A DNA stretch of 52,203 bases, filler included, from Bipalium vagum (lineage: Eukaryota): NCBI GenBank assembly GCA_037834085.1. It is 3 parts of 3 records of this genome, joined end to end, with 100 filler letters (N's around TTAATTAATTAA, not from the genome) between each part and the next. Parts side by side here need not be neighbours in the genome. Positions count along the whole stretch, not along the records: positions 16,899 to 33,801 come from JBBMKC010087258.1; 2 more parts are not named here. One strand, 5' to 3'. Positions 1 to 52,203 of this stretch are shown here, piece by piece. How positions within the stretch are numbered: position 1 is the stretch's first letter; each line of letters begins with the position of its first letter. The notes below the pieces were generated by a model. It was not told the origin of the DNA, ran no database searches, and saw only the letters and a program-made list of their open reading frames with translations. The translations under genes were made by a program, and so were the position numbers.

Positions 1-15
1 CTTTTAGGAACTTAA

Positions 16-16
<1 letters not shown>

Positions 17-80
<64 letters not shown>
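17..80. repeat. (ATT)n microsatellite
   Basis: Seen directly in the sequence. Confidence 0.95.
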
Positions 81-81
<1 letters not shown>

Positions 82-746
82 TTTATGATTATTTAAAGGA
101 AATAATTTTTTATTAATCAATAATATACAATGCGATCCATATTTTTTGAGCCACCATTTAAAAATACACAATATTTTTACATAATGAATTAAAGTTTAAC
201 TATTTTAATATAAATACATGCTGATGTTAGCTTTATATTTCAGTAAAAAATTATTACAATTAATTATTGGGATAATGTTTTTTTCCGCGTTAGTCAGAAA
301 AAAACATGATGTAACAGACAAAACTACGAAAAAATATTAAATTGCAATTTTTATTAAATCAAAGATTGATTTTATATTTTTCCTTTGAATATTGGTTTTC
401 CACATCCACTCATACAGGAACGATTGAAGAACTGTTCCATGTACTCCTTTCATTCCGACTATTTAAGCTTGAGTTTTCCCGCAAAAAGATGTTTGTCAGA
501 AAAAAACTTAATATCATATTTGGTGTAAAAAACATGACCCAATTGTTGTGTAATTATTCAATTACATTTGTCTTATTAAGTCATTTTTTAAAAAAATGTT
601 CATAGTATTTAAATATTTAATATATTTTAAAGTTTTCATTTATTTATTAATTAAAAATAATTATTATTTACAACATTTAACTGATTGTTACCTTATATAT
701 ATATTTTATTTATAATTTTTTATAATTTTAGAAAATTTTGTTAAAT

Positions 747-900
747 ATGGCTCCGTTATCACTAGATATTAGGAAATTAGTTATTTAAAAATTGAAACAT
801 GGTTGGTCTCAGAAAAAATTTCCAATGAAATTTAATATTTCGAAACAGGCTGTGCAACATATCATACTCAAACTCAAACAACATAATACATTGAAAAATG
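747..900 (+). mobile_element. Tc1-like transposase N-terminal HTH remnant
   Basis: MAPLSLDIRKLVI*KLKHGWSQKKFPMKFNISKQAVQHIILKLKQHNTLKN resembles the first paired-like HTH of Tc1 transposases. It has an in-frame stop and is truncated. Confidence 0.7.
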
Positions 901-1414
901 ATGGAATAATAATAAAACATGATTTTTGGATAGTAATGATCGTTTTTATTTCTAATTTAGAAGAATACTACCAAGAGCCATCAAATTAAATGGAAATCAT
1001 TATTCCAAGCTTTCCACCGACAACAATCAGATTGCCAGAGTTCGTCCTAATGAATGAAAAACCCTGTTAAGAACAAAAGAAAAATGTGAAGCTAATTTAC
1101 AATTACTGTGCATGGTAAACATCGGCAAAGTCGAAGAAAAAGATATTATTGGGTTATCCAAGGGCACAACCCTGTTAACCATAGTAAAATTCATATTCAC
1201 CACAAAAGGATCAGAAGTTTAATAATAATTATAAAATAATAAAAATTTAATTAAAAATAATATTGATAAAAAAGGCAATTTATTATTTTTCTAAAAAGGA
1301 TTTAATCTTAACAATGGAGAAGCTAAATTGCCAAGATTAGATCAGGGTCAGTAAGGAAAGACCGATATAGAATTAAAGATCTAAAAAAGGAATTGACCTT
1401 CCTCATTAATCACG

Positions 1415-1720
1415 CTGGTCTACGATTGATTAGTAGCTTGATCAGAATAATATTTAAGGAATTTGAATCCGAAGAGAATTGCCACAAAAGAGATCTTTAC
1501 ACAATTTTTGTTTGGAGAAATTTGTCGGAAGAAAATTATTATATTGGAAGAAATTTGTAATTCATTTATTTTATGCCCTCAATTATGTGACGGGAGCTTA
1601 TGATGGGTCCTATGCTGTTAGGGGGTTTTTGAGCGAACCGGATTTGGCTCAGCAAACTACCCTTTGGACCTGTCGTCGACAGAATTGGTGAGGCTATCAT
1701 TGTTTTTCTTTGTTTTCTTT
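1415..1720 (+). repeat. Dispersed repeat, copy 1 (homologous to about 12583-12860)
   Basis: Colinear blocks such as attatgtgacgggagcttatgatgggtcctatgctgttaggg...gcgaaccgg vs attatgcgacaggagtaacgatgggtcttgtgctgttaggg...gcgaaccgg, and tggtctac...tgatca. Confidence 0.75.
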
Positions 1721-2030
1721 ATTTATAATTTAATTGATATTTTATTAACATTTTAATTTAATTGTTTAATTGATTATTATTCTTGATTAAGAAATTTGAC
1801 TTTTAGTTTGATCGATTATCGAAACATTTGATTTTGTGATTGTAGACATTTTTATTGACAATTCAATTTGGTTATGTGAAATATTGTAGTTGTTACTTTT
1901 TTATAAAGTGTTATTCTTAGTTGTTTTGATTCATTCATTTGCGTACAGGTTTTGACAAAAGTAAAGTCGTCAGTAAACTTTACGAGCTAAGTGTTACGAC
2001 AGGCTTCATAGTAATTTAATAGTATAACAA

Positions 2031-2509
2031 TATTAAAACTAAGTTGGAATATACCAACCATAAATGAGGACCAGGATCAAGTATTTCCCATGATCTCTAA
2101 TAAATTTAAGCAAGCATAGAGGATATCATCACAACTTAAGACTACAGAATCTACTGAACATTGAAGATGCCATCAATTACAGAAACAAACTCATGATTAT
2201 TTGAGAGTACCTTTCCGTAAAACAGATCAATCAAAATATTGATAATTTACTTGCGGAAAATATCAACAACTATAAATAAAATTTGAAAGTTTCTTAAGTC
2301 TTGCTCAAAAAATCCAAACATCTTCTTCCTGCAATCAAGTCTTCCATACCATCTAAGAAATAGGGACATCAATATTCAACCACTCTCGTCGTCTGATGGA
2401 ATACAAGGAATCGAAGAAAAAGATATTAAGACCAATTTGGAATATACCAACCACAAATGAGGACCGGGATTAAGTATTTCCAAGGATTTCCAATAAACTT
2501 AAGCAAGCA
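2031..2509 (+). repeat. Pair of 86-bp direct repeats (2031-2116 and 2424-2509)
   Basis: ttggaatataccaacca(t/c)aaatgaggacc(a/g)ggat...aagcaagca occurs twice, 393 bp apart. Confidence 0.9.
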
Positions 2510-2535
2510 AAGATAGAGAATATTTCGGGTCTACA

Positions 2536-3240
2536 GTGAATCGGGAACGGAGCAAGTATCACTGCCAAACTATTTCCGGAAGTACTTACGTAAAACTCAT
2601 TATATCCGGACCTCGTATCTCAGAGGTCATTATTATTGCAGCAGGAAATCTGCTGTTGGATATTATCAAAGAATCAGAATACTTGAAACCGAAGAAGAAT
2701 TCGAACCTGAAGTGGCCAGTAATCCCCTAAGAGCATCGGAGAAGATATAGGTATGTGTGGATCAAAGCCTCTGCCAGCGGGAACAATACAAAAATAAAAA
2801 ATACAATAAACGTCAAAATGGTATCACAAAGATCACCAATCGAAAAAGCACCTCTAGCGTTTTCGATATTCACACTAGCTCGTCATTTAGTTCACCAGGC
2901 AGTATTCACCCGGAGGGCTCTTGTATCAAACTACAGATCAAAGCAAGGATAAACGAAACTAAAATTATAGACCAATTAGACGAGTATCGGTACAGAATTC
3001 TTGTCCAAAGTTAATTTGAGGAGAAAATAGTAGTTTGATACGGCCTACCAAAAATGTTCTGTATCCTCGCCATAAATCGATCATAGATCAGTGAACTCCA
3101 CAATCTGGCATTGATGCACTTGACCCGAAAATTACCCAGAGAAGTAATGGAACATTCTTCACTCCATGTGCTGGCTAAGGAATATGGACACATAGACGAA
3201 GATTTATCCCAACAGCTGATGCTTATACCATCAAACAAAT
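2536..3240 (+). pseudogene. Possible degraded tyrosine recombinase (phage-integrase/Xer-like)
   Basis: Motifs in the expected order across three frames: LIISGPRISEV (Arg 2614), LYPRH...SGID (3068), EVMEHSSLHVLAKEYGHIDED (His 3153, Tyr 3183). Contains stops and frameshifts; matched by eye only. Confidence 0.35.
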
Positions 3241-3269
3241 ATGACCTTAATTTTTGGACTTATTAAATC

Positions 3270-3563
3270 TTATGATGATACATTTGTCCCAATGTCTTCA
3301 CATTTTTGCATCAGTACGCGAATGATTATACATGAGTGCGAATTCCTTGTTTCGTAAAATCTTCTAAATTTCAATTGTGTTTCAGAAATACTTCTCTGAC
3401 TTTTGATGGAAAATACTATTATTTTGAATCTTTCTTTCGGCGTAAATTTCTTCATAATTAATGTTTTTTATGTATGTTATTCTGCTAAAACAAAAATTAA
3501 AGTATATTACAATAAAAAAATTATTGATTTATTTCATTAGTAATTGACTTTTGGCCCACCCTG
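3270..3563 (-). mobile_element. 5' fragment of a Tc1/mariner-superfamily element (DUF4817-type HTH, rosa/DD41D-like)
   Basis: TA|CAGGGTGGGCCAAAAG TIR at 3563, followed by MKKFTPKERFKIIVFSIKSQRSISETQLKFRRFY...EDIGTNV. Confidence 0.75.
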
Positions 3564-4116
3564 TACATATAGAGCTTGAAGAGCTGGATAGCTCAGTAAA
3601 AGAACTATTTAAAACTAGAGTAACATTTAACATATCCTAATTATTGAGAAGTATTTGCATTGCTTTGAATATTAAAAGGTATCTAATTGTGCAATTTTCA
3701 GGACGACAGGGTTCTGTGGAGCTCGACTATCCATGAATGACCCGAAAGGGAACTTTTCGTTGATCAAGAAGCCTTACTCAATTCTGAGTCGGGAGAGGTT
3801 TCTTTTTCTTTTATTTATTTTCAATTTTATTCGTCACTAATAGTATTGTTTAGGATTCACAAAATAATAATAAATGTAACAGTAGTCTTCATTGATGCAA
3901 AATTAACGAAAAAATAATCTCTTTCCCATTTGTTGACTAGGGAAGATATACTATAAGGATTCTTTTGTATGATGCAATAATTTAAATTATCTGTATATTT
4001 GTGTCGAAGATAATAATATTGATACTTATGACAAGTTGTGCGGTAAGTGTGGCTTGTTATTTATGGGAGATTGATAGAAGCAATTGCATCAATATATAAA
4101 AAACCCATTATATATA

Positions 4117-4950
4117 TTATATTCGTGCATAAGTTCGTGTAATTTTATTTTTGTGCAAAGAAAAAACACTAATTTCTTGTTTTAACTTAATTGAGTAATT
4201 GAGTTATCTATTTAAATCATTTTAGACTAACTTTCACTTTCAGCACCATCATTAAAATGAAGTGTCAGGTAGATAAAATACAACATTTCCGACATCTACT
4301 CATTTTCTATTTTAATCAACACAACCGATTACATGTTGCGGTTATGGAGAAAAAGCAGACAGTGAACGAACAGCACAAAAGTTGTTTTCGAAATTTAACA
4401 CTAGAAATTTTGATTTAAACGATGCACCTCGGTCAGGCCGACCTAGTGACTTTGATGAAGACTGTTTGAACTACTTCACATTAGCACTTGAAAAACCCAT
4501 GGGTTGTGATCACACTACTATTTCTCGAGATCTACAGAAAATGAAAAAGGTTCAAGAGTTTGGAATATGAGTGTACCTCCCGTTCTCAAAGAATGTCACA
4601 AAATCAACGTGTTTCTTTTTCCGCATCTTTACTAGTTCGCCATCAATTCTCGAACCATCTTTTTGGTCTCAATTTGCAAAGGAAGAAGAAATAACAACGT
4701 GGATGAAGAATTTTTCGACCAAAAATCATCAAGCTTCTTCAAACATTGGATTGAAAAACTGCCAGAACGGTGGAAGGAGATGATCGATTGATGTGGAGAA
4801 TATCTCACCGATTGAGATTGAGATATTTGTTTTTTCTAATGATTTAATAAATTCATTTTGTTATCTGGAATTTTTTACATGGTTTTTATTCTTGATCAGT
4901 ATGCATTTTTTACAATTATAAAAAACGCCCAAACTTATGCACCAACCCAA
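4117..4950 (+). mobile_element. Internally deleted mariner (cecropia-like TIRs)
   Basis: TA-flanked imperfect TIRs (TTATATTCGTGCATAAGTT vs TTGGGTTGGTGCATAAGTT); MKCQVDKIQHFRHLL; FDLNDAPRSGRPSDFDED; GLKN/LPERW tail. Confidence 0.9.
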
Positions 4951-6039
4951 TATATACATATATATGATTAAAAAGTTTAGCAAGTACTGTTTTTAAAAAT
5001 AGAGGAAAACTTTAGAAAAAGGTAAACTTCAGAGTTGCCACAAAGTATTACGTAACATATTTTTAAAAATTTTAATTAAAGTTTTATTTAAAATCAAATT
5101 ATATTTATTGTATTATAATCCTTTATTTTGTTTTAGAACTGTTGTAATTTTGTTGATAAATAATTTTTTTCATTTAGTTGAATTTATAACAGATTCATTT
5201 AATGTATTTGATAAGAAAAAATATTTTTTCAGTGTTCAAACTCTCTTTTGCTTCAATCATATTGACTATCAGTTTGTTGACCCTCTAATGATTATTTTAT
5301 TCATCTTAAGCCTTGCTTTAATTTCTCATGCCTTCCAACTGATGATCTAAGATTCAAGATGTTGTTAACAGTTGCAATCTCATTGCTTTGACAATTAAAA
5401 TTTTATCAAACTAAAACACACAATGATTTTTTATTAAATTAATGAATTTCAGACCTTCTAAAGTGATGAGTATTAATAATTGAATTTTTTCTTGAACAGG
5501 TATAAAATATTTCATCTTTAGAATATAATAAAATTCTAATAGATCTTCAAATTATATTTTTCTGTAAAAAATGATCTTCCATGGCTTATTTTTGGATTTC
5601 TATTTAGATAATCAATTATCTCTTTTCTCCTTTACTGTACGGTATTTGGTTGGTTTAATAGGCATCTTTATATATAAAAAGATGCAAACAGTTATTTAGA
5701 TTACTTAAAAAAGAATTTTTATAATATTGCAAAATACTTAAATATGCAATAAAACTTTGTAAATGGCAATCTTTGGAGAGTTTATCACACAAATCTATAA
5801 GGTAAACCAAGAAATTGGCATGTTTCGTAGGTAAAAAGCTTTAGAATTGACAAGCTATATATATCTTTTTACTCGAGTGTTGAACCAACTATTATTGGTT
5901 TAAAAATTCAGATTAGATAATTGATTTTAACAGTATTGTTATTTTTTAAATTTATTATTATAATTGATTATTGCCCTCTTTATCTTTAATCAAACGTGTT
6001 GTTATCTTTTAACCCTTATTGATTGATAGAAACTTGTAT

Positions 6040-7280
6040 TATTACTTTATTAGTGTTCTGTCAGCATCGTATTGTTAGCAGCTAAATGAAAGTTTAGGAT
6101 AAATAGATTCGAAATATATCAGTGCAGTGAGATTTGGAAAAAGTATTAACTAAATTGAATCTAATAGTGGGGTATTTGTGAGCTCATATTGAGGTTTTGT
6201 GATGACTGTTATTATCGGATTTCATAAAAATTAGTTTGTTAGATATTATTGATTTTCCATGGAGGTATTGTAGAACCTAACCATACAAAGGATCAGAGAG
6301 TCAGATAAGACGTGTTGGCTAAAATTAAAATATTAACAAAATTATCCAGCTATTAGTTTTATTAAATTAGTTTTTGTGGGGCTTGAAAGAGTTTCGAATT
6401 TTATATAACATTTTTCGGACTTGAGAGTGTAATTTAATTATAATTATAAATCTAAATCTTCTAATTTATTTGTTTTCATTTCATTATTTGGTTTGGTAAC
6501 AGAGCTATCAATATAATTATAAGGCAGTTGAAGATACACGTGGACCTTATGTGATATTTTGATTTAGTCACTGGAAATAGTACAAATACAAATAGAGACA
6601 TTGTTTTCATTTGTTATATATTTCGGCACAATATTGATTATTATTAGTATTGTAATGTTGCACATTGAATAAAAACTTTACAGCTACATTTTTATTATTC
6701 CGCTTTGCGTACCATAGCACTAGATTTTTAGAGTCATATCGAGCGCAGGTTTTGGTTAATATTTGCCAAATATAAGTCATTGTCAAGATTTGTGAGGAAA
6801 GTGGTTCGAGGGAAAATCACAATAGTATTAACGATTCAACACAATTACAGGAGAATCATATTGGTGAGAAGGGATTGCGTATTGAAGTGTAATAGAAGTT
6901 TACACTGGGTTTTTTGTCATTATCATAACATGATAGAGGCAAAAAGGTTGAATACACAACATTAGGCGTCAAAACGGTATATAATACAAATAGTAAATCG
7001 GATTTTTTATATCAAGTTTAACAACAGTCAATACCTGAAATACACCATGAAGTGATCGGTAAGGACTGCAAAATAAACTGTGTAAAACAAGATTTGCAAT
7101 GATTATCAGTAATCCCGAGTTATTAGCACCAACATTTTAAAGTCAAATTGTTATTTGATTTAGTAATAGGAAATTTAATTCCAATACTAAGTTTTGGAAA
7201 TATCGAGTAATACGATAATAAACGAAAAGACTATAATTTTAAAGTTGGTAATAAAGTAATGGTAATATCTATAAAGTAAT
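6040..7280 (+). mobile_element. Highly degenerate Ty3/Gypsy pol remnant
   Basis: In order: RT-thumb-like KLVFVGLERVSNFI*HFSDL, zinc-finger-like QENHIGEK, integrase C-terminus YDNKRKDYNFKVGNKVMV (about 7211-7265). Confidence 0.5.
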
Positions 7281-9185
7281 ATCAAAACTACGAGCATCCA
7301 AAATACTTTGATGTGACCGGAGACAGAGCATGACGGTGCGCGCAAATCGATGCAAGAAAGTTGTGGAACAAAAAATGGAAAATAATCAGAGAGCGAAGGA
7401 ACATAGTAGCCAGTGTGAATATTTGAATATATCAGATTGTGTAGCATGAAATTTGTAAAATTATTACCTACATTCATACATTACCTACAACTTTCATACT
7501 ACACAACCTGATGTATACGTTTTGTGTGTGAAATCCACAACAAAAATCTACTGTTACTCTTAAAAAATCAAAATCAGTCTAAAAACCACTGAGAAAGCAA
7601 AAGCAGCTGCAATCAGTACTCAGAAGTCGATGGAGACGGACGACGAATCTCCTGAGCTCACAATAGATTGGTAAACAATTACAGATGTCTGAATTTTATA
7701 AAATTTCGATAATTCAAGAGGAATTTATACCACAAGATTTAGAAGAGGCTGGACGATTATTCTATTCCCCCAAGTCCAATAAAGAAATATCCAGGAAATT
7801 ATATCCAGAGTTAAGTTTATAATAAAAAAGACTTCTGAGACAGATTTTTATTTATTATTTCACTAAACTGTTGTATGAGAGCTATCAAAAATGTTATCTA
7901 AGAAATACGAGCAGGATTCGCTGACTTCTAAAAAGAAAAGGAAGGTTTTTCGTGTATTTGGTTAATATTGAAAACTGTGACATTTAGATTCATAAATGAA
8001 ACAATGAGCTTTATTGGAAATTAATACTTGGGATATGTCAACCATGCGCTAATAATGTACTACATCGAAGAAAATCGGTGGAAATCTACAATAAATAATA
8101 TATATATAAACATGTATAAATGAAATAAAGAACTGCATGTCATATGATGGAACCTAAATACGAATACATGTATTTAGTATTGCACAGAGAGGTATAGTGG
8201 ATGTTCAGAGAAATTTTTATTTCGCGAACTGGAATTAAACATAAGAGATGAAAATGATGGCTTTATTCGTTTGTTGGAAGACCAAATATAAAATACGTAT
8301 GCAAGGACCAAAAGAAAATATATTAAACTGAAAATATAAATTGGTTAAATTCCAAAGAAAAATAACTTTAGGGAAAAACAAAGCATAAGAAGTTAATTTG
8401 GAAAATTTCGGGTTAATTCCAAAAGACTATCCATAAAATTGTTATTGACTATTTAACAATAGATAAGAGAATTATTTATTACTTTCCAAATTTAGATTTA
8501 AAAAATTTTGATTTGGTTCGTAATTCATTTATGTTAACTGATACATCTAAATATGATTTAACTTTAAATGAATAGGAAGAACCAATTTTCCCTTTTAATT
8601 ATCGAGATTTAATTTCAAAGCATTCTGAAGAGTCAATTAATTCATTATAGATGCGATTATTCCATAATAATCAAAAAATTTTTAAATATATTATTATAAT
8701 TTTCTGAATCTTATTTTTCCAAATTCAGATTTAAAACATTAAAGAATATAGAATACAAAAAGATCAGGACTTTTAAATGTAAAAGACAAATTTTGAGTGA
8801 CTTCATCATTTTTACTTTCATGTATAAAAAAGATTTTAAAAGATCATGAAGTTCACATTTCGCAATAATTTGTAATTAATCATTTGATTAATAATTTTTA
8901 ACTCATTCAAGCTTTATTAAATAAAAATTCTTCTTCATTCTTTCAAATTATTTTATTTTACATTGAAAATTATTTTCACAAACTATTTTACAGAATGAAG
9001 TATAGTTAGACAAAAGTTTTTAAACCACCAAATTTTTAAATCATTAAGTCTTTCTCAAAAAAGGTTGAAGATTACTGCTCAAAGTATTAATCCCAAATAA
9101 ACATGATTTGCACACGAAGTAATCAACCAGTGATCACATAGAACAGAAAATATTTAAAAATTTAAATCGAAATTCAGCGAAACTA

Positions 9186-10280
9186 TTAGGTACCGGAATA
9201 CTGAGTGTCGTTTTTGAATTCGACTTTAAATTACTCTTTTATTACCATAAAAAATTTTTTTTAAATAATTTAAATTAATTATTAAAGGTTATAATGTTGT
9301 TCATTGATTTAAATAATATTTTAAAGATATATCTATTTATTAATTTTTAGTAAAAACTATGCCGCGGTCTGATATCAAAATTAGGACGTGTTTACTTTAC
9401 GATTTCAAAGTATTTCTGAAGACCACTGAATCAGCCAAGCCAAATAATAAAGGGTTTGTCAGTGGTACGATCTATGTTTGAGATGCCCAGTGATAATTCA
9501 AGAGGTCCAGCGAAGGCAATGAGATCCTCGAAGATACCCATGGAGAATGACAAATAATTTTATTTGAAGACGAGGTTTTCGTTGAACTTGTCAAGAATGG
9601 ACCCCGCTAGGCTTGAGTTGAAATGGCAAAGTATCTAAACTGTGATGAGTCAACAACACACAAACCGCTTCACAAGTTAAACTATTCAAAGATACTCAAA
9701 TCTTCAACAAGAGAAACCTTTTTGGAAAAGGATCATTACTTGCGATGAAAAGTTTGTCATACATGATAACTTTCGTCGATCCTTGTTGTGGGTTACAAAG
9801 AATTTTTCGGCAAATATATGTCCTAAACCAGACCTACTTCAAATTAAGACCTTAATTACGGTTTGGTAGATATGGATCATTCATCTCGACTATCTACCAC
9901 TTTTTCAAACAATTAAAGCAAATACACGTTGTGCTGAAATTTATAAAGTTCAAGCCAAATTGCAGGAAACCGAAAAGAAATTATCTTGCTGCATGATAAT
10001 ACAAAACCGCATGCCGCAAAAAAGACTCGAGAAAAAATTTCTCATGTAGTCCAAATATTAGCCCAACTGACTATCATCTTTTTTTGATCATATCTAATTT
10101 TTTTCTCTCTTTTTGACTCCAAGGGACCTGAGTTTTAAGTATTTTTTCGCTCATAGATAGGTGGAAAAAAGTACCTAAGTCATTTGGTGATTACGCTGTT
10201 TAATTTTTTTTTTATTGAATAAATTATTTGTTTACTTGAAACTTCTGGGGGGAAAAGATACCCAGTATTCCGATACCTAA
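9186..10280 (+). mobile_element. Degenerate mariner element with both TIRs
   Basis: TA|TTAGGTACCGGAATACTG ... CAGTATTCCGATACCTAA|TA; MPRSDIKIRTCLLYDFK, RIITCDEK, LLHDNTKPH, PTDYHLF. Confidence 0.92.
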
Positions 10281-11987
10281 TATATAGAATAGCAATTTAA
10301 TGATTGTTAGCTCCCACCAGGTATACACTAGCAAAATTTTATTGAATCATAAGATATACAGGCTTTATATATAAGTTCACCTATTATTAGATTTTAAAAA
10401 GAAAATTTGTTCTTGCTATAAGATATGAAAATAATAAATTAGATTCAAATTCATGAAATACCATTCAAGATAAGAAGTATCCTTTCAAATAATATTACGA
10501 TCATCGAACATTAATCAGTTTCTCAAAAGAATCCTTTCGACTAACAATCGATACAAACTTATTACAATTAATTTCGTCACATTACCATAAATAATTATCA
10601 AATAGTTAGTTGCGACATCGAAAGTAATTGATTTTAATATTATTAAATAATCAATAATCAAAGAAATAGATCACAATAAAATATTAATATAATTGAAAAT
10701 AATAAGAATGTTGTGTACTACCGTATCGTCACTGATAAATACTTTAATTAATCTAAATAAGTTATAAATAAGTTAATCCATAAGTTATATACAGAATTTT
10801 CGTTTCTAAGTACTCCTTTCTTTTTTATGTATACGTTTTTATTTTTGGTCTCATTTAAAATTAACAAATATTTTTAAAATTTTGTTTAATTTTATTTAAG
10901 AAACATGTATATAAATGATATTCATTACCTGTCATTTTCAACAGCTCATAATAATGTGAAGACTCAAGAAGAATTATTAATTGTGACAAATTTAATTAGT
11001 GATTTTATTTTAATAAAAATAATAAAAGCATTTTTATGTGATTTTTTCCAATGTAAAAATGAGAAATTCTAAAATATTAAGAATATAAACTCCTAACAAT
11101 TATTAATATTAATATTATGGTTATTATTTTTGTTATTACTATTGGCAATTAATTATAATAAATATAAAAAGGTAAAAATAGAAACAGCTGGATTTCTGAA
11201 AATAGAAGATTAACAAAGAAAATATTATAGAAATCTAAAAAAGGAAAAAGTTTAATGATAAAAATAATATAAGGAAAAAATCTAAGTTTAAAAATAAAAA
11301 TTGTATACGTAATTTAATATAAAAGGTCAAAAAACAATATTAAAAACAGACCATTATAAAAAATCAGAAAAATAACAAATATATCACGCACCTGATCGAC
11401 GATTCGCCTAAAGTCCACATAAATAATTCCAATATCAATACAAATAGTGGATAATATGTTTGAAAAACAACACAAAAAGCAGGCACATATATAATACAAG
11501 GATCACCGCGAAATTTATGACTATTTTGCAAGTAAATATTTTTTGATTTTATTATTATTATTCTTAACTTTGTTATTATTTAACTATTATTTATTATCAA
11601 ACTTGGTAAACTTACACAAGTAAATAAAAATTAACTTAAAATCATATTCTCAGGTAATCAATATTGATTAGGATTACCTTTTTCTTTATTTTTACATTCT
11701 CCCTGCTTCTCTTTTTGTTTGTAATTTACACAGCAGTTAGGGCCTTTCCACAGCTTACAGGATAACTGTGAAAGGATTTAAGAATTCTCATTTAAATTTA
11801 ATTGTCAAACCAAATTTTTACAAATAAAAATATTTGATATAACTCGATTTGTTCTGATTTTATTTTGTTGAAAACAGTTCATAACTACACTTAATAAAGC
11901 CTTCTGATTTAAAAGATATTTTGAGTTTCTACCGACCAATTTCGATATTTTTAACTCCATAAAATAATTTTTAGTAGGAACTTAACA

Positions 11988-11996
11988 ATAACAATA

Positions 11997-12052
<56 letters not shown>
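11988..12052. repeat. (AAT)n microsatellite
   Basis: Seen directly in the sequence. Confidence 0.95.
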
Positions 12053-12582
12053 TTATTTGTGGAACAACCGTTTGCATTTTTTATTTATAAATATATGAAG
12101 TTAAATCTCTCGAGAACTAAAAAAGTTAAAAAGATAAATTATGTTTAATTTTTGGGAACTAATTTTTCTTAAATGACTAATATTTCTTGATTAATTAAAA
12201 ATTTTTTTGATTTTTAACAAGTTGAATATTCTTAATTTTAATTTCTAATAATTTCATATGAGATACATTAATTTATTTATTATAGAATCTTGATAATTTT
12301 TGAAAAAAACCCCTTGTCATTTTTATAATTTTCATCATAATTAAGTTTGTTATTCATTTTTTACTTGTTTCAGGGTATGTATTTTGTTAGCTCAAGACAG
12401 ATGCCTTCAAATTATAAAGACCGCTAAAGAGTCTGGATAGGTAGAATAATAATAATTAAATTATAATAATTATAATATAATTGTTGAGGTTCGATCATTC
12501 TCCTTTTTTTTGTTTTAAAAAATATATTCCTTCAATCAAACCATAGAAAAATATATACGCCTAACATTTTCAATTAAAATTA

Positions 12583-12860
12583 TTGGTCTACAACTGAGTG
12601 GTTGTCTGATCAATATAAAAGGCGTTGGAGTCCTCAATAGACTTCCACAAAGCCAGTAGAGTTTTTGTCGAATTATTATTTTTGTCAGAAGAAGCAATTA
12701 GTGACTATTGTTTATGTTCATTATTATGCGACAGGAGTAACGATGGGTCTTGTGCTGTTAGGGCATTTATGCGCGAACCGGTTCGAACTCATCTAACGAC
12801 TCTAGAACCTATCATCAGCAAAATGGTAAGTTTGGTACATTAGTTTTCCTGTCATTTTCG
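12583..12860 (+). repeat. Dispersed repeat, copy 2 (homologous to about 1415-1720)
   Basis: Same colinear blocks as copy 1; both copies are followed by T-rich sequence. Confidence 0.75.
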
Positions 12861-13339
12861 TTTTGATTAATTAGCATGTATACATTTATTATCGATTTAG
12901 TATTAGTAATTATTGATTTATTGATTATTGCCTTATTATTATTATTTTTATTATTATTATTATTATTATTATTACCTTTTCATTAAACTTGATTCATTTT
13001 TATATTTATCGATTGTTGGAAACATTTGCGAGTTGAGATCAATTTGTTATTTGTTGTGCGTGGATATTTGTTTTATAAATTTTACATCGAAGATCCTACT
13101 CTGGTGCCCTGGTTCAATTTACACAGATTTTGTGAACTTCTTTTTTGGCATAATTTCAAAAAGTTTTTTAAAAAAAATTTTTTTATTAAATGTTATGTAA
13201 TTTTTAATACCAAAATTTTCGAAATCCATTTTCAGCCAGTTTTCAAGTCGACAATTTTTTTTTAAAGTTTTAACTGAATTATAAATATTTATATAGATAC
13301 ATCTAAAAGTTTTAATATGATTTATAGTAAAAGGAAGAG

Positions 13340-14219
13340 TTTATATAGGATTGATGTTGTTGATGTTTTAGGTGCATTTTTTCAATTTGCTGAGTATATC
13401 TTTTCCGTAAGAAAGTTATTGAACGGATTCAGTAACTTTCTTTGATGAATTAGATCGGACGCAGATCAACAAATAGCCACCATCAATTTCTTTTGGTGTA
13501 ACTTCGGTTTTGCAAAATGCTGTGGGCCTTGATTATGGCCTAACCATTGAGCTGACCGACATCGATTGTCGCACAGTATCAACTTTTAGTCAGTGATCAC
13601 AATCCGTTCGAGATAAGAATCATTATTGTTGCACAAAATGTACGAAAATGCAATCTCAAACCGACTATTTTTTTGATTTTCATTTAAGTCGTGTGAAACC
13701 CACTTGTCGAACTTTTTGTACTTACCAATTTCTCTCAGATAATATGAAATTGTTTCAATTGTAACACATAAGTCTTTTACAAGGACTCTGGTAAGCGGAG
13801 TCACCTCTCCCAATGCTTTTAATTGGTTATTATCGATTGAAGTCTTTTGTTCATAACCCTCCTTAATTTTAATTGTCTAATCTAAACCCCGAAACTTTTT
13901 GAACCAAAATTGAAGGTATGTTTTTTAGTGGTTCCCTCACCGAATACCAAATAGTTGTTGTGACATGCTTCCGATGATTTGTGTCTCAGTTTAAACTCAA
14001 AAAATACACATAATTGATTATTTTCCATTGTACATTAAAATATTCATAATAGCGTAAAAAAATATAAAATTAAATAATAATGAAATACTTATATACGTAA
14101 TTTAAGTTGAACGCTTTAAAATGATATATAATATGTATTTAAACAACAAAAAATTATATCAAAATAACGTTAAATAAATTAGATTTATAAAAACCGACAT
14201 TCATTTTTAAACAATCTAG
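13340..14219 (-). mobile_element. Degenerate mariner, 5' TIR present, 3' part deleted
   Basis: TA|CTAGATTGTTTAAAAATGAATGTCGG TIR; KKFDKWVSHDLNENQKNSR...LERIVITD; QHFAKPKLHQKKLMV. The left boundary is approximate. Confidence 0.88.
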
Positions 14220-14309
14220 TATATAAATTATGTGTTATAAATATTAGTATTATTATACGAATAACTACTTAATAATATCTATTGATATTGAAGAGTTGTG
14301 GTGCAGCTT

Positions 14310-15240
14310 GTGAGCACCAGTTTATTCTTGTTTCTTTCTTTTTGATGCCCGCAACAGCAACAAAAAATATGTCAAAAGTATAGAGAAGAAAACCAACTAT
14401 TAGTGTAAATCAATCGAAAGGATGATTTAAGAATTTTCGAACCTTAAACTCCAGTCTCCAGCATGCGAATTGCTCTGGACTAATGGAATTCGATGAAGAT
14501 TTATTCAAGATGAAAGTTTAGTAGAATTCAGTTGTAACCGTTGAAAACTATACTAAATTCTGTATGAAGTTCTCAATTGAACGAGATCCACCATTCGTCG
14601 GCACCAGAAAAAATAATGAAAACGTTACCGAACTCAGAAAATGTGTACCACACGATTTGTCGGAAAATGATCTAATGCAAAGAATTATTGTGTTCAAGTT
14701 CTCTTTCTCGATTGAAGAGATATTTTTTAATTTAATTATAACCTGAGTAGAAAATTGCTTATTTCTTCGAAATTTCAGAGGGGAAAGACGATGAATAAAA
14801 TAAATAAATAACTTTAACTAAAATAAGGCCTTTATCCACGATTATTTTCTTAATTGTTTTGTGAAATATGGATGAAATTATTTACTTTGAATTAATGAAT
14901 TCAAACTAAATAATTTGGAGGTTTATGATAATCAACTTGATCGATTGAATTAAGCACTGAAGCAAAAATGAAAACCTTTGCTTAACATAAGAAGGTTTTT
15001 GTTTCAACGCAAGTTGAAAAGGCTGCTAAAAAATCTAAAATAATGATTCATTCACCGTATTCACCGAACATTAATCTACCAGACTATCACCTGTTCCTGA
15101 TTCTACAAAACTCTTTGAAAAGATTAATCATGGATATCATAGTTGAGGTAAAAGCAGTAATGAATGCTTTATTTGATTAGAAACCTAAGGAATTTTCCAA
15201 AAGAGGTTTTCGGAAATCTCCTTAAAATTAATAAAAGCTA
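14310..15240 (+). mobile_element. Very degenerate mariner transposase
   Basis: KCVPHDLSENDLMQRI and HSPYSPNINLPDYHLF (WVPHEL and YSPDL motifs). Boundaries approximate. Confidence 0.82.
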
Positions 15241-16099
15241 CTTATTTGTTTATAATAGTAACACAAGGAATCCTCCGTTTATATTTTAAAAAAAACCCCT
15301 TATCAATCCACATTAACGTATGCCCTATCGATGTTTGGCATACTAGGCGTTTATTATCGTATACCGACATTGATGAAGAAAAATTTCCTGTGAAAATGGA
15401 TCTGTACTGTAATAAATGAGTTTGTTTCAACATTTCAAATGTTAAATTCGAATTTTATGATCTAAGTTATCTTTTGTTGTCTTCTTCGGTGAATGATATT
15501 GTCACACCTGAGCTAATCAATAACCTTATTCTACCTGAATTCGTGAAAAAATAATAACTGTTTATAAATATTATTTCGACTTGATTTTATTTCCTAATGA
15601 ATTAAATTTGGTTTTATCTTTTTATTGGTCATACTGATAATGTATTTATGCACTTTATCCTAAAATTAATCACCTGAACATTTCTTTTTTTTAATTTGGA
15701 AATTCAATATGTTACGAATACTCCTTCGTATGCTCATGACTCCTTTTAGGTTTCATTAAAGTATAATGTAGTCCCCTTTTGGTTAAATCGTAATATGCAT
15801 AACTTTCTTCAAAATACGTAATTATTTTTAATTAATTGATTGAAAAAATGTTTTAATTAATAAATTTTTGGTTTCACAAATCATTTGAATTAAATAATTG
15901 AAATTAATAAGGATAAAGTATTTTAAGTTACAGTGATTTATAAAATTTGATTAGACAAAAAATGATTGAAGATATACGAAAGTTATAAAAATTAAAAAAA
16001 ATAGCTATGTATTGGCCTACTTTGGGAAATGCAAGAGTTTTGAATCTAGACAAGAAATGTGAATACTAATTTCCCTTACAATTCAAAAGTAATCAACGA

Positions 16100-16490
16100 T
16101 TAGACAGATATTTTCTTAGATAAGTTATAAATGAAGAATGTCATATAAGGAACTCAAAGATACATGTAATAAATGTATCAGAGCTCTTATTTTATTATTG
16201 TGAAAATTCTCTTATTAAATATACGTCCGAAGAATCCAAAAACATTGAATAATATATTCTGTAAGTGGTTTAAAAAATACCGCAATTTAAGAAGTTTATT
16301 TGAAACAAATTATGGAAAATTAAAAAAAAATGGTGGCATCATGCATATTGTTGAAACGGTGATCACTAAAATATATAACAAGGGAAGAATGTTGGTTCAA
16401 TAGAAACTAATATAAAGGATTTTGTATTAAGAAAGGTAGACTATAGAAAAGCAGTATTCTTAGAGCTCATAATTATTGAAACTATATGTT
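16100..16490 (+). mobile_element. Merlin (IS1016/IS1595-like) transposase fragment
   Basis: GGIMHIVET...KIYNKGRML resembles the Merlin GGxGxIVEIDE...KYNRGR block. Confidence 0.55.
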
Positions 16491-16798
16491 GGGATCCATA
16501 GAAAAAGAGGTTCCGGCACCCATCAATTCAAATTCAAAGCCCACAAAGGAGGCGGAGCCGCTACAGCCAGAACAAGACCTTGTGGAGGAGGATTTTCCAA
16601 AGGTAGACACATAAATAACATTTTTAATTGTGAAATTTTCATGAAAAAACCTTGTTAGGCTTACTTTCTTTTATATTATGATTCATTTTGTGTTATTTTA
16701 TATTTTAGTTTATATTTTATAAAAAAATAATAATATTTAAATTATATATCTGTTTTTAATTAATATAAATAAATAAAATAATAATAATATAAATTTTG

Positions 16799-16898
16799 NN
16801 NNNNNNNNNNNNNNNNNNNNNNNNNNNNNNNNNNNNNNNNNNTTAATTAATTAANNNNNNNNNNNNNNNNNNNNNNNNNNNNNNNNNNNNNNNNNNNN
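16799..16898. other. Artificial assembly spacer (44 N + TTAATTAATTAA + 44 N)
   Basis: Exactly 100 bp, with a six-frame stop linker at 16843-16854; identical to 33802-33901. Confidence 0.97.
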
Positions 16899-17344
16899 AA
16901 GGAAAGGAAGAGGTGCAGGACAAACCGTGTCCAGTGACAACAAGAAGAATGTTCGAACTTGGTGACGAAGTGCTCGTAAAAGTTGAAGGCAGAAGTAAAG
17001 ATAAAGAAAGATATGAAGGACCATATACAGTCAACAGGAAAATTCATGTGAGAAGATATCTACTTGAAGACAGAAATGGGAAACTGATTGAGAGAAATGT
17101 TGAAAAAATTAAAAACTTCTTGAAAGGGGGATGTGAGTATTTGAACATATTTTTGAATTTTTAAATTTTTATAGTGTTCTTTTTAAAATCCAATATGGAT
17201 GTTCATTAATTTAATGTATTAGTTAATTTTAAAATATTAATTTAATTTTTAAATATCTTTCTTAAAAAATAATAAGAGACACTTTATTTAAATTAATTAA
17301 TTTAAGAAATTTGTTCAAGTATTTTTATTTTTATTGGAATAACA
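16899..17344 (+). mobile_element. 3' end of a Ty3/Gypsy retrotransposon: integrase GPY/F tail, polypurine tract and probable 3' LTR
   Basis: FELGDEVLVK...RYEGPYTV...RYLLED..GKLIERNVEKIK; PPT AAAGGGGGA followed directly by TGTG at 17132. The LTR end at ...AATAACA (17344) is tentative. Confidence 0.85.
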
Positions 17345-17819
17345 AAATTTTTGAAACTATGAGTGACTTTATTGAAATAGCTGCTAACAATAGAAATTAA
17401 ACAACTTACTATAAATAAATGTTGTGGAAATAGGATTACTAAATATAGTAGGTTCTATAATATAAGAGCTTACTTAAAATAGTAACCACATACGCAAATT
17501 CTATTATTAATAAGAAAAACGTACTTAAAATAGGAACCGCCAACACATATTTCTATTTAGTAAGTTGGATTAGAGCCAATGAGAAGCTCTAGAATGTGGA
17601 AAACCGGAGTACATAAGCTTCTTGTTTTCACATTCAAAACGTCCTTAATCAATTTCAGAATACGCTTATAGCTATTCGAATTAAAGATATTTTTAAGATG
17701 CCGGTAATAATAATAGGTAGGAATTTGTATTAATTCTAAAAGTGTTTAACCGTTAGAGTTAAACTTATATAAATAATTAACATTTATTTAGTGATAGAAG
17801 GAAATTCTTCTCATCACTA

Positions 17820-18130
17820 ACTTTTTAATATTTTCTTTATTCTTTTTATTGTTCTTTCGCTAATTCGATTCTGCTTTGTTCTAGGCGATAGAATTCGCAT
17901 TTTTGTTATCAAACGCACAGAATTTACTCTCAACAGCACTGTTGTGACAGATTTTCTCTTGCAGGAAGAGAAAAAGATGATCAAATGATTTGATAGTTCT
18001 AGATGAGTATGCTGAATGAAGAAGAATTCCATTTCTCAAATTATTCAGCTTCTGTAGTGATTGTTTGGCATTGTGAAGAATTATTGACTTTTTTATTGAC
18101 TATAAACGGGAATAAAGACTAGTGGTCTTC
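17820..18130 (-). mobile_element. Possible Merlin transposase N-terminal remnant
   Basis: SIKKSIILHNAKQSLQK resembles Merlin SIRKGSxFExSKLSL; ISERTI lies downstream. Weak. Confidence 0.3.
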
Positions 18131-18359
18131 GCAGAATTATTTGAACTCGTACAGTAAAATTGTTTGTATCTGGTATTTCACTTACTTGACTTTTACAACT
18201 AATATAAATTAGAAATTAGTAATAGTAAATTAAAACCTATAGGCATGTAAAAAATGTCTTCTTTCAAATGATATATTAATTAAAGAGTTCAAACAAACAT
18301 GTTTTCAAAAAATATGTTGTCAGATTTGATTATATAAAAATAAAAAAATTATATAAAAA

Positions 18360-18730
18360 GTTATGATAAACTATTATTTTTTGAAAAAGGAAATAGAGGT
18401 AGATAAATTTCAGTTTTTGGGAAATAAAAAAGTTGAATGTCTTCATAAAAAAACCAAATTTAAAAAATGACCTTTTCAAAATGCAATTTATTTCATATAA
18501 TAAAAGAGAAAACAATTATTTATTATATGATGCAAATAGCTTATATCCATCAGTAATGATACAAGAATTACCAACAGAAGAAATGGGATGGTCTGAAGAT
18601 GACAATTTTAAAAAACTTTATTTTTTATTAATTAAAAGTAATTGAAATTTTGTTTATGAAATGGATTTAGAAATCCAACAGAGATAAAAGATAAAACTAA
18701 ATATTATCTGTTTTGTCCTGAAAAAGTTTA
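18360..18730 (+). pseudogene. Fragment of a Polinton/Maverick-type (protein-primed family B) DNA polymerase
   Basis: Colinear motifs LLFFEKGNRG (cf. FEKGIRGG), LLYDANSLYPSVMIQELP (Pol motif A, DxNSLYP), YEMDLE/NPTEIKDKTKYYLFCPEK (cf. EVDLEYP..HD..PFCPE), with frameshifts. Confidence 0.85.
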
Positions 18731-21725
18731 CTTATTGAAAATGAATTTTCTGATTATAAAACACATGGCTTTGACGGTGGAAGCAATAGATATTATTATT
18801 ATTATTATCAACTATCAATATTATAAATTCATCATTATTCAAAAAACCTACAGAAGCATTAACAAAATTTGTCTTTTACACTTTAAATTCAATGCAAAAT
18901 CAGATCCCAATCATAAAAATAGGGAGTACAAAAAAGTAACCGTTATATATTCTATATGTTCATATAAAAATAATAATAACGTTTATAATCAACTATGATA
19001 ATAATGATAATTGAAGATATAATAATAATAAATAAATAATATTATTTGATAATAGTACTCAATGATAACCGATAAAGATTATAATAGATAATATTTTAAT
19101 ATTAATATAATGGTAGTAATTCATAAAAATTTAATTAGTCCTTTCAATATGAAAAATAAAATATTTATTTTCTAACTATTTTTAGGCGAATTAAAAGATC
19201 ATTAATTACTCAGCTCAGGCGAATACATTCGGGTTGAGCTGAATAATTAAAAACCCCCGATTTATCGATTAACTTATGGAAAAGGAGACTATTCGTTGAG
19301 TGGTGAAGAGACTATGGTGTGGATAGAAATTCATTAGACTCGTACATAAATAAAAACGCTTCTGAAATGACACTTTGTAAAACTACATAGTTAATAAACT
19401 TAATCACTTTTCTATTTAACCACCTTCTGCTACCAGGTATTTAGTCTATCGATCTATCACAGAAAAGAGACCATTTTCGAAGAAAGTAGTAGACTACATA
19501 ATTTTCTGATTCCAATACTCCCTTGATGATACATTTTTTTCAAAAAATTCGTACTTAATGTCAACTATTTAAAGCAAATATAATAATACCCACATATATT
19601 TATTAATTAATTTATTTTAAAAATTTCATGAAATTCTTAATTTTATTTCTATTTCAGTCACATCAATAATCAGGGAGTATTAGAATCTATACATCACAAG
19701 AAAGTCAGTTAAAAATGTTGAATTTAAACTTCTTGTGAAATAAAACAAAACCCAAAAATGAATCGATCAAAAACGGAAAAGAAGAATTGGCCGGATCAAA
19801 TGTTTGACCCTTCAATGATTATTTGTCACTTTCATTTTTTCTTTAGTGTTTATCAAATAAATTGATTATTTTTATCCGCATAGCGAACGGACCAAAAGAA
19901 AAACAGTGGAGTCAGGGAGAGAAAAATAGAGTTCGAATCCGGGACAAAAATAAAAAAATTGGTTAGTATTCTTTTGAATATTAACATAACGAAGGTCCAC
20001 AAAACTTTCATATATTTAAATATAAAAAGATATTTAATTAAGTATACTAAATACTAGTTATACTAGTATTAATCAACAATAAACTAATCATTTCAAAATA
20101 TAAATCAAGGTATATACTTTTTAGAAATACAATTTAATATCAAAGTTTTTTTCGGTGTACATTATTGGTCCATTGTCACGTGTTACTAGCTAGCTTTTTT
20201 ACAACTTGGTCTGATTTTCTAATGCAATATTTAATACAATTAATAAGTTAGTCAGCAGTTTCATCTTTCAAATGTTGTCTATACCGATTTCTTTTCAGAA
20301 TCCCACAAAAATATTCGATAATACGTATTTCTGGAGTTTTAAGATAACTGTCTCCTTTTTCAACTCGATTGCATTAAGAAATCCAGTTTTTAAAAAAATA
20401 ATGTGAAACAGCCAAGTGACTGACACGGAAGGCATCTTACTATTCAGTCTGAAGATGATATAAAGCAAAGCTTGGGTTAAATTTCATTATCGTTTTTATT
20501 ATTTAATGACAAACTCAATGAGAATTACATAAAGATATTGATTTGAAGATTGAATTATTATGGATGGTTTATCTCTTTCTGTCATAGACATCTCAAGTTT
20601 TGAAAATATTTTTGGTCGAAAAATAAAATTTATATTTAAGTTAGAAATTCCTAAGATGTCAGAGTAAATAAAAGATGCACTCTCGATTCAATTTTGAAAT
20701 TAATGTTTTTCAATATTTTATTTTCAACTAAGTTTTTATATTAATAAAATTTATTATTTATTAGCAGTCACAAATATTCCGTTGCTTAACTGTAAATATA
20801 TTAGAATTTTTTCAGCATCGCTCCACTTAAAACAAGGGCATCACAAATATATTTTTTCATATTTCAATGATATTGATAATAAATCCTACACAAACCTGTA
20901 AAAGAATAGCGTTCGAAAGCATAATTTACAACCAGACATGAAACAATTCGAAAAGGATTAAAAACTAGAAGACTTGGACAACCAATTTTTATAATTTTAA
21001 AATAAATAAATAATAAGGTCAATTCAGCAGGAACCTCAGCGTGTTAATTAAAATAATATTTTTTCGAAAACCGAAACACAAGATTATTCAAAATATTCCT
21101 GATATTAATATATGTAGATGTAATTGATAATAAAAGTGAAAATCGAAACCAAACAAACGAAATCACTGAATCCTGAATAATCTTTGTGTCTTGTGGTATG
21201 GTATAAAATACGATAAATGAAGCATAAATATTGAAAAATTGATTTATAACTATAAACCAAATTTAGAACCTATTGGAAATAAATAAAAATCAATACACTA
21301 AAATCACAAGTACTAATATGTGGATATTGTCCTAAGGTGGAGAGATAGCAAACATTAGACAATTTCATTCAGCAAACATTATTCGTCAGTGCCAAAAAAA
21401 TTTTCCAATGACCTAAGCACCTTTCGAACAATTACTCGAGGCAAAGTTAGATTGTCTTCGGAGATTTCGTCTTTTTTCAACTTTATGATTTGCTCACAAG
21501 AATCTTTGGATTTGCATTGCATCTTAATCTTCATTCTTTCCGTCTTACCATCATCATCTAAATAGAAGATTATTTTTCTCTGGTTGCAGAAATTTTTTCT
21601 GATTATATTATTGATTAAATGTGAAAGAATATTATTATGAAAATCAGGGATTTATATCACTAAAAAAAAGTATTATCTTAATAAGTCTAAGAAATTATAA
21701 TATCCAATTATGATATTATTTATAG

Positions 21726-22138
21726 CAGGAGTTCTCAAACTTTAAGACAGTGGAGCCCTTTCAATTTATTCCTTCGAAACCCATTGACACAAAAATAGTA
21801 CAGAAAGATATTCGTTAGTTTATGCATTCCTATTTCATAAAAAAATTAAATAAATAACATTTATAATTTCCGCAATATCAATTTAACTGAAATATTGAAA
21901 TTAGATTTAAAACGTAAACATAAAGAGAACCCTAAATATATATTTAGAGTTTTTATAAATGAAAAAAGGTTTACTCAATAATACAAATAACCCATCAATT
22001 AATTTAATGTGAAATGTGATCCCAGAATTTCCATGTATTCAAATTTTGGCTGTAGCACGGATACAAAACTTATCCCGGGAACTTGAAAATTTTTCAGGGA
22101 ACCCTTGGGTTTCACGGAATTCCGTTTGAGAACCCCTG
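21726..22138 (-). mobile_element. Non-autonomous hAT (Buster/Charlie) element, 413 bp
   Basis: TIRs CAGG(A/G)GTTCTCAAAC; 8-bp TSD atttatag/atttatgg with a central TA; transposase tail ...LQPKF...HISH* on the minus strand. Confidence 0.9.
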
Positions 22139-22484
22139 ATTTATGGTATCATCATTAAACTGATATTATCATAAATAATTATAATAATGTCTGATTAATG
22201 TTATTAAATTAAACAGACAACCAATAATTTGATTTGAAATTTCAAAATAAGTCATTTTGATTTTCATTAAATTTTTTCTTGAACTAAATATTACAAAATT
22301 TAAGTGAAGAAATTCTAGACGCGGTATATTTCATAAGAAAGATAAAAAATCTTAAATAAGAGAAAACTCATCAAATAGTACTTTTTATAAGATTATCTTT
22401 TACAAAAGGACGCAAAAAAGAGAACCAAAGATCCTAAGAAAGAAACTAAACTAATCAAATTCATTGATTGGTTTAAAATTGATT

Positions 22485-22672
22485 TGTTAAAATTATTCGG
22501 TTTATAATCAGAACTAAAAGTTATTTTTGATTAAATTTATTAAGTGATAAAACAAATAATATTTAAACATTTTTCTCATACCTGGAAATTCCTTCTTTTA
22601 TAAAATTTTAAAAATAAGTTTATTTTTAAAATTTCATTCATACTTTTTAAATATTTTAAAATTTCTCCTCAT
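22485..22672. repeat. Dispersed repeat or solo-LTR-like sequence, inverted homolog of 35983-36228
   Basis: Long colinear match: atttattaagtgata...aataatatttaaaca.ttttctca.acctgg.aatt...aaaatttcattcata. Confidence 0.8.
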
Positions 22673-22990
22673 ATGATTAATTGATCTTTTTTCATTCATT
22701 CTTATTCTGAGCATGATCTATCCAATTTTTAATGTTTAACTGATGACGAAGTATTCAAAATATGTAGTGCAAGTAAACAATTTTTTATTTTCTCATAAAC
22801 TTCAAAAATTTTCTCAAAAGTATAACAATTTGTGAAATAAAAATAATAGTGCAGCTCTTAATAAACACTATTAAATTCTTTTTAGTAAATGATAATAAAA
22901 ATATTAAGACTTTCATAATAAGTAAAACTAATTAAATAGTGAAGTAATAACTTATTTAATTAAATTAAATAATTAACTTACTAAATTTAG

Positions 22991-23542
22991 GGACGAATTA
23001 AATCTCACAACCCCGTCACACAACCAGTTAAATCTGACAAATTAATTTAAACGAAGATTCATTAATTTTTAACAATAACAATATTTCATTAAATGAATTT
23101 TCTTTGAACATAAATTTATAGATAAAATCTTCTCTTTTGTCTTCATCTATTCTTTGACAATCTTTTATTTTTCTTTTTAACTTCTTATTATAGCTTTCTA
23201 CATTTTGTGTATGGACGTCAGTGTCTAGAACAACAAAATTGTATTTATGCACAAATGTATGATGTTTGTACCCAGAATCTTTCTGACCCTAGACGTTGTA
23301 AGAATGGGCTTTTTCTGTATAAATTGTTGATCCTAAATTAGCTACCTTTTCAATAATACGTATCAATTGTGATTTATTATTTTTATCACATTGTCCAGTT
23401 TGACCAGGGCCACCTAATCTTACGGGATTGGTTATCCAACATTCTTTGACTTATAAACTATTTTTTAGTCCCATTATACAGAATACCCTATTATACAACT
23501 GAAAACCGAGTCAACACTGGGACTGTCAGATTTAATTCGTCC
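22991..23542 (-). mobile_element. Internally deleted Merlin DNA transposon with both TIRs
   Basis: TIRs GGACGAATTAAATCT(C/G)ACA; degenerate 8-bp TSD aaatttag/aaaataag; GSTIYTE..HSY...GYKHHTFVHKYNFV...VHTQNVESYN matches the IS1595/ISXO2-type DDE C-terminal half. Confidence 0.92.
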
Positions 23543-24559
23543 AAAATAAGCCACAAAATAAAAGAAAATAGTGACTTTGTTAATAATATTAACATTAATA
23601 AATAAACTAAAATTGTAGTAATAATAGTTGGTAAATATTGTTCCTAAAGAATAACATTTTAAAAGGAGGAAATGTTGAAATTTCAACAAAATATCATACA
23701 AGAAAATTTTATTCACAAGAATTTATAATCAAGGCAATATCTATAAATGTCGCAATGAACATTCTACAGAAACCAACAGTGAATTCAAGAAATTGATTGG
23801 TCATTAAAAGAAATAATAGTAAAAGGATAAAAATTAGAAAAATGTTTTTTTTTTAAACAAAAAATTATTGTAAATGTACATTACCAATTTCTAATATATT
23901 AGTAAATCTGTTTTATTGAACTGTATATTTATTAGAAAATAAACTAAGGATAACAATAAATGACATTGTTTCTCAAATGTGTAGTAAACTTATGATAGAT
24001 TTTACAATTTTTCAAAATTTTATTTATATTTAAATAAATTGCACATTAAAAATAATTTTAAAATAAAAGTACCTTTTATAGATGGGTCAGCAGTCTGATT
24101 TTTCTAAATAATAAAAATGTTATTTATTTTCATAGAAATAAATAATCTTAAAATACATATAATATTTTTATGGACATTATAAGTAGAATTAAACATGGAA
24201 TGAAAATTTTTACTTAGTTCATTATATAATAATTATTAACCGAAATATCAATTGACAAATATTTTCTTAAAAATATATTTATTATCAAAACACGCACGTA
24301 GAAAGGCCGCTCTACTTAAAATAGTTTTTAATTCGTTAAATTAATATAATTGGCCTTTATTTTATAATACAAATTGTAATCATATAAAAGTTTATATTTT
24401 ATAAATTATATAAAAAAGTTAATAAAGCAACCTTTGAAATATAAATAAGATGTTTTATATTTAATTTCTTTCTAAATTTTGATTAATTTTAAATATTAAA
24501 GCACGTTATAAAATTCTACACTATAATAAGATATTTTTATTAATAAATATGGTAAACAA

Positions 24560-25489
24560 TATATTTATTTCACTTGATTAACTGTTTTTAAGACATTCTA
24601 GTACTAATCTTGAATTTTCAAGGGTGAAGTAATTAGATGCAAAATCCTTCAATCCTTAAATCCAAAAAAACATTTTAAACAAAAATATCATTCATGAATT
24701 AAGAATTGCATATGTAGATAATTATACTTAGCGTTTCATATCTGTCTCGCTTATTAACGCAAAAATTCTTGTAAATCGTTTTCAATGTTTTCAATCAAAC
24801 TTAAATAATTTTAATCGTTATGGAAATATGTTTGAAGCCAAAATTTCGAAGCATATGATTCCTTGATAATTCTACTAAGCGCAAGGTTTAATTTTCTAAT
24901 GATTATCAGCCTTGACGAAGTCTGCACTATTTCCCCTTACTTGTACTATAATCTTTCTGATGGATATTAGTGTAGCCAATCCATTTATTATCGCCCATTA
25001 CCATTTGTTTCAAAATGGATTACATTATGTATTTAATTGCTTTTGATAACAAAATAACAACTTTCAAATTGTTTTCTAATGGACTTTCCTTAAGTCTTTG
25101 AACTAGTCGACATTAACATCTGGTGGACGGTCAGATTGTTGAGTCAAAAATTACTCCTTCTGAATTTCTCAAGCGAATTCCGACATTTGCCTTCTTCTAA
25201 CGCATCCTCATCATATACTTTGAATATTTTTTGGAAGCTTGTGGTGCATTTTGTCTCTTAATTTATTAGATAAGTAAAATAAGCATATAATGCACATCCG
25301 GACTTTCCATACTAAGGATAACAAAAAACACCAAACAATGTATTCTATTAAAATAATTTGCTGATTGAAATTTGAATCCATCGACGACCTTTTAATATTA
25401 TTTAAACAGTGATGACTTTATTTGAAATACAATTAAATTGAAGTTAAATGTATTCATGTAAAACGAAAAGCAATATTTTGCCAACCCAA
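24560..25489 (-). mobile_element. Degenerate, deleted mariner downstream of the gene
   Basis: 5' TIR TTGGGTTGGCAAAA at 25489; ATG at about 25310; QQSDRPPDVNVD; DFASNYF (DLAPSDY-like). The left boundary is approximate. Confidence 0.8.
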
Positions 25490-25823
25490 AAATTCTAACT
25501 TTTCTAATAAATATTGAAACATTTGTTAAATTTTTCACTTTTTCATGAATAAATCAAATGCTCTATTGTCTAGAATTATAATTTGTAATTATTATATAGA
25601 TTAATTTCTCGAAATTATTTTTTTAATTAAAAATTTTTAATGTCATAAATTAAAAAAATTTCAATTTTTTGCATATTTATATTTTTCAATCAATGTTTTA
25701 TGTAAAAAAATAAAACAAAGAAAATAGTTGAATAATTTTTCTCTTACAACTATAAACAAAATCAAATAATAGAATTTTCATAAAGAGAAAATAAGAATAT
25801 TCCACCATAATATTAAAATTAAA

Positions 25824-28618
25824 TCATACTTTTGTGGAAGTGATAAACGACTTTTCAAATTTTTGATAATCAGGAATTCCATCGCCATCTTCATCTTCTT
25901 GATAATCTGGTATTCCATCTCCATCAGAATCTTTTTCTAAATAATCTGGAATTCCGTCTCCATCTGCATCTTCTTTATAATCTGGTATTCCATCACCGTC
26001 AGAATCTTTATCTAAATAATCCGGAATTCCATCTCCATCAGAATCCTCTTGATAATCCGGTATCCCATCTCCATCAGAATCTTTTTCTAAATAATCTGGA
26101 ATTCCATCTCCATCAGAATCTTCTTTATCATCAGGTATTCCATCTCCATCAGAATCTTTATCTAAATAATCAGGAATTCCATCTCCATCAGAATCCTCTT
26201 GATAATCTGGTATTCCATCTCCATCAGAATCCTTTTCTAAATAATCAGGTATTCCATCTCCATCTTCATCTTCTTGATAGTCTGGTATTCCATCTCCATC
26301 AGAATCCTTTTCTAAATAATCAGGTATTCCATCTCCATCTTCATCCTCTTTATAATCTGGTATTCCATCTCCGTCAGAATCTATTTCTAAATAGTCAGGA
26401 ATTCCGTCTCCATCAGAATCTACTTTAGAACCAGATACTTTAGAATCTTTATTTTTATCTTTTACACGGTTCGACTTTTCATCTTTATTAGTATATTTTT
26501 CTAAAATATCTGTTTTACCATTTTCTTTATCTTGGAGATTTGAAACTGCGTTTTCATCAGAATCTTTATCCAGATAATCAGGAACACCATCTCCATCTTC
26601 ATCTTCCATATAATCAGGAATTCCATCTCCATCAGAATCATTTTCAAGATAATCAGGAATTCCATCACCATCTTCATCTTCCTTGTAGTCCGGAATTCCA
26701 TCTCCGTCAGAATCCTTTTCAAGATAATCAGGAATTCCATCACCATTTTCATCTTCTTTATAATCCGGTATTCCATCTCCATCTGAATCTTTTTCTAAAT
26801 AATCCGGAATTCCATCTCCATTTTCATCTTCTTTATAATCAGGTATTCCATCTCCATCAGAATCCTTTTCTAAATAATCAGGTATTCCATCTCCATCTTC
26901 ATCTTCTTGATAGTCTGGTATTCCATCTCCATCAGAATCTTTTTCTAAATAATCAGGTATTCCATCTCCATCTTCATCTTCTTGATAGTCTGGTATTCCA
27001 TCTCCATCAGAATCATTCTCAAGATAATCAGGTATTCCATCTCCATCAGCATCTTCTTTATAATCTGGTATTCCATCTCCATCTGAATCTTTTTCTAAAT
27101 AATCTGGAATTCCATCCCCATCAGCATCTTCTTTATAATCAGGTATTCCATCTCCATCTGAATCCTTTTCAAGATAATCTGGAATTCCATCTCCATCTGA
27201 ATCTTCTTTGTAATCCGGTATTCCATCTCCGTCAGAATCGATTTCAAGATAATCAGGAATTCCATCTCCATCTTCATCTAGCTTTTTATTTTGATTCTTG
27301 TTTTTCTGGGAAATTTTTTCCGGATTCTTCTTCGGTCCATCATTTGCATTAGAAGCTGAAACATGAGGAATCTTTTTATCTTTAGAGTCTAATTTATTAG
27401 ACTTCTGTTCATTCTTTTTATTTGTGATGGTAGGAATAGGATTTTGAGTTTTACTTAATTCTTTAATTTTTTGATTTTTGGGATTTTTATCAACTACAGA
27501 TTGCGAAATTTTTGTTTTTATGTTTGTGTCGTATTTTTTCTGTTTTCCAGGATCTGTAGTTACCGATATCGATTTCTCTTTGGTGACTTGATGTATGGGT
27601 TCCTTCAACATTTCGATTTGTTCTTCATACTCAGTCGAATCATCTTCTTGATTATTTTCATCATCTAGTTCAACTTCTTCGGATTGAACCTCTTCGCTTT
27701 CATCTATTGATAATAATTTTCTATTTTTGACGTTTGTCTCCTTCTTTTTCTCAGATGATTTTAATATTTTTCTGATTGACTTTTCTCTGAGTTTACAATC
27801 AAGTATTCCGTCTCCATTTGCGTCATCATCCAACTCATCGTTTATTCCATCATTATCATCATCAATGTCAACATTGTCCATTATTCCATCATTGTCTGAA
27901 TCTTGCATATCATCATCTACTCCGTTATCGTCGGCATCCTTGTCTTTAGAATCAGGAATTCCATCGCAATCATGATCTAAAATTCTTTTAGATTTGGTTG
28001 ATGGCTTTGGTTTCTTTACATTCTTAACAACCTTAACCGGTTTTTTCTTTATTGGTGCTTTCTTCGTGGTCTTTTTTGATTTTTTTTCCACAATAGGCTT
28101 TGTTTTAACTGATTTTGTAGGAACAACTGGAGCCTTTGTTACTTTTGTTTCAGTCTTCACAGTCGAATGTTTTACTTCACTAGTTGTTTTTACTTTTTTA
28201 TTCGTAGATTTCAATTTTGTTTCTGTTTTAGATTGGGAGGTTTCTGGTGATTTTGAGACTGTGGGTTTTGGAGGTTTTGTTACTTTAACAGGTGTTTTGG
28301 TTGTTACCGCTGATTGGGTTGTTTTATGCTTACTTTCTTTTGGTTTTTTAGTTTTTTTACTAACTGGTGAGTCGGTTGATTTTTTAAACGTTTTTCCTGA
28401 TTTACCAATTTCCAAGGCTTGTTGGCGAATAAGTTTTAGGTTGATTGACTTCTTTTGATTTTCTATGTTAGCTTCTTCTTCAGTTTGTTTACGTATTCTT
28501 AGGACGCGTTTTATTTTTCCACTTCTAGATTTAATCAATTTATAATTTATGAAATCATCACGTCTGCAATCAGGTATTCCATCTCCATTAGCATCTGGAT
28601 CATTGACATCCAGTATTC
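25824..28618 (-). CDS. Terminal exon (2795 nt) of the Ca2+-binding repeat protein
   Basis: 934-aa ORF in the track. The exon starts at the acceptor tctttag|GA (28618), so the ORF's MSL start is intronic. It contains Lys/Thr-rich linkers, one full Cys module and 34 C-terminal DxDGDGIPD motifs. Confidence 0.93.
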
Positions 28619-31600
28619 CTAAAGACATAACGTTTCTTTTAATATCGGAATAAAATTATATACCATCATTATCATCATCTTCGTCAATATGATTCAAATC
28701 TCCATCCATATCAGAGTCCTGTGTACGATCGATCTTTCCATCATTGTCAATATCAAGGTCCATATCATCAGGAATTCCATCACAGTCTTTATCGCCTCGA
28801 TCTCCAAGATCAACATCAACATTGGCCTCCTGTCTGGCTTGAGAAGCTAAGATTTTTTAAAAAAATATCATTCTCTTCATTTTCAATAATAAGAACCAAT
28901 CATTATCATTTTTATTATCTGAAAATCTGCTCTAAGCTTCTCTTACTTAAATATTATAAATCTTTTGTCCAATGAAATCTTTTGTACGAATAATTAAACT
29001 AATTAAATTTTAAAAACAAAAAAATCTTTGATTATAAGGAATTAAAAAAAATTAATTATTAAAAACTAAATATACAGGGTGCATCAGCTATTTGAGTACA
29101 AAAATTGTTAATATATATCATGATAATTTTTTTAGTGGCTCTAAAATTGATGTACAATATTTATTGATACAACATTAAATAATTATTCTTTAATTTAGAA
29201 ATGGAAGAGATAACTTTTGAATTAACACAAAAAATGAAAAAAGCTTGCAGTTATTGTTGCATTAGCCGCCGGACACAGTGATTTAGAAATTTCTTAATGT
29301 GGTCAAATCGTTTGTCAATAAAATTAGAAAGGAATGTTTGGCATCTGATCGAAATGTTGACTCTATATCTAAAAGAAAAACATATTCCTCATGTTCAGAC
29401 ATTGTCAGAAATGTTAATTTTGTTCAAAAAGTCCAAGATTTTGCTCATGAAAGTCCCGGAAAATCAATGAGAGAAATTGCCTATCGACTATCGGTTTCTG
29501 AGTCAACAGTAAGACGAACGGTACACAATGATTTAAAATGCAAGTCCTACGTCATGAGAAGAAGACGTTTTGTATCGGCAAAAATCAAAGAAAATTGTTT
29601 AATCTGCTCGAAGTGTCTTTTAAATAAAACCAAGCATCCTGATCATCCAAACATGCTATGATTCTTTTCTGATGAAAAACTTTTTACTCAAGATCTAAAG
29701 GTTAATAGGAGGAACGATCGATGGCTGTCCTCCAGTGCTTCTGAAGTCCCTAATGCTATGGACAACCAAGTTTCCATCATCTTTAATGATATTGGGTGTT
29801 GTGAGCAACGAAGGTCATGTTATGCCTCCGCATTTCTTTCCACAGGGACTTGGAATTAATGCATCTATTTATATACATATGTGAAGTCCTGGATTAAAAA
29901 AGTTGCCTACGGAAGGCCTTCTGTATTCCAACAACACTCAGCTCCCTGCCATACAGCATTAAAAACACAAAAATGGCTATCGCTAAATTTTACCGACCAT
30001 GTCACTCAAAACTTATGGCCACCTAGCTCACCCGACTTAACTGCTTTGGACTATTTCGTATGGGGCGTCGTAGAGAAGGAGACGAACAAACATCCTCATA
30101 ATACCAAAGATTCATTATGAGCTTCTATAAGTTCTGCTATAATAAAGATGGAAAAAAAAATTTGATCGCAGCTTGTAAGCTGCTTTTCAGAAGCCGCCTT
30201 GAAGGTGTAATTAACAGTGAAGGCGATTTTATTGCATAAATAAAACTTGTGTGCTTAAAACAAATAAAGTTTCTAATACTGCTTAAAAATATAATTTCTT
30301 TTCATTAAAATATTACTTAACTTTAATATTAATATTTGTCCTCGAATAGCTGACGCTGTAATATTTAAATAAAATATTTTCAAAAAATCTTTTATTTTCC
30401 ATTTAATTTAAGAAAAATATTTTTAGAACATTTTATAGACAAATATTCACATTTTCAACTTAAATATCAAAAATGTGACCAAAAGACCTTTCTTCCGCTT
30501 GGTATATTTTTTAAAAACTAATCTAATTTATATTTTGATAAAAATTCCAAATAATGGATAAACTCATTATATTATAAAGGGTCTATCTGTATCCTTGATT
30601 CAAGAGAATAATACTTCAATACTTTTTGTTACTTATTAACATTAAAGGTTTTTACTTCAGGAAATAAAATATTATATTTGTACACCAAGAAAATGTGACT
30701 CATATATAAAATAAAAATATGATTTCCTTCCTCTATCTGCAAATGGTTTGTCCAGAATTGAAATAAATGTATTATGGTTGTATATAATTTAAGATTTATT
30801 TTTATCTAATCTTGAAAAATAATAAATAAGAAAAATATAATTTAACAATATCCAAATTCAAACACCATTTTAATCACTTGAAACATTTAATAATTATTAT
30901 TCTTGTCAACCATACGATTAGATGAGGGAAAAACTTTTATTGTCATACACAGATTTTTAATTTTCATATATTACTTTCAATTAAAAGTATATCCATTTTA
31001 TAAAATGTAAAGAAAATTGAATTATTATAATACTTTTCATTACATTTACCAGGCCCAATCTGCTGCTTATAACTCCTCTGGTCATTAGAAATACTTTGAA
31101 AGACAGAAGCTTCAACATTTTGATGAAATTTATAATAATATTGTCGTCATCATAACGTCAATTTCTCTGCCGAGCTTTTAAACTCAAAAACATTTTATAC
31201 GCCTTCGAAAAAAATGTTTTCACCGAAATTTGTAACAATAACATTTTCTACTCTATTTTATAAAATATGAAAATATTTCATCTTAAGTTCTGAATAATTT
31301 AATACAATTGTATATTTGTTGTACGTTTTATAAATTATAAATTATTTATTAATTTCAATTAACTAAATAAGTTTAAAATCAACCTGAGTAGTTAAATATG
31401 ATTTTATAATCAAACTTTAATAAAATCGGTAAAATTTTAAATAATTCTTTTATGTATTTAATGATTTTCACCATTTCATTTTACTGCTATATGCTTAACA
31501 GAACAAAAGATGATAAAAAATCGAAAGATGATATAAAAAATTGGATTTTTGAAAGTAATTTAAAATTAAAACAAAAATATATATCTTTAAAAAATTCCCA

Positions 31601-31905
31601 TATGACTATTAAAACTTTTCTATTCTAGTTTTATTTGGAAAAACCTAACAAATTATCTCTAGGAAATTCAATCTAAAAACACCAAATGTTTAAAACTAAT
31701 AAAATATCATTAAAAGTAACCGTGATCAAAATATAAAAATCCTCGTTAAAAAAATAAGTTACAATCTAAAACTAAAGAATAATAATTCTACATATAAATA
31801 ACAATAAGTAACAAAAATGGAACCATGAACAATAAAAGCAAAAATATAAAAAATAAATAAAAATAATAAACAATAAAAATAAAATAATAGTAATAACTAT
31901 TATTT

Positions 31906-31944
<39 letters not shown>

Positions 31945-33408
31945 ATTTTATTATATTATAACTATTAATATTAATATTAATATTATCCATCAAATATCTC
32001 AAATCAATGTTACCAACTCTAAATTTCTAACTCCTATAACATCAAGATTCTCTCGCTTTATTACTTAAAATAAAATTTTAAGATCTTGAAATCACGAAAA
32101 ACCAATTTTCCACATTTGACTAAATTTTAATTAAATAATAAAAAAACGATTTGGTTTACAGTACTTAATTTAAATTATCACGGTTACTTTTATTATAGAT
32201 CTAATAAAATAATCTAAAATTAAGACTATGGAAAATACTACCATCTAGAAACACTAGAATTTCTAAATTTTATTTCTTGATATTTAACCTTTGACTTCCA
32301 TAAAGTCATCGTTATCCGGTAATATTAGGCCATTAGGATAAAGTGTTATATAGAGCGGCATCAATCGACGTTGGATTGTTGGGATTATTCTTTCAACTAT
32401 TAACATTTTAAAGAAAGAAATAGTAAAATGTGTGGACAACCGTTAATAAAATTAAATAACTTTCCTTACCTGGTAAAGCATCCATTTGTTGAGTCTTTTT
32501 GTAAAGCAGAAAGGCCATTGAATCTGGATCCAAATAATCCGGTATTCCATCATTGTCATCATCCGGATCTAGATGATCAGGGATACCATCACCGTCTGAA
32601 TCCCGTGGTCTGCAATCAATGACTCCGTCTCCGTTTGCATCAGGATCGGATTTATCTTTAAGAATATTTTTGTCACATCATTAAGAATTGTTAATAATTA
32701 AAATAATAATTTCTCTCATAATTTCTGTAGCTGCATTGAACAACATTATTCTTCTTTAATTGTTCAACTAGTTTATTTAATTTATTAAAACAAAACTTCG
32801 AAATTTCTTAATAGATTCCAATATATTGGAAATCTCGTAAAAAATATTTCTAGAATTTTTTAATCTTGAAACAAAACTTTTCAGTATAACAGTATTTTCT
32901 GTTTTAATTGTTTCACATTTTATAAGCAATACTTATAAATAAAGTACAAAATATAAATATTTATAAAAAAAATTGACTTACCGGGTATTCCATCGTTATC
33001 ATCATCATTATCCCACTCGTTTAAGACACCATCATTATCGCTGTCCTAAGTAATAAAACCAAAGGATAATATACGATTTAATTTTTATTGATATTAATAT
33101 TATTTTATTTATTTATAATTATTAATTTTTTATTTATGCTTTTTGCTAAACCATACCTGTTTATTATCAAAGTATCCATCATTATCGTCATCTGGGTCAA
33201 TAAGATCGGGTATCCCATCACAATCTCGATCTTGCATGTGATCTGGTATTCCATCATTATTCATATCATTGTCAATATTGTCTGGAACTCCATCTTTGTC
33301 TTTGTCTGGAAATAGATCACTTTCACCATCTCCATCAGAGTCATAATCCCTGTGGTCAGGAATCCCATCATTGTCGTCATCTTTGTCCATACTATCTGGA
33401 ATCCCATC
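25824..33408 (-). CDS. Multi-exon, 5'-incomplete gene for a large acidic protein with DxDxDGIPD (thrombospondin type-3-like) Ca2+-binding repeats, at least 1195 aa; exons 33408-33157, 33045-32982, 32655-32470, 32396-32289, 28846-28664, 28618-25824
   Basis: Spliced by hand. All five introns are GT-AG (111, 326, 73, 3442 and 45 bp) with compatible phases (0,1,1,1,1). Summed exons give 3588 nt open to TGA at 25826-25824. Independent check: two Cys-x56-Cys modules that cross splice junctions come out at exactly 174 nt, the same as the third, intron-free copy. The first visible exon has an AG acceptor, so upstream exons are missing, probably beyond the spacer at 33802. Confidence 0.9.
25860..26420 (-). 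repeat. Coding tandem array 2: 15 alternating 13-aa and 12-aa [10 protein letters not shown] units
   Basis: 7x13 + 8x12 = 187 aa = 561 nt. Confidence 0.95.
26565..27278 (-). repeat. Coding tandem array 1: 19 alternating 13-aa and 12-aa [10 protein letters not shown] units (75-bp period)
   Basis: 10x13 + 9x12 = 238 aa = 714 nt, counted from the translation. Confidence 0.95.
28664..28846 (-). CDS. Internal exon (183 nt, phase 1-1): [27 protein letters not shown]...DEDDDND
   Basis: Acceptor tcttag, donor G|gtatat, open frame with DxDxDG motifs. Confidence 0.9.
29075..30358 (+). mobile_element. Near full-length, defective maT (DD37D) transposon in the 3.4-kb intron, antisense to the host gene
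   Basis: TA-flanked TIRs CAGGGTGCATCAGCTATTTGAG.ACAAA and its reverse complement (with a small deletion); FFSDEK; VFQQ[H]SAPCH...[13 protein letters not shown] with 37 residues between catalytic positions 2 and 3. The second Asp is mutated to His; there are stops and frameshifts. Confidence 0.93.
31711..32192. mobile_element. MITE-like element bounded by 16-bp perfect inverted repeats (intronic)
   Basis: TAAAAGTAACCGTGAT (31711-31726) and ATCACGGTTACTTTTA (32177-32192); the outer TA fits a Tc1/mariner TSD; contains an (AT)n tract. Confidence 0.6.
32289..32396 (-). CDS. Internal exon (108 nt, phase 1-1): [36 protein letters not shown]
   Basis: Acceptor aatag, donor G|gttaaa, open frame, higher GC than its flanks. 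It has no repeat motifs and its phases are symmetric, so it is less certain than the other exons. Confidence 0.7.
32470..32655 (-). CDS. Internal exon (186 nt, phase 1-1): [27 protein letters not shown]...QQMDALP
   Basis: Acceptor ttaaag, donor G|gtaagg, repeat motifs in frame. Confidence 0.9.
32982..33045 (-). CDS. Internal exon (64 nt, phase 0-1): [21 protein letters not shown]
   Basis: Acceptor cttag, donor G|gtaagt, repeat motifs. Confidence 0.9.
33157..33408 (-). CDS. Most 5' visible exon (252 nt, phase 0-0): [18 protein letters not shown]...DGYFDNKQ
   Basis: Acceptor catttag, donor CAG|gtatgg; overlaps track ORF 33130..33390. Confidence 0.9.
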
Positions 33409-33801
33409 CTAAATGGAGAAAAAAACTTTTATTTTACTGAAACATAAAAGTTATAAATTTTTTCAAATGAATCCGTTTTTTATTTTGTTTTTGATATTGA
33501 AAGTTACAATATTAATATTTTATTTTAGATTTATTCTAAAAATCAAATGGAGTTCGGTATATGAAAAAGAATATTGTTCAATAATTACTTTTTCCTATGT
33601 ACAAAATATCTTCTATAGATTTCTCAATTTTTTTGAAATAAATTCATAAGATATTATAATTATATTATTATAAAAAATAATATTAGGGTGTCCCATAAAA
33701 AATGAGCGTTTTTGTTATAATGACAAATTAAAGAAAATATGTTCTTGAATTAATAAATATAAAACATTGATTATTTATTTTGAATATTTAAAATTTTCTG
33801 A

Positions 33802-33901
33802 NNNNNNNNNNNNNNNNNNNNNNNNNNNNNNNNNNNNNNNNNNNNTTAATTAATTAANNNNNNNNNNNNNNNNNNNNNNNNNNNNNNNNNNNNNNNNNNN
33901 N
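33802..33901. other. Artificial assembly spacer (44 N + TTAATTAATTAA + 44 N)
   Basis: Same structure as 16799-16898. Confidence 0.97.
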
Positions 33902-34093
33902 AGTTTTTAAAATGTGATGTTAAATGTTAGAAATGTGATTAAAGTGTCTAAAATTATTAAATTCTTTAATTTAAAAATGTTTTGTAACTATTAATAAAAT
34001 TAGCAGTGAGATGGCTATTTAAAAAAGGATTTCTTTAAATAATTGGTTTTACAGTCAAAGCAGAAAATCAAATAATGTCTCCAGCAGAATATA
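33902..34093 (+). mobile_element. Partial LTR homologous to the Gypsy 3' LTR at about 50880-51166, followed by (AAT)n
   Basis: Colinear match taaaattattaaatt...cagtgag...tatttaaaaaag.attt...tcaaataatgtc..cagcagaatataa. Confidence 0.8.
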
Positions 34094-34094
34094 A

Positions 34095-34135
<41 letters not shown>

Positions 34136-34739
34136 TAATCTTTTTTATATTATATTTTAATTTCAATTAAGAAGCAATGAAATAAATTAGCTTCACCACA
34201 GATCACAATATATCTTGCCAAATTTCAAAATGAGTTTCTGTTTAATTTTATACAATTTACATATATTATTCTCTGAATATAAAGAGAAATATGTTTTCCC
34301 TATAAATTAAAATATGAAAAATATTTATTCCATGTAAATTAGTTTTCCATATTGATCTTGACTCAGAAATATAATTATCATTGTATATTAATTTAGTTTC
34401 ATCTGACAAATGTTTGGTTTGCTTCCCTTCTTGAAACGACTGACTTTAGTGTTTCGTTAATTGGATGAGAAAAAAACAAGAAAATAGTAAATTTGTCAAT
34501 AACTTTTCAAAAACATAATAGAAAACTCATTTGCAAATAAGTTTATATTTCCTAGTTTTTGGTAATTATAATAATAATAATAATATATATATTATAATAA
34601 TGATCATAAAAATATAATTATATTATAAAAAAATATAATAAGAAAAAGAATAAAAAATATAATATAATATAAAATTATAATAAAAAAGGAATAAAAAAAT
34701 ATTATCTTATTATAAATAACATACTTAAAGTTATATATA

Positions 34740-35083
34740 CAGTACCTGGAAATAAGTAATAAGCCACCAGTAGTATTATGCATTCATGATTTGTTTCATT
34801 ATACTGTTGTTATTAATATACGCTATTTATAATATTTCATTGATTTTGTATCAATGAAGTATCATTATCAAATATGTTCATTTTTAGGAATGAGACACTG
34901 TCGGAAATTATCAGACAAAGTGCATTTACGTCGTATTTATGGCCGAAAAACGAATTTTTGAAAGAGAAATTGCAAAGAAGCTCAATACAAGTCGAGGAAA
35001 TGTATAAGCAATTTTGAAGAAATAAAAGACGACTGGCTCAGTGAAAGATATCCAGAAGACTGGGAGACCTAGAAAGACGGAAA
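34740..35083 (+). mobile_element. Tc1-like element, 5' part (cut by the N gap)
   Basis: TA|CAGTACCTGG start; REIAKKLNTSRGNV*AILKK*KTTGSVKDIQKTGRPRKT. Confidence 0.85.
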
Positions 35084-35779
35084 ANNNNNNNNNNNNNNNN
35101 NNNNNNNNNNNNNNNNNNNNNNNNNNNNNNNNNNNNNNNNNNNNNNNNNNNNNNNNNNNNNNNNNNNNNNNNNNNNNNNNNNNNNNNNNNNNNNNNNNNN
35201 NNNNNNNNNNNNNNNNNNNNNNNCTAATCCCTTTCTTAATAAGACTTAAGTTTTTTCGATCTTGTTATTAATGGAATATAATAATCAAATACCTCCATAT
35301 TCCATTAATAACACTATCGTTCTCTCGCTTAAGCTTCGTGGACAATTTTGTTACGAAAGGGAGGCAACAGTTTTAATGTGTACTTAAAAATGAACCAGAG
35401 TACATAGACTCAAAATATATTGTAAAAAAGTAATTATTTATTTTGCACAAAACTTTGTACTAATCTTTGAACTGTGGTAACTTTCACTGATAAAAGACTG
35501 CAACATCGCAACAGACATGATTATGATGATAATATTTATTAATATAGGAGGATTAATTAATTTTGAATGAACAAAACATAATTAATATAATTCCCAGTTG
35601 CAAAACTCTTCTTTAATAATTAATTATTAATGCGGAAATTAATTAATTATTTAAAGAAAGATTTTAGAAGGATAAATTTAAAATTAATTAATTACGGTAT
35701 TTAATTATTATTAATTTATTTTAATCAAATTGCATTATTATAATGATAATTGTCTTTATCATTATTTTAAATATGACGT

Positions 35780-36700
35780 GGGTGTTGTTCGAAAAATAAT
35801 AATAACAAACTTGCCAAAAGGTAATAATACATAGTACAATTAAAACAGCTGTTACATTTGTTCAAAGTAGTACTCAGCGTTGTTTGTATACGTTGTTAAA
35901 CGGTTTTTACATTCCTTGTAGTAAGAAACAGTCATCTAGAACCAAAACTCACATGCAATCTAGGTTAGGACTGTAATGTAGGTGTAATATAGAATAATTC
36001 CAAGATTATGAGGAGGCTAATTAGACCTAGGGATTTTTTTTAATTATTTATTTTAAAATATTTAAAAATTATGAATGAAATTTTAAAAATAAAATTATTT
36101 TTAAAATTTAATAAAAAAAAGAAATTCCCAGGTCTGAGAAAATCTGTTTAAATATTATTTATATCACTTAATAAAATATATTCAAAAAATATCTTCTAAT
36201 TCTGACTACAAGCCGATTGATATTAACAAAGATATTCAACGAAATCTATCACAACGTGTGATTTATGAAGGGGCGTTATCATGATAAAGATAATCTTTTG
36301 CATACCTATCGTATAAAAATCTTTCTGTTTGTGACAGCTAAAAGTCACCGTCAAAGAAAATTTCATTCATCAATCTGTGTTTTACAATGCTTTGGCATCT
36401 AAGGAGAATGATACACTTCAGAAATACATACCATATTTTATTGCTTTCTTTGGCTTCAAAATAGTGTTTTCAAGTTTCATCACAAGCGACGATTCGAAGG
36501 AAGGAGTTTTTGCTAATATTTCAGAAACGACTGATCGATAGATTTTCACTCTCGCTTCCCCTTGCAACTCCGTGAGCAAATGTGATACCCAACCGGAACA
36601 AATATTTTTGTATCGTAATTTCATTTTTATATTGAGAAATAAAAATAGAGATTGAAATAACTGCCTTCTGTGGTTTTCCAATTTTAAAGTTTGCCACCTC
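35780..36700 (-). mobile_element. Degenerate mariner (irritans-like) interrupted by an insertion
   Basis: ICSGWVSHLLT, LYHDNAPS, HYSPNL; the insertion at 35983-36228 lies just before the YSPxL motif. Confidence 0.8.
35983..36228. mobile_element. Solo-LTR-like insertion nested in the mariner
   Basis: TGTAATA...TATTAACA termini (TG..CA); a second copy lies at about 22485-22672; no clean TSD. Confidence 0.55.
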
Positions 36701-36919
36701 CGAAAGACAGGATTTTCAGGTTACTTTAATCCAATAAGAATTTCATTTAAACTAAATGTATATCCAATTCAACTTAAACTTTGTCCAATTTAATTATAAA
36801 CTTTACTTTATTATAATCTGTTATTTATTAATATATAATTATTATATGTAAAACACTATTAAAAACTATTATTATAAGTAAAATATAAGACTTTATTGCC
36901 TAATCATAAACGAAATAAA

Positions 36920-37150
36920 AAATCTTCTCTTCTTATTCGTTTTAGCACAAATGATCGTACATGTGCTAGAAATCCTTCACAATCATTAGCGGAAATAGAT
37001 TTACTATCAAGGCTGATACAATGATTTAACTCTTCAATAGTATTTGCATATCCTGTTTTGATGTAATATTTCCATTTTGCGAAAACCTCTTCAATATGAT
37101 TTAGTTGTGGTAAGGCGATAGAAAATTCAGCTGGGAATGATGATCTTCTA
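36920..37150 (-). mobile_element. IS630/Tc1-like (DDE_3) transposase C-terminal fragment
   Basis: FLSPY/PQLNHIEEVFAKWKYYIK corresponds to the FLPPYSPxLNPIE motif, with a frameshift. Confidence 0.8.
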
Positions 37151-37988
37151 TTGTTTTTCTGTTTTCAGCTGTTTTGTGGATATTTGCATTTGCCAATTTT
37201 TGGTTTATGGAATATCTTTGTTGGCAAAATTCTCCAAAGATTGCCATTTCAAAAGTTTGTTACCAAAAATTTAAGTATTGTGCAACATAACAAAAAATAT
37301 TGTTTAGATATTATTTGTGTGACTAAATTTCAGATTTTTAAATAATTAACCTGGAATAATAATTAAAATAAATAAACCTGAATATAAAAATAAACATTTT
37401 AATTCTTCAAAAATATTCTCCACTGCCTGTCAATACTTTCTCCATTCCTATTAATAATCAAAATAACTTATATTTTGTAAAAAGGTGCCTATGAAATCAA
37501 CCAAACACCTTACAATCTAGAAAAAAGGTAATTAATTGGCTAAATAGAAATCCACAAATAAGCCATGCAAGAATTGCTCAATTTTTTACAGAAAAATTAA
37601 AGAAAAATATAAGTTTAATACCTATAAAAAATTTCTTAGATTCCGAAGATAAAATATTTGATAAAACAATAATTAAACAGCGATATTTATACGGTGAAAG
37701 TTGCAAGATGTAAATTTTTGCAATGGTATAATTCAATTAAAAATATTATGGAAACAATACTAACCACATCAAATTTATAATGGGAATAAACCCACTCTAT
37801 TTTATAAAATGATGCCATTAAAATGTATTCAATCCAAGATCAGGGATAGAGGGAAAAAATTAAGAGATTGTATCTGGTTATTTATTTACAAATATGGATG
37901 GAAGTCATAAATTAAAACTAAAATTAAATTACTTCTACTAGGTTGTCGGGATATAAGGTCGTCGGTTATAAGAATTACGCAGAAATAT

Positions 37989-38630
37989 CTATTTATCATC
38001 GCACATAACCATTCTTTGCCAAGATATATATATTTCTGTCAACTGGTTTTTGAAGGAGTTGGTTGCAAATTTCAAATTGTTTTTTGCTTGCTTGACTGTC
38101 AATTGATGTGGATCTTGCCTTAGTCGTTTATATTCATAATTCAGGTAAATTAAATATTCATAAACGGTTGGCTTAGGAATAGCAAGTGTTGTCGACAATC
38201 CTCTGCAACTTGAATGTTGTTTATCCTCTAAGGCGACGCTTAATGCCCCTTCATCGAGGTCTGATGGGCGACCAAGTCGCGGTTTGTCATCTGAACAGAT
38301 GTCGTCTTTGTTGAAGTGCTTAAATCAGCTTGCCGCGGTATTTCGATGGACTATACCTATACCTTTAATGTCACCAATTTTTTCAGCTACAGCTTTTGCA
38401 CTTAATCTTTTTTTCAAATAAAAGCGCAATAGCTGTTTTATCTTCATTTATTTCAATCTAGATAAATCTTTTTATAAACTTAAATCTCTAAATTAAAAAT
38501 AATATTACGTTATCTGAAAATCGCGCTTTAAGATAATATATAAAAATTAACAAAACAAAATGTAATTTACCTAATAATATAATGGAAAATTAGTAACTAA
38601 TTATGCAAAAGAACTTTCCGGGGAGCTAAG
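37989..38630 (-). mobile_element. Mariner 5' half
   Basis: TIR-like end at 38630|TA; MKIKQLLRFYL...DDKPRLGRPSDLDE...DPHQLT...RMVMCDDK. Confidence 0.87.
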
Positions 38631-38938
38631 TAATACAAAAAAAACGGATTATAATACAATAAATATCATTTGATTTTAAAAAAGCTGCTTAATTTAATCT
38701 TTTATATATTAGGCAATTTTGTTTATGTAATAACTGTGTCAACTCTGAACTTTATCATTTTAGAGAGTATTTATTTTCAAATAATTAGGTGACATTCAAG
38801 CTTGTTCGTGTATAAAACCATTAACTGTCCCGAGTCTCTTACTTCTATTTCCTTTCCTTTTGCTTTTAATTTTCACTTTCGAGATCTCGTCCGCTGGTTG
38901 GGGTCCTAGTGTGGTTGCCATGTTATTTGAAAATTAAC

Positions 38939-39017
38939 TGGAGATACCGGGATTCAATACCAGTTATGATACCTTTTACATGCGCATGGACTGCTATGAC
39001 TGCTGAGCTTCAACCCC
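38939..39017 (-). pseudogene. Degenerate tRNA-Ala-like sequence (CGC at the anticodon position)
   Basis: The minus strand GGGGTTGAAGCTCAG...TGCGCATGTAAAAGGT...GAATCCCGGTATCTCCA follows eukaryotic tRNA-Ala (GGGG.TGTAGCTCAG...GCATG...CCCGGCATCTCCA, with G3:U70). The T-loop and anticodon stem are broken. Confidence 0.65.
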
Positions 39018-39289
39018 AGGCCAATTCTCAATTCATCTCACATACGCAATGTCAAATTTTATCATGACAAATATCAGGTCGCATCAATTTTATTTATTAT
39101 TGTTATTTAAAAATATATGTCATCAGCATACGTTATGTTATTTCTTAAGTTTTCAAGCTTACATATTTATGATAGTTAAAATGTTATTATAAAATACACT
39201 GGCGTTGTTTGGAAAAATATTTGTTTAAGTAAGTTATTATTGATTATACTGATATGCATGACGCCATAAATTATTTAAATTAACTGACT

Positions 39290-39944
39290 CACTTCAAGAA
39301 ATAATTATTCATATTAGTGACTGTATGCTGTTCCTTTTCAATAAATTAAGAGCATCTATCGAAGTAATCCAATTAATTTTCAAAACCTATGGTCATGTAA
39401 CACTAGCCGAGAGCTCATGTTTCGAATGAATTGATCGGTTTGAAGCGTTGATGTTGATTTAAAGGATAAAGTGCGAGTTGGAAGCGCTTTTTAAAGAAAT
39501 TTCGACTGGCGAGTAGGTTGCATATTAATAAGAGTCTCATATTTCAGCGGTTGCATCAGATGGAGAAAATGGGGAATATAGTAATATTTTTTTTGCAAAA
39601 AATATTTTCCCACTAAACAAAATAAAGAGCTTCGAATTAATAACAATATCAGATCATATGTCACATTAGGAACAAAGGAATCTTAAAATGAGAAATTATA
39701 CTACTCCCTAACATAGTCTTTCCGATGTACACTTTAGTAATTTTGAAGAAGTGCAAGAATTCACTGACAATTCTAATAAATCCAGCAAAAAGATTCTTTA
39801 TCTTGGCATTTATCTTTTGCCTGTAAGATGGAAAAAAGAAGTTAATAATGATTAAAAATATTTTGATTAAATTTACTGCGTTATTTGTTGTATATTAATA
39901 AGAATTCTTTGTCTTAAAACGACGGAAACTTTGCTTACCCCTAA
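39290..39944 (+). mobile_element. Very degenerate mariner with 3' TIR
   Basis: DVDLKDKVRVG; GIYLLPVRWKK; TIR ...GGAAACTTTGCTTACCCCTAA|TA. Confidence 0.75.
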
Positions 39945-41617
39945 TATACATTATATTGCTGACTGTAAATTTGCAACTGTATTTTGATTATTTAAATTTT
40001 ATTTTATTTTATTTATGATATAACACTCAAAATAAATAATATTTTCTTTTTTTGAAAATCAAAACCTAACTAATAAATATAAAAGAAATTATGGAAATAG
40101 ATAATTAGAGTTATCTGCACCTGAAATTCAATATAATGAAAAGCTATAAAAATAATTTTGATGGTTTTTGACCACAGTAAAACATAAGGACGTTAAGCAA
40201 AGAAATATATTCCGCAAAACGAAGGGTTTTTTGCACCAATTTTTACACATAACATGTGAATGATCTATTGACTAAATCAGTTTGACCAATACACCAATCT
40301 AATACATTTCAGTTCATGAACATTGGAGCCTCAAGGGGTTCTTTTCTTATCAAAATGAGAATTATTACAAGTTTATGTATCTCCCATTTACTGGAGTAGG
40401 AAAATTGTACCAGTCTTATATAATTGATTACGGTAATTAGAAATTAATTAATTAACTATTCATATTAATAACAAACTTTACCGGTGTAGATTTATATTGA
40501 GATTAGATAATTTCTCCTTAAAATTCTTCATGAGAAGATTCAATAATTTCATTATTTTAAACAGAAATATGTTGAGGTGCCTGTTAAATCTCTGAATATC
40601 ACATTATTGCCTTTGGGAATTTCTGAAGATAAAACTGAAAGATAATTTATTCATTTTGGGAGAAGTATATTCTTTAGAATTCTTTTTTTATATTTTATTT
40701 ATACTTGTAGACCACATTATATATCTACATTTCAAAATCTTTAATAATTGAACATTATTAAATACAATAAGACGATGGCACATTTTTTAATCAAAAATTT
40801 TTTGAAATTTAACCAAAGTTATTAAAAATTATATTGAAATATTTATTTATTTTATTTTTGTCAAAAAAAATATTTGAAGAAATACATTTACATCACATAT
40901 CAATATATGTAGAAAATGCAATTATTGACTTTGCTCAGATGCAATCAGGCTTCAATAGTGTAAGATGCACAGTTGCCAGGCAACGAACGATCATTTTGGT
41001 CTTTTGCGGGATCCCAACATCCATTAGGAAATTGGTTACATATAAAAATCTCCATTTGCTAAACAAACTCATCAAAGAATCGTCTATAATCATGTGAAGA
41101 AAGAAGATCCTTGAAACATTTGTTATATTAATATAATTTTATGTTTTGAAATGTCATATTTTTCCTTTACTTTGAAGGTAATAAGTTTAAAAAGGCATAA
41201 TTTCATTTATAAAACCATATCAAATAATCATCTAAACATAGGTCATTATTAATACTTTAGGTTTAAAAAATTAATACTTAGTTGCAAAATTAAAAATTTT
41301 ATGAAAATCCAATAAGGTGTTGTATCAGTGTAACCACATTCATTCTCTAAGCTCTACATTGTATCCTATTCATTGGAATGTAAATGATATCTAATTTAGT
41401 TTTCATTTTGCTCCCTAATCCATGTTTTTGCAACCAATCCATGGATTCCTGTATTATCAGTAGATTGGCCTGTGCTGAATAAACTGCCAAAAATAAAGTT
41501 CTTTTGCCAGTTGGAAAGAATGACAAATTGAATATATTCAAAGAGAAAGTTGATGAATTGAATTTTTCAAAATAGTTAAGATATAATTTTTAAAATTAAA
41601 TTAATGTATATAAATTA

Positions 41618-41900
41618 CGTAGGCGAGTCGATAGGCTTCGGGAATGACACACAAACATCATATATGTATTATAATAATTAACATCATTGTTTTTTCGAAG
41701 TGCTCATCGTCATAATCTATAAACTTACATTCTGTCAAACAACTCATTGAAAAATTTATTTCAATCCAAAGTCGATATGTCCAAAACATGTGATTTGAAT
41801 GCTTCTACAGCCTGTTCGGACTAAAACCGCTGCCCACGGAATTTTTTTTATGGTACCAAATATGAAGAAGTCATTTGGTTGCAAATCAGGACATTAAGAT
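41618..41900 (-). mobile_element. Mariner (irritans-like) 3' fragment with TIR
   Basis: PDLQPNDFFIF..IK..RGQRF..EQAVEAFKSHV...EHFEK; TA|CGTAGGCGAGTCGATA end. Confidence 0.85.
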
Positions 41901-41963
41901 CAGGACTATAGATTAATAATACAAGATTTTGAGTCCTTAAAAAATCGAAATGGCATTTATTTA

Positions 41964-43209
41964 TTAGGTGTACAACTATAACTCCGGCTTTTTAATGAGA
42001 AAACTCAGACATTTATTACAAACTTTATTTAAAAACCTTTATTGAAAAGTTGTTCCATTGAAAGCTACAACCCTTGCCCACCTTTCAGGTAACTAATGAA
42101 TTCAATGAAAGAAAATCCAATTTTGGCGGTCTTTGGATCTGAACCTCTGTCCGGAAAGTTCTGATTGCAAAGTACGGAACAAATGGTAATCAGAAGGAGC
42201 GACGTCTGGTGCATAGGGCGGATGAGGTAAGACTTCTCATTTTGTACCTTCTAAGTAATTATTTACAACTGAATTAACGTGTGGACTTGCGTTATCATGT
42301 TGTAAAATTATCTTTTCGTGTCTAGTCATCCATTCCGGTCGGTTTTCATTCAAAGCTTGCTTCAAACGAATTAATTGTGATCGATAAAGTTCACCAGTTA
42401 GTGTTTGAGAAGATTTTAAAAATTTATAATAGATCACTCCTTTCTGATCCAACCAGATACACAACATAACTTTAAAAACGTGGACATTTTGTTTTGGTGT
42501 TGATGGACTGGGTTCACCTGATATCACCAAAGCTGTTTTGCGTTTTGGATTGTCACAACGAATCCATTTTTCGTCTCCTGTGATAATTCGATGCAAAAAA
42601 CTTTTCCTTTTTTGTCTTTGAAGAAGGACATCCAAATTTTTTTTCGCCGTTCAATGCATCTTTCTGTCAATTCATGTTGGATCCAAATTCCTAATTTTCG
42701 AATAATTCTTAAGCTGCCAGACGTTTTGAAATGCATTGTTGACTCACATTTAATGCGACAGCCAGATCAGATTGTGTTTGGCATAGATCTTCGTCCAACA
42801 GCCTTCTCGTATCTCTATCTTCACATTGTTTTTGTGGCTTCCCATGCTTCTTGTCGTTCGTATCATATTGGCCATTTCTAAAACGGCGAAACCAATCTAT
42901 ACATTTGGTCATCGAAGGAGCATGTTCTCTATAGGTATCTCGAAGCAAGCGGTACGTTTCCGCTGCAGTTTTCTTAGCAATAAAGTAATGTAAAATTATT
43001 TCCCGCAAATGTCGTTTTTTTGGAATGAATATTGACATTTTGAATAGCTATAATATTTAAACAAAGAATATTAAAGCAACCGTCTCGTGATATTATTGAT
43101 TATATGATATCTTTGTTTATAAATCAATTCAATATAATTTAGATATATATACAAACAAAATTTTTATTATCATTTTAAAAAAAAGCCACAGTCATAGTTG
43201 TACACCTAA
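41964..43209 (-). mobile_element. Near full-length mariner (mauritiana/Mos1-like), frameshifted transposase pseudogene
   Basis: TIRs TA|TTAGGTGTACAACTAT at both ends, 1246 bp; MSIFIPKKRHLRE..., WIQHEL, FLHRIITGDEKW, QHDNASPH, HPPYAPDVAPSDYHLF (DD34D). Confidence 0.96.
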
Positions 43210-43819
43210 TATTATGTAATCCGTAACTGTTATTATTATATTATTATTAGTATTATCCAATCTGATGAAAGATTAAAAAAATCATCCTTCATACTGTGAT
43301 TCTTAAAATCAAAAAATTAAATATTCAAACACTTGGACTCTCTAATGAAATCGAAATTCCAACTTAAGCATTTAAGCTTACTAAACTTGATCTTTGATTT
43401 TTTGTTTCTGTCAAGGTTAAATTGATACATGTCTACATCCTTTTCATCTTCAAAATTTCTTTGAAATTTGATAATATTATCGAAGATTTCACGTTAATTT
43501 TGTTCACTGACAAATGAGCTAAAGGAACAAAAGATCGCTCATTTCCCTCGCTGTCTTTACCAGGAATTCATATTTTTAAGAAAAGCAATATTTTCTTTAA
43601 AGTTTGTTTTAATTAATGAATTGCTTCGGTTTTTAATTTAAATTGAGCTTAATTGTCTCTCATAACCCGGTTTTCTTTTCTAAAACTTTATCAAAAATTT
43701 TCTCATATTTTTCTTTCATAATAAAAGAAATCTTTTTGAGTGGATTTTTCAAACATTTTACATAGATCTAAAAACTAATATTAATGCTACTCATGATAAT
43801 AATAAGGTTGGTAACCTAA

Positions 43820-44345
43820 AGATAAGTCGGGGATGTTTGTAAAACAAATAAAACAATATAAACAGAACGATTCAGAAAGTGTATTTAACTAAAAATTAGT
43901 ATAAATATGATCTCCAGTAGTTATTGCGACCGAAATGTTTGTTTTACCTCTTTCCCCATTCAAATGTGTCATTAGTTTCTTGGAAGCATCAGTAATGACT
44001 TGACAATTATGTGAACTTTAAGAAATCAAATTTAACTCAATAAAGATGTAACTTCCATAGATAATAATAAAAAATTGGGTGACGTTATGTTAGATTAGGT
44101 ATGTTAAATTTTTACTAATTTATGTTTGAGTGTTTCTTGTTGCATGTGTTCGAACAGAGTCTTGCACTCTTTTACTGGATACTCTATTGATCTATGGTTT
44201 CACAGCCTTCTCCAGTATATTGATATATCTCTCTATGTTGGCCGCAAAGCTTTTTTCGAGAAACTTTGTTCACAGGACGTCACGTGATTCTCACTGCTGG
44301 TATCTGTCATATTTTCAAGTCATAAATTCATGTAACATTTCTCCA
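43820..44345 (-). mobile_element. Second, older maT (DD37D)-like remnant
   Basis: NIERYINILEKAVKP*INRVSSKRVQDSVRTHATRNTQT aligns by eye with the VKxWI..VA..R..QQDSAPxH..TQ block of 29075-30358. Confidence 0.7.
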
Positions 44346-44954
44346 TAATTAATATTATGATAAATTAAATTAGTTAAACAAACTTAGATATTAAGAATTT
44401 TTTTTAGAAAATACGATATTTAATACATGATTAAAGATATTTCCAAATTATTTCGAACACCATGTAATGATAATATAAATAAATTAAAAATATTTATTCA
44501 ATTTAGTTAATTTTAAGCCTCATTTAAAAATCTAAATGTAAACTTTGATATATATTTATTATTTTTAACTTATTAAGCGGACAATAAATTAATCCAACTT
44601 TCCAAAGTTAATCTGAAACAATTGGTTATTAATTATAATTAGTAAAAATTGATCATTAAATCAATTACACCAAGCAGAACAATTAATTATTGACAATGAT
44701 CTGGAAAATATTCAAAATTGTATTTTGCCCTTAAATATTGTTTCCTCTTATAATAAATAATAATAATAATGGTAATATTTTATTAACACAATCTTAATGA
44801 AGTTTGAAGATTACTTGAATAATTTTATTTTCAAAAAATATTTTGTTACAGGGCTACAAGCTGTTTTTTTGTGTTTCTTATTGAGAAATCAGGATTTCTC
44901 AGTTAGAAATAACATTTCGAATTAGACACTTTAAAAAATTTACAATTTTAATCA

Positions 44955-45400
44955 ACAAAGTTAAATTTGTTTTAATGAATGACTATTTCAAAAAAAATAT
45001 TGTCTTTTTTGATAAAATAAAAGTTTAACTTTTATTAATTTCTTTTGATATTTTCTGCTAAAAAAACTATTTTCATTTTTCTCTTTCAGATTTATATTTT
45101 GACAAGATAACGTTAAATTTGTTTTAATGAATGATATTTTTAATACTAAATATTATATTCAGTATTAAAATTAAAACCAAATATAAATAAATTAGTAATT
45201 ATATTTAGTATAATTTTTTTGGTTTTTACTGATATTTTCTGTTACAAAATTATTTCCAGTTTTGTTTTAATGAATGTAATTTTTTCAAAAAATCATTATA
45301 TTCAGTATAAAAAAATTTTTTTTTAGTTTTTATTGATATTTTCTCTTACAAAATTATTTTTTATTTATCCTTCTCAGATTTATATTTTGACAAGACAAAA
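44955..45400. repeat. Degenerate tandem duplication, unit about 150 bp
   Basis: tttgttttaatgaatg occurs three times (about 44966, 45118, 45260); tcagatttatattttgacaaga occurs twice. Confidence 0.75.
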
Positions 45401-45799
45401 TCCGTGATATATTATGAAATATAAAAATTAAGGTTTTCATTAATATAAATATTATTTTTTATTCATTTATCTGTGTTTTGACTTATATAAAATTACTTTA
45501 ATTATAACATTTTTGTTTAAATGCCTTTTCTATATCTTCAGTCTTATTATCGTGTTCTCTCAGATGAACGCTTGATCAAGGAACCATAATTATACTTTAA
45601 TAATTTGGAAATTTTATTAACAATTTTACTGGAAAACTTTTTCCAATTCTTCATTTTATTTCTCATAAAACTATAATTATAATGTACAAATTATAATTTG
45701 CTGATATTTTATATATTTTGACTTTAAACAAAACATTTTGTTTTAATAATTTATACTTTTTTATCATTTCATTTTCTTATTCCAGGTTTATCAAGAAGT

Positions 45800-46230
45800 A
45801 ATACGTACCTTCAATCAACATTTACAGACATAGGAATATTTTGGTGCATAATTTATTTACACTAAATAAATCATAAACGTAAACTTAAACATAATTTCTG
45901 TTGTCTTCCAAAAACAATTGTCATCTTGGAATGCAGCTGGTTAATATTTATTGGGAAAAACCTTGATGGAAATTTTTAAACCATGAGTATAAAGTTCATT
46001 TGAATTTCTCTCTGCTTTATTGTCCTTGAAAAACATTTTTCATTGGACGGAAAAAATAAGTCAAATGGAGGTAAATCTGGACTGTATAGTGGATGACTAC
46101 ATTTTAACCTATGAATACTATTGTCAACAGTGTATTATGGTGATAAAGCTGTAGGGAATCTTAATTTTTCTGTTTCTTCTTTTCCCTGATGTAAGTAATG
46201 ATGTAGCGGCTGTTATGCTGCTGCCTGGTT
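45800..46230 (-). mobile_element. Mariner C-terminal remnant
   Basis: HPLYSPDLPPFDLFF. Confidence 0.75.
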
Positions 46231-46446
46231 CTAGAAATTTAAAAACATATAAATAATCTTTATTTTTAAATAAAAGAACTTAAAGAAACATTGACCAAAT
46301 ACAACGATTTTAAATATGAATAAGGAATTATTTTGATAGATATTATGACACATTCAAAAAATGCCTATAAAAAATATTTCTTAATAACATGGTAAGAATT
46401 TTTGACTGTGTAATACTTTTTCAATCATTTCAGTTATTAATTATTA

Positions 46447-47050
46447 TTAGGTTGTCACATTTGAAATTTCCGAATTTGGAAATCTTTTTAAAAATAATAA
46501 TAATTATTAATAAGTAATTATATTATTATTATTATAAGTAATAATTATTATATAAAATTTATTTATATATCAATTTGAAATCTGAATAAACGTTAGATAA
46601 TATTTGTTTTAATATAAGAATTATTTAAAATAATTTTAGATTGCAGGGAATAAAAAATGAAAAAAAAGTATTGTGAACTATATTTTTATATGAATGGAAA
46701 TTGAAGCGTAATGCAGCAGAAGCCGCCAAAAACATTAATTTTGCATTTGAAGAGGGTTCAGCTAATGAACGAACAATTCGGTGATGGTTTGACAAATTTC
46801 AAAAAGGTGACCTAACCCGGCTCAATGTGGGCAGGAGGCGCTCTGGGTCATACTTAATGACGATGATTTATGATGCGAGGTCGAAATAAATACTAACCGA
46901 TCAGTTGGAAAATGTGGAAAAACGTTGAAGATTAGTTCTTAAACTTTCGCTACATTTGAAAGAAATTGGTAACAAAAAAGAGGGACCAATGGGGTCCTCA
47001 TTTATTGAATAATTCCAAAAAATCGCAAAGAATAAACATTAGCAAAATAA
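46447..47050 (+). mobile_element. Mariner 5' half
   Basis: TA|TTAGGTTGTCACATTTGAAA TIR; FLYEWKLKRNAAEAAKNINFAFEEGSANERTIR*WFDKFQKGD; QWGPHLL. Confidence 0.9.
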
Positions 47051-47760
47051 AAAAATAAATGAAAAAATTTAATATTACATTGAAATCATAAAGCGATAAC
47101 AAATGACTCGATCACGGGACACCCTAAGTAGATTGGACATGGATGATTAGAGCGAAAAGTGTCGTCCATACAATTGCAGATATGGTTTTTGACCAAGATT
47201 TGAAACATGTAAAATAAATGTCAAACAGCTCGTTGAACCAAACACGAAGAGTTAGTACGAATATTATTAGAAATTGTGAAAATTTGAAACAATATCCGCA
47301 GATCAAAAATTTACGGAGGTAAGATTCGGGTCAGGTATATGTTATCACATGGTGGAACACAGAAAGTCTCTAAATTAGATAAAAACTACTTGATTGGGAT
47401 TTTTAATGAAAATTTCAAGAAACGATTAGAGTGTGAAAAACCATGTTAAAAAAACAAGATATTCATAGCAAAAACTAAAAAAAGAAATTCAAAACAAAAG
47501 GAATTTTTGAAATATAAATATTTATTTGTGTTCTTTTAGGAGAAACTATAGGTAGGGACAGATATTGGTGAGATATAATATTCCAAATAATGGTCCTCAT
47601 AAAAAATACTACAAATAGGATTTTCTCAACCAACGGTATACATAACAGTAAAAGTAGAAGAAAAAAATATAAAAATGTTATCTTCATTAATTAATAAATA
47701 ACAAGATTAATTAAATAAAATAATAAAAGAAAGTATATGAAATTTAATTTTTTTGTATTT

Positions 47761-47910
47761 TTAATAATAATACTGATAATAATAATATTAATAATAATAA
47801 TAATAATAATATTAATAATAATAATAATAATAATATTAATAATAATATTAATGTTATTAATACTAATGTTACTAATGTTAATAATATTAATATTAATAAT
47901 ATTATTATTA
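47761..47910. repeat. Imperfect (AAT)n low-complexity tract
   Basis: Seen directly; it explains the poly-Ile ORF. Confidence 0.9.
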
Positions 47911-48872
47911 ACAATAATCCAATCTTTCTTGAGAATAAAATTACAAGATATTATTTAAAATGTCTCCATTAAATCTGCCTAGATTAAGTATTAATTATAT
48001 TGAAGACATTAATAGGATATTAACAATTTTTTTAGAACATGTGCGGTATAGTTATTATGCACAAAGCTCAAAAAAGTCATACTTGCAGAGGTTGTAGGTA
48101 AGCAAGGTCGCTTATGTATTGCTGTTAAAAAGTAACACATAATGGAAGAGAGGCTTAAGAAACAGTTGAACAATGTCAAGGGTATGAATCCGTCGAATCC
48201 AAAGTAGCAGACAATAGATATTGAAGATAAGAATTAGACTCTATGGGTATTAGAAATGGGTTTAAATAAATCTGTCCTGAAAACTTATCTCCATAATTAT
48301 TATTAATAGAAATATATGAAAAACTTCTGAGATTTTATTTATTTTCTTATAAATAATATTAATATATATTTGTGAGATTAAGGTATTGAAATTAAATAAA
48401 AATGGATATTAGAATGAACCCTTTATCACCAGAATACTTTAGTGCCGGAAAAATGTGTAGAATCTGGTACTGTGGGAGATACCCATGTTTATACCTGACA
48501 ATGATAAAATTCTGTATTGAATTATTATCAATCATTTGAATAATTCTAAATGATTGGATTTGTTTAAAATAGGTAAATATTTGAAATAGGAGTTATAAGT
48601 AAAATATGAAGTTTTCACGAAAAGATGATTTAGTCTGATTTTAAAGTTCATCTTATACCGAAACAATATCTAGATTGATTTTCAGAATGAAAAATCAACA
48701 TTTTGTATGTACTTTCTGCTACATATAAAATTAGTTCTCATAATTCCAACTTGGATGCCCGTGCAGAAGGAATATTGTGACAGTTAGGGAGAGCAATCGA
48801 GATCAAGAAATTATTCATATTCAATTCAACAAAGTTCCAAACTGCCTTCCTGTTACAATAAATTAAGAAAAT

Positions 48873-49870
48873 TTAGTATGCGAGCAAAAGCTCTTTTATT
48901 GTGGTTTTTTGAAAAATGATAAAATATAAAAGTGAAAAAATGGAAACTTGCTTGAAATTTTTTATCTTGTTTGGAAAATTAATAGATTGCCAATAATTCC
49001 TTTCTCGTAATACAGTATCTTTTTCCACGAATTCATTGTGTGTGATCCGTATTAGTCTCTCTTTCACATATCATCTTTCTGTGGCAATAATGCTCCAATG
49101 GCCTCAAAACTAGCATCAGTGTCTAAGATAAATGTTCTCTTAATATCTGGGAAAGCTAACACTGGAGATTTTGCTAGAGTTCCTTTTAATTCTTTGATGG
49201 TTACATTTTAGACATCAGTCCAGATAAGTTTTCTTGTACTGTTTTTCAGCTCGTTATATTTATGTTAGCTCCTATATATAGCAGGCATTCCATTTCGTGA
49301 CAATTTATCTAAATAGTCATACTTGGCCTTCGTTTCATCATATTATATTTGATATTTTTTTCTTTAAAGCTGTCCAGCGCAACTTTCTCAATTTCTTCTC
49401 CATTACAAATCTTCTTTAAAATTGTTCAACTTTTCTAGATCTCTATTTTGTTCTTTTTCTTTCTCGTTTACACTACCACTTTCTATATTTACTATCACCT
49501 TTCTGTCGTGCGAAACCATATTCCTACGTTTAGTTCAAGAGTCCGAGCCCACCCTTTTAAGTGTTCATAATACTAGTCTGTAATTCTTTCCCCATTTTCA
49601 TACTCCCTTTCTCTTTCTATTATTTTGAAAAATGCGTCGATTGTTTCTTCTGATAATCCGTACATATCTATCTGGAATCCGCTGCTTCTTCTGCCATAGT
49701 CTATTTTCCTGTTTCTCTCATAATTATTTCTTTGTCTGTCCGTTCTTATTCCTTTCTCACTGGTGTAACAGTCATGTTCATGATGACCATTTTCCTGACA
49801 ACGATTACACCTAACCCTATTAAAATTTCATCTTATATGATCTTCTGAACCACACGCGAAGCATTGTCTT
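48873..49870 (-). mobile_element. Deleted Ty3/Gypsy remnant: gag zinc knuckles and RNase H
   Basis: CFACGSEDH and CNRCQENGHHEHDC (49863-49765); LAKSPVLAFPDIKRTFILDTDASFEAIGALLPQ (about 49185-49080). Confidence 0.9.
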
Positions 49871-49899
49871 CCGTTTTTGATTTGTGCAATTTCTGTTTA

Positions 49900-51166
49900 T
49901 GTGGCCTGTTGTGTTACAAGTTGAGACCAAGTATCACGGTGGAAATACAGGGACAAGGTTACGATTGCTTATTGGATACGAGCGCTGCGGTCAGCGTGAT
50001 GAGGAGGAAATTTATGAGAAAGCTGAAAAATGTACAAGTTATTAAGAGCAATTACAGGTTACGATGCGCAAACAATAGTCAACTGAAAATAGAGTGGAGT
50101 TCTTGGTTCATGTGGCAGTTGAACTGGAATCGAAACTAGTAGAATTTATAGTAGTAGAAGAGGTCACACCTGATTTAATCGGCGGAATAAATCTACAAAA
50201 AGTTTTAGATTAGTTAAAGGAAATCTCGGACCAAGCAATAATGAAGGGAGAAAATGTATAGGAGTGTATATGTGCAACACTGCAGGGGAGGTTCGGTACT
50301 GAAGTCAAGGAGGAAGATCGTTTCAGGCGGACAATAAAACTAACAAGAGCAGCGAGCAACGTACGACTAGTGCAGATAATTAAAGAGAATGAGGATGGTT
50401 TTATGGTTGAATATCGGTTGAACGTACATAGCAAAACATCAAATTTGGACAAGAGGATTACCGACCAACCTTAAGCTGTTTAGACAACCAATGAACAATC
50501 AAGAACCTTAACGATAATGGGATGATTAAAAAATGCAATTCGTCATGAAATACCCAACTGATTTGTGTTTGGAAGAAGAAAGATATCCGTTTAAGTTAAC
50601 AGCAGTTGGAAGAAAAGACGAGGAAACGATAATTGATGTGATAAAAAAATACATGGGTGCTCAAGTTAGGTAGTCCAAAGACCATCAAATTAGACTGTGC
50701 AAAGTCTTTTTTGTCCAGAAAGATGGCAGAATTTGCGAAGAGGCTCAGGACCAGTCAAGATACGAAGGACCATACCGAATGAAAGAAGATATTTACTAGA
50801 GCATGCTAATAGAAGTACTCTGGAGAGGAACGTTGAAAAGATAAACAAATTCTTGAGAAGAGCATATAAGGGGGGGTTTGAAATATTGTTTTGAACACAT
50901 TTTTTAGAAAACAGACCTCATTTATAATAAAGTATATTTTAAATTCCTAAATTAAGTTATATAAATTTCATATTAAAATGCAATGAATTTGATTTTTAAA
51001 TTAAAGTTCCTAAAATTATTAAATTGAATAATTTAAAATTTGTTTATAGTTAATAACATAAATCACAGTGAGGTGATGTATTTAAAAAAGAATTTGTTAA
51101 AATAGTTGTTTTTAGAGTCTACCTAGAAATTCAAATAATGTCAACAGCAGAATATAACTTATAACA
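49900..51166 (+). mobile_element. Deleted Ty3/Gypsy remnant: aspartic protease, RT start, integrase tail, PPT and 3' LTR
   Basis: YDCLLDTSAAVSVM..LRCANNSQL; SS*NTQLICVWKK; RRYLLEHANRSTLERNVEKI (homologous to 17050-17110); PPT AAGGGGGGG at about 50868; the LTR matches 33902-34093 and ends ...TATAACA. Confidence 0.88.
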
Positions 51167-52136
51167 ACCCACTTCTTGACTGATTTTTTCTGAGTGTTGT
51201 CAATTTTCATTCTTAGTTTTATTATTGTTAGGGGGCTTGCGGTATACAAATACTGATAATTGTTGAAATTCTGTAATATTTTTTGAATAAGTCATAGACC
51301 AAATTAAATTAATCGATTTAAACAATGATATAAAGGCAATTGCTTTATAAAATTTTACATTTAGAAAATTGCACCAATTCTACTTGCGTATTCTGTATAA
51401 TTAGTACCTTTTAACATGATAGCTGCTTTAGTGAACGAAATAAAGTTCTATTTACTCTCAATACGTCAAACATCCTCATCTTATCCAATCGATCACATAA
51501 AGCGATTTCATTTTATTCTATTATCAATACCATTATTATTCTTATTTAATTTCCTTTATTTGTAGTAACAAATAAATAATTTTTAAAGAAAATATTTAAG
51601 AATTGATGTCGCCAGCTCTGAACACAGCTAAACAAATTGTCATTTAATTCTGCTGTTCAGAGTCATAAATAATTGATGAAATAAAATAATATTTAATTAG
51701 ATTTTTTTATTGCATCATACTTTTTATAATTACATTATTCTATGAAAAAATATTTTTATATTATTTATTTTTTCTTAACTAAAAGTTATTTGTAAACCAA
51801 AGTGAATTGATTTTCTTTAAATTTATAAGTTAGAATTTTTGTATTGGCAAATAATAAAATTAATTTATTAAGTACAAACTTATTTATTTTTGTGATCACA
51901 CATAAAGGAATAAAAATGAAATTAAAATAAGAAATAACAGAATATAATATTATATATATATAAATTTTCATAATAAATCAGAAGAAAGTAATCAATTTCA
52001 ATTATATATATAAACTAATTATGTATTTGTAATTTAAAATAAAAATTTAATTAAATCTAAAGTTTTCAAATTATTCAATTTAAATATGTAAAAATAATTA
52101 ATAATATGATAATAATAATATTAATAAAAATAAATG

Positions 52137-52137
<1 letters not shown>

Positions 52138-52203
<66 letters not shown>
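52138..52203. repeat. (TAA)n microsatellite running off the window end
   Basis: Seen directly in the sequence. Confidence 0.95.

Follow-up and report, generated by a model that had tools for sequence, protein, structure and literature searches.

A cysteine-bracketed calcium-repeat module in a flatworm gene that fluke annotations list as giant GRP94

The gene in the window

The window, a stretch of 52,203 nucleotides of Bipalium vagum DNA, carries on its minus strand part of a gene rich in calcium-motif repeats. We built the gene model from exons joined by AG/GT borders and from homology to flatworm proteins. Five exons with such borders throughout (33408-33157, 33045-32982, 32655-32470, 28846-28664, and 28618 onward) give an open frame of 1159 aa with a stop at 25824, which replaces the visible length of 1195 aa given in an earlier, sequence-only reading; the splice junctions of the model are colinear with the homologs on alignment. 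The first visible exon (33157..33408) aligns to fluke proteins without gaps and encodes repeats resembling thrombospondin type 3 (TSP3), followed by residues 1-22 of a module found three times in this gene. A 64-nt exon (32982..33045), recognized by its splice borders, adds positions 23-44 of module copy 1. The next exon (32470..32655) supplies the end of that copy, two further Ca motifs, and a conserved linker, and the fourth (28664..28846) residues 1-40 of copy 2; both were placed by splice borders and homolog alignment. A Schistosoma mansoni model (P0040) follows the intact sequence only up to position 23 and again from 45 on, as expected if its introns sit at the two places found in copy 1.

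The large exon (25830..28618), which ends at a GTATGA donor, is backed by splice borders, alignment, and Pfam, scoring 184.6 bits with TSP3_bac (PF18884; above threshold) and 119.3 bits with TSP_3. It encodes the end of copy 2, a conserved segment, a linker rich in Lys and Thr, and copy 3, along with acidic linkers, basic linkers, and repeat arrays. The conserved segment (28403..28565) holds no repeats and, judging from the alignment and a tapeworm model, is predicted to form a beta-hairpin and a helix; it is the best-scoring region of the tapeworm AlphaFold model (pLDDT of about 57-75). The two Cys-free arrays (approximate limits 26559..27284, with 12/13-residue repeats, and 25863..26423) are built of DGDGIPD repeats. 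They are matched by bacterial TSP3 repeats (PF18884) and by Cys-free DGIPD proteins (P0296, P0332, P0333), whereas the module scores below the PF18884 threshold.

Downstream, the gene most likely continues through two predicted exons to a total of 1227 aa. A 31-nt micro-exon (24073..24103), bridging phase 0 to phase 1, is the sole candidate between 25829 and 21558 that passes the splice-signal filter. The putative terminal exon (21379..21557) is the top match of an HMM of the fluke C terminus (E = 0.004) and includes a predicted amphipathic helix at about 21447-21394, with the highest hydrophobic moment of the whole protein. This exon would bring two further Cys and raise their number to 8. 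The six Cys once thought to be the only ones are indeed alone in the five-exon part (33222, 32614, 28784, 28568, 27968, and 27797), but not in this extended model.

Upstream, the N44-TTAATTAATTAA-N44 spacer (33802..33901), 394 bases from the first visible exon, is likely an artificial contig join that removes the 5' part of the gene. No exons for GRP94 or for the first two modules of the homologs (M1 and M2) were found in the window by tblastn and HMM searches. A signal-like open reading frame near 51200-51120 was rejected as a first exon, since it lies on the far side of the artificial join, and exons that precede the modules in the homologs are missing.

Three copies of a 58-residue unit

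After splicing, the three copies (32612..33222, 28566..28784, and 27795..27968, over three, two, and one exon, respectively) are 58-residue units without insertions or deletions, each bracketed by two Cys with 56 residues between them, just as the sequence-only reading had proposed. Their pairwise identities are 40, 36, and 36 of 58. The introns sit differently in each copy: copy 1 is interrupted before position 23 (phase 0) and within position 44 (phase 1), copy 2 within position 41 (phase 1) by an intron of 45 nt, and copy 3 is intronless. Other details of that reading needed amendment. The consensus is shared by the copies overall, but copy 3 reads DDNG for DNDG; all three copies share QDSD and DANGDG, but the homologs often have S for the A of the latter (19 of the 45 distinct modules). 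The boundary was also misplaced, as the first Cys lies within the first Ca motif (D-x-D-C-D-G) and the unit really starts three residues earlier.

By sequence comparison, copies 1 and 2 are the orthologs of homolog modules M3 and M4 (on average 49/58 identical to each counterpart), and copy 3 is an additional one that has diverged fast (36-38/58 identical to each of M1-M4). It was not seen at the matching place in flukes or tapeworms and has the longest branch of the module tree, yet it has kept both Cys and their spacing. An HMM built from homolog modules only gives the window copies 91, 83, and 53 bits, against at most 27 bits for the remaining 18 domains listed for the window protein, which excludes a chance origin of the three units.

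A discrete module found in flatworms

Among the proteins searched, the module was found only in flatworms, where flukes and tapeworms carry four copies. The fetched flatworm proteins contain 77 C-x56-C modules, 45 of them distinct; they were picked by pattern. Several positions other than the Cys, e.g., G16, Q22, L30, and NGDG, are invariant in 45/45 distinct modules. The core Dx[DN]x[DN]G recurs five times in each of 59/59 modules, and in the same 59/59 the Ca-motif consensus DxDxDGxxDxxD is strict at motifs 1 and 4. These invariant residues, the flatworm homologs, and the separate HMM scores bear out the proposal of a discrete conserved unit. No Pfam family reaches threshold with it, in agreement with the earlier reading, which did not recognize it as a named domain, and our literature search found no paper describing the module or the protein.

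Could the unit be an ordinary stretch of TSP3 repeats with incidental Cys, and no domain at all? Its motifs alternate between 13 and 12 residues as they do in plain arrays, and the module profile retrieves thousands of bacterial TSP3 proteins. Yet per-domain scores are 91-103 bits for the modules (an upper range inflated by a profile built from those same modules) and at most 47.9 bits for 6334 domains in 236 other proteins, and a leave-out HMM test agrees with a separate module. Neither the bracketed module nor the signature QDSDxDG-x22-NGDG occurs in any of these 236 matched proteins. The idea is already largely refuted, and we regard it as very improbable. Three C-D-G-x54-C matches outside flatworms were rejected as relatives, being chance matches with 10-13/58 identical residues. 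In our search of 1.84 billion representatives, proteins rich in repeats crowded the results, and single-module relatives outside flatworms may have been missed among the matches below the best 150 of 4203 that were viewed.

The closest known relatives are the type-3 repeats of thrombospondins and COMP (PF02412; PDB 1ux6, 1yo8, and 3fby), which share the Ca motif and give weak best PDB matches. DxDxDGxxDxxD is the TSP type-3 Ca consensus, and the COMP disulfide C292-C312 spans about 20 residues (PMC5993830). Unlike these repeats, in which staples lie some 20 residues apart, the module is a fixed five-motif unit with a single Cys pair 57 apart and none between. Pfam TSP_3 matches only 3/12 module sequences at all (best E = 0.069) and gives the four-module tapeworm proteins about 16 bits, for a cutoff of 25. 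Against the PDB, the module profile matches TSP-1 alone (E = 0.0075), and phmmer with one module finds nothing. AlphaFold models are of low confidence (pLDDT of 59.7 for the module and 40.1 for the four-module tapeworm protein), and yield neither a defined fold nor a C1-C58 distance. With the low-confidence module model (pLDDT 59.7), Foldseek returns COMP and TSP-2 at nonsignificant E-values of 1-2 and VIA-align has no match; the ESM Atlas yields generic TSP3 clusters only, below 0.9.

How the two Cys pair is suggested by their spacing. Modules start 126-162 residues apart in the homologs and 257 apart in the window, whereas the spacing inside them is fixed at 56, which favors pairing within one module. 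Each module likely closes into a disulfide ring, C1-C58, that is predicted to bind Ca2+. The two Cys might instead link neighboring modules or chains into a disulfide-linked polymer, with no ring. Such a polymer would suit the short reach of known type-3 disulfides and the low-confidence AlphaFold models, in none of which C1 adjoins C58, but it accounts poorly for the contrast between internal and external spacing, for the presence of two Cys in every module, and for their retention in the isolated copy 3. We consider it improbable.

A tail annotated behind GRP94 in flukes

GRP94 normally has 800 residues and ends in KDEL. In 18/20 fluke records, covering 14 species and 5 genera, the modules belong to a tail that follows GRP94 on the same annotated chain. 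This tail takes the place of the KDEL end, measures about 1000-2500 residues in near-complete models, and brings the fused form to 1800-3300 residues. The fluke orthologs of GRP94/endoplasmin (in S. mansoni Smp_340630 = Smp_030300) carry full HATPase and Hsp90 domains and a signal-like N terminus. On tapeworm records the modules come without GRP94 (0/3), and two of these records open with their own signal-like peptide, which shows no clear likeness to the GRP94 signal peptides compared (tapeworm GRP94 not among them). The signal-like N termini of full-length homologs agree with the secreted or ER-lumenal entry predicted earlier. A C-terminal KDEL-type signal is present in 0/23 module-bearing records. 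The protein in the window corresponds to the tail of this gene, which is conserved in flatworms and carries the annotation of a giant GRP94 in flukes. Current database names for its members are "endoplasmin," "putative thrombospondin," and "hypothetical." No long GRP94 was seen outside flatworms among the fetched proteins, which were not gathered by a dedicated search.

The fusion could be an annotation artifact, the tail being encoded by a separate neighbor that has a signal exon of its own, often overlooked, like the stand-alone proteins of tapeworms. Short forms ending in KDEL exist, Opisthorchis viverrini has split models (P0148, P0010) alongside a fused one (P0032), and annotations can pass from species to species by copying. 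The split O. viverrini tail model, however, opens with apparent intron sequence and no signal peptide; the 18 fused records come from five genera, and two species have several long isoforms; and an extra RRLL directly behind GRP94 is kept in flukes and absent from tapeworms. In the miracidium proteome, 18/20 PEAKS peptides seen per isoform fall in the GRP94 part. Two map to the tail, with scores of only about 16 (one of them on a probable intron read-through). A further point for an artifact is that none of the peptides seen spans the junction between GRP94 and tail. Searches of the supplements of PMC11349301 and PMC11484910 gave no match. On balance an artifact seems rather unlikely. The reading of the module holds whether the fusion is real or an artifact.

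Candidate cleavage motifs

Site-1 protease (S1P, SKI-1) has the consensus R-X-aliphatic-Z, with RRLL as the optimal site, cleavable already in the ER (PMC8310232). Conserved RRLL and RKL[LM] motifs of this type lie between parts of the flatworm proteins; their sequences fit the consensus and make them candidate sites only. Exactly two R[RKN][LI][LM] motifs stand between GRP94 and M1 in 14/14 long fluke records, and one stands ahead of M1 in 2/2 tapeworm records. Shuffling gives at most 0.03 where two are seen per long fluke record, a value that overstates significance because the pattern was chosen post hoc and the species are related. An RKL[AS] motif follows M4 in 11/13 homolog records scanned, and it resembles an RKLL on the minus strand of the window (27711..27722) that fits the S1P consensus. 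A KRIL just ahead of copy 3 (27978..27989, minus strand), with Lys rather than Arg at P4, is a weaker candidate.

A possible calcium store of flatworm muscle

Our preferred explanation, to which we give a probability of about 0.45, is that the modules, likely as Ca2+-binding disulfide rings, sit in the tail of a conserved gene given as a giant GRP94 in fluke annotations, and that this tail is likely a calcium buffer of the muscle ER/SR. If the database models are right, the fluke GRP94 gene would skip its KDEL end and splice on to the tail, and in tapeworms the tail would be supplied with its own signal peptide. The precursor would enter the ER, where S1P may cut at RRLL and RKL[LM] and so separate the module block from GRP94 and from the acidic spacers. 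The C1-C58 bond would hold the five motifs of a unit together as a fixed core loaded with Ca, and the Cys-free arrays could add low-affinity bulk capacity, with 30-97 motifs per chain. The C-terminal amphipathic helix and the Lys-rich linkers might anchor the pieces at the membrane or to partners, replacing KDEL.

Speaking for rings and a buffer are the conservation and boundaries of the module, the Cys kept by copy 3, the annotated fusion to GRP94, the short KDEL forms of Schistosoma japonicum and O. viverrini, which agree with the long forms as far as one point and diverge after it, the cleavage motifs, and the muscle markers. Smp_340630 is a muscle marker in the schistosomula, sporocyst, and miracidium cell atlases of Schistosoma, and its Fasciola ortholog is a marker of muscle (AUC 0.83) and of early male germ cells. 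These atlases count the whole gene, short GRP94 and tail forms together, and the muscle signal may therefore stem from short GRP94. Because no long form has a KDEL end, retention in the ER/SR is left unexplained. Also against the buffer are the peptides that fall mostly in the GRP94 part, the uninformative structure predictions, the lack of a GRP94 exon in the window, and the fact that S1P sites, disulfides, and TSP3 motifs would equally fit a secreted protein.

The main rival takes up this last point: the tail would be a secreted, Ca2+-stabilized matrix protein made by muscle, its module block being exported after S1P processing in the Golgi to act either structurally, like the type-3 repeats of thrombospondin and COMP, or as an acidic mineral binder. 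Flatworm muscle is a main source of matrix. In favor of this rival are the signal-like N termini, the absence of KDEL from every long form, and the extracellular nature of the nearest solved relatives, TSP-1, TSP-2, and COMP (as weak matches). We nevertheless think it somewhat less likely than the buffer, since searches of Pfam with the window exons and full-length homologs found no EGF, thrombospondin C-terminal lectin, or other adhesion domain, the extreme acidity and a repeat number that varies from species to species resemble bulk capacity, and the conserved amphipathic C-terminal helix suggests contact with a membrane.

Vertebrates buffer calcium in the SR lumen with calsequestrin, HRC, sarcalumenin, and the ASPH splice products junctin, junctate, and aspolin; in sarcalumenin and ASPH, alternative splicing supplies an acidic extension. 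The proposed role of the flatworm tail is similar, an acidic, high-capacity luminal Ca2+ store of muscle, but by Pfam there is no common sequence family. No calsequestrin or thioredoxin-fold match was found in the window exons or in four full-length flatworm homologs. Unlike the vertebrate buffers, the tail combines TSP3-type motifs on a GRP94 locus with protease-type motifs. The fuller proposal, that flatworms made their muscle calcium store from the GRP94 gene, is tentative. In it, a muscle splice form would lose KDEL and gain a polyprotein tail of disulfide-closed Ca2+ rings and up to about 100 Ca motifs, set free by S1P in the ER, and the tail would be an unrecognized substitute for calsequestrin.

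A GRP94 of 1800-3300 residues with a cleavable Ca-motif tail would surprise chaperone biologists, from whom current database names hide this form. If true, an Hsp90-family chaperone would be made as a protease-processed polyprotein, of which our literature search found no description. The module, with its 58-61 residues, is small enough for structural work on a new packing of type-3 repeats. In the passage concerned of a 2026 preprint (10.64898/2026.10.16.759707), tolerance of the muscle Ca2+ signal evoked by praziquantel is explained by analogy with vertebrate calsequestrin, and no schistosome protein is named there. The tail is a concrete candidate for the luminal Ca2+ buffer of flatworm muscle and, having no close match outside flatworms in our searches, could be a parasite-selective target.

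A gene split across five exons

The window is AT-rich DNA of eukaryotic character, and its ORFs other than those of the gene resemble transposon debris. The three C-x56-C units described in the sequence-only reading do lie on the minus strand at 33222-32612 (copy 1), 28784-28566 (copy 2) and 27968-27795 (copy 3), as three cysteine pairs, each 56 residues apart, with zero indels. They belong to a spliced frame of 1159 aa from five minus-strand exons, all with AG/GT borders, and the differing intron sites reported earlier were recovered: copy 1 is split twice and copy 2 once, each elsewhere. At the DNA level the copies are just 116-120/174 identical and are thus old. That their six cysteines are the only ones is true of this frame but not of an extended model, predicted to reach 1227 aa with 8 cysteines. 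Here, an additional exon (21557-21379) is matched by an HMM of fluke C-termini (E 0.004), a GTATGA donor overlaps the apparent stop at 25824, and one 31-nt micro-exon passing the splice-signal filter bridges the phases. This terminal exon carries a Cx5C pair.

The first exon is preceded, 394 bases away, by a spacer, N44-TTAATTAATTAA-N44 (33802-33901); an identical one lies at 16799-16898. Both are probably artificial contig joins, and neighbourhood across them probably carries no meaning. Such a join would explain why tblastn and HMM searches found no upstream exon of the gene in the window.

Elsewhere, broken frames resembling mariner/Tc1 transposases by eye lie at 42237-43047 (-), 37989-38324 (-), 4316-4783 (+) and 13586-13876 (-), with one more inside the gene's 3.6-kb intron (29287-30120, +). 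Other broken frames, at ~49800-49000 (-) and 16847-17164 (+), look by eye like Ty3/gypsy gag zinc knuckle, RNase H and integrase ends. A frame at 18403-18645 (+) contains YDANSLYP, a motif characteristic of the family-B DNA polymerases that Polinton/Maverick-type elements encode. At ~51200-51120 (-), a short ATG-started frame with a basic and then a hydrophobic stretch ends at a GT donor; it may be a signal exon belonging to a different gene.

A flatworm module with a fixed cysteine bracket

A one-module query returned 23 proteins, of which 8 carry the module, all from flukes and tapeworms; a second search gave 11 more fluke records and a cluster look-up four more module-bearing ones, for a total of 23 module-bearing records, named endoplasmin, thrombospondin or hypothetical in the databases. 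Intact records have four modules, M1-M4. Copies 1 and 2 correspond to M3 and M4 (mean 49/58 identical), alignment of the spliced region with five homologs shows no gap at any of the four junctions, and the break points of aberrant Schistosoma models coincide with the window's intron sites. Copy 3 is equally distant from M1-M4 (36-38/58 identical to each) and forms the longest branch in the module tree; it keeps both cysteines, their spacing, QDSD and ANGDG. Across M3-M4 the window shares 74-75% identity with flukes versus 68-70% with tapeworms; its branch in the tree is long and uncertainly placed. The source would be a flatworm, perhaps a monogenean or one with a free-living habit.

Many non-cysteine positions are invariant among 45 distinct modules, and at most others the lone exception is P0040, a mis-spliced S. 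mansoni model. In 59/59 modules, drawn from the window and 14 intact homolog records, the Dx[DN]x[DN]G core recurs five times; motif 1, which contains the first cysteine, and motif 4 strictly fit the COMP consensus given in PMC5993830. No Pfam family passes threshold for the module, and fold searches gave only weak matches, to TSP-2 and COMP. Modules score 91-103 bits per domain, and not one of 6334 domains in 236 non-flatworm proteins exceeds 47.9. A profile built without the window sequence gives the window copies 91, 83 and 53 bits, versus at most 27 for the Cys-free TSP3-type arrays of the same protein, and so separates the two. Among the best 150 of 4203 matches in a wide search, the module appears to be flatworm-only. 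Since the span within modules is fixed and that between them varies, we infer one disulfide ring per module; that the cysteines instead join separate chains seems quite improbable.

Three eukaryote-looking acidic proteins (P0296, P0333 and P0053) have Cys-free DGIPD units, two of them with helix-like C-terminal stretches, and are possible functional analogues in other animals. P0332 has a signal-like peptide and, on either side of a TSP3-type array, two non-repeat domains that resemble each other and look thioredoxin-like by eye, a layout like that of calsequestrin or PDI with an inserted Ca array.

A predicted GRP94 polyprotein and its possible fate

In most database records of flukes the modules lie in an acidic tail behind GRP94 (endoplasmin), a domain present in 18/20 fluke records (14 species, 5 genera) and 0/3 tapeworm records, two of which are complete and begin with a signal-like peptide. 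The fusion is unlikely to be an annotation artefact. Short fluke GRP94s ending in KDEL also exist; in S. japonicum (P0152) and in O. viverrini (P0148) the short protein follows the long form until no more than 11 residues before its own end and diverges from there, as an alternative last exon would have it. A KDEL end is absent from all 23 module-bearing records. Chains carry 30-97 DxDxDGxxD-type motifs, and the window and five fluke records have a C-terminal amphipathic helix within the top 2% of hydrophobic moment of each chain. Most flukes show a CxxC just ahead of the first RRLL (P0031, 756-759), and a Cx4C pair lies further along the fluke tail (P0003, 1706-1711).

Candidate site-1 protease (S1P) motifs, R[RKN][LI][LM], occur exactly twice between GRP94 and M1 in 14/14 long fluke records and once in each of the two tapeworm records, in linkers otherwise poorly conserved. 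A third, RKL[ASL], follows M4 in 11/13 homolog records and the window. According to PMC8310232, the S1P consensus is R-X-aliphatic-Z, RRLL is optimal and its cleavage is possible already in the ER. Shuffle values serve as a guide only, because the pattern was chosen after it was seen and the species are related.

Smp_340630 is the endoplasmin Smp_030300 (PMC9559072, in passages that leave the tail unmentioned). It marks two muscle clusters in schistosomula (AUC 0.63 and 0.67; PMC7749135 supplement) and muscle in sporocysts (AUC 0.58; PMC10933418 supplement) and miracidia (PMC10933418); in Fasciola the ortholog is a marker both of muscle (AUC 0.83) and of early male germ cells (AUC 0.80; PMC13400776), all counts being at the gene rather than the isoform level. 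In the part covered of a miracidium proteome (PMC4723143 supplement, 62/203 places), the GRP94 part holds 18 shared PEAKS peptides and the tail two, both weak.

A putative calcium buffer of flatworm muscle

Among open-licence papers we found none that deals with the module or with the long form. The Ca motif itself belongs to a familiar type; what seems not to have been described before is its grouping into a bracketed unit of five, as well as the polyprotein layout with GRP94. The main rival reading is that the tail is a secreted muscle matrix protein, since we found nothing that would retain it; we rate this as less likely. The rival explanations can hold together. Our preferred reading, at a probability of roughly 45%, is a luminal Ca2+ buffer of muscle, in a role that would resemble that of calsequestrin, sarcalumenin and ASPH splice products. 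The precursor would enter the ER of muscle cells, S1P would release GRP94 and spacers, each module would fold with several Ca2+ ions bound and a single long-range disulfide closing it, and the tail would serve these flatworms as a high-capacity luminal Ca2+ buffer.
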